DNA from: Trichodelitschia bisporula | Lineage: Eukaryota | Assembly (NCBI GenBank): GCA_010356995.1 | Contig: ML996707.1 | Span: 310,001 to 374,000 of the forward strand | Length of the DNA stretch: 64,000 nt | Direction of reading: 5' to 3' | Part shown: piece after piece, positions 1-64,000 of the stretch | Layout of the letters: each line of letters begins with the position of its first letter | Position numbering within the stretch: position 1 is the stretch's first letter | Notes under the pieces: generated by a model | What the model saw: the letters and a program-made list of their open reading frames with translations, nothing else | Databases searched by the model: none | Told to the model about the DNA's origin: nothing | Translations under genes and position numbers: made by a program

Positions 1-16
1 CGCCCCACTAGCAGAC

Positions 17-3000
17 ATGCCCGGTCTAGTCCGGAAGTTGCTCATCTTCGCCGCTATCGACGGTCTAGTTCTCCAGCCCGCGCCGCCGCGCAACCATAAA
101 CCCGCGACCGAGCAAGCCATAAAGCTCGCCTACGGCTCAAATGCGATCGCACCGCTGCTAAAGGACCGCCGTGAGGAGGACACGTCTCCAGATGCGCTTG
201 AGGCGCATGGCGTAGTCGGTATGTGCGTCTGAGAGATTTAGGCGGGGGTGCTGATCCTATAGGCTTGTTGAAGGTCGCGTCCGCGTCGTTCCTGATCTCC
301 ATATCCCGCCGTGAGCAGGTCGCGGTCATCCGCGGCAAGCCTGTGTACTGCATCAGTGAGGTCGCGCTTATTCCTCTGTCGTCTCAGGGTGATGCTGCAG
401 AGGCGATTCGGCGCGCGCGAGAGTCGCAGCAGCGGCATGCGAAGAAGGAGGCCAACGAGGATGAGATGCTGAGCTCGAGCTCGGAGGACGAAGCGGAGGA
501 CGACATTTCTATCCCTGACGCACACTCGACAACGTCTTCCCCGCCTCCGGAGAGCGCGCGCGAGGCCCCCAAGACAAAAGTAGCAGAGGATGTTATCGGC
601 AAGAAGGGGGTTTACGGCCGCTTTGCTCAGCGCTGGTTTTCCAAAGCCGGTTGGGCATCTGAAAGCCGTAGGACCCAGGGCATGAGTAGTGAGGAGAATC
701 TTGCAAAAGCTGTCTCGGATGAGAGCGCTGCAGCCCAGGTTGACGCCTCCGAAGCTGCTCCCGTGAAACAGTCCGTGTCTAACGAAGCACCGGAAGAAGT
801 TGCACACGTCGTACAACCCAAGCAGCCAGAGAACGCGTTCATACTGTACCGCACTGCCTATGAAAAACAAGTTTCTAAGCAAAACAGCGAGATCCCTCTT
901 CTTCCGAAGCTGTTGACCGTCACGAAGTTGTTCTTCAGCTCGAAGAACTTCTACTTCTCTTATGAGTACAATTTGTCGAAGACCTTTGCCCAACAAGGAA
1001 ATCAAAACAGTTCAGTGCCGTTGTATAGGGCATATGATTCATTGGTGGGTTACCATTAACCGTTTGATCTCATGCTGACTCTGTAGTTCTTCTGGAATCA
1101 GCATCTCATTTCGCCATTCATAGAGGCAGGCCAGGACAGCTTTGTTCTGCCCCTTATTCAAGGCTTTATCGGCCAGCGCGGGTTTTCCGTCGACACTACG
1201 CCTTCGGATGCCAACTCGATCATCGATGTTCACAACTCCGACGGAGCCATCGCCCTGCAACAGTTGACGCCTTCGAGCGAAGAGCCTGAGCCTAACCTTA
1301 CGCAGCAGCAGAAGGAGGTGAAGGAGAATCCGAATGTGGCCAACTTCTTCCTCACACTCATCTCTCGCCGCTCTGTCAAGCGACCTGGCCTCCGCTACCT
1401 CCGCCGCGGCGTTGACGACGAAGGCAATGCCGCCAACAGCGTGGAGACGGAGCAGATTCTGTCATCGTTGACCTCAGACTCCAAGGATGCCAAAACCTAC
1501 TCCTTCGTTCAGTACCGCGGTTCGATCCCGCTCTTCTTCTCCCAGAGCCCGTACAGCCTAAAGCCAATCCCCGTCTTCCGCGGTTCATTTGAGCAAAATG
1601 CCGCTGCCTTCAAGCTGCATTTCCAACACCTTGCCTCCCGCTACGGCCAAATCCAAGTCGCAAGCCTGGTCGAGAAACACAACACCGAAGGCAAACTAGG
1701 CGAAGCCTTCGAGAAGCACGCCAACGCGCTCAATGAAAGCGGCGGCATCGACGGCCACGGCGCCCAGCTCGGCTTCGAATGGTTTGACTTCCACGCCGTC
1801 TGCCGCGGCATGAAATTCGAGAACGTGTCCCTGCTCTTCGACACCCTGCGCTCCCGTCTCTCTGCCTTTGGCTACACCGTCGTGGAGGCCGATCGCGTGA
1901 TCCAGACGCAATCCGGCGTCCTCCGTACTAACTGCATGGACTGCCTCGACCGCACAAACGTCGTCCAGTCCGCCTGCGCGCGCGACGCCCTCGAGCAGCA
2001 ACTCACGGCTCAGGGCGTGAGCATCGATCTGCACCACGACCCGCGCACGGCGTGGTTCAACGCGCTGTGGGCCGACAACGGTGACGCGGTGTCGCGGCAG
2101 TATGCCGGCACCGCGGCCCTGAAGGGCGACTTCACGCGTACCCGGAAGCGCAATCTCACGGGCGCTCTGACGGATTTCGGGCTCACGCTTACGCGGTACT
2201 ATAATAACCTCGTCAACGACTACTTTGCGCAAGCGGCGATCGATTTCTTGCTTGGCCGCGTGGATGCGAGCATTTTCCAGGATTTTGAGGCCGATATGCG
2301 CGCCCAGGACTATGCGGTTGACCTCAGGACTGTTAGGCAGAATGCGATTGCGACGTGTGGCAAGATTTGCGTTGCGGATGCAAGAGAGGAGGTGCGGGAT
2401 GGGTGGTCGCTGAGAGCACCGGCTAAGGCGGGCACGCTCCGGAGTCTGCCGTTTGATGAATGTGTTGTGCTGCTCACCGGGCAGGCGCTGTATGCTTGTA
2501 GTATGGACTGGGCGACGGAGAAGGTGCGCAGTTTTGAGCGGATTGCATTGGCAGATGTGGAGGGGGTGCAGAAGGGGGTGTATATCACGAGTACCCTTGC
2601 CGGGCGCGAGATGGATGAGGAACGGAATGTGGGGTTTTTGGTTAGGTATAGGGGGGGAGGAGGGGGGTTGACGAGGGTTAATACGCGGAGTTTGGGGAAT
2701 GAGGATGAGGTTGGGGGGGAGGGGAGTGGGAAGGGGAGGGATGGGATGGAGGTGGAGAAGGAGGGGAAGGGAAAGGAGAGTGATGAGGCGAAGGGGAGTA
2801 CTACTGAGGGGAAAGAGGAGCCAAAGAAGACCGACGGCGTCAAGTTCCTCGCCTTCAAGGCCCTCCCCAAGCGGAGCAGCTTCCTCGGCCCCGAGCGCGA
2901 GGGCGAGGATCCGCTCAACGAAGCCGAAGTCGTGAGCAGTATCTGCGAGCAGATCACGCGGGCAGTCAATGAGGTTCGCACGAAAGAAGCGGAGGAGAAC

Positions 3001-3249
3001 CAGCAGGCGGGTGCCGAGCATGGCGTTGCGGTAAACGACAAGGCTGCGGAGAGGAAGCCTGCGATTGATGATACGGCTGCGGCAGCGGCCGGCGCCCCGG
3101 TGGATAAACCGGCTGATGAGGCGAAGGTTGGGGTCAAGCTGCTTACGGTCGAGGAGGCGGATATTATCTCCCTCGCAGATGCGAGGCGTAGCACGGGGTA
3201 CTTGGAGCAGATTGGGCATTCGCTGAAGAAGCTTGTTTGGGCGACGTAG
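17..3249 (+). CDS. SacI-homology phosphoinositide phosphatase (Sac domain plus C-terminal hSac2-like region); 3 exons, introns 219-262 and 1045-1086
   Basis: Catalytic CX5R motif RTNCMDCLDRTNVVQ; Sac motifs FYFSYEYNL, LISRRSVKRPGLRYLRRG, QYRGSIPLFFSQ, WADNGDAVSRQYAGT. GTATGT..CTGAT..TAG and GTGGGT..CTGAC..TAG introns join the three ORF pieces in frame. Confidence 0.92.
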
Positions 3250-3556
3250 GGGGGTGGCTGGGTAGATAGTACATAAACATAACGACGGGAAGGGGAAGGG
3301 GGGGTAATGCTTGCGTACAATCATCGTTCACTGGGTAATCACTTCACAATGCAGTCTGGCACAGATATTTGGTTCGAAGATATCATTCTTTGTCCAGGGC
3401 TCGCGCCCTAAGGTTATTATGCACAGCGGCCTATTCGCCGCACAATCGCAACGCTATGTACAGTTGAACTACAAAGTCCATGGTCCCGGTCCACAGCTCC
3501 ACGCCCGCTATGCAAATCCCACAACAATACAAGGAATATGTACAACCTCTCCTCTC

Positions 3557-5452
3557 TCAATAACTAAAAGCCTCCTCCACAAAATCCACAACCCCAACAT
3601 CAACCCTCCGCCTCGCCGCCTGCCTCACCGCATCCGCAAAAGCCCCGGGCCCACACACACTCACCGCCATCGCCCCCTCCCGCTCCAACACCTGCTGATC
3701 AATAATCTTATGTGGATTACACCGCCCAGGCACCATATGCACGCTCCCCGTCTCGGAATGTACCTCCGCCCTGCTCCGCGGCTTCGTCACGTACAGCTCA
3801 ATCCGCAGCACCTGCCTACGCCCGGGTAGACGCAGGATGGCATCCATCCACGGCCTAACCCACTCCAGCGCCTCGGTGTTGGGTACGCTCCACACTAGCA
3901 GCACTTTTCGGGTGGCCACTGTGCCCGCGCCGAAGCCGGAGACCAGTTGCCGCACGATGCTGACTTGGTGTGTTATCCCGACGCCGCCCGCGAACAGGAC
4001 TACCGTGCCGTAGGACCCGAATTTATCGAGCCCGCCATAGGGGCCTTCGACCGCGCCGTACGTGTGGAGAACGCCGCCCGGCGCCGCGGACGCGAGCGCG
4101 TGCATCCGCCCCGTGAGGCCCGTCCGGGCACGCACGATTAGGCTCACCGTCGAGGCGGCCGGCTTGGCGGTTGCGCGGTCCAGGAGCACGGTTGGGTCTT
4201 TGAGTGTCACGACGCTCGTGGCGCGGGGCTTCTCGCCATCGGCCGGGGCCTCAATGTCTTCGGCTTCGCCATGGTGCGGGGTGGTGTCGTTCTCGACCCA
4301 GGCGACACTGAACGGGTGAGATGTAAACCAGCTCAGCGCGGGGATGTACGCGAAGACGTGTGTGCCGGGCGTGTTCGGGAAGGCGCGCGGTAGCGCAAAA
4401 GTCACGCGACACGCATCGCTGGGGAGCGCTTCGATGGTAACGCGTGTCGGGCCGGATCGGCGGGAGTAGTTGAAGTACGCGGTGCGGGCGATGCGGGCTG
4501 CGATTTCGAGGGCGTAGAGGACGATGACGGCTTGCACCCAGGAGACTTGCGGGAGGTGGTCGACGTCCAGGTGGATGTAGATTAGGACGATGGTGGCGAT
4601 GGCCAGGACGCGGTGGCCGACGAGGAAGGCTTCGTAGAAGGCGTGGCGCAGGGGGGACCAGGCTGCGAGGCCCATGATGAGGAGCAGAACCGTTGCGATC
4701 ATGCCGGGCCCGTAGCTGGCGGCGTGTTTGCCCTGCGTCAGGCCGCTCCAGACGGCGGCCCAGTGGCCGGCGGCGACGGTGCTGGCGACCCAGGCGGCGC
4801 TGTGGACTAGGGATTCGGCGATGAAGACGCGGGCTGTCCAGCGGTGGAAGAGGTTGAATGTGTCGTAGGGTGTCTTGAGGATGCGGATTAGGGGGTTGTT
4901 GCGTAGGGCGAAGAGGACGGTGGGGACGAGGTTGAGGGCTGCGAGCATGCCTGTGCGGCCGCGAAGCGAGGCGAGTACGACCATTTTGTCCTGGTGGTAG
5001 GGCAGGGCGACGCAGTACGCGATGTTGCAGGCGGTGTAGGCGACGAGGATGAAGGTGTGTCCACGACCGGGCAGCGTGCCGATGGTTATGGCTTTGCTGA
5101 GCCGGATTTCGTTGTTGTGCCGGATGCTCCAGATGGGCGCGTACATGAAGTGCTTCTTCAGCCATGGCCACCAGGTTGTGCGGTTGTGGGCCCAGAAGAA
5201 TTGGCGTTCTGGGTTGGGAACGGCAGAGATGTGGCGCATCTGGGCGATGATCATGCTTGTCCAACGGAGGAGGAGCGTGAAGAAGATTAGGCCGCAGAAG
5301 CTGATGATCAGGACGTGGGTGTAGAGGAAGTTGCTCTCCTGATCGACGCCGTGGAGACCCGAGGAGAAGGGAAACAGAGTCGAGAAGCCGGTCTGGGACT
5401 CATCGGTGACGTTATCGGTCTCCCCGCGGGGAAGCAGAGGCGCAGGCGCCAT
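3557..5452 (-). CDS. Ferric/cupric reductase transmembrane component (FRE/NOX superfamily), single exon
   Basis: Multiple TM segments with heme-ligand His (FNLFHRW, HRVL..YIH); FAD motif HPFS; NADPH motifs EGPYG, AGGVGIT, VCGP and terminal EEAFSY. Likely start MAPAPLLPR at 5452. Confidence 0.92.
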   Translation of the reverse strand: MAPAPLLPRGETDNVTDESQTGFSTLFPFSSGLHGVDQESNFLYTHVLIISFCGLIFFTLLLRWTSMIIAQMRHISAVPNPERQFFWAHNRTTWWPWLKKHFMYAPIWSIRHNNEIRLSKAITIGTLPGRGHTFILVAYTACNIAYCVALPYHQDKMVVLASLRGRTGMLAALNLVPTVLFALRNNPLIRILKTPYDTFNLFHRWTARVFIAESLVHSAAWVASTVAAGHWAAVWSGLTQGKHAASYGPGMIATVLLLIMGLAAWSPLRHAFYEAFLVGHRVLAIATIVLIYIHLDVDHLPQVSWVQAVIVLYALEIAARIARTAYFNYSRRSGPTRVTIEALPSDACRVTFALPRAFPNTPGTHVFAYIPALSWFTSHPFSVAWVENDTTPHHGEAEDIEAPADGEKPRATSVVTLKDPTVLLDRATAKPAASTVSLIVRARTGLTGRMHALASAAPGGVLHTYGAVEGPYGGLDKFGSYGTVVLFAGGVGITHQVSIVRQLVSGFGAGTVATRKVLLVWSVPNTEALEWVRPWMDAILRLPGRRQVLRIELYVTKPRSRAEVHSETGSVHMVPGRCNPHKIIDQQVLEREGAMAVSVCGPGAFADAVRQAARRRVDVGVVDFVEEAFSY

Positions 5453-8400
5453 GGTAGAATGTGATGTTTGAAGAGAGGCCTCGAAGGCGATCCGAGGTAA
5501 AACGGCCAGAGTTGAAGTAAGCTCGAGACGTGCTAAGCGTTCAGCAGTCAGGTTATGCAGAGAACGACGAGCGTGGTGTGCAAAAGGGGAGAAGGTATGA
5601 GAGTGCATTCGACGTGTTTTGATGGCGAGTGATGTGTGGGGTGTGAAGCGCGTCCGAATGAGTCTGATGATCCAGATGTGGTGAGGTCACAATTGCTGTT
5701 GTGAGTGTTGCCGAGTGGTCTTGGATGTCATTTTGCTCGCTTCGCGTCCACAATAGGAAAGAGTGTCGAATCGGATACAAACGGCCCTCGCCAACCACAC
5801 AGCTATCGATAACCGGACCGGCGACGCAGTCGCTCCTGCTTTCTTGGAGTTGTTAGCAAACATCGGCAGCTGCGGGTATGCACTTATCCTACCAGAAAAA
5901 AAGCTTCGGTTGCAAGTACCCAAAATTCGCGACTCGTGCGCAAGGGTCGGGAATGCAGATGAGGGGTGGTCTAGCCACGGGAATGTATCAAAGGAAAGGT
6001 TCTCTCGAGAATGCCGTAGGCGTAGGACGTATAGATCTTCCGGAAGGGACAGTGAAAGGAAGCTGGTCAAGACACACTCTGATGCACACGGATGGAAGAG
6101 AGCGGAAACGACCGATTCCAGGCTGAGCTGGTAAAAAGTGGCACGACCGACTTCTCCTAGGCTAGCTAGGTAGTCGTAGTTAGAGCAAGGCACACGTACC
6201 AAAAACGAGCGACGAAAAGAAGGAAAAGACGGACGGGTCCAAGGATCATCGGCCAAAAAGGGTCAAGGGACGAAGGGGATCAAGTATTTTACTAGCAAAG
6301 CGTGAACCTCACGCAGGGGCCCGTGGTACGGGGAGGTGATAGCGGGAGACCTCCAAGGCTCAAGGGGGGCACATCTTGCCATTCCCAGCCATACGCGGCT
6401 CGGAGATGCATGTTTCTCTGGTTCGCTACTCGTTAGCATAGTGGACAAGCCTTGCGCCGTTGTGAGGCCCTGGGGTTCGTTTCACGCCTTCCGCCCGGAC
6501 TCTTGGGCCGAAGCATCATGGGATGCCTGTGGGGATACGGGTAATTGTGGGTTTAGCGGTGGTGATGCAGAGGACGTGAGTGGTTGTCGGTGGTTTGTCG
6601 TCCCTTGAATCGCCCCGCCACCCATGCTGTGGCTGAAACTAGCCAGCCTACCGGCCGTGGCGAATGGCAAGGGGAGGCTCTGCCAAGTGGTGGAGGAGAG
6701 CTCGTTCAGTGCTAATCTCGCCACGGTATGTCCTGTTCTGGCTGTTTGTTGATCATCATTGGCGGTGCAGTCTACGGATGGTAATGAACTGCATCTCTCC
6801 TACCACAAGGATAACTGGGAATCTACTTCATGACGTCTCCTCTCCTCTCGCAATGTACGGTATATTTACACTCCTCGCTCACTCACATTCGTTCACATTA
6901 CCCCGGCCCCTCCCGCCCAGGCCACACCCGTTCCTGCATAAGCTCGGGCCATACAGCGGCGCCAGGGCGTCGTCTCCGACACTCTCCCGAAGCCATGGCT
7001 TGAGGGCGCAAGCCTGACTTTGAACCTCACACCTTCAATCATCAAGCTCGAGTCCAAAAAAAAACACCTCGCATCACATTGACACAACCCCCATTCACAA
7101 CCCCATCCCTCCCACAAAGTCCCCGACATCCCACTCCCCGCCTAAAGTCAACCCGGGCCTAGGCTACGGTACATCCAGCGTCCCTGATCGCTAGTTTCAT
7201 CCTAGGGGCTCCGAAGCTTCTGACATGCAGGTCCACGCACGCCCACCGCGAGAGTCATGTTCCCCCATCTCCCTCACAAGCCCGCCCAGCAGCAGTAAGA
7301 AGCATAAATTTAAAAGTGACGCTCACGCCCGCCGATGCAACCCCATACGCTCCCCAGCTCCATAACCGCGCCCAGAAGCGCCCAGTGGCGCACGCCTCCC
7401 ATCCCCGTTTCTTCCTCGTATTTCCCCGCCCGCGCGCCACCGCGCCGAATGGCGAATTCCGGCCGGTAGGGTCGCGCAATCCGTTGGTACATAATCGCCG
7501 CCAGGCGCAATCTCGCCTGCTGAGGATCACGGCTTGATCGTGCATGAGGGCTGGTGAATTGGCCGGTGATAGCTCCGGCGCGGAGAGGCTGTGCTTGATA
7601 ACCGATAAAGAGTGTTGTACTTTGTACTCTGATCTCCTATCGGTAGTTCGCGGGTCGTGGGTGAGATAAGGTGCGGCTCGCATATTGTTTCGCAAATGTT
7701 TAAGGCCGTGCGGGTTGGCTTCGGGATGTAGGAGCATGTCTCACTCTGCCCTACGGGTACAGGAAGAAGGAACAATAGTGGACTCCTCGAACCTTCCGCG
7801 GAGTTTGAAACATTAAGAAGCAACCTCACTCTTAAAAGCATCACCACGACTAAACATACTCTCATCGCATACAATGAAGAAACTCCGCTTGTCTTCGACC
7901 CCGCGTCTTACTGCTGACACTGATGACCCGTCCAACGCACGCCCGTGCGTGTGCTTTCTTCTTCTGCCTGACGACATCCTGCAATCTGTGGAAGCCTCGA
8001 GACGTGTCTGGGCGTGGGGCGGAGTTATGTGCCGCCTTATCTTTGTCTCGACTCCTGATGCTGTACCGAAATCCTGGACATAGCTCCGGAATATCCGCGT
8101 ACTGTGGTAGAGGCTTCGCGAGAGAGGTGGAAATGGGACGGGCGGTACGTCGTTCCTAGCTTCCCCTGGTAATTTCTAGGGGAGATGTTGAGTACTCCAC
8201 GCGCTTAGGGCGTCTAGAATGTACTGCATGTTCTCCTGAATGCTAATCGCAGCCGTGGCGAACTCACATTGTTAGGGGAACGGTCGAGTTGTCAGCGGAA
8301 GTGCTGACGTGCAGCTTGCCTTGAACAAATTCACAGAGTCACGTCACGCCAGGTTTGGTGCACAAGGCTTTTCTGATTTTTTTGTACCACAGGGTTAGCT

Positions 8401-8575
8401 GAGAGGAAGGAGGCTGTATCAAGGCGACTAGCCAGTCATACCAAGCGTCCACACAGCGGACTGAGAACCCTCCATCCAAGCCCGCTAAAGATCAACCTCC
8501 CCCGAGAACGTCGATGAGAAGACCGCAGAGTGAGTTCACCTTTCCCGCTGGTATAATGGACAACCTCCCAATGGC

Positions 8576-10358
8576 TTAATGGTTGACCTCGTTCTCGAGG
8601 CCAGGCTCGAACTCGATCGCGACCGAGCCATCGCCCCGAGCCATCGCGAGGAGTATCTCACGGGCCGAGGCAGCGGCAGTAAAGGGGACCTCAGCATGCG
8701 GGTACTTGTCGGTGTGTTTCCCGGCGGCACATGCCTGCCGCTCAGCGTCGTCGATCTCACGCCTCTCCATGTCAAGCTCCTCCCGCTCAGCCTTAATCAG
8801 AGCCTTCCGCTCAGCATCAGAGATCCCACACGCCTGAGAAAGATTCCTGATCTTCTCCATGCGAGCCAGATAACACGACCAGTGGGACTCCGAGGTGCCC
8901 CAGGGCCAAGGGATGGAAGGCTGATACTCGCACACCTCCGGATCAGGCTGAGGCTCGGCCTGGGAATCATCTTGCTTGGCGCGCTTGTTCGGCTGATCCG
9001 GGGCTGGGGAAGCCTCGCGCTTGCGCGCTTCAGAGGCGTTAGCTTCCTTACTATCGCGACTCTTTTTGATAACTGCTCCAGGCGTGCGTCCGATGGCCGG
9101 CACCACATTGTGACGATAACGAAAGCAGGAATCCTAGAATCCGGCGGTGGTCGGAGGTTCTGACCTTGTTGGCGACAAGACGGGATGATGGGGTCGAATT
9201 GATGTCGAAGGAAGGTGCCTCCCGGACTAGCTCGGAGGCCATGGTGATGGGAGCCTGCACTCCTTTGCTAACGGAAAGCTTGATGTCGTCAGACTTACGC
9301 TGGCCGGTCTCCTTGGTGGCAGAAGTATCCGGACTGGACGCGACCTCGGTCATGGGACTGACAGTGGAGTCCGCACCGGATTCGACCTCAGTCGTGGGGA
9401 TGATGGTATCACCCGAACCGGATGCGACCTCTGTCGTAGGCATGGCCGTAGGTTCCGGATCGTCGGCGACCTCGGCCAGGAAGATGATAGTTTCGTCCGA
9501 ATCGGACTCAGCATCCGCCATGGCAATGTCCATCGGAGCCGAACCCTCCCTGTCCTCAGCCATGGTACTAACGGCCGAGTCCGAATCATTCGTGATCTCC
9601 ACTACGGGAGTGACCGTAGACTCCGAGCCAGACGCGACCTCAGTCGTGGGCTCAGCAGTGGAGTCCGAACCGGACGCGACGTCAGCCATGTCAGTTTCGG
9701 TAGAAGGCGGATTGACTGGAATCTACAAACAGTAAGCAAAGCCCCTATCTCTAGCGCTCAGGCAACATACTGAAGTCCGATACGTGGCACGAAGGACGGA
9801 GTCAATGACGGGAGCCGGAACGACGCCAAAGTTTGGCATTGTGGCTGGGTTCACGTGAACAATAGTCGTCTGCTGGTGGACGAGCTTGGCATCAGAGTTG
9901 AAGGACAGCGTCGCCTCCAAGGTGACGTTCCGGTGGGTGCCCGCGATGCCCACGATGTCGCCGCGGCGGCGGTGTGGGACGCGCAGCTCGAAGACGCCGT
10001 CTCCGCGCACCTGGAACGGAAGGCCCGTTATGGTGTTAGGCATGTTGGTGCGATGGTTTGAAGCGGGAACGTAGCCGTCCTTTGGCAATGTGGACGGGTG
10101 CGCGTGACGGATGTGCGTCGTGTGCTGGACGACGGTGTTGTGGTCGGCGTGGAAGATCAGCGTCGCTTGCAGCCGGACTGTCCGGTTGGTGCTCGTGATG
10201 AACACCATGTCGCCGATGGTGGGGATGTAGTCGGCTGGGAGGCACAGCTCGAAAACGCCGTCACGGTGCAAGTGGATGGGAGGCGCTTCCCATTCGCGAG
10301 TGGGAGGCGCATGGCAGGCGCCAGTGGGAGGCGCATTCCGGGCGCGAGGGCGAGGCAT
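8576..10358 (-). CDS. Hypothetical multi-exon protein: duplicated ~70-aa domain, then 14-aa acidic S/T repeats, then charged C-terminus
   Basis: Intron 9723-9770 (GTATGT..GCTTAC..TAG) fuses ORF 9723-10595 in frame to ORF 9051-9689. Joining to ORF 8576-9106 needs a very short (~31 nt) intron near 9134-9164, which is uncertain. Start could be further upstream (10751). Confidence 0.5.
9312..9689 (-). repeat. Coding tandem repeat, 9 x 42 nt (14 aa, consensus ~TTEVASGSDSTVxP)
   Basis: Translation MADVASGSDSTAEP/TTEVASGSESTVTP/VVEITNDSDSAVST/.../TTEVASGSGDTIIP/TTEVESGADSTVSP/MTEVASSPDTSATK. Confidence 0.85.
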
Positions 10359-10437
10359 GTTGACTGGATCCCGAGTGTTTGCGGGGCGGGACAAGTCGAG
10401 GTTGTCGGGGAGCGAGGTTGAGATTGCTGAGTAGCAG

Positions 10438-10511
10438 ATGTCTGTGGATCGCAGTGTACCAGATGACTGTGGATCGCAGAGTAGCAGATGGCTGTGGATC
10501 GCAGTGTGCAG
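10438..10511. repeat. 3 x 25-nt tandem repeat (ATGnCTGTGGATCGCAG...)
   Basis: GTGGATCGCAG recurs at 25-nt spacing. Confidence 0.8.
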
Positions 10512-10609
10512 TGTGCTGGTGAAGAAGAAGAAGAGGATTGAAGACGGCGAGCTCGAGGTCATGGACAAGGCTGGCGGTCTGCGCATCCTCGCCATTCACT
10601 GGAATTCAC

Positions 10610-10754
10610 CTGGATTTCCGTGTTGGGCAGGTGGGTCTGCTGGAGGTCGCTCTTTCCTCCATGGCCGTCGATACGTATGATCCACTGGATTTCCATGTTG
10701 AGTAGGTGCGTCTGCCGGAGGTTGCTCCTTCCTCCATGGCCATCGATACATGTG
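10610..10754. repeat. 2 x 75-nt direct repeat
   Basis: CTGGATTTCC...CCTCCATGGCC.TCGATAC starts at 10610 and again at 10685. Confidence 0.85.
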
Positions 10755-11544
10755 GCCTCGTGTGTGCATTAGGGCTTGGCTTGCGGGGGGCGGAGGTGTT
10801 GTTGATGGGAGATTCCTCTCGGAGGTATAAGGCTAGCTGCTACGGGCCCTCGCGGTTCCTGGCGAGCAGAAACTGAGGCTTATATACACATTCCATGGCC
10901 GCAAAGCCGCAACCTAGCACTAGACTCACAGTCAGAGAAGGCACCATTTCAACAACCAAGACTTACGAGAAGCATGCGGATTGCCATACAAACCCCTTCG
11001 TGCTGAACAGCGGCAGTACATGCTCACGCAAACCCCAATCCCACATCACACAAACAACCCAGCATGGCTCTCAAACACTCATATTACGTCCACTACCTCA
11101 TCGCTCATAACACCCCATCTAACTCATACCCATCACCTCATGAGCCCCCCACACACACAAACAAACACATACACACCCTCATAACAAACGTACAATGAAA
11201 AGATAACCCCATCCCGATCTCATAACACCATGCCCCCGCTCAAAGGCGGGTACCCAGAAAAACGCCATCCGTTGGTATACCCCCTCCGTCCCTCAGGGAT
11301 AAAAACGCACAACGCCTCCAAACACCAGAAATCCGTGAGTAAATGCATCTATACATGCAAGGGGGCAGATAACCCATCTAAACGCCGAGCCAAAAACGAG
11401 TAAGAAAGAGTCTAAGGTAATACCGTGCTCGCTGCCTGAGCCGGTTTGGTCTATTATGTCGTCTTAAGGTCGTGGAAAGGTCGGAACTGTAGTAAGGCGA
11501 GCGCGTCTTCGTATCTCAGGCGTGGTTGGTGAGGTCGGGATTGA

Positions 11545-12944
11545 TCAGAACGTGCTCCAATTCCAATCACTCGGCACACTCTTCGCCAACTCCGCCGTCT
11601 TCCCCAGCTGCCCCCCCACCGCCACTCCCTGCCCCACCACGGGACTCCGGATCATCATCTTCCCCGCCGTCGCCGCTCCATCAGCAACTAGTTCCGTACT
11701 CTGCCTCCTCAACCGTGCCACACGCACCTTCTCCCACGTCCTATAGTCCGAGAAACACGCCTCGCAAGCACGGAAACGCGATGCGCTGGGGTGGAACCGC
11801 GCTTCTTGGTCGAGCGGCACATAGTACTGGCTGTGCTCGCCGCAGAAAATTTGCCCGCAGCGGCGGCAGTGGTGGCGCCGAGAGAGGAAGGTGAAGGGCT
11901 TGGAGCAGGCGGGTGCGTCGCAGTTGGGGGAGGAGGCGTCGGGCTGAGATGGAGTTAGTACGAAATCGAAGGACGAGTATGAAGTGCAATGTGGAATTGA
12001 GCAGTGAAGTTAAGAGGAAGTAAAAGTTGATGTGAAACCGAGCAGCGAATCAGAGTCCGCCAAAACGTCATGAACGGTTTCCCCGCTGCCGCGTGCACGC
12101 GCGGGTTGGGGTTTCCAAGATGGGGCTAGGCGCTTTGCAGGCCGGGCCGGTGCATTCCGTGCCTAAGCGGGAGGGGCTCGCCCCCCCACGCCAGCCATGG
12201 GCGGGGAGCACGAGACCCGCGGGTGTCATAATAAACGCGAAATCGCGCGATTTTGTGCGATAGGATTGTCTCATGCCGTGAGTGTAACCCATGTAGCTGG
12301 CGGAGTATAAAGAGTACGGTGCGGCGTGCGGGGTTTATCTGAGTTTGGACGGAGTTTTCGCTTTTGGTGGGGTTTTTGATGCGCGGAGGATGGCAGCTTG
12401 CGATGGCGCGACCGGCGGTTGATGAGAGGGGGGGGAGGAGAAATGAGCGCGTAATACAAGAGGAACAGGAAAAGAAGTATCGTACACTAACGCAGCAGAT
12501 TTCACGCGGGGGATATCTCACCTTCCAATGATTCCTGCTCGGCGCGCCCGTAACCTTACACGGCCCCTCATCCTCATTCCACTCATCCGTCACAATGCGG
12601 CTCAAAAACGGCGCCAAATTATCCCCCGGGCGCAAGTCTTCGATACTCCGCCGCGCCTCGCCGCCTAGATGCCCGCTTGTTTTCGGTGGCGACTGGCGGA
12701 TGGGTTTTTCGGTTGGACGCAGCACGGCGGGGACGTACATTGGCGATTTGGGGGGGCGCAGTTGACAGGCGTGTTGGAGGTGGGGGGGGATGGCCCAGGT
12801 GGGGGAGGCGGGGGTTTGGGTTGATTCGGAGGAGCTGGGGGGGGTGTAGGCGGCTTGCGAGGTGTAGGGATGGGAGGAGGGGGGGGAGGGGAGGCGTGTG
12901 CTGCTGGGGGGGGAGGTGAAGGGGTTGGGGAGGGTGGTGGCCAT
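11545..12944 (-). CDS. FYVE zinc-finger protein; 2 exons with a 578-nt intron (11944-12521)
   Basis: Spliced product NHWK|PDASSPNCDAPACSKPFTFLSRRHHCRRCGQIFCGEHS...RACEACF shows the WxxD and R(R/K)HHCR FYVE signatures; ends WNWSTF. Donor GTGAGA, branch CTAAC, acceptor CAG. Confidence 0.88.
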
Positions 12945-15900
12945 TGTGGAGAGGTTGGCGGGCTGGATGGAGAGGGGGGACAGAGAGCGGAGGACTCGGC
13001 GCGCGAGTGACGATGTTGTGAGCTTCGATGCCGGACGGTTCGGAGGATGATGTCGTTGCTAAGTGTGGGTGGCGAAGTTCGTTGGGGAGGTGGAGGCGTT
13101 CGGAAGAGCGGGCTTGGTGTCGTAGTGTGGTTGCAGCGGGCGTTGGGTGGCAGTGGTAGTGGTATGTTTCGCTCGTTCGCAGCGCGGCTCAAGTAAGAGG
13201 GCTGAGGGGCGGGCGGCGACGCGGGTGGCGGGAGCGGGTTTGCAGCGAAACGGGCCGGAGAATATAGCGACGGTTATCAGTCTCTCAAAGCCGCCCAGCG
13301 GGCAACGAGGCGGTCTGCAGCACCCTGGCTCTTGCGGCGGGCTCCTTCTGTCGGGGGAGTGCTGGAAGGGTTGATGCGCGGAGCGCAATCAGTTGCCTTG
13401 TACTTGGTACGATTGGGCGGCCGGGTATCTGCGAGCGATTCGCAGTGATGGGGGGAGATAAAGATAAGCCGAGCCAGTTGGGGCGCGAGGAATGGTGATG
13501 GTTAAGCCCGGGCACGCGAGGTGGAAGCAGGATAGTGAGACTGCTGGCTGCGAAGCAGGGCGTACTGATGGGGGGGTGAGAAAAAGACAGTAGAATGAAG
13601 TGAGAAGTGAAAGATGGTTGGTTGATGGTTCACCGAGGGCGAGATGCCTGTTGGTTGAGAGAGTAGTGGAGGTGGTGGTTTGAAGGTGGTGAATGAATTC
13701 GGAGGAGAGGGGAGCGAGGGAGAGAAAAAGAAGCTGGTGAAAGGCGACGACGAAAAGGCTGGCGACGGAAACGCGGCTTCAACCGCTCGACCCAACGATA
13801 CAATAACCACACGACCGCGGCCATCCCTGTTCGCCATTTCTTGTGAGCCTGTGGGTCTGGCTTTTCGGGTGTCTGGCCGCTGTTTTCCATGGCCCATGGC
13901 GGAGCTAACAGTCATGGCTTTGCCTCCCGCGAACATCGCTCAAGGGCTATTACGGCAACAGCTCACGAGCCACAGGCCGCGATTGCGTTGGGACGAGGCC
14001 ATGAAGAGTGTGAGGGGCCTGGTAGCCGCCGATTCTTCTACGAAAGCAGCAGCGCGTGGACTAGTTCCAGTTTGAGAGGTCCCGCGGTTGGATTTATATC
14101 TCTCTAGCTTGCAGTTCTATCGCGTGCGCCTTTTGCGCTGCCGGTACCTCCACGCCCTCCACGCTCTCTTTCTCCCCGTCCGTCATTATGTACGGTTCTA
14201 CCACCGATTGCATACTGCAGAAGTACAGTGCGTACTCAAGAAAGATGACTGTTTCGACCTGTCATTCACCAGCAACACGCAGACAGACTCGCGCGCGCGG
14301 CAGCAACACTCAAAGACAAGCAAAGAGGTTGCTTGTTCCCTGCGAAGGAACCGCATTTGGTCCATCTTTCCTCGTGCAACCGGGGCGGGGAGAGATAAGC
14401 TTCTGCAAAATGATTCGACGAGACCGCACTGCCGCGCAGAGGGCCCGGGCAAGGGCATGGGGCGCCAGACGCCGCAGATTAGCGCGGCGGGGCTAACGAT
14501 GGAAAGGAACGACGAACGCCACGCCTTCAATTTCGGGACGGGCGCTGCGCCGACGCCCGCGTTTACTTCAGTCCTGACCCTGCACGCGAATCTCGCTCTT
14601 CCGACGACCGCAAACAGAACACACCCGGTTTCCCTGCAATCTTTCTCTCTCTTCCGTTCCACGTGTCCCGCGACTCACGATGCGAGGTACGAGGTTGCAA
14701 GCGCTCTTCAGCTTTCCCCAGATCTACTCGGCATTCCCACAGGATGCCTGTCCCAAGCGCCCTTGGTGACAGCTCCGCGGAGGGGTCACCTTAGCTCCAT
14801 GAGGACGTGCGGGTAGTGTCGGTGCCAAGGGCACAGGGCGCAAATTATATTGGGCCCATTTCGAAGCCCAGCCATGCATCCCTCACCTCGCAAACCCATC
14901 CTTGTGCAACGTGACCTGCGGGCCTGCAGTGCATGGATGCATCTCGACCGCGCCTGCACTGCGGCATGCAATATATCTCGGGGCGTGTGGTCGAGGTGGA
15001 CGTGACCTGCGGTTGATTGTTCCTGAAACATATCTTATATCTTGTGTGCGATCGTCGCTGGCTGGATTGTGACTATCGTGAAGGGACGCGTATTTTCCCA
15101 CGTTGTGGCGGATCGGCTCTCCTCATTTCTGGGCCCAGCGGGACTTGAACTTTGGATGAAGTGAAGGGATCCGTCACGCTCGTTACCACAGACGCAATGG
15201 TCAGTTGATCGCTGCATACTGGACCGGGGACGGTGAAGCGGTGAGCCCGGTGAGTGATGAGAATGTGGCTGGAAGGCATTCAACGTCAACCCTTACTCGG
15301 CAGCCTTCTGCAGACGAAGAGGTGTATCTTCCGGTGATGCGTCCTGATTGCCAGCACCAAGTCTTGCTACTGTCGTTGTTGAACAGCGACGGCGACTCAG
15401 TCGGTGATATTCCATCGGTGTATCCACAATGCTACCGTGCTGACGGAGGTACTCGCGAGCTGGATGATGCCATCTTGTCGATCTGACTGGTCGGCCGTCC
15501 ACCAGCCTCGCTCAGTAATCGGTCTTCCATTGGCAAACAGATGATCCGTAGATCGACTACTGGATAATCTGCTCTTGACGTTACGGTACAACCCCATCTC
15601 CCCTCGCCTGGCACTTGCCGAGCGACATCAATCCCAAACCAAATGCCATAACGATCGGCCCCGGGATCCACACTCTCCAGGCATCAACGCGAGCGGAACG
15701 GAAAGCGACTGGATACTACAGTATCGGAGGGCTACCCGGATACGAACAAGACACGCGCTCGGCTCGACGGAGAAGTGGCGAAGGAACGTCGCGCATCTAG
15801 CCCATCACAGGCACCGATTTGCCATCGCGGCTCGTCCTCCGCGGCACCAGTGTCCGCCACCGACCTCACTCACCCCGCTAACACGTTCATCCCACTCTCG

Positions 15901-16487
15901 CTCAGCCACTTACCTAACGGAGGCGGTGCGAATTGTGGCAACGCGGCGCGCCCCTCCTTGTGCCGGACGGAAAATGAATTGCCCATCGGACTGATCTCGG
16001 ATTCGCGTCGCGGCTTTCGCGGGCTGGGCGCGCACGGGGACACGCTAAACCTCACCCCCTCACCCCTCACCTTCCCCTCGACCCCTCCATCAGGAGGCCC
16101 GTGCCGAAGGTGTCCATGTGCTTACCCCAGATTGTCGGCGTCGGGCAACGCCTCGGCCCGTCCAGAACACGTGAAGTGTTTGAGACGACGAGCGGCGCGA
16201 GTCTCCGCTGCTCATGCCATTAAGGCCGCCTGTTATTGCGCACAGAATTGATTAAACGCTACACTTCAGCCCCCGTATATACAGCCTCAATCTTAGAACA
16301 CACGTACGAATCGGAGTGGCACCACCGGCTTCACTTCGGGCGCATGTGGTCAGTCTTAGCCTAAGACTTCGCGCTGAATGTTTGACTCGCGCCGTCGCTG
16401 CTGTCTCACCATTCCACATTCCCAATATACATAACCGCCCACCCGTCCAGCAGTTTCTGGCACCGAATCCGAATTCCAACCGTAGCC

Positions 16488-17357
16488 ATGATCAAATCCA
16501 GCCCCCTCCCCCCCGTCGGCCCGCTCGACCCGCTCTCCGAAGACAACTGGCGCACACTCCTCGCCTTCGCCGACGCCGTCATCCCATCCATCCGCCCAGC
16601 CAGCACATCGGGATCAACCAGCAACATCAAGGCCCTGCCCCAAGCCGAGTATGCTACCGTGCTGGCGGCAACGGAGGCCAATGCCGCGCCAGAGGGCAAG
16701 AGTATCGTCAAGCAGTTCCTGGAAGAGCGCCCGAGCGACAACCCCGCGTTCAAGGAGCAATTGTACCGCTGGCTTGCGCATTACACGCCGCCTGACCAGC
16801 GGAAACAGCTTGCGTTGGGGTTGGCGGCGCTGAAGTGAGTCGCCCGTCGCAGACACGTTCAAGCGCGTGGATACTAAAGCCCGCAGTTATCGCATCGGCG
16901 CCCTCCTGATGACGGGCTACACGACCCCCTTCGCCGACCAACCAATCCCCATCCGCGAGTCGATAATCAAATCCTGGTCCACAGCGCGCCTCCCCGTCTA
17001 CAGGCTGCTCTTCAAGCAACTCACCCTCCTCTGCAAGCAGAACTGGATCTTCACGTCCCCTTCCATAGGCCCCGTTCTCGGTTTTCCGCGTACACCGCTG
17101 CACGGCGAGCCAGCCCCCGGGTTCGACCACTCGTTCGTGCAAATCCCGCCTGGCGAGGGGGAAGAGGTCCTCGAAGCCGACGTCGTGATCGTAGGCTCTG
17201 GGTGCGGTGGCGCGGTGTGCGCTAAGAACCTGTCTGAGGCGGGGTATAAGGTGCTAGTCGTGGACAAGGCGTACCACTGGCCCGCGGAACATTTTCCGAT
17301 GACCCAGGTCGAGGGCTTCTCGCAGCTGTTCATGAGCGGCGGGGCCATTCTCTGTAC

Positions 17358-17396
<39 letters not shown>

Positions 17397-18820
17397 CTAA
17401 CACCCTCCTAGCCGACGACGGAACCTCCGCGGTCGTAGCAGGGCAGGCCTGGGGCGGCGGCGGCACGGTAAACTGGTCCGCCTCGCTGCAAACACAAGGG
17501 TTCGTAAGGCAGGAGTGGGCGGACGCCGGGTTGCCCTTCTTTACGTCGGCGGAGTATCAAGCGTGCATGGATCGGGTGTGTGCGAGGATGGGCGTGTCGG
17601 CCTCCGCGATCGAGCACAACAAATCCAACGCTGTGCTCCTCGAGGGTGCGCGCAAACTAGGCTGGGCGGCGGGGGCGGTGCCGCAGAACACGAATGGCAA
17701 GAAGCATTACTGTGGGTATTGCTCTCTGGGGTGTGGGGCGGGGGAGAAGCAGGGGCCGGTTGTGAGTTGGTTGCCGGATGCTGCTGGGAAGGGGGCGGTG
17801 TTTGTGGAGGGGTATGAGGTGGATAAAATCCTCTTCGAAACCAGGGGCGGGAAAAAGACGGCCGTTGGTGTGACGGGGTCGTGGACGAGCCGCGATTCGA
17901 ACAACGGCGTCGCGGGGGCGGACCGATATACCCGCAAACTCACCATCCGCGCCAAACGCGTCATCGCCTCAGCAGGGAGCATGTCCACGCCCCTCCTCCT
18001 CCACCGCTCCGGTCTCCGCAACCCACACATCGGCCGCAACCTCATGCTCCACCCCGTAACCTTCCTCGGCGCCTCCTACCCCTCCCCCATCCACCCCTGG
18101 GAAGGCCCCATCCTCACCGCCGTCGTCAGTAGTTTCGAAAACCTAGACGGTCACGGGCATGGCGCCAAACTCGAGGCCGTGAGCATGATGCCCTCTGGCT
18201 GGCTCGCTTTTCAACCCTGGGCTGGGGGGGCCGAGTATAAAGAAGATGTTCTGAGGATGAGGCGCAGTGTGGGCCAGTTTGCGATTGCGCGGGACGAGGG
18301 CCCGGGGGGGCGGGTGTATGCGGATCCGGTGGATGGGCGGACGCGGTTCACGTATGTGCCGAGTAAGGCGGATAGGAGGCATTTGCTTGAAGGCATCGTC
18401 GGGCTCGCGAAGATTAATTACGTGGCTGGGGCGACCGAGATGTGGGTCACCGTTCCCGGGGTCTCGCGCTTCGTGCGCGGCGAGCCGAAGGCGAGCGATA
18501 TCGATCAAGGCATCAACGACCCCGCCTTCCAAACCTGGCTCCAGGAAGTGCGCGCACGCGGGCTGCCGGACCCCGACACGCTGTTCATGTCAGCGCATCA
18601 GATGGGGTCTTGTCGCATGGGGGCGAGTCCGAAACAGGGGGCTGTGGATGCGAAGGGGAAGAGTTGGGAGGCGGAGGGGCTGTATGTTGCGGATGCGAGT
18701 GTGTTCCCCAGTGCGAGTGGGGTTAATCCGATGGTTACGAATATGGCTATTGCGGATTGGATTTCGGGGGGCGTGGGGAGGGGATTGGCGGCTGGTGGGG
18801 CAGGGGAGGCGAGGCTTTGA
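16488..18820 (+). CDS. Long-chain fatty alcohol oxidase (GMC oxidoreductase); introns 16835-16886 and 17354-17411; C-terminal ARL (PTS1-like)
   Basis: FAD motif DVVIVGSGCGGAV; AGQAWGGGGTVNWSASL; HYCGYCSLGC; SAHQMGSCRMG; DASVFPSASGVNPMVT. Confidence 0.92.
17359..17393 (+). repeat. Poly-C tract (35 nt) inside intron 2 of the alcohol oxidase gene
   Basis: Direct read; lies between donor GTACAC and branch CTAAC. Confidence 0.9.
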
Positions 18821-19387
18821 CTGGACGGTGGTGGGGATGGTGGATGGGGGGGTTGGGATTGGATTGAGGGGTTTGTGGGTGGGTGAACTGGTGATATATT
18901 GGATCTGGATGTGTTTATATGTTGGATCTGGGAATTGTGCGATGTAAGTACTGTAGCGATGGGTATTCTTTCTGTCAATTGGTTACTGTCAAATATGGGA
19001 ACGGTTCTTATGGGTCTTCGCTCAGACAAAAGCCTCTCAGCACAGCACGTCATATTCTGCGAAATGGCACTTCCTCAGCAACAGCATCTGTAGATAATCG
19101 GCTTCGATGCCCAGTCCCCGGCTCCCGTGCATCGGCCGGCAGCGCTAGCGTAGCGGACAAGTTGCCGCATTCGCCAGCCTCGGCAAACCCCCGCAACGCA
19201 CCCCAGCCCGGGGAGACCAGCGCGCATCCTCGGGCATGGGGTTTGCAGCGTTATTGCGACACTCTGTTCCCAACATCCATATCTACTCGCACACCTCTCA
19301 AAAGGCAGTTCAAATCCCTTCTCCACATCCGTAATCCCATCTCCCATCTCCCATCCCACCGCCCAACCTCCCCCCAAAACCGCCACA

Positions 19388-20292
19388 ATGTCCGAAGCCA
19401 AAGAACAAGCAACCCTCAAAGACTTCCCGAGCATTTTCCGCCTCGACGGCAAAGTCGCCGTTGTAACCGGCGGGTCGCGCGGCCTGGGACTGCACGCCGC
19501 ATCGGGGCTGCTCCAATCCGGCGCCGCCAAAGTCTTCATCACATCCCGCAAAGCGAAGGCCTGCGAAGAAGCCTGCGCGGCCCTCAATGCGCTCCCCAAC
19601 CGCGCTCCGGGCGCAATCGCAATTCCCATTGCCGCGGACAGCAGCAAAGTCTCCGAGATCGAGCGGTTGGTGGCCGAGGTGAAGAAGCACACCGACCACG
19701 TGGATATTCTGCTCGCCAACGCGGGCGCGACGTGGGGCGAGGGGTTTGATACCCATCCGGATCATGCGATTGCCAAAATCCTGGACTTGAACGTGCGGGC
19801 TGTGTTTAATACGATCCAGAAGTATGCCCCCCCGCTGCCCCCGCTTTGCTCGGACAAGGCTGACGAACCAGGTTTGCGCCGCTACTGCAAGCAAAGGCCA
19901 CACTGGAAGATCCCTCGCGCGTCATCGTCACCGGCTCCGTGGCCGGCATCGCCATCGGCTCGGTCAACAACCCAAACGCAACCTACGGGTACAGCGCAAG
20001 CAAAGCCGCAGTCCTGCACCTAACCCGCAATCTGGCTGTCGAGCTGGGCCCGCGCGGCATCCTGGTCAATGCCATTGCGCCCGGTTTCTTCCCTAGCAAG
20101 ATGGCGTCGGGTCTCATTGGGCTGAATGGCGGCGAGCAGAAGCTTGCGGATACGAATCCGAACAAGCGGCTTGGACGGCCGGAGGATATTGCGGGTGTGG
20201 TTGTGTTTTTGTGCTCCCGTGCTGCGAACCACGTTAACGGTGATACGGTCGTTATTGATGGCGGGAAGATGCTGGGGAGTGGGAAGCTGTGA
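19388..20292 (+). CDS. Classical short-chain dehydrogenase/reductase; intron 19822-19871; ends GKL
   Basis: TGGSRGLG cofactor motif, ANAG, YSASK catalytic motif, VNAIAPG, IDGG. Confidence 0.92.
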
Positions 20293-20512
20293 GGGAGAAG
20301 TGAAAGGGAGATGGTGTGAACGAAAATGCGGCGGGAAGGCGTGTACATAGGCGGATTGATTTTGGCATAAATACTCATAGACTCCAACAGTAAAGCTGAT
20401 ACCATCACACAAGCGCGGGAAGCAGACGGCTCAACGTCTGGTGCCTAGTGATAGGAGCAAGGCTCATTCCGTGCAAAGGCAACCGTAAAACTGAAGATTG
20501 AAGTTGAAAGAC

Positions 20513-20548
20513 GAAGAGAGGAAGAGAGGAAGAGAGGAAGAGAGGAAG
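20513..20548. repeat. (GAAGAGAG)4 tandem repeat
   Basis: Direct read. Confidence 0.85.
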
Positions 20549-20679
20549 TATCCTCCGTTGGTCCTTCCTTCTATCATACACTGATTACATCATGTTCCTT
20601 CCCAAGAGGAGCAATGCTTCTTCTATGTCCACGTCACGACTAGTGCCTAGTGGGGGGGTCTGGGTGCACTCTGAGGTGA

Positions 20680-21035
20680 TTCCTCTCACTCTGATCATTC
20701 TTCTCTCTCTCTGATGGTTCCTCTCTCTTTGATGGTTCTCTCTCTCTCTCTCTGATGTATCGCTCTCTCTCTGATGTATATATATCTCTCTCTGATTTAT
20801 CGCTCTCTCTCTGATGTATATATATATCTCTCTCTGATGTATCGCTCTCTCTCTGATGTATCGCTCTCTCTCTGATGTATCGCTCTCTCTCTGATGTATA
20901 TATCTCTCTCTGATGTATCTCTCTCTCTGATGGTATATCTCTCCGTCTCTGGTGGTATCTCTCTCTCTGATGGTATATCTCTCCGTCTCAGGTGGTATCG
21001 CTCTCTTTGTCATGGTTTTTCTCTCTCTCTGATAA
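20680..21035. repeat. Compound mini/microsatellite, unit ~ (CT)n-GATGTATCG / GATGTATATAT
   Basis: More than a dozen copies of CTCTCTCTGATG followed by variable TATCG/TATAT/GTTC. Confidence 0.9.
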
Positions 21036-21853
21036 ATACACCCTCCGATGGCTCCCTCTATCTCTGGTGGTTCCTCCCTGACGATGATTCTGCGCTGATG
21101 ATGCCACGTTGAGGATGATGCCTCCGAGATTATGCCTGTGAGACATCTGAGTTGTTCCCAAACCAAACGGACGAATTTCACCTGAAATAGGTTCTCGGTG
21201 GTCCACCCAAGAGTACCGGCTCCTAACTCCAACCCAGCAACGCCGTCAAGCGGAAATGGCCCACAAAGCCTCTGACGATGTCTCCAAGGAAGGCTTTGTT
21301 AGGGAGTAGGAGCGGTGGCGCCGTACTTAACCACATGCGATGTTTACCAAATATCCACCGGTACGCCTGCCACAGTCGTCCTGTCCTTTCCCCGGGCATG
21401 ATGATCCTCTTTCTGATTGCTGAGGAATGCCATCCCTGGAGTAAGGATACTCCTTCCAACGGTAAGAAATACCTCCCTTAGGGCGTGTCAGTTCCCGAAT
21501 TTGGGATATCGTAAGAAAAGATACGCCATTCCGAACTGCTCTTGAGCAGCAGGGACATGGAGAAAGGCACCATTGCGGAGGTGAAGCAGGGAAAGGAAGC
21601 AATGCATGAGGGAACCGAGGAGCGGAAAGCCATTCTTTGCACAGTTACGAGGCTACATCATCCATGACGCAATTGCGTCTCCGAGCCACCATCTGGAATG
21701 AGGTCGCGGGGCACCATGACGTGCAGTGGCAGTCGTCAGAACAGAGCCCGACATGTCAAGCATCCACCCCACCAAACGCGCAATCACCTGACATCCCCTC
21801 CAACCTCAAAGGAGGGGTACGGTAGCTACCCCACCATGAAAAGCAAGAGAAAC

Positions 21854-23553
21854 ATGGTCCACGAAATCGTAACCCTCCAATTTGGCCCGCAGAGCAATTA
21901 TCTCGGGACACACTTCTGGAATGCGCAGGTAGAACCTCCTGACCCTCCTCACGAACATCTGGACTCCAGCTGAAGCATCTCCGCAGGAATCCTACTTCAC
22001 CTACGGCGACGAAGACCAATCCGTCATTGACCATGACATCCACTTCCGAGTACGCTCTGTCCCTTCCCCTTCCCCTTCCCCGTCCTCGAGACTGATACAG
22101 ACCGCAGCCCGGCCTCGCCCCCGACAACACAGAAACATTCACCCCCCGCGCCCTTCTCTACGACCTCCGCGATTGCTTCGGTACCCTGCGGCACGCAACC
22201 GCGCTCTACGACCTACAAGCCGAAAACGCAGACGACCCAGCCAACGCCCTCTGGAACCGTCCCGCCCTAACAACCCGCCTCCCCCCCATCCCCCCGCACA
22301 CCTACCAAACCGCCCTCAGCGCCGGTCTCCCCCCACCCCCCATCGACCCCTCCTCCCTACGCTACTGGTCGGACTTCAACCGCGTCTTCTACCACCCCCG
22401 CAGCCTCATCCCCCTCACTCCACCCGCCGCGCAACTCGCGCCCTTCGCCGACGGCGCGCTCTCCCCTTTCGAGCGCTGGGATGTCGGCGAGGACGTCTTT
22501 GCGGCCGAAGACGGCGAACACGATCTCCTCGACCGGGACTTACGGCCATTCGTCGAAGAATGCGATCAAGTACAGGGATTTAGTGTCATGACGGGGGCGG
22601 ACGATGCCTGGGCCGCGTTTGCTGCGAAGTACGTCGAGCGGATACGGGATGAGTACGGGCGGAAGGCGGTGTGGGTGTGGGGCGTGCAGGGCCCTCGTGG
22701 GGAATCGCGGGTTCGTCCCCCCTACTATCCTAAAGAAGCACGAACCTGACACAGGCAGGAACAAGCAAACAACCGCCTCACGAACAGCGCGCGCGCGCTC
22801 GACGCCTTCGCCACGCATGCCACGCTCTACATGCCTTTGCGCAACGACGCCGTGACGAGCCCGGCGTACCTCGCCGTTGACCCGGCGTCGAGATGGCATA
22901 CTGCGGCGCTGCAGGCTGCGGCTATGGAGACGGCGACGCTACCCTCGAGGCTAAGGCGCGGGGGTGACTCGCTGTATAACAGTTTGCAGGACATGGCGGA
23001 TGTGTTTACGGCTGATGCGAAGCGGAATGTGGTGCAAGTGAGTCTGAGGGCGCGGGATCCGAGCGTGAAAAGATTAGTCAACGGCACGGGCGGCGTCCAT
23101 GATGTAAAGATGGGCGGCGTGGATGACGAGGACCACGAGCGGGAACCCGCGGAGCTGGATATCAGTCTTTTCTCCACTGCGCCCAGGCCGCGTGCGAACC
23201 ACGTGTTTGCGCGGGTAGATGTGCGGCGGCGGCAGGGCAAGGGAGGAGAGAGCGACGACGAGGAAGAGAACACAAGACAGGCGCAAAGGGTTGTCACGAA
23301 GCTCAACGTGCCGCTCGGGCTGCCGATTCTGAGCAGCTTCCCTCGCATCTTCGACTTCACGGGAGACAGCATCGACGTGCACACAGGTCTAGGTACCGGT
23401 AGCGGCGTTGCAGATCGGGTGCGCTACGAGGCCGAGGTGGTGCAGCGGAGTCGCATGATTCCAGACCGCGAGGGATTGCGGGCGGACCTGTTGGCACGGG
23501 CGGAGGAGTATGTTGAGGGGTGGGAGTGGAGCGAGAGCGAGGAGGATGATTAG
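21854..23553 (+). CDS. DML1: Misato/DML1 tubulin-like protein; 3 introns (21929-21986, 22050-22107, ~22712-22757)
   Basis: MVHEIVTLQFGPQSNYLGTHFWNAQ|ESYFTY; TFTPRALLYDL; RYWSDFNRVFYHPRS; LLDRDLRPFVEECDQVQG; WHTAALQAAAMETATLPSRLR. Confidence 0.9.
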
Positions 23554-23817
23554 CGTCACGGGACGTGGTTGACGATGCTCTGGAAGAGCTGAGAGGTGGG
23601 CTTCATTGCTGCTAGACGATGCTGGTAGCTTTTGTGCCCCGATTTAGCATCGCTTCGTGTCTGCTCGTCTTCTGCCTGACCTCACCTTGCCAGCTCCTGC
23701 CTTGATATCAATACGGTGGCCAACTAAGTGCGAGTGTCTAGCCTGATTCTGAGGCTGTTCTGCACATGTGTAGCCGACCTGCTGTATTCTCGAGTTGTCG
23801 CTCCTGTCCTCCCCGCT

Positions 23818-24282
23818 CTACTCCGCGTCGATAAACGGATTGGCAATCTCCTCGCTCCCATCCAGCGGCGATATAAGCGTCAAAAGCGTCCCCCTCGCAA
23901 CAATCAACCCAAGCGAGCGCGAACTCTCCTCGCCCTCCTCATCTGCCAGTCATCAGCCCCACCTCCCAAAATCACACCAAACCCACTCACCCCTCATAGT
24001 CTCCTTCACCTCATCCAGCACCAAATTCATCAACTGATCAAAACCCTTAAGCGTGCCCACAACCTCGCGCCCGCCGTTGAACTTGACGCGGATCTGCTTG
24101 TCCATAAACCGGCTCAGGTCGAGGATATTCTCCTTCTTGGGCCGCTCGCGCTCGCCGTGGTCGTCGCCGTGGCCGCCGCGTGGAGCTCCGCGGTTGCCGC
24201 CGCGGTTGCCGCCTCTACCGCTGCCCCGGTCGGAGCGCCCGCCGCGGTTGAACCCGCCGCGGATGGTGGCGCGGTCGGACAT
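23818..24282 (-). CDS. LSM7: U6 snRNA-associated Sm-like protein Lsm7; intron 23943-23990
   Basis: RG-rich N-terminus, then ERPKKENILDLSRFMDKQIRVKFNGGREVVGTLKGFDQLMNLVLDEV...RSLGLIVARGTLLTLISPLDGSEEIANPF. Confidence 0.95.
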
Positions 24283-25261
24283 GCTGTGTGGGGTGTGGGT
24301 TGCGGTTTTGCGAGGGGGATGAGGAGACGTGAAAGTCGAGATGGAGTTGGAGATGGATGGAAGGCGTGGTCGAGGTAGGGGTGGGGTGGGAGAGGTGAAA
24401 GCGGGGTGTGGGGTGGTGAGCGGAAAGAGAAAGGGCGGTGGGAGGGCGTCGTGGGTTGGGATGGAAGTCGCGATGCTGGCCGAGTGTTTTGCCAAGTCAT
24501 GTCATGTGACAGTTGTGACGGAGTGGAACCGCCAGCCTTGCTTAGGACGACGGATATGGTTGGATGAAATGGCGGAGTGGAGCGGAGTGTGATTGGGTGA
24601 GAGGGGAGGGGAGTGGAGTGGGGAGGGGCGGAAAAGCTTTTATGGTCGGGTGCTGACGTAATCTCCGCTCCGCTGGACTCCGCTCCTCTCCGGGTTTAGG
24701 TCGGAGTCAGGTGACGGAGCATTAAAGAAGCGGACCCATTGCTGAAAGAGTGCGTAGCTGGTCGCCGTCTACAATAATTGATCTCATCGATCATCTTTCC
24801 GTTGCATTTCTCTGTCAAACAATCGTCCATTGCCGAGTGTCAGCGCAATCAATTGGCGCATTGCTATCCACGAAATTCCAAGCGAGAGCTGCGTACAAAC
24901 TGCGCAACGCGTCGTCTGCTGGATTGCCATTTTCCGCGTCTTCCGTTGGCGTCTCTCTTCTCTCTTCTCTCCTCTCCAATCCCCCCACCTCTCAGAGAAT
25001 CCCTCTCCTCCCCTCCCCTCCCCTCCCCCCCCCCAGTCCCCATCCCGCCCATCCGCCCGCTGCTTTTTTTCTTCTTCCCCCTCCTCTCCTCCCCCCTTCC
25101 ATCCTCCTCCCCCTCCAAAAATTCCTCTCCTCCCTCCCCTTTCCTTTCCTCTCCTCTCCACCCAAATCTTCCTCTCCACTCGTATTTTCCCCCAACTTCC
25201 TGCACCTCCACCCCGCGCTCCATAATTGTTCTTCCGCCCCAATTCCGCTCCCATTTTAATC

Positions 25262-26834
25262 ATGGACAGTATTACAACTGTCCAGCACGAACAATCCGTT
25301 CCCCCGGCCGACGCCTCCAATCCACATCTCAAGCGCAAGCGGAGTCCGTCCAACGACACCCTCGCCGCGGCCGCGGCCGCTGCAGCAGCGGCCGCTACGG
25401 CCAACACCTCCGCCAACTCCGCCGCCCATCCACCTCCGCAGAAAGCCGCCAAAACGACGCCGACGCCAACGCCGAATCCACCAGCAACGACAACAAACAC
25501 ACAGCACCTCGCGATCAATTACCTCGCGCGACAGTACAACGAGGACCTGCCGCTCATTTCCAGCGATGACAGTCTCCCTAGCATCCTGCAGCTGCTCGGT
25601 GAGTATGCCGGCGTGCTGGAGCGCCACGAGAGCATGGCGTGCAACCTGGGCGCGCGCCCACTGGGTCCTATTCTGATAAAGCGCTTTGAACGGCTTTTCG
25701 ACGAGCCGCCCAAGGTGCTCAAATGCCATGGCAAGGAGGGCTCGACGGTGACGTGGTTGGACGTGGTGGAGTTTGCGCGCAGCAAGCCGGAGCAGTTCAC
25801 GCTGGGCCAGCGCAGCGAGGGCGCGCGCGTGTGCCAGTTCTACACCAAGCAGTGTCGCGTGCAGATCTCCGAGGAGGATTATGTGCTCATTTCGTCGGGC
25901 ATTCCGCAGAAGATGATTCCGCCGCAGCCCATAATCGAGGATGAGGACAAGGAACTGTTGACGCTTGAGATACTGGAGAAGAACCTCAACTCCATCTGCC
26001 ACATGGCCGACCAAGGTACGTGGTCGCACCTGCCTTCTCTCATACCCAAGCTAACCCACCCCCGCAGTTGCCGCGCGCACCCGCCAACTCCGCCACCGCA
26101 TAACCGGCCGGCGCAACGCCATCCTCGACCGCAGAGCCAACGACACAAGCCTCCCCATCCGCGCCTCCTCCCCCTCGCACAACGGCGCCGCCGGCACCGC
26201 CGCCTCACCCAGTTCCTCCATACTCGCGCAGCTCGCAGCCGCCGCCTCTGCCCCTTCCGCCGGCTTCGTCGCCGTCAACACGCGCTCGTCGGCCGACAAC
26301 CCAGCATCCAATACCCGCTCCCTCCTCGACCGCCTCTTCCCCCAGCCCGACAGGCCGAGCTCGAACGGCGGCGAAGCTACCTCGCCCATTACCCCCGCCG
26401 CGCCCTTCTCCCGCGCCGCCTCCGCGTCCTACAGGCCCGACGACCCGTACGGCGGAACGCCGGGCGCTCAGCAGCGTGCGTCTGCGGGCTCGACACCACA
26501 ACCGACGCCTGTGCCGCAGAAGGACGACGGCGGGCCGTTTAAGACGGAAATGGTACTGAGGATGGATTCGCTACGAAGGGGTGAGCGCGTGCTCCCGCCG
26601 TGCGATAGGTGTCGCAGGTTGCATATGGATTGTATTAAGAATTTGACGGCGTGTCAGGGGTGCACGAAGAAGCATGCTAAGTGTGGGTGGAGGGATGTGC
26701 GCGAGAGCGAGGTTTTTGCGGCGGCGGTGGGGGGGCTGGAGGGCGAGTTTGAGGCGTTGAGTGCGCGGGCGATGGCGGTTGAGGGGTTGGCGGTGGAAGG
26801 GGGTTCGGGGGGGGAGGGTGAGGGCGGGACGTAA
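25262..26834 (+). CDS. Fungal protein with C-terminal Zn2Cys6-like cluster (putative transcription regulator); intron 26016-26067
   Basis: C-terminal PCDRCRRLHMDCIKNLTACQGCTKKHAKC (6 Cys); NLS-like KRKR; GTACGT..CTAAC..CAG intron joins the frames. Confidence 0.75.
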
Positions 26835-27037
26835 TGAATGAGGTACATGGGTGCATAGGGTAGGCGTTTTCGTGGGTTAGGGTAGGGTGCGGGATGCATG
26901 CACGCATGGCATGGGTACGGCGTTACGTAGGCGGGAGCAATGGATACAAAGCCTTTCCCTCCGCCCCTGCAGGAGGTCCGAGGCACACGGGCTTATTATA
27001 CAAAACACACAAGACTTCCCCTGGATGTCGTTCTCCT

Positions 27038-27893
27038 TCAATCGTCCCCCTCATCGCCCCCCTCGTCGTCGCTCTGCGTAGGTCGAGGATTCCAGGGCCG
27101 CCTAGTGCTGCTGCTTTTGGGCGGGGCGCGGGTCGTACTTTTCGGTGAAGGGCGAGGCGTGTTCTTGGGCGGGGGGCGCGTGCTGGTCGGGCGTGTGCTG
27201 CTGCTGCGCGGCGTGCTGGTTGGTCGGCCCCTCGTTGTGCTTGAAGTGCTTGGCGGTTGCGGGGCGAAGTCGTCGTCGCTGGGCCAGGCCGCGGGGGGGG
27301 GNNNNNNNNNNNNNNNNNNNNNNNNNNNNNNNNNNNNNNNNNNNNNNNNNNNNNNNNNNNNNNNNNNNNNNNNNNNNNNNNNNNNNNNNNNNNNNNNNNN
27401 NNNNNNNNNNNNNNNNNNNNNNNNNNNNNNNNNNNNNNNNNNNNNNNNNNNNNNNNNNNNNNNNNNNNNNNNNNNNNNNNNNNNNNNNNNNNNNNNNNNN
27501 NNNNNNNNNNNNNNNNNNNNNNNNNNNNNNNNNNNNNNNNNNNNNNGGATAGGGTTGGTTGGGGGGGGGCGCGGTGAGCGTGACGGTCGAGGCGGTGATT
27601 ATGACTGTCGAGGTGTAGGTTGGGTACGCGTACTCGGTGTCGTCGGGGGTCCAGGAGGGGGTGAAGGTGCGGGTTGGGGGGTTGGTGGTGCGGGGGGGGT
27701 TGCGGAAGGAGGTTGACCAGACTGTGCGGTTTTGAGGTCAGTGTGGGCTTTTGGGGAGAGGGTTAGGGGATGGGAAAGGGATAGGGAGCGGACTTTGTGG
27801 CTCTGGCGTGGGCGCTGGATCGGCCTCTGGCTCCGGTGCCGCGAGGGGCAGCGCGGCGGCGAGCGAGGCGAAGAGCAGAATGGCGGCGCGCAT
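27038..27893 (-). CDS. Secreted Pro/Ser/Thr-rich protein, interrupted by an assembly gap; one intron near 27723-27793
   Basis: Signal peptide MRAAILLFASLAAALPLA plus PEPEADP propeptide-like stretch; post-gap frame PPAAWPSDDDF...STTRAPPKSSSTRRPW...DEGDD*; TATATAA ~90 nt upstream. Confidence 0.6.
27302..27546. other. Assembly gap (245 N)
   Basis: Run of N flanked by G-rich sequence. Confidence 1.
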
Positions 27894-28240
27894 GGCTAAC
27901 GAGCGTGGAACCTCAGATCGCAGGTAACTGAGGAAAGGAGCGGCGGCGCACGGATGCGACCGCACCGGCGGCGACGGCCATTATATACCAAGGGCCTGGA
28001 GGGGGTCGGTTGCGATCGGCTTGGGGGGTTTATATTGCGCCCAGAGGGGGGTGACCGGGTGGATGTTTTTATGTGTCTTGTGAACGGGCGCGGCGATGGG
28101 TGCACGGCGTGAGGTGGGCGGGTGCGGGTGGGTCATTTCGCGGGATTGGGAGCTGGGATGGGGGGGTGCGTGGCCACCCTAGAGTTATAGTTGGTATACT
28201 GTATGGATTGGGTGATGGGGAGATGAGGGCGAGATGGGGA

Positions 28241-28262
28241 GGGGGGGGGGGGGGGGGGGGGG
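28241..28262 (+). repeat. Poly-G tract (22 nt)
   Basis: Direct read. Confidence 0.9.
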
Positions 28263-28657
28263 AGTGCGGAGAAGTCTAGAACTAGAACTGGGTGCCGGGG
28301 AACGGTCAGGTACGGCGGCCTGTGTGCTGAGCGATGTGTAGGCGATTGAAGGATCGATCGAGATTCCAATGCCTCATACTTCAGCATGTTGGGCCTGATG
28401 CTTTTTTCCTTCGCTTCGGTTTTGATTCCCGTGCTGTCTCCGACAGCGAGCTCCGCCCGGCGAGCGGCCGCCTTGTCCTCGTCAGCGCATAGTCGCACCG
28501 TTCGACAGCGTACTTGGCGGCTTTGCCCGTCCGGGCCTCATTCGCGCGGTAATGCGCCATCCAAGACGCCAGATGGGGGGGTAATATGGAGTGCATTTAT
28601 TATAGGGCTTTGGCGGACGTGATGCTGGGGGGGGTGGTGGATATGTCCCGCGGAGGG

Positions 28658-28713
28658 CACGTGGCGAGGCTGGGCAGCCTTGTTGGGCGGCGGAGTCACG
28701 TGGGCTGACGTCA
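28658..28713. promoter_or_regulatory. Candidate stress-response module: CACGTG (28658, 28697) and a perfect CRE TGACGTCA (28706-28713) upstream of the dehydrin-like gene
   Basis: Consensus matches about 420-475 nt upstream of ATG 29133; function inferred. Confidence 0.45.
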
Positions 28714-29132
28714 TGAGAAGTTGACTTTTTGAGTGCTTGTGAGGGTGTGGGGTGATGAGGGTGGAAAGGAGCGTTGTCGTAGCCAAATGGCTTAAGATAT
28801 AGGCGTTGGAGGCTTTGTGAGGTATTTCCTGGGCCTTCGGTAAAGAGACGGGGAAAGGGAGATGCGCCAGGCCGATGGTTGGCATGGGCGCTTGCTCCAT
28901 TTGGCGGGATGACGTCTGATATCCAATCCAACTCCAGCCTAGCCCCTCCTCTTGTCCCTCCCTGCAACATTACTTGCAACACAACCTCCTCCATTCCTGC
29001 TTTTCACCACCCCTCCTCTATTCCCTGAGAAAGCTCTTTAAATACCTTTCATCTCTACTTGTTTCTCCATCTTTCAAACAGCAGATTGTCGATTGCTGGG
29101 TTCATCCTTGAACACCACCCGCTCCATTCATC

Positions 29133-32100
29133 ATGAATTCGTTGAGAAACATCCTGTACGTTTGCCCTTGTTTGCTTGCTGTTGCTTGCTGGTGACGACG
29201 TTGCTGATACTTTATACTACAGACACCCTGGCTACAAGAATGACGAGGAGATCTTGTACGGCAATCGTAAGCCAGAGCCTAAGCCTGGACGCGGAGATAT
29301 GCCGCATGGTGCGGGGAATTCGTCCGCTGTTGCTGCAGCAGACACGGCCATGAAGATGCAGTAAGGTCATTGAACGAGGCGATGATACACATAGCTGACA
29401 ATGGCAGTCCGGAGAGCGCACACGCCGCACCGGTAGGACAGCAGCACGAGGCCACAGCTACTACCAACGACACACAACATCCATCCCGGAGCCCCGTCCA
29501 GCGACATCATGATCGGCCCGAGGAAGTAGCTGGCATCGGCCATGGTCAACCAAGTGAGAAGATAGTGTGAGTCGCTCCCCCTTCGATCCTTCCCGCCGTC
29601 TCGATGCACGGTCGATCGCACGGTGATCACTTCATGTCAGATTCTGACATTCTACCAATGACAGGCACGAAGATCCTCACTCTGGCCCCGGCCGTCAATC
29701 AACCACGGCACCGACCACCCAACACCCTGAAAGCGACCACCGGCACACCCTGGCCGGCACCACCGCCAGCCAAAGCCATCCCGACCGTCCAAAGTCGACC
29801 GACAACCAAACCAATGCGAGCATCAAGTCCGGCACTGTGGGCCGCGCACCGAAATCAGGTCTCGACCAAGAAGGCAGCGAATTCCACCGTGACACCGAAG
29901 CTGCTCTTGCAGCGGCTACAGGCACGGTAGCGGTTACAGGCGTGTCAGGCAGTCGCTTCAAGGAACACGGCCTCGGTGACACTCATGGCCAGTCCGACGC
30001 TCAAGGCCAGCGCCGGGACGTCCCCACTGCCTCCACCGCAGTTCCTTCTAATGAGGCACGCTCCTCCGGCCCTGCTCCAAATACCGTTGGCCCGCACAAG
30101 AGCGACATCCTCAACGTCATTGACCCTCGTGTGCTGCCCGTCCCGGAACTCCAGAAGAGCAACCGCGCCCAGCCTACTGCTACTGATCCTGCGCCTCACA
30201 CCGTTGGTCCGCACTCTAGCGATGCTCTCAACGTGCTCGACCCGCGTGTGCTGCCGCAGCCGGAGAAGCAAAAGGGCAACCGCTCGGGTTCGACGACGGA
30301 AGACCCAGCCCCGCACACCGTCGGCCCGCACAAGAGCGACGCCCTGAACGTGCTAGACCCGCGCGTGCAACCACAGCCGCAGAAGATGAAGGATCAGCAC
30401 CTGCATATCCCAGGGGAATATCCGGAAACCCCGCAGCAGGAGATGGATGATCCGCACAACGCACCGCACAAGGAGACGCATGACTCGTCCAGTCATGGGC
30501 TGAAGGGTCTCCTAGCCGGTGCGGGTATTCTCGGTGCGGGGAAGAAGCTTGCTCATCGCGAGAAACAGGGCGAGAAACGGGACCAACCGTTTGGCGGCGA
30601 TAATACCCAGGAGTATCATGACCACCAGGACCCGAATCCGTATACGTCCAAGCCGGTTGATCCGCGGGTTGGGAGTGTGCGCGGCCGGAAGGAAACAACG
30701 AGCCCTAAGCAGGAGACTGGGCATCACTATGGTCGCGATGCGGCGGTGGCTGGTGCTGGTGCCGGTGCGGTACTGGGCGTACATGAGCTGAAGAATCGCA
30801 AGAGCCACGAGGATCCGGCTCAGCCGAGCGCCGTCCACTCGGCTCGTGATACTGACGCAGTGAGACACTCCGGCGAGATGGAGCAGCGTGGCAAGCACCT
30901 TCCCGGTGAGACGGGAACCCACAGCGAGCACCACTACGGCCGGGATGCCGCCATCGCAGGCACCGGTGGAGCAGCGGGCGCGCATGCCCTGCGGCATCAC
31001 GATGCGCAGGATGATCTCCGCCATCCGACTGAAGAGACACATGCTCCCAAGCCAGTCGAGCAGACCGCTAACCCCGCCCCGCAAGCCCTCAGCGGACCGC
31101 AAGTTCTCAGCGGAGCGGGCGCTCACGAGCAGACGCAACCCCCAAAAGAGTCCCACCACTACGGCCGTGACGCTGGTCTCCTCGGTGGGGGGGCCGCTGC
31201 GGCGGGTGCCTACGCCCGCCATCATAACGACCAGGAGGGCGACCTGACTCAACACCAATATAACGGTCTGGTGGGCAAGACGCATGAATCCCAGCCGGTT
31301 GGCCAGACAGCTTACGCTGCCCCGCAGTCGCACGGCGGAGTGGGTGCTCGTGAGCAGACGCATCAGCCAAAGGAGTCGCACCATTACGGCCGCGATGCAG
31401 GTCTCCTCGGTGGCGGTGCCGCTGCCGCAGGTGCCTATGCCCACCACCATAACGACGAAAAGGATAGGGCACATGGATCCCAGGCAGTCGACCAGACGGC
31501 CTATGCTGCCCCGCAAACTCACAGCGGCGCAGGTGCCCATGAGCAGATGCAGAAGCCTAAGGAGTCCCACCATTACGGCCGTGACGCAGGCCTCCTCGGT
31601 GGCGGCGCTGCTGCCGCAGGTGCCTATTCCCACCATCATGATGGACAGCAGAGCACGGCACAGGGTCCCCAGTCGGTCGATCAGAAGACCTACGCCGCGT
31701 TACAAGCACACAGCGGAGTAGATACTCACGATCAGACGCGTCATCCGCAGGAGTCCCACCACTATGGTCGTGATGCTGCTGTCCTCGGAGGCGCCACCGG
31801 GGCGGGTGCCTATGCCGCCCACCACCTCAACGATCAGCACAGCACGACACATGCGTCCCAGCCGACCACTACCCAGCAAGCTCACAGCTCAATGGGTGCT
31901 CACGAGCAGACGCATCACCCACAAGAGTCTCACCACTACGGCCGCGATGCCGCCGTCCTCGGTGGCGGCGCCGCTGCGGCGGGTGCATACGGCCATCATC
32001 ATAACGATCAACAGAGCACGGCGCATACATCCCAGCCGGCCACTACCCAACAAGCTCGCAGCGGAGCGGGGGCCCATGATCAGACGCGCCACCCACAAGA

Positions 32101-32875
32101 GTCCCACCATTATGGTCGTGATGCTGCCGTCCTCGGCAGCGGTGCCGCCGCCGCAGGTGCCTACGCGCACCACCACAACGACCAGCAGCGCACATCGCAG
32201 CCTACTCACGATAGCGGACACCACCCCGTTCAAGCCGCCGATCCCACACATCCTGCCCAAGGCCGCGACCCCATCGACGTGCTCTCCACCTCTCACACGC
32301 TCGAAGGGTACTCCGACCAACGCGCCTCCTTCCACGGCGCACACGGCGCCGGCAACGCCGATCTACACCCCGGCTTCGCAGCCGCGCCCGTGCTAGGCGC
32401 CGGGGCTGCTCCGCGGCTTGCGGAGCATGTTGCCGAGCACAGGCACGAACCCACGCATGAGCATGGGGCTGAGCCGGTGCGCGAGTCGCTAGATTCGGAT
32501 CGGGAGGGGCATGGCCGGGGGGATAGGAAGAAGAAGAGGCGGAGTATTCTTGGGTTTTTGCATAGGGATAAGCATCATGATGAGGAGCGGCACCATGATG
32601 AGGATGGTAGTGTAGCGACTGGACATGGGCATGGTGGTGATGGCGCGATCGGGCCGGCGCCTGGGATTGCGGTGCCGGGTGGTGTGGCCCCGGGTGCCGG
32701 GGCGGCGGCGGCGAGTGCGAGTATGGCGGCTGTGCCGTCGGGTGCGCCGGTGGGGCCGCAGGTTGTGAATGCGAAGCATCCAGTTGTTGAGCAGCGGGAT
32801 GATGGGCGGAATAGGCTGCATAAGGATCCGCCGGCGAAGTATCAGGCCGGGAGCGGGAGGGGTTCGGCTTTTTAG
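29133..32875 (+). CDS. Large hydrophilic dehydrin-like (DPR-repeat) stress protein with 8 HHYGRDA repeats; 3 introns in the 5' part (29156-29222, ~29361-29408, ~29567-29664)
   Basis: Three TVGPHxSDxLNVxDPRV repeats plus a PVDPRV (fungal DPR motif); eight HHYGRDA(A/G) repeats; C-terminal GRNRLHKDPP; spliced N-terminus MNSLRNILHPGYKNDEEILYG. Confidence 0.82.
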
Positions 32876-33421
32876 GGGTGCGTTGTGAGGGCGTTGGTGC
32901 ATGTACGTTTTTAGGCGAATGGTAATGATGACGGCTTTAGTTCTTGAAATGAATTGGTGTGGTTTGAATCTTGCGAGTGAATGTGATGCCGTGAGGCTGT
33001 AAGGGGGATAAGCCGTGAGGTACCATACAGGCAAGAGCATGAAGCAGCGGTCCAAAGGTACGAGTATGTTTGGGAGGACTATTTTCCGCCGAGCCACAAG
33101 ATTTTAATGTGCTGTAGATGTGCTAGTACGCAAGCCCCGAGAAACCCGATCTCGCATGTAGGACAATCTCCCCGCGGCGTCTGTACCCCAAACATGCCAA
33201 TCCCGGTCTCCCAAATCAAGGGCCCTATCCCGCATGCCCCCGGGTCATGGAATGCCCTCAGCGCTCCCGCTCCATATAAACATATGAGTATATACTCGGA
33301 GTTCATGGCCCACCTCTAATTATACTGCCGGGCGTAGCCAGTTTCTTCAACACCATATAGTCTGCTTTAAATGTAGTGCACCGCTGCGGCGCCGTCTTGT
33401 GGAAATCCGGTCTCTTTCGCG

Positions 33422-35672
33422 ATGTTGCTCCTCAGCCTCGCCTTGCTGCTCCCCCTGGGCGCAGCCTTGCGCCCGCGCGCGCTGAACATCTCATACTCCG
33501 ACCTCCTGGAGTACACGAACACAGGGAACACAAACGTCGCGCTGAAAATACACACCAAGAACACAGCCGCACGGAATGCTACTGCGCCGTTCGTCCCCCC
33601 AGCTTCCCCCTTCCCCATTCCTCACTAACCCGGTAGGCATCTCTACGGCCTAATGTTCGAAGACATATCCCACTCCGGCGACGGCGGGATCTACGCCGAA
33701 CTGCTCCGGAACCGCGCCTTCCAGGGAAGCGACGGTAACACCGGGCCGAATCTAGACGGGTGGACGCCGATCGGGGGTGCGAAGCTTAGTCTCGACCGCT
33801 TACACCCGATTTCCGATGCGCTGCCTGTGAATCTCCAGGTCGATGTTCCGCAGGGTGCGAGGGGGGAGGTTGGGTTTCAGAATACCGGTATGTGGTCCTG
33901 GGGCGAGTGGGGAAGGAGGGACTGACGGGGATAGGCTGGTGGGGGATTGATGTCCGGCGGCAGACATACACAGCCAGTTTCTACGTGCTCGCCAATGAGC
34001 CGAAGCAGAAGGGCCGCGCTGCGAGTCTTCGCGCGAGCATACGCTCGAAAACTGGCACCCAGTTCGGCAGTGCCGCAGTCGCCAAACGCGTGTGGCCGAC
34101 GGCGGAGTGGACGCGGGTTGAGCTTCCCATCACGGTGACGCAAAAGGCGTCGAATGAGAATAATACGTTTGTAGTTACGTTTGACGGGGCGGAGACGGCG
34201 GGGATGACGTTGTACTTCCAGCTCATATCCCTCTTTCCGGAAACGTACAAAGGGAGGAAGAATGGACTGAGGAAGGACCTCGCGGAGGCGTTTGCTGACC
34301 TCAAGCCGAGCTTTTTGAGATTCCCTGGGGGAAACAATCTCGAAGGTGAGAGCGTGCAGACGCGCTGGCGGTGGTGGAAAACGATCGGCCCGCTCACCGA
34401 GCGCCCCGGCAGGTGGGCAAATTGGGGGTACTAGTAAGTCTCCCCTTTCCCCTTTTTCTCAGGTGGGTACTGATGCCAGCGAAGCAACACCGACGGCCTC
34501 GGCCTCCTCGAATACCTCGAGTGGTGCGCCGACATGTCCATCGAGCCCGTCCTCGCCATCTGGGCCGGCTTCAGCCTCGACCGGTACGGGAGCAGCGGCA
34601 CCTCCATCCACCCCAACGCCATGGAGCCCGTCGTCCAAGAAGCGCTCGACGAGCTCGAGTACTGCATGGGCGGGCCGGAGACAAAATACGGCGCGTTGCG
34701 GGCGGCGCATGGACACCCCGCCCCGTTCAGGATCAACTACGTGGAAATCGGGAACGAGGACTGGTTCTCGCGGTCGTATGGATATCGTTTCCGCGCGCTG
34801 TACACCGGGCTCAAGGCGCGGTATCCGAATATCACGTATGTGAGCACGCAGTGGGATGAGGTGGGTGGGGTGAAGATGGAGTTACCGCCGGGAGCGATGT
34901 GGGACACGCACCACTACGAAGAACCGCACTACTTCCTCAAGAACTTTGATTTTTACGATAACTGGCAGTTGCGGACCGGGAACAAAGGCGTCGGGGTCCT
35001 GCTCGGGGAATACAGCGTCTACCAATCCGACACGCCGTCCGGCGCCGTCAACTTCCAGAACCCGCCGGACAAACACGTGTTCTACCCGCAGATGCTGAGC
35101 GCGATAGCGGAGGGAGTGTACGCCCTGGGGGGTGAGCGGAATCCGCATACTGTGAAGATGAGCAGCTATGCCCCCTCTTTGCAGAATCTGAACAGGTATA
35201 ATTGGACGCCGAATATGATCCAGTTTACGGCGCATCATGATAGGACGGTTTTGAGCACTAGTTACTGGCAGCAGTGGATGTTTGCGAGGTATCGCGGGAC
35301 GCATACGCTGCCGGTTACAAATACGGGCGGGTTAAATCCGCTGTATTGGGCGGCGGCTATTGATGAGCGGGCGAAGGTGGTGTATCTCAAGGTTGGTGTG
35401 CGAGGAAGTCGGGACGAGGACATGCTGACGGGGAATAGGTGATCAATGCCGGCAAGGACGTAGCGAACCTTGCCGTGGACATCGACACGCCGTATTCGGC
35501 GGTTAACGGAACCATTCTCTCGGCCGAGGACGCCAAGGCTTTCAACTTCGTGGACCATCAGACGTCCGTCGTGCCGAGGCCGCTCAGCCTGCCGGCGCAG
35601 AAGTCGAGCACTGGCAACTTCAACTGGAAGGTGCCGGCATTCTCGATTACGGTCTTGCAGTTCAATTTGTAG
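33422..35672 (+). CDS. Secreted alpha-L-arabinofuranosidase, GH51; 4 introns
   Basis: Signal peptide; LYGLMFEDISHSGDGGIYAELLRNRAFQ; LRFPGGNNLEG; YVEIGNEDW (acid/base); LLGEYS (nucleophile); SYAPSL. Confidence 0.93.
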
Positions 35673-35880
35673 AGACCTGGGAGAGCGACTGTATCATACC
35701 GCTTCTGAATCCATAAGGTTGAAACGAACCTTCTGCTTTGATATCTCGGAATGACGACCCATGATCATGGGATCACGACGTATTCAATGCGATGATGGAC
35801 ACAGTTGATCCGCGCAGTGCTTCAATAGCAGCTGTATCGACAGTCCCAACCGATTGATCATACTGTAAAAACCGACCTCC

Positions 35881-38312
35881 CTAATTCCCCTTATTCCCCC
35901 TCTTCCCCCCCCTCTTCTGCCGATCCACATGCCCGCGCAACGCCTTCCTCACATCCCCCAAACTCCTCTTCCCCTTCTTCTTCGCCTTCCCCAGCGTCAT
36001 AAGGAAATTCTTTTCTCGCTCCTTCTCCTTATTAGTCGTACTCTTCCCCTCATTCCGCTTTTTCTCCTTCCGCTTCGCCGTCGTGCTCTGGTGCTTCTCA
36101 TCCCGGTCTGCCCGCGCCCCCGCTATACGCTCCTCTTTCGTCTGCTTGTATGACATCTTGGCTAGACCCTCGATTGCTTCTGCTGTCAGCGGGTCGTCTG
36201 CGTGTCTGGTAGCGGCTGCTGCGGCGGCGGCTTTGCGTTTGTGCGGCGGGAGGGCTGCCGTGACGGCGGCCGTGGCCTGAAGTTCGCGCAACTTCAAGAG
36301 ATCGGCGGGCGTCAGGATACGTGTAGTCGCCAGTTTCGACGGCTTGGACTCGACAGCCTCAGCCGTAGTCGCCGCAGCTCCGTCCTCCAGCTTCGACTTC
36401 TTCGCCGGGCGCCCCTCGTCCTCCGAGTCACTAATCTCGATATCCGGCCCGTCGCTCTCGACGTCAATCCAGCCACCCGAGTCATCGCTAGCATCCGACT
36501 CGGCATCCCAGTTGTTCCAACCTGCCTCTTCATCCTCCTTCTCCTCCTGCTCCTCTTCCGAGTCCTCATCATCAGTCGCAAGGCCCTTCTCTTCACGCTT
36601 CTTCTGCCGCTGCTCTGCCTTCCACTTCTCCAGCAACTCAATACCCTCAATCGTAACATCGGTCTGCTGCTCACCAAAACGCAGCTCCTTACGCGTGCCC
36701 GTCTGAATCGCGATCGCCGCATCGCGTCCACGGTCCCGCTTCTTCAGCATATCGGCCGCAACTTCGCGGTACAGGCTGAGTAAACCCTTGGCCGCCATGA
36801 CAACGCCCTTGTCCTTGCTCTTGCGGTACATGACCAAGTCCTGCAGCAGCGTGTCGTTCATAGCCAACGGCTGGCGGGCGCACACCTCGCGGATGCCGTT
36901 GAGCCCGGCGGTCGCGACCTCAGACGAGGAAGCCTCGGAGACGAACTCGTTGGCGATTTTCTGGATGAGCGGTTGGAGCGAGTCGGGTGGTACGAGAGGA
37001 TGACTGGCTTGTGCGAGGCAGGCGAGAAAGGTGGTGACGGAGGGCTGGCGTGGGGTGAGGTATTTCAGGAAGTAGGAGTAGAGGCTGATGATGGTGAGCC
37101 TATGCAGGCCGACAAGGCGCGTGACTAGCTGCAGGACCAGGAGTTTTTGCTCGAGATTGAGCTTCGACTTGACGGTCTGCAGGTGCTTCTGGAACAGCTC
37201 TTCGGCAAAGCCTTGCGGATCGTGGAGGAGGTGAAGGGCGGAGAAGTTGAGCTGGGTTGGCGTCTGCTTCTTGCGTTCTTTCTGTTGACTGTTAGTATAT
37301 CCTAAGCCGACTGTACGTAGTGCATACCTTCTTGGCCATCACGGCAGCCTGTCTCAGTGCGTTCTCACGCTTCTTGGTCTTCTTGTTGATGCCGACCTGA
37401 TGCTTGAGCTTGCCCATATCAATCGTCTCATCCTCATCACTGCTGTCGTCCTCCGCGTCTTCCCGCTCCTTGTCAGATCCCAGGAAGAACCTGACCCCAC
37501 CAGCCACCAGCTTCTCATTCTCTGCCAGACTCGCCTCTTTCATGATCTCAACAGCCTTGGCCTCCGTCCACACCTGCCGCTTCCACAGCTCGCGAGTGAT
37601 CTTAATCGACCACAGACCCTTCGATGATATCCTATCGCTCACAACCAAGTTGTAGAGGACAGTTTGCATATTCCGGTTCAGCTTGTGGTTGGTACCCTTC
37701 GTGTTCGCGGACCGAATATCGGATACGATCTTCTGCAGGAGGAAAGCGCGGAGGGACTTGCTTCGCGTAGTAATGAGGATCGGGAAGAGGCTGTTCAGTA
37801 ACCTGGACCTTGTCAGCACGTATCCCGCGTCCATTCTCGGCAGCACCCACGTTATCGAGTCGATAATGTCCTTATTCCGCAGTAACACCAAGCTCCCAAC
37901 CACCTTCTCCCGCAGCTCAGGCTCGAGTTCAGCATGATGGTCGCTCAAAAGGTCCATCAGATTCTGGGGGAACGACTTGGTCAAGTCGGGATAGCACTCG
38001 GCGACATGGGCGACGAAGTCGATATACTCGCGCAGCGAGATGATGCTGCTGCCATCCGTCGACGACGGCGACTGCAAGAAGATAGCATACATGGACTCAT
38101 ACTGAGAGAACTGGTGCACAAAATTGTCGCGATATGAGCTATCCCAATTAGCTCCAGCGCAAAGCGTCCGGTGGAGGTCTTACAGAGGATCGCGGCGGAT
38201 TTTGTTCTGCAGATTCGGTCTGAAGTGTGTCAGTGCCAGCTACCGAGATGGTTCGGAGTATTTACAAGTCTGCTTCGACCTTTTCGAGTGCGCCAACTTT
38301 GCGTTTGCCCAT
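35881..38312 (-). CDS. SDA1: Sda1, 60S ribosome biogenesis protein; several short introns
   Basis: MGKRKVGALEKVEADL|PNLQNKIRRDP; LNFSALHLLHDPQGFAE; ELWKRQVW; KDKGVVMAAKGLLSLYREV; GKSTTNKEKEREKNFLMTL. Confidence 0.93.
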
Positions 38313-39097
38313 GATTGCAGTGTAGATGCGATTGTACTGGCAGCCTCGCTCGTGTACCGCGCGACCTGCAGTCCCACGAAAAAAAAGTCGAGAAGCAGTG
38401 CACGGGCCACCTGTAGGGATTTTGGCGCCGCGCGGCCGCACGCTGTTCTCCGCACTCCGCAGACGTCACACTTGGCAAGGCTTTATCTCGGCCCCCCTGG
38501 ATGGAGATAGTGGAGACGGCATCTGAACTTGCAAATCATTCCTTTCGATCCGCCGGCGTGTCACGGTCGTTGAAAGCCGAGCACTTGCATCAAGACAGAC
38601 AGCGATGGTCAAATGGATAACTGATCGTGTTCCAAAGGTCTAATTCCATCTACTACACGCCAGTGTGGAAAATCCGACCCCAACCATCACCAAACCGAGC
38701 ATTATCCATTAAATAATCCCAATTTTTGCCTTATCCAAGGGCCGGCATGAAGGGACAAAGTTTCCAACGGATCACCCGGCATTCAACAAGGGCATCCATG
38801 GGTGCAATCAGAACATCACCACCTGGCTCTATGGTCCAAGGGCAGTCGACCGCATGCACGATTACTAGCGTCGCCCTATCCGACTTGGTACTACGTCGAG
38901 TAATACAGCCGGCCGTTACCGGAACCAGAAAACGCGAACAGGGACAAATGCCAAAGGTATCAAGCATGTCCCAAGGGGACACAGGCTAAAGAAACGGGGT
39001 ATCTTGCAGTGTATACAACTGAATTCCAAGAGGCTCGAGATACGCAAAAATGTAGATGACAGGGTTCAAAAAAGAGCGAGTCTCGAGTGTGCCTGAC

Positions 39098-41464
39098 TCA
39101 TTGGCGGCGGAAGGATTTGTAGTTTAGGGGCGAGTTGTAGGCAGGCGCTGCTGCGCGCATGGGTTCCCGAATGCGACCTCCTCTTGCCACAGGTGTGTTT
39201 CCTGTGCAGAATATGCAAACGTATACCGGAGGCAGATGCTGGGTGTTCAGCCCAATGCATTTTACATGAAGCCATTTCGTGCATGATTCGCATTGTATCA
39301 TGAGCTGGCCGTCGCCTTCTGTGGTATTGCAGACGCATCGCGTGCTGTCGGTGGAGCGTGAGCTGCGATCGGTAGTGGGTGTAAGGACTTCGGAATCGTT
39401 GATCGTAGCCGGAGAGGCGCTGGAGTTGGTGTTGAAAGGGTCGTAGCCGATTTTCAGCTTCGCTGCGTCGATAGAAGCCTGTGACCAGCGCTTGTTGTGG
39501 GCGTTTAAGATGCTTTGGGGGTCGCTATTGTCTGGGTAACATTAGCTAACAGCAGCAACAAGAGCCAGCGCGGTCGAACCTTGACGTTTCATGCGGCCCT
39601 CCATAACTCGTCGCAGAGCCGCCTGGGCATCCCCGCTGTCGTCGTCGGTAGTCACAGAGTCCTTCGACGGACTTTCGGAGTCCGCAGCACTCAGCGAACC
39701 CCCAAAGTTGCTCATGCTGAATCGCCGAAAATTACTGTTTCCCAGGTCGCCGCTTGATCGCTGGGACGCTGATCCAAGTCTCGACGACAAGCTGCTGATC
39801 GAGGCAGCGGAGAGCGGCCGCTTCGAAACGTCAAAGCGATTGGGATCGCTGTCCATCCGAGCGTGCTTGCCTCGCCGGGGCGGATCTGGTTGGAAAGCAA
39901 ACGAGTTTCGTTGGCTGGTAATGACGGGATCTTCTTCGGATTCGTCATCATCATTCCACGTCGCAAAGCTACGAGGTATTTCGACCTCAGATCCCTGGTC
40001 TACCGTCTCTGTTCGGGCTCTGCCAGTCTCATCAATCACCAGACGAGTGCGGGGACGCGGCCGAATACTGGATTCCGGGATGGAAGTAAGCGAGGTTTGG
40101 CTATTCCTCTTTAGTGGAGACGGCCGTCGGGGGATGTTCTCTGAGCTTTGTGCATGGCCTCGTGAATCTATGGACACGCTCTTTATCCTGCGGAAGCCGC
40201 TGTCTGTGTTACTGCGCTGGAGGGCGGGCTTGGCGAGAGTTTGCGATGCCATGAACACGCTGGCGGACCGGTTTTGTTGCTGGCGCGCCTTCTTTGCGAG
40301 TTCCCGCTCCCGATTTGACTCCCATGTTTGATGTTCATAAGGCTGGCGATTGACGGCCTCCACCGTGGTTTGAGTAAAACTCTGCCGCATCGAAGAGGGG
40401 TCGACGGTATGTTGTGGACTGGAGAAGCTGAAGATGAGGTTTGGGTTTACTCCAGTAGTAGATATAAAAGACTCGTTTTGCATGAAGGATGTCTGTTCTG
40501 TTGTAATACCGGATGTCCAGTATTCCGTGGCTTGACTTGTCTGATTGAGCGAGATGGCACTTTGCTGCTGGAAACTTTCATGAGCCTGCAGCTGAGCCTG
40601 ATGGATCTGCCAGTTCTGCATTGCACTGCTCTGGGCGAACGGGTTATGTGAGGCATCGACATAGCCAGCGCCAAAATTAGGTTGAGGGCTTTCCTCCCAA
40701 GGGAGTCGTGGCATCTGCATCGGCGGTGCGCTCGCGGGGCCTTGACCTTGAAGATTAAAGACTTCGGGGGAGAACTGCAGGGTTGGATACTGCAAGGGAG
40801 TCTGGAAGGCCTGTGACTGGGCGCTCGTATGACCATTTTGCACGGGAGTAGATACTGGACCATGAAAGGCAGTCGCAGGAGTGCTAAACGCTTGCTCCTG
40901 GCTAAAGTCTCTTCTCGATGAAGAGTCTCTGGTTGGTGGCGGCGTTTGCATCTGAAAGGAATCCATCGAGGAGTCCGCCTCAGCTTTAACGGCCGATAGC
41001 GGGCCCTTCTTCTTCGAGGGGTCGGGCGAGGAAGATAGACGGCGGGAGGGCGAGACTGGAGGCAGGGGGAGGGTCTGGGTGTTGGCAAAGTGGTTTACGT
41101 GGAATTTGGGGTCATCCGGTGTGAGAGGGGCGGGCTTTGAGATGCTGGCCGGTCGTCGGACTACCGTAAAGCTGTGGTATAGAGGAGTGTCTGCGGGAGT
41201 TTGCTGACCAGTGGCTTTCGGTGTGAAGAAAGCATCGGCAAAGTGCGACGTCGACTCGGTCTTCGGGGTCTGGAACGGTGGCTGGTGGAATGCGTTGGAT
41301 TTTGGGGTAGACGATGGGCTTGGGAAGTGCCAGTCAGGTAATCTGAAGAACAAGATGTGATTAGTTTCTATTTGACTCGGGACAAGGAGATATCATGAAG
41401 CAGGCGGATGAGCGGGCCAGGATCCCCACGTCGGCCAATACCGTTGCTGAGGCGCTGCCACCAT
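39098..41464 (-). CDS. PHD-finger protein with long S/P/Q-rich disordered N-terminus; intron 39532-39579; start exon uncertain
   Basis: C-terminal TRCVCNTTEGDGQLMIQCESCTKWLHVKCIGL...YVCIFC (Cys4-His-Cys3). Acceptor at 41343; best in-frame first exon is MVAAPQQR from ATG 41464. Confidence 0.8.
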
Positions 41465-44400
41465 GCCCAATTCAGGTGGATGCCTGGAGTGAATCCGAAG
41501 AAGTGCTCCATCTCAACAGTATCGAAGCCCAGCTAGGTGTTTGCCTCTGGCGGGGAGCAGGGAAGCATTGGGGGAGTATGGAGTCATATGAGCCATTCTG
41601 CCTACCCATGTGTCTGGTGTTCCACGTTCATATCACTAAGTCTAAGAGGCCCCTTCGTGCAGTCTTCTCAGCGTTATGGACCAAGGTGCGCAGCCGCTGG
41701 GTATGTCTGAAGGGAGACGATTGGTAACAGTGGCGACGGGTGGGTGCAGGAATGTTCGGCTGCGACGTTGTAAGGGAGAGAGGACGGTGGAGAGACGGTG
41801 AGGGGACAACGAGCTGCTGCGAGCGTGGTAAGCACAAAGTGCAAGATTTTTCTGGACTTTCCAAGGACAAGCGGAATTGAGGAAGTGCAGGCACAAGGGA
41901 AGGGAGCCAGGCCACGATAGTACAAGATAGTGTGGGGAGGGTTTTTTTTCCCTTTTGAAAAGCTCCTTGCGGAGGAAGATGGGAGGAGGAAGAGGAAGCA
42001 GATGAGGCTCCGGACACGCAGCGGCCGTCTCCCTTTGCAGCTGCAGCTGCAAAAGAGGACAGGGTTGCACTTGGACGGAAAGAGGTAGTAGGAGCTCGGC
42101 AGGTGAGGAGTAAGAAAGTAGGAGGTAGTGTGTGTATGGTTGCGTTTTGGTGGGTGCTGCATCGTTCGTGCATAACGTACCTGCGGGTGTGGGTTGGAGG
42201 TCAATGCCTCGGTGAGCCTTGACAGTATCGAACAGCACGACAGCAAGTCAGCGTCTCCTGATGGGCCGTTAGACCGCCTAGGAAGACGCAGTGCTCCGTC
42301 GAGCCCATAGTCTAAGTGGTGAGAATCTCATTTTTTTGATTGTAGAGGAGAGGGTCGGACAGCGGGGTTGGATGAAGGGCTGAAAGAGAGAAAGATGTAA
42401 GAGAGAGCAGCAGATGGACTACTGAAATGGGTCCCAACCCTGTCCCAACTGCCAGGGCCCGGCATTGGCGTTGGTATTCTCGGCTTCGATGACAGGGGTT
42501 CTTTTCCATGATCCATCATTATCCCCATGTTGGTACCGCAACCTTTTTGCTGGCGTATGGCTACTTTCTGCCCGCTCTTTCTTGTGGAAGAGATGTGTGT
42601 GTGTGATTCAGGACTTGCTAAAACGGGCAAGCTCTCCGGGGACTTTGTGAGGAGTATTATGTGTCTTTTGATATAATGTCTGATCACTGGGCAACCGAGA
42701 AAGTGATCTATAGATACAAGTACGACATACTCATACAGCTTTGATACCCCTCAATGCATGTACCCAACCCTTTCCTGCTTTGCCGCCTTGCCATGTGCGC
42801 CATCCAGGCACATTTCTCCGCAGCATGCAACCCCGAGAAAGCGCAACCCTCCCTTCCCCTCAAATTCTCGGATACAGACGCCCGAGTCGGTCCACGAAAC
42901 TGGTGTCCGTTGCTGGGATTCTTACCGTAGCCTTCTCACCTCTAGGAGACGCCCCTCAGTGGATATTGGCTGGCGGTGCAGCGTGGGGCAAAAGCGAAGC
43001 AGATCCTCCCCATCAGACAGGGCCGACCGCCTCCTAGTAAAAGCGTGGCCCTGCCTAAAACTACCGCAGGTACCGCCTAACTTCCAAGGGGGTCCCTCAA
43101 CCCATAGCTGCTCATCACACCTTATATTCCCTCTTCTTACCGGTCGCTCCAAACGATGTTCAAGGGACGTCGTCCCGCCGGGTCAAGGGGGCTAGAGAGT
43201 GCGAACCCTTCAGCACTCAGGGCATGAGGGGACTTGTTTGGGGTTCGGGCGAATCAATGGCTAGAGAGATACTTCGGCAGCTCCATTCTGCCCCATCATG
43301 CCCTGTTGCTCTCCTGCCGCCGTGGGTATGGACATTCCGTAGTGTACCGCAAATCGAGTGTGAGCATGTGGGCGTAATTGGCCGGAGCAGAGGTCAACCT
43401 TGCTATCATATTGCGAATGCCGTTTGCCGTGGTCCAAGGGGGCCTAAGAGAATGACAGTCGACAGCATATCATCCCACCATGGCTCAGCCAGCCGCGGAA
43501 GGGACGGCTATCAACTCGCAACACCTTCCATCGGCCCCTCTACCTCTTAGAATAGTAAAGAGAGAGAAAGTCGAACGACCGACGTTGTCCTGCACTCCTG
43601 AATGCTACATGCAACCACCAATTGCCAACCTTTTAACCGGTTTTACACCAGTGGATGGAGCTCCGCAACGCATTCAACGGCGCAGCGAAATCTCCGCCGG
43701 CCAATCCCAGCCAGCCAAATCAATCCATCGCCCTATCTCGAAGCGCCTCGTTGCCAACGCATCATCTAGCCAGGCTCCCAGGCCATCTCTTCCAGGCTGG
43801 CTACCGTTTGAACAAAGAGCGGCAGGTACGCAATGCGTCAGTCGTCGATAGTCCTGGGCCGCCCTTAATATCCGCCATATGCTAGACGAGTGAGCTCACA
43901 GGAGCCCGCAGCTTACTAACTGATGCAGCTTCCGTCATCCATCGGCAAGACTACGAAATGCGATAATCCCCCCATGATTGTCCAATCGCAAACCACACGC
44001 CAGCCAGCCCAGTGGAAGGCCCGGCTCGATTTATCGCGGAGCGCGGCCAATCAGTCTGCGTGGATCTGATCGATTCGTGCGATCTTGTCCCGCTGCAAGA
44101 AAAAGAAGAAGGAAATTAAAAAACAAAGTAGCTTCCCCCACCAAATGGGGCAGTTCGTCAGTCGGCATGCAGGCATCAGATTCAAGGATGCATTTGTGGC
44201 ATGCCATCTACCGTACCTTTGAACAACCCGCCGCCCGATGGATTCGCCCCCTTGATCCTTTTGCAATCGATTCCGAATACGGGACATATCGACAATAACT
44301 CAGGTATATCGCCGCTCATTACCGTCGCACCCGTCGCCCTGCCCCCTTACCCCATCTCCCCCCAGCGTCCCCCTCCTTCACGAGAAGACATGTTCCACGC

Positions 44401-45953
44401 CCGTTTGCACACCCGGAGATCTCTCGCCGGGCCAGATTTTTGACGCTGTGGCGAGGCTTGGCGGAGCAGTGGCATCTGTGCAAGCCGTGGAGTTTCGGCA
44501 AGAGTAATGCAGTGCGCCGACGCTGGCTGCAAGGTACGCCCGCACCGCGGCCGCCCTGCGCACTGTGCATTCCGGAAAGCCATGCCACAGTGGCACAGGA
44601 AACCGGTCCAAACGTACGCCGCCCCCGAAAGGCCGTTTTCTGTCGCCTTTTGCTTAACCAAACGCTCCGGTCTTCGGTTGCAACGCTTGACTCGAGACGT
44701 CCTTGTCGAGGATGGCGATCGCCGCCGTTGCTCTGGCCGCGCACTCTAATCCGCATGTATGGCCCAACTGAGACACCTCCGCCGTGCAACCGCAGGCGGG
44801 GTATCCAATACACCACAGTGACATCTCATCCACCCCCACGAACCGATACACCAACCCCACAAGCCCCTCAGCATCAGAAGCCTCCGGCCGCCCTACGGGC
44901 TTAAGCCCGGCGCAAGCCCGGCTCAGCCCGCCGCCTTCCCGGCCCCCAAGCCCTTTATACCAACTGCACCGGAGCTTGCATGTCCGGCGATGAGCCAGCG
45001 ATGGAGTAATTCGATAACCTAATAGCCCCCCGGGTTCTAGAATCCAGGCGCCGCCCCTCGGTGCCCCGAGCTTCGAATCCTTCCAGCGCCTTTCGCGCCC
45101 GCCGCCCGCCGGCCCGGCGTCACCGGCTGAGTACCCTTGCGTTTGCGGGCCGTGCGGGTGGCTCGCGTAGCCGATGGGTGTTTCAGTGTCAGCCGTGGGC
45201 GCGGAGGGCGCCGGTTTTGGGATGCGGGGATGGGGAGGGAGATGGAGATGGATGTGGAAGGGATGGGTCGGTGGGTTGAGTGTATGCTGCTGCTTCGGGC
45301 TTGTCTATGGGGAGAGGGAATGAGAGATGGAGGGGAAGTTCGATTGTTGCGGAGAGAGCAGCGCGCGGCTGGCGAGCATCTGACTCGGGGAGAGCGGCTA
45401 GAAGGCTTTAGAACACAATCCAGCCGGTCCGTTCGGCCATCAACAAACTCTAGCCGCAATCTCGAAACACCCGTCAACGGATCGCCTCGCAAGCTCCCTC
45501 GCAGAAGCTTGCAGTTATAGCAAGCTTCCCCGCGAACCCCACATGCTCTATTTCGCCCCACTCATCCCCTCTCCACAAACAGGCCTTATGACTCGCGGCC
45601 CGTTCGCATTCCCCCTATGGTGTCGGGTTCGGCAACGTAATTGGAACGTGGTCGCGCGGCACGGTAAACCAGGGCAATCGGCCGACGGAGGCCAGGCTCC
45701 GCACTTAATCCGTGTATTATGATCGGCCGCGCATGACGCTAGCCATATCAACGCTCATCACTTCAGGGGTAACACAAGCAATGACCATATCTATAACTCG
45801 GTCCTGACTCTACGAACCCGGACCGTGTCCATCGCTGGTCTCGAACACCAAAAACCAAACGCGTTCACACAGCAACGGTATACATATATGTACGCAACCA
45901 CAGACGCCACCCATCCCTTATCCAATCTGATCCTCTGCTCGGAAACCGCCGCT

Positions 45954-47666
45954 CTATGCAAACCACTCACCAGACACCCAGCGCCGGACCATGTCCAGGC
46001 TGGGCTCCGGCTGGTCGTAAGGGACCATGTGGCCCGCAGCGTGAATCTGGACAAACGTAAAGTTGCCACTCGACTTGACGTGGCCAACCTCGGAGTCAGA
46101 ACCGCTGAGCTTCAGCGTCTTGAACTCGGCGTCCTTGTAGGCAGCCTGGCCCGGCCACTCGAGCGCCTCGGTCCAGGCCTTGTTACCCAGCCAGTTGCAG
46201 ATGTCTAATACAATCAGCTTGCGAACCACAACGAGAGATATAACTTACAGTCGGCGTCGCCAGCATAGATGAGGACCGGAATCTGTTCGAGCAGGCTGGG
46301 GACCAGGCGGTGGAAGGGCTTCATCCAATCGCCCTGGAAGAGGAAGTTGCGGTTGATGTCGAAGTTGCAGCTCTCGTAGTTGGACACCTCAGCGCCCAGA
46401 GCCTTCTGCACATCACGCTGGTTCAGGTAGTCGCTGATCCAGCCGAGCTCCTCGTAGCAGAGGTTGCTAGAGTCCTTGCACTTGCCGCGCACGTCGTAGA
46501 CGTTCTGACCGGTGCGCTGGTACGGGCCAATCAGAGCATTGTTGCAGTAGATGGACGCCGGGACACAACGCCAGACGCTCTCGCTGTCATAGCACTGCTC
46601 AATGAGCGCGGCGCAACGGGGATAAGCGTTCTCCATGCTCTGGCACTCACCAGCGCCGAGCACCGCCGGCCAGCCTCCATCACCGCAGGCCATGGGCTTG
46701 TAGTACTCATACTGAGTGAGGCCATCCGTCAGACCGTTGCCGATCAGGACGGACTTCAGGTTGATGTTCCGCTTCTTGTGGGACAGGATCTCGTGAGCGA
46801 AAACAGGGATGTAGTGCCCAGCATAGGACTCGCCCGAGATGTGGAAGTCTTGCGTGGCATACTCGGGGAATTGCTTGAAGAACAGGGTCAACAGGGCATA
46901 TACGTCCTTGCCGGCAGCCACGGTGTTCGAAACGGCGTTCCCGCTGTAGGAGAAGCCGACATTGACAGGCTGGTCAAGGAAAATGACGGAAGCGTTGGCA
47001 TTCCACGACGCCGGATTGTACTTCACTTTGCCGTTCTTGTTGATGGAAGACGGGCCGAGCTCCATGAACAGACCAGTCAACGAGGAGCAGCCTGGGCCGC
47101 CGTTCAACCACAACAGCACCGGATCATTTTTGGGGTCGTTTCGGGACTCAAAGAACCCTATGGATATCAGTGCCTACAAATGCAATGACAGAATGTCACT
47201 TACAATAGAAGAGATGCTTGTCCTCGTCCTCGTCATCAAGGTAGCCAGAGTACTGCTTGACAGTATCGACATTGAGCACACTGGGATCGACCGTCTTCGT
47301 GCGCAGATTGTAGTTGGAGAGCTTTCCATCAATCTCCCGCTCCTTCTCGCCCTGGGCGTTGGTGACCCAGACGCTCTGCAAATCAGCACCCTTGGTGATG
47401 AAGTCCCACTCCGAGGCTGGCTTCTTCTTGTGCGGCTTGGGGGCCGAAAAGAAGTTCGCCTTGTCGAAGGCCGCGGGGAAGATGGCAGCCACCTCGTCCC
47501 AGGCCTGGCGGGCTTCGGCCGAGAGGCTCTTCAGCGACTCCTCCAGGTGATGGAGCGGGTTCGCAACCGCATCGGTGATAACATTGGGAAGCTGGAGGGG
47601 CTGCTGCTGCTGAGTGACGGCAGCACTCGCCGCTCCAAGCAGCGACAGACAAGCAACGGCCTTCAT
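45954..47666 (-). CDS. CPY1: Vacuolar carboxypeptidase Y (peptidase S10); 2 introns
   Basis: Signal and propeptide; [28 protein letters not shown] (catalytic Ser); [17 protein letters not shown]. Confidence 0.96.
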
Positions 47667-48291
47667 AGCCGCGACGACGATGTGAATGGAGCTGTCCGCT
47701 CAAGGGGAGGTTGGGGAGGCAGCTGTTTCAGATACGGACGCTCCGCTTACACGCTGCTAAAAGCCCTGCGAAGGGTCTGGACAAAGGAGATAAAAGCCTG
47801 AACGCGGGTTGAGCTTGAATGGAGATGAGAGAGATGGAGGGAGTTGAGTGATGATGGGAGTTGGGTCGGAAGCCGGATGGATGCAAGCTCATGTGTTGTC
47901 ACGGCGATAACGGAACCTGGCAAGTGTGGCGGCTGAGCTCCTGTGACCTTGATCGAGCGGCTGTTGCCTGTGACTGGTGAAACTGATGACGAGTGTTGGG
48001 AAGTGCCTGGTCTAGCCTGTTCCGGCAGCCAATCGGCAGCGGTACGTGCGGGGAAAGTGTCAGAGCCCCAGGCATCAAGCTGTCCTGGGGTTTAAGGCAT
48101 CAAACCCCGATTTAGCCGCCCCCACCAGATACGCTAGCAAGGCTATGGGTGTGACACACGCGGAAAGACTCTGCGGTCTGCGGGGTCTGCAGTTGGAGTA
48201 CTCTGCACTACCGTGTAAACAGCAGGTGGAGCGCGTTCAGACCTCACAAGCATCAAACCCCACATAGGACTCTTCAAAGCCAACACTCAAA

Positions 48292-49287
48292 ATGCCGGTG
48301 GGAATCATCCAGGTAGGTCTTGTTTATCCAGTTCGCATCCTTGCTCACCCTGGTAGCCCTCCAACCAGATCAAACTCACAAATGTGTCGCTGGTGCGGAT
48401 GAAGAAGGGTATGGCTCTTTACAGTGGTCAGATCTTTCGCTAAAGAGACAGGCAAAAAGCGCTTCGAAATCGCGTGCTACAAGAACAAAGTCCTCGAGTG
48501 GCGCAGCGGTGTTGAGAAAGATCTCGACAATGTCCTACAAATCCCAAATGTCTTCATGAACGTCAGCAAAGGGCAAGTTGCGTCGTCGCAAGATTTGGGC
48601 AAAGCTTTTGGCGAAAAGACGCCACTGAACGACATAATACTGGAGATCCTTACAAAGGGAGAGCAACAGGTTGGCGAGAAGGAACGGCAGGCGCAGCTGG
48701 AGCGGGTACATCACGAAGTCGTAGACATCGTGGCGGGAAAGCTGGTGGACCCGAAGACGAAGCGCGTCTACACGCCCGGCATGATTGAGAAGGCGCTCGA
48801 CCAGCTGAGCTCGCAGGCACAACAACCAGACAAGACGGCCAGCGGAACAGCGACACCCGAGACTGCCGCGGAGAAGGGCAAGCGCAAAGAGCTTCCTATC
48901 TGGACGGGCGTCGTCACTACAAGGTCGGCCAAGTCGCAAGCGCTCGAAGCGATGAAAGCCTTAATCGCCCATCAGCCCATTCCCGTAGCACGCGCTCGTA
49001 TGCGTCTCCGCATCACTTGCCCAACCAGTGTCCTCAAGCAGTCTGTCAAAGCCGCACCCAAAAGCGGCGACGGGCCGGAAGACAAGGCAACAGGAACAGT
49101 CAAGGACCGGATACTCGGTTATGTCGAGCAGGTGGAGAGCCAAGATGTCATAGGCGAGGATTGGGAGGTTATTGGCTTCGTCGAGCCCGGTGCGTTCAAA
49201 GCATTGACCGACTTCGTGGGTGGGCAGACGAAGGGACGCGCAAGAGCCGAAGTATTGGACATGGCTGTAGTTCACGAAGATGATTAG
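48292..49287 (+). CDS. SDO1: Ribosome maturation protein Sdo1/SBDS; 2 short 5' introns
   Basis: MPVGIIQ|PSNQIKLTNVSLVRMKKG|KKRFEIACYKNKVLEWRSGVEKDLDNVLQ; SAKSQAL; IARARMRLRI-like C-domain. Confidence 0.95.
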
Positions 49288-49544
49288 ATAACAAAGCCAC
49301 ATCACTTGTCGCCATCATGCTCTCCCCACGGGACGCTCCTCGACAGCAGACGTCGATGCCTTCTTGTCATTTTGCTCACACATGACCATTCATTGTGCAA
49401 GCATATAGGGATTTCCAGTTAGAGTAACAAGCGGCAGAGGTCGATAGTCACACCCAGTTGTTCCCTCACGCATCGCCGTTCCACCGTAATGCCATAATGC
49501 TCCGAAGAAAACGCCCCATTGCCGCACCCGTTACGACGATCCGC

Positions 49545-50158
49545 TTAACCCTTCTTCTTCGACACACCGACGGTACGACCACGACGGCCAGTGGTCTTAG
49601 AGTGCTGGCCGCGGACGCGAAGGCCCCAGAAGTGGCGCAGACCCCGATGGGCGCGGATCTTCTTCAGCCGCTCAAGATCGTCACGGAGCTTCGAGTCGAC
49701 ACCGTTGGCAAGAACCTGGGAGTCCTTGCCATCAACGATATCGCGCTGCCTGTTGAGGAACCATGAAGGGATCTTGTACTGCGTGGGGTTCTGGATGATC
49801 GTGACGATACGCTCCAATTCCTCAGAGGTGAGTTCACCAGCGCTGCTGCTATTAGCTCGGGCCGTGCGTCCGTCAAAATCCCGTACCGCTTGTTGAGATC
49901 CACATCGGCCTTCTTGCAGACCAAATTGGAGTAGCGGCGACCAACACCCTTTATCTTGGTCAGGGCGTACATGACCTTCTGCTTGCCTGCGTATTGTTAG
50001 TGTGTCCATGGAAGCGTGTGCGCTGGCGGGCGAGGACTGACCGTCGACATTGGTGTTAAGGAGACGGAGCTGAGCTGCATTAGCATAACAACACAGTATG
50101 AGAAATGAATACTGACAATGAACTGGAAGTTCGACTTCTCTCCACTGACGAGCGACAT
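49545..50158 (-). CDS. RPS18: 40S ribosomal protein S18 (uS13); 3 introns
   Basis: [66 protein letters not shown]...[33 protein letters not shown]. Confidence 0.98.
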
Positions 50159-51284
50159 GATGGCGGTTGATGGTGATGTCGTCGGTGTGGATTTCGAGGC
50201 GATGAGGAGAAGTGGTTTGTCGAGGAGCGATTGTGGGCGCGCTAGCGAAATTATTTATCCGGCCCGGCCCCTGGACGACGTTGAACCTTGGCAACCCTCC
50301 GTCTCGGATCATAGGCAGCCCTGAAGGGATACACTTCTTTCTGCTCCCCACTGCGCCTTACGGCAGTGGCATCTTGTGCAATTTATCTCTCTGTTGGCAA
50401 ACTAACTGCTTGGTAAACGGCACCTGGACTGCGAATGCATAGGTATGGAATCGCAGTCTACCTTCAACTTTTATCGCACTTCACTGCATCCCCCTGTAGA
50501 CTAATTCAAATGGGACATCCATCTTTAACTCAGCTGAAGTGGCTCGGTCCATAGGACCTCATGCCAAACCATATCAATTACCTGGGCTCATTACGTCCTC
50601 CGGGCGAAAACTTAGCCCGCAATGCCCGAATGCTCCTATGGTGGAACCACAACCCCTTTCAGAGCCATTCGCGATATGCTACTAAATTACGTTTTGTGAC
50701 TATTTTGGCCCACATCACCGCGCGAAGCCATGGCGCCCTTTCAAGGGCAACTTTGAGATTCCGGGGTTCCATCACTGGTGAAACCGTTGCTAGGACCATT
50801 TGTGAGCTGAGTCACAGGCGACTTTCAACATTGTGTCAGACGTAAGTAGTATATTTGGGCGATCTCATGAGCTAACGAAGGAAGTGGATCTGCCCATATC
50901 CATGCGTCGGTAGTTTACGTGGAAGGCGGACTTGGGGACTATACCATTCCTAAGGCATCGACCTCCAACGAAATGCAGACCACTTGTACAGGATCGCAAC
51001 TGCACTGTACTGTAGTGCTGCGACGGTGATTATCAGGCATTTCCCAGGTAATCAAGGTGTTGTAAGAGCAAGTGTGATGTGCGAAGTCTTACTTCCCTCG
51101 ATATTGTCCCCACGCACCCTCTCGATTTCAATCTCGCAATCTACTCCGTCTACCAACATCGCATTCTCTGGCAACCTCTGCAAACGCCGCAAGAATCTGC
51201 TCTCACCATCTTCATCTCCATCGCACATCCTTCTCGGTTTATTCTCGTCTGCCGTTCCGTCCTCTCCGACCGACAACGCCCAGG

Positions 51285-54200
51285 ATGGCCGCTCTGCCGA
51301 CCCTTTCGCCTATTCACCAGCAAATACCGTTACCTGCACAAATTTACCACTCGCAAGCATGGCTCTCAGTGCTGGTCTGGATTGCAGAATGTGTACCAGA
51401 GCAGGGGAAACCCATCTTAGACTTGCTGCATAAGATGAACTCGAAGGGTATCGACTGGAATTCGGAGGATATCGACTGGACGGGCGTTGACGAACCGAAG
51501 CTTAAGAGAGCAATGGCCGAATTTCCTATCGACCTCAATTGCTGGCTACACCAAGTCATCTTCAAGATCGAGGAGTACCACAGAACGCGCGACTGCGAAA
51601 ACTTGAAGGCCGACAAGGCCTCTGATAAATGTTACAAAAACATTACCAGCATTAGTAAAATCCTGAATGCTGTCGCTGTCCCGCCAACGTTTCCACTCAA
51701 GGCGGTTCCCATCAAACTGGATCACAGGTGCATTTCCCTCACGGCTCTCTCCCAAGCTGTACGGGATTCATCCAAGCGTCCTCGTACCTTATCGTCGGAT
51801 GCTTGTGAGAACGTCTGCTCACATCTTTTAGGCAAGTTTGTGTCTGTTCCTTGCCTCCAAACGCGCCCCCACTGAACCATGTTTTGGACCCGGTCGGGTT
51901 AAATGTGTTCTTTAACCTAGCAGAATCCAGTTTCACTCGCAAATACCTCAAAGGAGTATGGGAGAAGCGTGAGCGCAAAAGCGGCGATCATTTTACCGCA
52001 GCGGTTCTTACCGCAGCTGGCCTTGAGTTCTACGCGTGGGGGGTAGTGTCCATCTTTAGGCCAGACCAGAGAGTCGTCGCCAAGCTCAAAGTAGGGGATC
52101 CGATCCAGCACCATCATCTGATCAACGCGGTCTATCAGAAGAGTGCGGCGAAGCAGGCGGCCGACGACACCAGGGTCCCCAAGCTGATGGAAGAAATTGC
52201 GCACCAGTCCGAGGTGTTGACTGCCACTATGTCTCCAAACTCCCTTCCGTTCCTTCGGCCCTTTAAGGAGGTCTCAGGCAAGGACTTGGAATTCCTCGCA
52301 CGGCTGATGCTTGACCAACTTTATGATCATCGCTGCAAGCAGGACAACTACCTGAACCTGCAAAACTCCAACTTGGATGGATTTGCGAAGGCCTTGCACG
52401 AAGTGACGCTTAAAGGACTTGTGACACCCGAGGCTGTCCTTGCTGGCCGCATCCTGCTTGACATCCGGCGTATCTTCAAGGACAACTACCCCGGCCGTGA
52501 GAATATTAAGCACCAGGCCAAGCTGGTTATTGAGAAGTTCGAGTTGGACATGGTTGATGACGCGTTGGTATACAAGCCGCTTTTTAACCACATGCCGATG
52601 GCCAAGATGATGATGTCGAACCTCTACCTCTTCATCGGGTACTTCTGTGCACGCAACAGCGCAACCCACCTCTGGAAGCTCCATCTGCGGCTTTCTTACA
52701 ACTTTGATAAGAAGGAGAAGCGTGAGCCCCACTCCATCCTGCCATCAACGCGTGACTTGTGTACCGACGGCAATCCAATGCGTTGCGCGCTTCTGGAGTT
52801 AATGCTTGCCTCAAAGACCGAGGACGTTCGGTTAGGCTTTGCAAATTACACCTGCACTATCGCCCCCATGGCGCACCTCTTCAACGCTATGAATGTGATG
52901 GGGTTTTGTGAGCGCGGTTGGCATCGTCTACAAGAATGCATGGCATATCAGGGGCCCAGCATTTTTGGCTCGGACGTTGAGCTACCCAAGTCTCGCCAAA
53001 GCTTCCTCTCGGTCATGGAAAACCGCCTATGCGATGATACGTCTGATGGTACCTTGCGCCGCCCGCCTTGCGGCTGGAGATGGCAAATGACCCGGTCCCC
53101 GGCTACGGACATTTTAAGTGATCTCCTGCAGTGCGAAAGCAACTTCCCGTGGCACCATGAGGTTATGTTGCGTCTCGAACAATGCTACAAGCGGGTACAG
53201 GCTGCGCCTTGCGGAGAAGAAATTGGCGTCCAAAGGAGTGACCCGCAGCCAACCATCAAGGGAATTACAGCGGCGACGTTCCTCGACCGGCTCGAGACGC
53301 TGGTAACGGCGGCTCAAACTGAAATCAACTTTGACTACATCAAGCTTTCGGAGGACTGCTTCTTCATCCTGTGCACCATTTACAACACCCTTCTCTACTG
53401 CGATTATGCGATGGTAAGTTCCCGAGTGGAGTACATGTCACGCTCTGATATTTCCAGTTGCCAGTCCGCCCTTCTTGGGAGAGGCGCGGAATCTTTCATG
53501 TCGAGCTCACGTACATGTGTCACCTGCTCCTGGAGGAACTGGCGGAAGCCGGCGATGAACCCGACTACACGAAAGTTCTGGGCATCGTCATCGCCGCCAA
53601 AACCTTTGACGAAGTGGTCAATCAATGGCCGACGCTCGACAAACGCAAGCAGTACACGCTTATGTATATTCAGGGAAAGGGGGTTGAGCTCAAGGCCGAT
53701 CATCCCCTTCCGTACGCGGAACTCGGAGACCCGGACGAAGAGAACTTGAAGGATCGTTACGGCTGGTGTCAGCATGAGTTCGAAGGCAAATTACACGGAG
53801 TGCCAATGCAATGCCCCTACGATCGGGGTGTAGGCCATATAGCGCAGTTTCGCAGTTTGTTCGAGGAGCACGAGGGAGGAGAGTATAGCATCTCGCAACC
53901 TTTGTCTCTCAAGCGCGAGAGATCGCCTCCGCGCCCCATCCTCAACCCCTCTTCTACGCCGCCCACACTCGACAGTACCGTCGTCGCCCAACCCGTCGGC
54001 GAAAACCAGGCACCACCGACCCGTCCACCACCGGGAACTCTGGCTTCCGCGCCCCTACCAGCCAGCGGCGCTGTGCCCACGGTGACGGAGGAGCCGGCCA
54101 CGGATGGCGGGGAGGAGGAACTCATATTCATTTCGTCGGCGTCTGACTCTCACCGGATAGGAGATCATCCAACCCGCCCGCTGGCGGAGAACGTGAAGGT

Positions 54201-56028
54201 CGTGGCCAAGGACTATAAGAAGGTGGCCGAGGAAAGCGGGCCGGAGGATATTAGAGCAGCAGAGGTTCGACCGTCTGAGCCGGCCCGGCAAGGAGATGAC
54301 CGAGCCCTCCTGTTGGCGGAAGGGCTGAAAGATGTAAAGAAGGCGACGCGTGCGAAGAAGAAAAATAGGCCTACAGACAGTCGAACGGAGACTACGACTA
54401 CGGATCCCTCGCCGCCTGGAACGGAGAACGGCGGAGAGGCCACTGCGAGTACGACTACCACCAGCAATGATGGGAAGGACAAGGCTGCGCCTCCTCTGGC
54501 CTCCGCGCCCTTGCCAACCAGCGGCACTGTTCCCACGCAGGGACAGACGCCTACGGTGACGGAGGATCCGGCCAAGGACAGGGACTGGAAAGATATCGCG
54601 AGAGTGGAAGCTGAGGTGTCTGAGATGGTCCGGCAAGGAGATGACCGACCCACCCCGTTAAGGGAAAAGCTGAAAGGTGTAAAGAAGGCGACGCGTGCAA
54701 CGAAGGCAAAGGTGGATGCAGATATCCGAATGGAGGCTACGAGGACGGCAAATCCCTCGCCACTTGGAACGGGGAACGGCAGAGAGGCTACTGTGAGTAC
54801 GACTGCCACCAGTAATCAGGGGAAGGGCAAGGCTGCGCCTCCCCCGGCCCCCGCGCCCTTGCCAGACAGTGACACCGTACCCACGCAGGTACAGACACCT
54901 ACGGTGACTGAGAATCCGGCCGAGGATCGCGATTATGAGGAGATCAAGAGCGCAGACGCTCTGGTGTCTGAGATGGTCAGGCAAGGAGGTAACCGAGCCT
55001 CCTTCTCCGTGGAATGCATGAAAGCTGTAAAGGTGGGGCATGCAAAGAGGGCAAAGATGACTGCAGATAGCAGAACGGACGCTACGAGGACGACGAATCC
55101 CCCGTCTCCCGGGACCGGGGACGGCGGAGTGGCCATCGCGAGTACGACTACCACCAGCAATGAGGGGAAGGACAGCGCTGTTCTCCTCCCGGCTCGAATA
55201 TCCGGCGTCCAAAGTGCCCTGCAGCCGGTAGGTGACCATCCCAGATTGATTCGGCTTCCGACGACAGAGGAGTCGGCCGCGGACAGCAGTAAGGAGGCTA
55301 CTGCGGCGTCGGAACCCGTGTTCCCTGGGACGGGGAACAGCGAGGAGGCTACCACGGCCCCGACTGGCACTACCGATGAGGGGAAGAACCCGGCCAAGGT
55401 ACCGGATGAGACAGCCGCGGATCGTGGATCGGAAGCTACTGTTCCGAAAATCCTGCTGACTGGGCCGGAAAACAGCGCGGAAGTTACCGGGGAGGTCACC
55501 GAGGATATCACCAGGTCCTTGACTGGCACTGCCGAGGGCCAGAACTCGGCTGTGGCGCTGGAGGAGAGGGTGGCGGATTGCAAAGCGGGGGCTTCTCCTC
55601 CTCCTACTCCCCTTCTTCTTTCTCCTCCTCCTCATCATCCTCCTCTTACTCGTCCCCCTCCTCCTCCTTCGCCTCCTCTTTCTCCTCCGAAAACCCGGTT
55701 ATGTGGGTCAGGGAACAGTGCGGAGCTCACCGAAAGGGTCTATAAGGCGATCACCACAATTCCAAGTGGCCCCACCAACAAGGGCACGGGCCCAGCCACG
55801 GGGACGGAGAGAACGGCCGCGGATCACGACGCATCGGAGTCTTCCCCTCATGGCCGGGGGTCAGTGAGCGACAGTCTTGGAGAAGGAGGAGGGGAAGCAA
55901 GGGCCCCTGATCCGACTTCGGCTCACCTGCCCGGTGAATCACTTGAAATAACGGAGCTAATGGAAGGCTTACTAAACCGTCTGTCTGCGTCTCGGAACGA
56001 TCGACACGTGAAGCGGGGCCGGGTGTAG
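51285..56028 (+). CDS. Large orphan protein (~1500 aa): helical N-terminal two-thirds, repeat-rich disordered C-terminus; introns 51832-51920 (GC-AG) and 53414-53457
   Basis: Three long overlapping ORFs are joined in frame by AG|GCAAGT..TTAAC.TAG and GTAAGT..CTGAT..CAG. Motifs ILLDIRRIF, NPMRCA, MAHLFNA..W..G..IFG are reminiscent of DUF6604-containing fungal proteins (from memory, unverified). 5' end uncertain. Confidence 0.6.
54039..55200 (+). repeat. About 3 diverged coding repeats of ~348 nt (116 aa)
   Basis: AGTACGACT.CCACCAG.AAT at 54448, 54796, 55141; (L/P)A(S/P)APLP..VPT at 54039, 54496, 54844. Confidence 0.85.
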
Positions 56029-56576
56029 CGATGGACTGGATGGGGGTTGGCACCTTTCTATGCGCGTTTATGTGTGTTCGGGCACCGGGTTGTGGTTTGG
56101 CTATACGAAGCATTCGTTAGAAGGTGTTATTTCTGTGTGGTGTTGGACAAGGTCGGCTCTCGTTTTCGGCCGGGTTATGGCGCTCAAGGGAACCCATGGT
56201 TGTTTTGGTGTATCAAGACTTTGACAATTTGGGTTGCATTCTTCGTTCATATGCACTTTTCGCTGATATGCATTCTTCGCTGATATGAATTCTTCGCTCA
56301 TAGGTGTTGGGTTTCACAGTCCCAAGCCTCAGTGATGAAGCTATGACACCCGTCGACTTCCAAAGCTCACGAACCTCGACCGACTTCACAATGCTAGGGG
56401 CATAAGGAGTACATAAATCTTGGAGTACATCCTCCAACGAATTTTTTTTTTCTCTACTGTTCCACTGATCTGTAGACCGCCGTAAAGCACTGAGCTCATC
56501 GAACTTAGCGCTTTGACAGCAATTCTGCACGCATAGCTTGCCTCTACCCCTTGCTCTCCTTCCCTTCTTGGACGGA

Positions 56577-57188
56577 ATGGCTTCCTTCCTTCCAGAATTG
56601 CTGAAGCGTATCGTCGAGCACGATCGCTCTTCGAAGGAGACCTCAGATAAACCCCCAAAGCGCAGCATGCTCAGCATTCGTAGGAGCAAGGAGAAAGATC
56701 CGGAGGCCTCGCACTCGGAGGCTCTCGCCGCGGAAGAGTTTCAAACGCTCCATCACATCTTTCCGCACAGCCGCTGCGAGGTCGGTTTGGCGGACGAGAC
56801 CGCGCATGCTCCTCTGTCGCTCATCTGGCATGAAGACGCGCGGGATCCCAACTTCCCGGAGTACTTTTGGGATCCCGACGCTGCGGAAATTGACAAGGAC
56901 GAGCTTCAGGAATTATGGGACCGGCTCGAGCGGCCCATCTCCTTAGGCGAGTCTCTCGACTCTATCATATTCGAGCCGTCGCCATGGATCTCTCCGGCTG
57001 GAAGTCGAGAGTCAGCTGCACTTGAAAGAGAGTCAATCGACTCCATCTTACATGGCAGCATGTCGAGCGGCTCGAGCGACTTCGACCGGACATCATGGTA
57101 CACTGCGACTGGGAGTCGACGGTTATTTGACAGCGATGAGAGTGTCTATTATTCCGCATGTAGCGAAAACAGCTGGGTACTCGCATGA
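56577..57188 (+). CDS. Array unit 1 ORF (203 aa, acidic/Ser-rich, divergent N-terminus MASFLPELLKR)
   Basis: ATG 245 nt downstream of the unit dyad; open frame; no recognisable domain. Confidence 0.55.
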   Translation: MASFLPELLKRIVEHDRSSKETSDKPPKRSMLSIRRSKEKDPEASHSEALAAEEFQTLHHIFPHSRCEVGLADETAHAPLSLIWHEDARDPNFPEYFWDPDAAEIDKDELQELWDRLERPISLGESLDSIIFEPSPWISPAGSRESAALERESIDSILHGSMSSGSSDFDRTSWYTATGSRRLFDSDESVYYSACSENSWVLA

Positions 57189-57873
57189 TTAGCTTGCGAC
57201 AGAAATTGAAATTTGTCTGAATTACACAACTGCCCCATATGCCGCCTGAAGTGAAGTGAATTGCTAGCTTAGTAGTCCGAAGGGCCGATGATTAGCCACA
57301 CGTACTGTTGGAATGCCTGTGTTTTTGCGCTGTTTTGGGGCGGAGGCTCACCCTCTGTATTCTGTCTTGATTTGGAGCTCGAGGTAGTGCATGATGTGTT
57401 CGGTAATGCGGATGTTTGGCAGGAGCATTGTTATCAGGGAGGGGCACACTTATCTGAGGAAAGAATATACGCTATGCGCGCATAATGGGAGGAAGGAACA
57501 TAGGAAGAGATTTGCCACATTGTGTGTTGAATCTCGATCTCGGTTGCATTCTTCTTTAATAGGCCGGAGTTTCACAGTCGCAGACCTTAGTGATGAAGTT
57601 AGATCATGTCTCTCGGCTTCCAAAGCTCACGAATCTCAACAGTGAAGAAGGTATATCCCCATGCATCAGCTTCCAAGCCTCACGAGCCTCGACCGCCTTC
57701 ATAATCTTGGGGTCCTACGGAGAAATATATATCGTGGAGTATATCCTCCAAAGAATTCTTTTACTCTCCAGATCTCCAGTTCTCTGCAGACCCCCTTGAA
57801 GCCCCCAGCTCTTCAAACCATCTTTGAGCTGAACACTTTTCCCTCTCCTCGATCCTCCCATTCCGTTGTCAGA

Positions 57874-58266
57874 ATGGCTTTCCGCCTCTGGAAGTGTTTG
57901 AAGAAGCAGGTCGCCGGGTTGGGCGATAAGCTCAGTGGCAAGAAGAAGGGCCCGCTCCCTCAGCCTCGCGGCTCCGGGGCCGGCTCGTTGAATGCAGCCC
58001 CTGGAGCTCAGGCTCCTCTTCAGGGAAAGCCGCTGCCACCGTTGCCTGTCGGGTTGAATAAGCCACTGCCGCCGTTGCTTGTCGGGCCGGGGAATCCTGC
58101 GCCGCTGGATCCTGCTGTCAACGGCCCGGAGTTTTTCTCGGACCTCATCGCGGAGGACCTTAACGGAGGCGGCGTGCACATTGATGACGAAGAAGAGTAC
58201 AACTGGGATGGCTTCAACTTGAGGGCCACTCCTCCGTCGGCACCGATACCGCAAGAGCAGAACTAG
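57874..58266 (+). CDS. Array unit 2 ORF (130 aa): MAFRLWKCLKKQVAGLGDKL..., with KPLPPL x2
   Basis: Family N-terminal motif; intact frame. Confidence 0.65.
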   Translation: MAFRLWKCLKKQVAGLGDKLSGKKKGPLPQPRGSGAGSLNAAPGAQAPLQGKPLPPLPVGLNKPLPPLLVGPGNPAPLDPAVNGPEFFSDLIAEDLNGGGVHIDDEEEYNWDGFNLRATPPSAPIPQEQN

Positions 58267-58546
58267 GCTTCTGGGGTTAGTGATAAAAATGAAAATTAGT
58301 TTGACTTGGATAGTTGCGGCATATCGCGTGAAAAAAGTGGAGTGAAGAAACTAAAGTGAAGAATTTGCCGCTAAATTAATGGTCTGAAGAGCCTGAGATC
58401 AGCCTTGTGTACTGCTAGGAGGCGTTACGTGCTGCGTGGTGGTAAGCGAGGCTGACTCTTTTGTCGGCGTGGATTTTGGGATCAAGTAAGCGCGTGGTGG
58501 CTCTCGGTACATTGAGATATTATCAGGTCTAGTTCGCATTCTCCGT

Positions 58547-58832
58547 TGTCAGACTGAAGGCCTTCTAAGGTTCGCCAGCATCTAACAGTTGAGTGTTTCA
58601 GCCTTTCATGGTCAAACAAGGTTAGTCACAATGGGATGGAACAGTGATTATTCTCAAAAGACCGCGCCGGGCGGTACTTTTTACTGCGAGCTAGAGTTAT
58701 CGTTAAGTTTGCTTCATTTTCCATAAATGCTCTAGATAGTTGAACGGTTTCTTCTCCATATTGAAATCATCATCATTATCCTCTCAAAACCCACCCGCGG
58801 TGTTGCTCATCCTTGCTTCACCGTGTGTGACA
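58547..58832. mobile_element. Probable solo LTR or TE remnant (286 bp) in the unit 2-3 spacer
   Basis: Termini TGTCAGAC...GTGTGACA (TG..CA, 7/8 inverted); absent from the homologous spacers; no clear target-site duplication. Confidence 0.45.
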
Positions 58833-59144
58833 CTATACATTCTTCGTTAAGGCGTTAGACTTTCACAGCTGCCAGACCACATCAGAAGGCTCGGCATTGG
58901 TGGTGATGTTGTATCACGTCCACCGGCTTCCTTCCGAACCTCACGAACCTCAACCGACTTCACATGATAGTCCTAAGTGATGAAGCTATATCACAATCCG
59001 TCGGCGTTCAAGCCTCACAACCCTCCATCGACATCACAATCTCAAGGGACCTAGGGAGTATGTAAACTGTGCCGTATCTCCTCCAATAAATTCGTTTCCT
59101 CCCTACACCTCTCTACGCCCATTCTTCCCTCTCTCTTCTTTAGC

Positions 59145-59828
59145 GTGGATCCCAGCATCTGGAAATCGCTGAAAAAGCAGACCGCTGAGCTCGGCGATAA
59201 GCTTACCGCTAGTACTCAGAAGAAGAAGGATGACGCCTCTCGGCCTCGTCCCTCACCGATCTTTGAGTGGGCCCCGACCGCCATGATGTATCGCGGAATT
59301 AGGTCTGAGGACGCGGAAGACGTCTCTCGGCCTCGCACCGCTGGGCCTTCCACCTCTCGGCCTCCCACCGCTCGGCGTCCCACCGCTCGACCTTCCACCT
59401 CTCGGCCTCCCCCCTCTCGGCCTCGCACCTCTCGGTCTCGCACCTTACCGGGCAATGAGCGGGGCCCGACCACTGAGGATTATCGCCGGATCCGTCTGAG
59501 GACCTGGGAGGCGCTTCTCGGCCTCGCACCTGGGTCTGTGGATCCGGAAGGCGCCGTCCCGGGACTCGGCGAGGCATCTACAGATAAATCTGAGCCGACG
59601 CGGGAATTTAAAGGCCGGCCCGAGCGGCGCAGGTCCTGTGCCGGGGTCGAATGCACCGGGGAAAGCGATGACAACGACTCGCTTTACGGAATCGAGTCGA
59701 CTAAGAACACCTCATTTGGTAGGATGCCTGCGCTCTCGAAGACGCAGTCGGCTTACCCCGGGCTGCAAAGGAATAATCACTTTTGAGGTTGGAGCAATAC
59801 TAACTCAGTGCTAGGCTTTTGTGGTTAG
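59145..59828 (+). pseudogene. Array unit 3 gene with start codon GTG instead of ATG; VDPSIWKSLKKQTAELGDKL...; intron 59719-59814
   Basis: Family motif but GTGGAT where paralogues have ATGGCT; internal 15-nt repeats 59325-59445; frame otherwise open. Confidence 0.55.
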
Positions 59829-60335
59829 GGATAAAAATCTAGAAATCGAATACATTCTGACGAGGATAAATGCCATGTATCGCGTGAAGTGAAGTGAAGT
59901 GAAGTAAGTGCTGCCAACGCAGTAATATGAAGAGCCTCAGATTAGCCTTGTGTACTTCTAGGATGCGTTTTGATGTAGTCATGGCAGGAATATTGATACG
60001 GAAGGAGCATAGGAGGATACTTAGCATCGTGCATGTAGGCTCGAGTCTCTACTCTCTTTAGTCTGCCTAGAACATGCGCTCGAGAAAGCGCGTGACAGGC
60101 TCGGTACATAGAGACGTTATCTGGTCCAGGCCGTATTCTCCGTTCCTAGGCGTTAGAATTTCATACGTGTCAGGCCAGAAGACTCACATCAGTGATGAAG
60201 TTGCATTACGTCTATAGGCTTCCAAACCTCACGGCCCTCAACCGACATCACAATCTCAAGGGCTTAAGGAGTACATGAATCGCGCCGTATCCTCTAACAA
60301 ATTTCTTTCTTCCCCGCACCTCTCTCTTCTTCAGC

Positions 60336-60779
60336 ATGGCTCATCCCTGGAAACTGTTGAAAAAGCAGGCGGCCGAGCTCCGCGAAAAGCTTACTGTTGG
60401 CAGTCAAAAGAAGAAGTCTACCCCCGGGCCTCGCACCTCCTGGTTCTATACGTGGGACCCAGTTACCATGACCTAGCGCCAGTCCAGGTATAAAGACCCG
60501 GATGCCGACGGGGAGTCTACGGACGGGCGTGAGCCGGCCTGGGAATTCGAAGATGCGCCCGAGCAGCGCCGCTCCTGGGCCATCGATACGATTAAATCGC
60601 TCGACGCCATTTCGTTCGGTAAGGTGCCGTGCCTTGCGAAGACGCAGTCCATATAGGAATTTAACTGCAATGGGAATCTGCTCTGAGGCTGTTGCAATAC
60701 TAACTGGGTACTAGGGTTTTGGGTTGGTAACAGAAATCTAAGGATTGAATTTAGTTTGACGAGAATAGCTGCCATGTGA
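60336..60779 (+). pseudogene. Array unit 4 gene MAHPWKLLKKQAAELREKL... with in-frame TAG at 60474-60476; intron 60619-60714
   Basis: Frame continues after the TAG (ESTDGREPAWEFEDAPEQRRSW) and aligns with unit 3 (EASTDKSEPTREFKGRPERRRSC). Confidence 0.65.
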
Positions 60780-60820
60780 AGTAAGTAAAGTGAAGTAGTT
60801 ACTACGAGCTAAAATGAAGA

Positions 60821-61518
60821 GTGATGTGGGCATGGAGACAGGTAGGCATCAAGGCAAACATCCTAATTTGGGTGATACGCTGTCCTGATGACGGTTATCA
60901 TGAGCTTGTTGGCACGCTGCCAGATCTTCAATATGCTTTCGAAGTTGGCGGCGGGCTCCCTTTCGTTGCGACGTGCAACGATACTGACCCCGTCATCGAC
61001 ACGGAGCCGGATCTTCCTACTCGTCACGAAAGGGAGCCCGCTGCTAACTTCGAAAGCAGATTGAAGATCTGGCAGCGTGCCAACAAGCTCATGATGGCCG
61101 TCATTAGGGAGCGTATCACCCAAGCTGGCCCATAACCTGTGAGAAATGGGTGCCAAAGGGGTGAGTAAACGTGGTGATTGCATTGATTGAGGTTAGGAAG
61201 TGGGAAATATCCTACTTCCTAACACCAATGGGCTGATGACTAATACACATATTATGTGACTACATCAAATCACGTTTGCTCAGTGGCTCCATCACACATG
61301 ATTGCAACACCTAACCCAGGCATGTGATTTCGTTGGAAGGAATATCACATTCGGGAAGGCACAAGGGTAAGAGAGTGGAAGGAGCTATAGGAATAATATA
61401 TGCCACATCATATACTTAGTCCGGAGAGTCTCTTGACTCTCTTTTCCCGTCGTCTTTTATCAAATGCTTCACATTTCAACGTCGCACTGCACCAGCCATG
61501 AGCCCTGCCATACATCAC
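60821..61518. mobile_element. 698-bp insertion in the unit 4-5 spacer with short terminal inverted repeats and an internal fold-back
   Basis: Ends GTGATGT...ACATCAC; interrupts ATGAAGA|..TCAGAT.AGCCTTG, which is contiguous in the unit 3-4 spacer. Confidence 0.55.
60868..61123. repeat. Long inverted repeat: arms 60868-60966 and 61026-61123, 59-nt loop
   Basis: Arms are reverse complements with 7 substitutions and 1 indel over ~98 bp. Confidence 0.95.
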
Positions 61519-62106
61519 AAAGGTTCAGATGAGCCTTGCGTACTGCTAGGACGCGTTTGATGTAGTCGTGGCAGGAATATTGATACGTGAAGAAGCTGCA
61601 TATCTTTTAGGAAAGAACATGATCTAATGTGAGCATGATGGGAAGAAGGAGCGTAGGAGAATACTTAGCATCGTATATTTAGACTCGAGAGCCTCTACTC
61701 TCTTTGGTTCGCCTAGATGCTGGGCTCGTGTAAGCGCGTGGCAGGCTCGGTATTTCGAGGCGTTATCGGATCTAACTCACTTCGTTAATAGACATTGTTC
61801 GTTAATAGGCGTTAGACTTCCACACTCACTAGGATCCAACAGAAGGCTCACATCAGGGATGAATTTCCATCACGTCGATCAGTTTCAAACCTCACTCACC
61901 TCAGCAGTGATGAACTTCCATCACGTCTATCAGTTTCTAAACTTTACTCACCTCAACCGACATCACAATCCCAAGGGCCTAGGAACAATATGAATCGCGC
62001 CGTACATTCTCAAACGAATTATTTTCCTCCTCACCCCCAATATCCCCAATAACCCCAATACCCTCAACGCCCTCAGCACCCTCTCTCTTCTCCGTCTTCC
62101 TTTACT

Positions 62107-62601
62107 ATGGCTCCCAGTTTCTGGCAACAGCTGAAAAAGCAGGCCACCGGCCTCCGCGAAAAGACCGCTGCTTACGCTCTCACGAAGAAGGATAGTAGTA
62201 AGATAAAGGCTGCCCCCCAGCCTCGCACCTCGCGGGATGCAACCGCCGGTATTCCTCGCCGGCACCAGAACGCGGACGCGTACGTGGCGGTCCTGGGCGA
62301 CATCTGATATCCTGAAGGGTTGGATGATACTTATAACCCTGGTTGGGTATCATTTACTATTGTGCCCACGCGGCGCTGGAGCTGGGCTGGCTTCGAGTGT
62401 ACCCGTGAGAACGATGCGGACTCCGAGTATAGCGATAGGGAATCCGAATTTTAAGGAAGTTGGAGCGATCGATGCGATGGAGAGGATCGAGGATATCCCA
62501 TTCGGTAAGGTACCTTTGATGTCGAAGAAGCGATTGTTTTAGGGACTTAACTGCGGTAGGAGAGTGGGTTGAGATTAGCTGCAATGCTAACAACAATTAA
62601 G
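62107..62601 (+). pseudogene. Array unit 5 gene MAPSFWQQLKKQATGLREK... with premature TGA (62305-62307) and a later stop/frameshift; intron-like 62505-62601
   Basis: Post-stop frame RRWSWAGFECTRENDADS aligns with unit 3 RRRSCAGVECTGESDDNDS. Confidence 0.6.
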
Positions 62602-63130
62602 AATCGAATATGGTCTAACTCGGATAGCTGCCATGCATCGCGTGATGTGAAGTGAACTAAACTGAAATAATTACCCCCACCTTGGTGATATGATGAGCCA
62701 CAGATTGGCCTTGCGTACTGCTTAGGAAGGAACATGATCTATTGTGCGTATAGTGGGAGGAAGGGGTAGAGGAGGATACTTAGCATCTATCGTACATTTG
62801 GACTCGAGAGTCTCTATTCTCTTCTATCTGCCCAGATTATGGGTTCGAGTAAGCACATAGCAGAATCGATACATCGAGACATTATCCGCCCTAGGTCATA
62901 TTATTCGTTTCTGGGCGTTAGAACTTCACATTCATCAGGCTATACTTGAAGACTCACATCAGTGATGAACTTCCATCACGCCCATCAACTTCCAAACCTC
63001 ACGAAATCTCAACCGTTATCACAATCTCAAGGGCCTAGGAAGTATATATACACGCCGTCCATCCTCCAACGAATCTTGTTTTCCTCGCCAGTCCTCTCTA
63101 CACCCTATCTCCTCTCCTTCTTCCTTCAAA

Positions 63131-63406
63131 ATGGCTCCCCGCCTCTGGTCCCTGCTAAAAAGGCAAGCCGCCGGCCTGCGCGACGAGCTCCGCGAAAAGA
63201 TCGAAAAGCAAGCCGCTGGGCTCCGCAACGAGCTCCGCGACAAGCTCCCCACTCGCATTCTCACGAAGAAGGGCCGTGGTAAGATGCCTAGGCTTGCGAA
63301 GACGCGGTCGGTTTAGGAGTTTAGCTGCGACGGGGTGTTTGATCTGGGGCCTTTTTGCGATACCGACTTGGAGTTAGGCGTTTTTGGGTTGGTGATAGAA
63401 ATCTAG
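63131..63406 (+). CDS. Array unit 6 mini-gene MAPRLWSLLKRQAAGLRDELREKIEKQAAGLRNELRDKL...; unspliced stop at 63316, spliced (intron 63279-63377) stop at 63406
   Basis: Family motif with internal duplication; central region deleted; TATATA ~85 nt upstream. Confidence 0.6.
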
Positions 63407-63670
63407 AAATTGAAATTAGTCCGATGAAGATAGCAACCATGTGGAAGTGAAATGAAATGATTACCACTAACTTAGAATATGAAGGGAGAGGAGAGGAGCA
63501 AAGGATATTAGTATCGTACATCTTGACTCAAGAGTCTCTACTCTTTTTTGTCCGCCCAGATTGTAGGCTCGAGTAAGCGCGTGTCGGCTCTGGAAAATCG
63601 AGACGTTATCCGGTTGAACTCATTTCCTTAATATACACATTCTTCGTCAATAGGCGTCAGTCTTCCACTA

Positions 63671-63878
63671 GGTGGAGGCGCCCGCCTTGTGGACAGTCAA
63701 AGACTTCATACATATGAAAGACGTGTTGAAGACATCGTACGCTTCAAAGAGTAAGCGTTGAAGGCTTTCACTACGTTCCTCTGCGAGCGTTCCTCTCAAG
63801 CGTCTCTACGAGCGTCTTGCTAGAGCGTAGTGAGCGGTGGCATATTGAAAAGTGTGAGGATACTCGCCAGACTCCACC
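63671..63878. mobile_element. Possible MITE-like 208-bp insertion in the unit 6-7 spacer
   Basis: Ends GGTGGAG...CTCCACC; internal AGCGT repeats; absent from homologous spacers. Confidence 0.35.
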
Positions 63879-64000
63879 AAAAGGCCCAGCATTAGTGATG
63901 AACATCCATCACGTCCATCCCCTCCCAACCCTCAAACCCCCTCACAATCCCGCAGGCCTAGGAAGTTTTAAATAGCGCCGTACGTCCTCCAGCGAATTCT

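Follow-up and report, generated by a model that had tools for sequence, protein, structure and literature searches.

A tandem array that probably encodes an orphan protein family in the Dothideomycete Trichodelitschia bisporula

The last part of the 64,000-nt stretch of Trichodelitschia bisporula DNA analyzed here (hereafter the window) holds seven head-to-tail units of 0.75 to 1.65 kb each (56237..64000, plus strand) in an array that continues past the window end. We interpret this array as an orphan, taxonomically restricted family of protein-coding genes in this Dothideomycete and regard it as a genuine, fairly ordinary lineage-specific gene family. The origin that we consider likely is local tandem duplication of a ~1.2-kb unit with birth-and-death evolution of the copies.

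Organization of the array

The at least seven head-to-tail units proposed in a previous sequence-only reading are confirmed by a 40-nt anchor (family D3) that is present seven times, at spacings of 1313, 1335, 1214, 1715, 1056, and 923 nt, and by a MAFFT alignment in which the order of modules is identical from unit to unit (Table 1). Each unit comprises a conserved 5' module of ~240 nt, a single plus-strand ORF, a GTGAA-rich tail (found, as originally described, in all six units with their 3' part inside the window), and a spacer that carries splice signals. Individual units additionally contain insertions, which measure ~280 nt in U2 (58556-58837), ~225 nt within the 5' module of U7 (63665-63890), and ~730 nt in U4 (60800-61530), where the insertion contains a ~256-nt palindrome (I1; arms 60884-60971 and 61021-61108, 91% complementary) and a spacer-like fragment. 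The acceptor-like module of U1 is present in three copies with a 17-nt period (56235-56302).

Of the six ORFs inside the window, those of U1, U2, and U6 are intact and those of U3, U4, and U5 are broken. In U3, GTG replaces the ATG with which the other members start, the earliest in-frame ATG is at 59283, and eight 15-nt repeats are present (59324-59445). U5 is frameshifted near 62452 and carries the FGKVP motif on a C-terminal piece in the shifted frame (62456-62542). In U6, an N-terminal motif with a 45-nt duplication is fused in frame to the C-terminal motif and the middle is deleted. The wide variation in ORF length (about 60-210 aa) that had been ascribed to diversification partly reflects gene decay instead, through the lesions and deletion in U3 to U6. 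The array had also been placed just beyond an SDO1-RPS18 block; this block is present, with SBDS/SDO1 occupying 48403-49284 and ribosomal S13/S18 occupying 49548-50357, but ~6 kb of domain-less ORFs separate it from the array.

Table 1. Coordinates of the units, shared motifs, and introns of the array (positions within the window)
Feature	Position	Strand	Description
Unit 1 (U1)	56237..57545	+	ORF 56577-57188, 203 aa, intact
Unit 2 (U2)	57546..58837	+	ORF 57874-58266, 130 aa, P0001, intact and annotated
Unit 3 (U3)	58838..60125	+	213-codon open frame 59145-59786
Unit 4 (U4)	60126..61779	+	Broken copy; frame 60336-60656, in-frame TAG 60474-60476
Unit 5 (U5)	61780..62894	+	Broken copy; ATG 62107, TGA 62305-62307, TAA 62452-62454
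Unit 6 (U6)	62895..63639	+	ORF 63131-63316, 61 aa, intact but shortened in frame
Unit 7 (U7)	63640..64000	+	5' module alone inside the window; ORF beyond the window
Core 5' module, U6 example	62961..63075	+	Palindrome GTGATG-N6-CATCAC, TATA-like box
C-terminal motif and common TAG, U4 example	60615..60656	+	
C-terminal motif equivalents	59715-59750 (U3), 62501-62542 (U5), 63278-63316 (U6)	+	
Intron, 50 nt	60138..60187	-	GTGAGT...TTCTAAC...AG; in the U4 5' module
Intron, 48 nt	60346..60393	-	GTAAGC...CAG with the cut moved by 1; same minus-strand RNA as 60138..60187
Intron, 54 nt	61629..61682	+	GTGAGC...TTTAG; spacer upstream of U5
Intron, 62 nt	61730..61791	+	GTAAGC...CTAAC...TAG; acceptor lies in the previously described upstream module

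Coding frames, predicted proteins, and relatives

The plus-strand frames look like coding sequence, as judged from a gene-like GC periodicity by codon position and from how rarely such frames stay open after shuffling. GC1/GC2/GC3 values of 0.56/0.47/0.65 for U1, 0.67/0.48/0.71 for U2, 0.54/0.50/0.72 for U4, and 0.66/0.48/0.75 for U6 compare with 0.62/0.43/0.74 for the SacI gene of the window, and the GC content of the ORF frames (0.56-0.63 as the mean of the three positions) compares with 0.45-0.49 in the flanks. Shuffled frames stayed open in 4 of 20000 trials for U1, 334 of 20000 for U2, and 40 of 20000 for U3. Indels are in frame, with 3 nt in U4, the 15-nt repeats of U3, and the 45-nt duplication of U6.

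The five N-termini quoted previously for units 2 to 6 read exactly as given; U1, the most diverged member, begins with MASFLPELLKR. At the other end, the ORFs of U3 to U6 finish in the motif FGKVPxLAKTQS (read-through variants FGRMPALSKTQS, FGKVPCLAKTQS, FGKVPLMSKKRL, and GKMPRLAKTRS), with a TAG stop at the identical codon in U4, U5, and U6 and TAC at this position in U3. This read-through frame, with its conserved C-terminal motif and common stop, speaks against the 3' intron that had been proposed for units 3 to 6, and contigs run unspliced across the U6 region (62958-63402) and 74 nt into that of U5. Alignment A4 joins the N-terminal motif and the PRTS, EW.PTAMM.R, ERRRSWAG, and AID..SLD.ISFGKVP blocks across the units and the annotated protein P0005, and these shared blocks indicate a common ancestral protein for all units.

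The modeled protein (P0005, folded with A4; pTM 0.22) is predicted to be disordered except for a confident N-terminal helix of ~24 residues (3-26, pLDDT 80-86) and a short C-proximal helix (132-144, pLDDT ~74), with a low-confidence stretch between them. The Atlas model reached a pLDDT of 0.51, and U1 folded alone one of 32.7. All five members that were scored have an amphipathic N-terminal segment (helical moment 0.43-0.56), the middle of the U2 protein is proline rich, and U2 and P0005 share a charge dipole (net charge +8 over the first third, -9 or -7 over the final third). Neither signal peptides nor transmembrane stretches were found in the unit proteins, which also lack cysteine motifs and, apart from the two short helices, any folded domain.

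As anticipated, no known domain could be recognized: none of the five proteins scanned (the ORFs of U1, U2, U3, and U6 plus the upstream 837-aa protein) matched a Pfam family at cut-off, and searches of Pfam and PDB found no similarity to known families. A HMMER profile run against 1.84e9 representatives gave four matches at E<=0.001, namely P0001, P0003, P0005, and the low-complexity protein P0004, and a word-indexed profile search of 5.8e9 proteins found P0001, P0003, and P0005 again among 4116 candidates. P0003 and P0005 are T. bisporula "hypothetical protein" records that both lie on the 530,595-nt contig of the array, and neither profile search found any relative outside this contig. The annotated P0005 (157 aa), another intact member, is probably the product of U7. 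The exact U1 ORF is absent from the protein collection searched.

Conserved flanks, transcripts, and mode of evolution

By eye, the noncoding flanks had seemed better conserved than the ORF middles, and pairwise identities averaged per 30-column bin (973 columns with at least 4 units) agree. Mean identity runs from 0.59 to 0.74 across the 5' module and from 0.53 to 0.76 across tail and spacer, compared to 0.51-0.59 for the N-terminal block and 0.33-0.48 for the middle of the ORF. The N-terminal motif, with p-distances of 0.25-0.41 among U2 to U6, is no better kept than the 5' module, for which all 21 unit pairs, U1 included, give values of 0.23-0.39, so by both measures it is not more constrained than flanking DNA. 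Flank conservation is confined to short blocks, without long identical tracts between units; exact matches between units do not exceed 22 nt, and of the 20 that reach at least 14 nt, 18 lie outside ORFs. In tblastx comparisons, the flanks were equally conserved in every frame and contained stops, which argues that they are noncoding. No conserved RNA structure was apparent: prediction gave 0 pairs for the 3' module and, for the 5' module, just the 6-bp palindrome, which is invariant. An Rfam search gave 0 matches at E<=1.

The conserved upstream module previously described is well supported by AGTGATGAANNTNCATCAC, which has 10 matches within the window at up to 2 mismatches (0.04 expected), all of them in the array; these are 7 plus-strand sites from 57589 to 63894, 3 of which also match the minus strand as palindromes. 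In U6, the core 5' module further holds a TCACAATC..GGCCTAGGAAG block and CCTCCAACGAAT. Co-regulation of the units is a reasonable inference, because the 5' module stays similar in all 21 pairs even though the ORF of U1 is at or near saturation in its divergence from the other unit ORFs. The upstream module of the earlier reading also coincides with a 3' splice site, and splicing at this site is seen in U5.

Run contigs, taken as RNA on account of their splice joints and silent on strand, ends, and level, match the window with 100% identity and contain four GT-AG joints of 48-62 nt, two per strand. Spliced contigs cover several units, contrary to the possibility that no unit is transcribed. 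Two runs each contributed 1 contig with the 60138..60187 joint (shorter side 158 nt, 0 other letters), and the neighboring minus-strand intron sits within the N-terminal motif of the broken U4. U3 and the 5' portion of U4 are covered by a single contig, which is spliced in antisense, and the spliced antisense RNA has no ORF common to the units. On the plus strand, the U5 contig begins upstream of the unit, with splicing in the spacer, and the TATA-like box may therefore be 5' UTR rather than promoter. A GTAAGC donor is found in 4 of the 5 motif-holding spacers (58486, 61730, 62849, and 63573), with GAAAGC at 60084.

A tree of 487 shared columns pairs neighboring units, (U1,U2), (U3,U4), and (U5,U6), on terminal branches of 0.15-0.47. 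The tandem layout, the domain-less proteins, and the equal numbers of intact and broken ORFs support the earlier view of a birth-and-death family. Rapid diversification by selection, in contrast, finds no support: Nei-Gojobori dN/dS in alignable blocks is about 0.3-1.6 without third-position excess, and about 0.4-1.3 for the N block among U2 to U6, where differences by codon position sum to 233/203/226. Point estimates above 1 were obtained for 8 of 30 unit pairs, 5 of which involve the saturated U1. This pattern is consistent with constraint that is weak or relaxed, combined with slippage of repeats, and as far as these alignments can tell constraint at the protein level is weak.

We favor an orphan gene family in which repeated local duplication of the ~1.2-kb unit would have built the array. 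Its flanks would stay similar because discrete cis elements, possibly promoter sites and splice or 3'-end signals, are under purifying selection, while the disordered body would drift by substitutions, indels, and repeat slippage. More tentatively, the proteins might act via their two short conserved ends, with the N-terminal helix serving in docking or oligomerization and the C-terminal motif working as a linear motif, and the shared palindrome could perhaps be bound by a factor that switches the whole family on together.

Competing explanations and known systems

It is conceivable, though unlikely, that the product of the array is an RNA or a DNA repeat (a lncRNA, a sense-antisense locus, or a regulatory repeat) and that the ORFs are remnants of dead genes. 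Flanks that outconserve every coding block, dN/dS near 0.4-1.3, spliced RNA from both strands with a minus-strand intron inside the U4 "N-terminal motif", and the broken half of the ORFs in the window would all suit such a locus. However, frames of 203, 130, and 213 codons would be very unlikely to stay open in the absence of selection, GC periodicity is as in real genes, indels are in frame with a common stop, and an annotated 157-aa relative lies on the same contig; the lack of conserved RNA structure, of Rfam matches, and of an ORF common to units in the spliced antisense RNA points the same way. That the units are instead runaway copies of a conserved ascomycete gene, with U1 as the closest surviving form, appears highly improbable. 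An Atlas feature search with U1 placed Ascomycota clusters first ("YBR071W-like protein", 0.85, and "hypothetical protein", 0.84), and U1, despite being the most diverged copy, shares blocks with the other units (DPDA..W..ER..SLD.I.F). Yet these scores stay below 0.9, and the search tool grades the result as a lead only, with a recognition of 1389 against a bar of 2300 and shuffled proteins that reach 0.8 one-third of the time; moreover, profiles containing U1 matched nothing beyond the array's contig, and Pfam and PDB were empty.

The sequence-only reading had likened the array to conflict loci (meiotic drive, allorecognition, effectors). A spore killer, poison-antidote, or allorecognition locus with positively selected intact copies and broken ones as donors or regulators seems distinctly improbable to us: such a locus would share the architecture (tandem, lineage-specific, fast-diverging, with conserved control regions, antisense transcripts, and pseudogenes), and the charge dipole of U2 and P0005 could be accommodated, but dN/dS shows no consistent excess over 1, the absence of long identical tracts gives no indication of gene conversion, transmembrane and signal sequences are missing, Pfam and PDB reveal no similarity to known families, and no HET, NACHT, or NLR-type neighbor was found among 32 ORFs (191-1075 aa) chosen from the rest of the window. 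The least probable reading is a tandemly amplified non-autonomous mobile element, an alternative raised at the outset. The minus strand at 20546-20608 carries a further copy (63 nt, 75% identity) of a ~60-nt spacer sub-motif that also occurs in contigs from elsewhere, one of them at a word depth of ~2800, but no other unit sequence is found in the remaining 56 kb of the window. Terminal inverted or long terminal repeats are absent (3 inverted pairs, 0 at unit edges), as is any transposase or reverse-transcriptase ORF, and neighboring units are closest relatives on long branches, a pattern of local duplication.

The orphan gene family that we favor can be compared with several known systems. 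The killer meiotic drivers of fungi wtf, Spok, and SKC1 are lineage-specific and fast evolving, SKC1 being a small ORF accompanied by antisense transcripts; the array resembles them in architecture only and has neither transmembrane segments nor sequence in common with them. Closer in kind are the clusters of lineage-specific genes (LSGs) in filamentous ascomycetes such as Neurospora (PMC10684091), which likewise consist of short, domain-less, physically clustered proteins without detectable relatives. The array differs from these in being strictly head-to-tail, a single family, and better conserved in its noncoding flanks than in its coding parts, and it adjoins housekeeping genes (SBDS and RPS18) where the Neurospora clusters adjoin HET-domain genes. 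Finally, sequences resembling the spliced 54-nt intron upstream of U5 (61629-61682) occur in other units, in other transcripts, and at window position 20.5 kb, a recurrence reminiscent of the introner-like elements of Dothideomycetes (PMC4457414). Unlike in those elements, the repeated piece exceeds the intron alone, because similarity runs ~24 nt upstream of the donor site.

Layout of the tandem array and its surroundings

The head-to-tail array described by the sequence-only reading is genuine, since a 40-nt anchor occurs seven times at spacings of 1313, 1335, 1214, 1715, 1056, and 923 nt and a MAFFT alignment gives like block order in all seven units (U1 to U7; see table). Each unit runs from a pyrimidine-rich CATTCTTCGTTAATAG block through a core 5' module and a pyrimidine-rich leader to a plus-strand ORF, followed by a 3' block with a GTGAA-rich tail at its end and by the spacer. 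The core 5' module comprises the palindrome AGTGATGAA...CATCAC (GTGATG-N6-CATCAC), CTTCCAAACCTCACG, TCACAATC..GGCCTAGGAAG, a TATA-like box, and CCTCCAACGAATT. Across the 64-kb window, these modules are confined to the array: when up to 2 mismatches are allowed, AGTGATGAANNTNCATCAC has 10 matches (0.04 expected), all within 57589–63913, and a second block has 4 (0 expected). When the units were compared by blastn with the remaining window sequence, a single match appeared, of 63 nt at 75% identity, at 20546–20608. Differences in unit length stem mainly from insertions, the largest of which, in U4, carries a near-perfect palindrome and has no further copy within the window; an antisense contig ends inside it.

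Positions of features in and around the array (window coordinates)
Feature	Position	Strand	Details
U1	start 56237	+	ORF of 203 aa, intact
U2	start 57546	+	ORF of 130 aa, intact; insertion of about 280 nt after the unit
U3	start 58838	+	213 open codons; GTG replaces the family ATG; following in-frame ATG at 59283
U4	start 60126	+	TAG at 60474–60476 (TAT in U3)
U4 insertion	60800–61530		about 730 nt; contains a palindrome of about 256 nt
Palindrome in U4 insertion	60884–60971 / 61021–61108		arms 91% complementary; self-match 60868–61123
Second small hairpin in U4 insertion	61186–61229
U5	start 61780	+	TGA at 62305–62307, TAA at 62452–62454; frame shift ahead of C-terminal piece
U6	start 62895	+	ORF of 61 aa; middle gone, N- and C-terminal motifs remain in one frame
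U7	start 63640	+	insertion of about 225 nt
Intron	60138–60187	-	GTGAGT...TTCTAAC...AG
Intron	60346–60393	-	GTAAGC...CAG, cut shifted by 1
Intron	61629–61682	+	GTGAGC...TAG
Intron	61730–61791	+	GTAAGC...CTAAC...TAG
TACTAAC-like plus TAG sites	59795–59815, 60695–60715, 62583–62600, 63360–63378
Spacer sub-motif in array	60001–60045, 61380–61470, 61597–61690, 62712–62800
Spacer sub-motif outside array	20546–20608	-	beside GA-rich simple repeats
GA-rich simple repeat	20660–20900		CATCAGAGAGAGAGCGATA type; long, imperfect, intergenic
P0002 gene	53515–56028	+	837 aa, annotated
Tandem repeat in P0002	54273–55174		348 nt, 2.6 copies
CTC run in P0002	55595–55688		proline/serine-rich
Two long open frames	51078–53749	+	265 and 646 codons between stops

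The annotated gene immediately upstream of the array encodes P0002, a domain-less protein that is the sole member of its 90% cluster, and a single contig runs unbroken from this gene into the U1 ORF. Between RPS18 and P0002 lie two long open frames without a Pfam match; the domain-less zone therefore begins about 5 kb ahead of the array.

Predicted small disordered proteins, intact and decayed

Several features of the plus-strand ORFs predict that they are protein-coding. Their GC1/GC2/GC3 values (U1 0.56/0.47/0.65; U2 0.67/0.48/0.71; U4 0.54/0.50/0.72; U6 0.66/0.48/0.75) follow the GC1>GC2<GC3 pattern of the housekeeping genes in the window, such as the SacI gene (0.62/0.43/0.74), and the mean GC of the three codon positions is 0.56 to 0.63 compared to 0.45 to 0.49 in the flanks. 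Shuffling left the frame open in just 4 (U1), 334 (U2), and 40 (U3) of 20,000 trials each, and changes in length keep the reading frame (U4, a gap of 3 nt; U3, 15-nt repeats, eight in all; U6, a duplication of 45 nt). Alignment with P0005, an annotated 157-aa relative, shows one ancestral protein behind all units, with the block order MAxxxWxxLKKQAxxLxxKL at the N-terminus, lysine run, PRTS, EW.PTAMM.R, acidic stretch, ERRRSWAG, AID...SLD.I, and FGKVPxLAKTQS. Even U1 retains DPDA..W..ER..SLD.I.F, although its N-terminus is hardly recognizable.

Half of the ORFs in the window are broken. Some of the hypervariable ORF length noted in the sequence-only reading therefore comes from gene decay and not from diversification, since U3 to U5 are broken and U6 has lost its middle. 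The array holds tandem paralogues, intact copies along with pseudogenized ones, as a birth-and-death family should, and its maintained open frames and spliced contigs mark it as a real gene family whose translation is predicted.

Public protein records reflect this array incompletely. An exact look-up of seven ORFs found only two, the U2 protein (P0001) and P0002, while the protein collection lacks U1 and U6 in the form read here, and likewise the broken copies U3, U4, and U5. P0003 (79 aa) and P0005 are "hypothetical protein" records of Trichodelitschia bisporula with consecutive accessions. In P0003, the first 30 codons of U5 (62107–62197) are joined to the U6 ORF (from 63168) across a model intron of about 970 nt (62198–63167). 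Contigs cross position 62198 unspliced, and no joint for this intron was reported in the contigs, from which rare forms are dropped. Judged from the sequence, P0003, which borrows the U5 start, is an annotation artefact. P0005 is encoded outside the window and most probably represents the U7 ORF because U7 is truncated just after its leader at base 64000. Our reading accordingly corrects the public annotation for the U5–U6 fusion and for the missing U1 and U6.

In line with the sequence-only reading, which recognized no domain, none of five proteins reached the gathering score of any Pfam-A family; the matches below cut-off were T4_RIIA1 (17.2 bits compared to 27) and LNYV_PP_C (13.1 compared to 27). 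Sequence searches of the PDB gave nothing significant with the family alignment of the units and P0005 (best E 0.1, an STI1 fragment, and 0.97) and nothing with U1. With the family alignment as input, AlphaFold models P0005 with a confident N-terminal helix (residues 3–26, pLDDT 80–86), a short helix at 132–144 (pLDDT about 74), and a disordered remainder (pTM 0.22); a similar picture comes from the Atlas model (pLDDT 0.51), and U1 alone is modelled as unstructured (pLDDT 32.7). The N-terminal helix is amphipathic (helical moment 0.43 to 0.56), and in U2 and P0005, the first third of the protein is basic and the last third acidic. Atlas gave no usable match for P0005 and, for U1, "YBR071W-like" at 0.85 as the highest score, a weak lead by the tool's own rating.

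The family appears to be an orphan. A HMMER profile search of 1.84 billion representatives returned P0001, P0003, P0005, and one low-complexity false match, and the same three came back when 5.8 billion proteins were searched with a word-indexed profile. Single-protein searches, made with U3 and with residues 1–40 of U2, yielded 1839 candidates of which none reached E ≤ 0.01 and a match of the query to itself only, respectively. Metagenome scans found 0 matches to the DNA pattern and, with P0005, 147 pattern matches of which 0 were confirmed. All recovered members come from one T. bisporula contig, as expected of an orphan family, though close relatives have possibly not been sequenced.

Probable spliced sense and antisense RNAs

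Contigs assembled from two runs of one sample (the kind of run is a guess) align to the window with 100% identity except for four joints of 48 to 62 nt bounded by GT..AG. Spliced RNA is the best explanation because otherwise identical sequence is interrupted by four deletions that carry branch sites and the ends of introns; strand was assigned from the dinucleotides. Spliced contigs lie over U3 to U6 and the 5' half of U1, and the U6–U7 spacer is covered by contigs as well. The stretches 57107–58912 (including U2) and 61020–61320 have no contig cover and are uninformative. From the joints, it follows that an RNA from the minus strand, at least 1.8 kb long, passes antisense through the broken U4 and the start-less U3; one of its introns sits within the "N-terminal motif" of U4, and no ORF of this RNA is common to the units. 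Likewise, a plus-strand RNA runs into U5 from at least 61355 with two spacer introns removed. The acceptor of the second is what had been read as the "upstream module," and its GTAAGC donor is retained in 4 of 5 spacers holding the motif. The "conserved spacer" is therefore partly exon–intron structure, and the TATA-like box may stand in a promoter or within a long 5' UTR.

The 3' intron that the sequence-only reading had placed in U3 to U6 finds no support. Its GTAAG donor encodes the Gly-Lys of the C-terminal motif, and reading through gives FGRMPALSKTQS, FGKVPCLAKTQS, FGKVPLMSKKRL, and GKMPRLAKTRS, with synonymous differences (CCT/CCG, CTC/CTT, TCG/TCC, and GTG/GTA) and a TAG stop at the identical codon in U4, U5, and U6. 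By our reading, splicing would leave C-termini unrelated among the units. Contigs are unspliced through the interval in U6 (62958–63402) and for 74 nt into it in U5; those of U3 and U4 contain it but are uninformative because they are antisense-oriented. No joints for these introns were reported in the contigs, which drop rare forms. A branch-site-like TACTAAC is conserved 3' of the shared stop (TGCTAAC in U5, TACCGAC in U6) with a TAG about 10 nt on, and it could close a 3' intron that is spliced out in a minor isoform.

A sub-motif of the spacer (GGAAGGAACATGAT...GGAGGATACTTAGC-like, about 60 nt) recurs outside the array and in contigs that match the array over merely 29 to 30 nt or so. One of these has a word depth of about 2800 compared to 3 to 43 for the array's own contigs; some transcript from another part of the genome, with far stronger expression, bears the sub-motif. 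Since the sub-motif is a spliced intron in U5, an introner-like element is possible, and look-alikes exist; yet the similarity extends past the donor site, so the repeat is not bounded by the splice site.

Conserved flanks around diverged bodies

The non-coding flanks are better conserved than the ORF middles, as had been judged by eye. In bins of 30 columns, pairwise identity averages 0.59 to 0.74 in the 5' module and 0.53 to 0.76 in the tail and spacer, 0.51 to 0.59 in the N-terminal block, and 0.33 to 0.48 in the ORF middle; the C-terminal motif bin stands at 0.52 and the next, with the stop and first 3' bases, at 0.47. For the 5' module, p is 0.23 to 0.39 in all 21 pairs, U1 included, and the U1 ORF differs from that of every other unit by p = 0.52 to 0.71. 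In the N-terminal block of U2 to U6, synonymous-difference proportions over alignable codons (0.31 to 0.61) exceed the flank distances. Because dN/dS is about 0.4 to 1.3 there and a third-position excess is absent (233/203/226), protein constraint is weak, and positive selection on the ORFs is not evident. A tree of 487 shared columns pairs the neighbors (U1,U2), (U3,U4), and (U5,U6) with long terminal (0.15 to 0.47) and very short internal branches and therefore points to old local duplications.

Recent gene conversion or homogenization is rejected as the source of the flank similarity, as no exact match between units exceeds 22 nt; 18 of 20 exact matches of at least 14 nt lie outside the ORFs. 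RNA structure does not account for the similarity either: the 3' module has 0 predicted pairs, the pairing in the 5' module is limited to an invariant 6-bp palindrome, compensatory change is absent, and there are 0 Rfam matches at E ≤ 1 that would assign a structured noncoding RNA. The flanks show no favored frame in tblastx, and the invariant ATG within AGTGATGAA opens differing frames in different units, which argues against a conserved uORF; a C/D-box snoRNA at the GTGATGA block is likewise rejected, with no D box seen by eye and no Rfam match. No signature of RIP was read, with indices of 0.77 and 1.2 in the array compared to 0.63 and 1.2 elsewhere in the window. Conservation in short blocks fits cis elements such as transcription-factor sites, splice signals, or 3'-end signals.

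The sequence-only observation stands, except for the 3' intron and for how it read the variation in length; the functions suggested with it gain no support. A conflict locus of drive, allorecognition, or effector type finds no support: no signal peptide is apparent from hydropathy (Kyte–Doolittle mean of the first 20 residues −0.97 to 0.07), and the proteins begin with an amphipathic, charged helix, unlike in a cluster of secreted effectors; no transmembrane helix appears in 5 of 5 proteins (maximum 19-residue hydropathy ≤0.78), as wtf-type or other membrane-protein killer genes would have. Nothing supports a mobile element either, as neither terminal inverted nor long terminal repeats occur at unit edges and full unit copies are absent from the rest of the window. 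A joint reading would make scaffold, diversifying bodies, and decayed-copy RNAs one diversity-generating conflict cassette: selection would hold a promoter and RNA-processing scaffold common to the copies, all of which would then be expressed at a single life stage, e.g., in the asci or spores that this dung fungus forms; the disordered bodies, flanked by a docking helix and a C-terminal motif that both stay constant, would diversify as killer/protector or self/non-self determinants; and decayed copies would be kept as spliced sense and antisense RNAs tuning the intact ones. We regard this combination as very improbable. The array is a tandem gene family, specific to its lineage and undergoing birth and death, that encodes small disordered proteins; judged by their anatomy, these proteins might be co-regulated and act via a helix used for docking and a linear motif at the C-terminus.

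Given the contrast between flanks and ORFs, the locus is a handy natural experiment on whether regulation or protein is constrained in a young gene, and it is also informative on how pseudogene copies become spliced antisense or sense RNAs. Clustered orphan genes of such a kind are well known in filamentous fungi (PMC10684091), and the array offers a clean, compact case of a lineage-specific tandem family seen in the course of birth and death, from a Dothideomycete that lives on dung and has been little studied. Spliced sense and antisense RNAs lie over its decayed copies. Its less usual side is the unusually well-kept non-coding blocks: about 240 nt upstream and 350 nt downstream remain at roughly 70% to 75% identity, in short blocks, in all copies, and coding bodies have diverged to saturation while even the most alien copy, U1, retains the 5' module.
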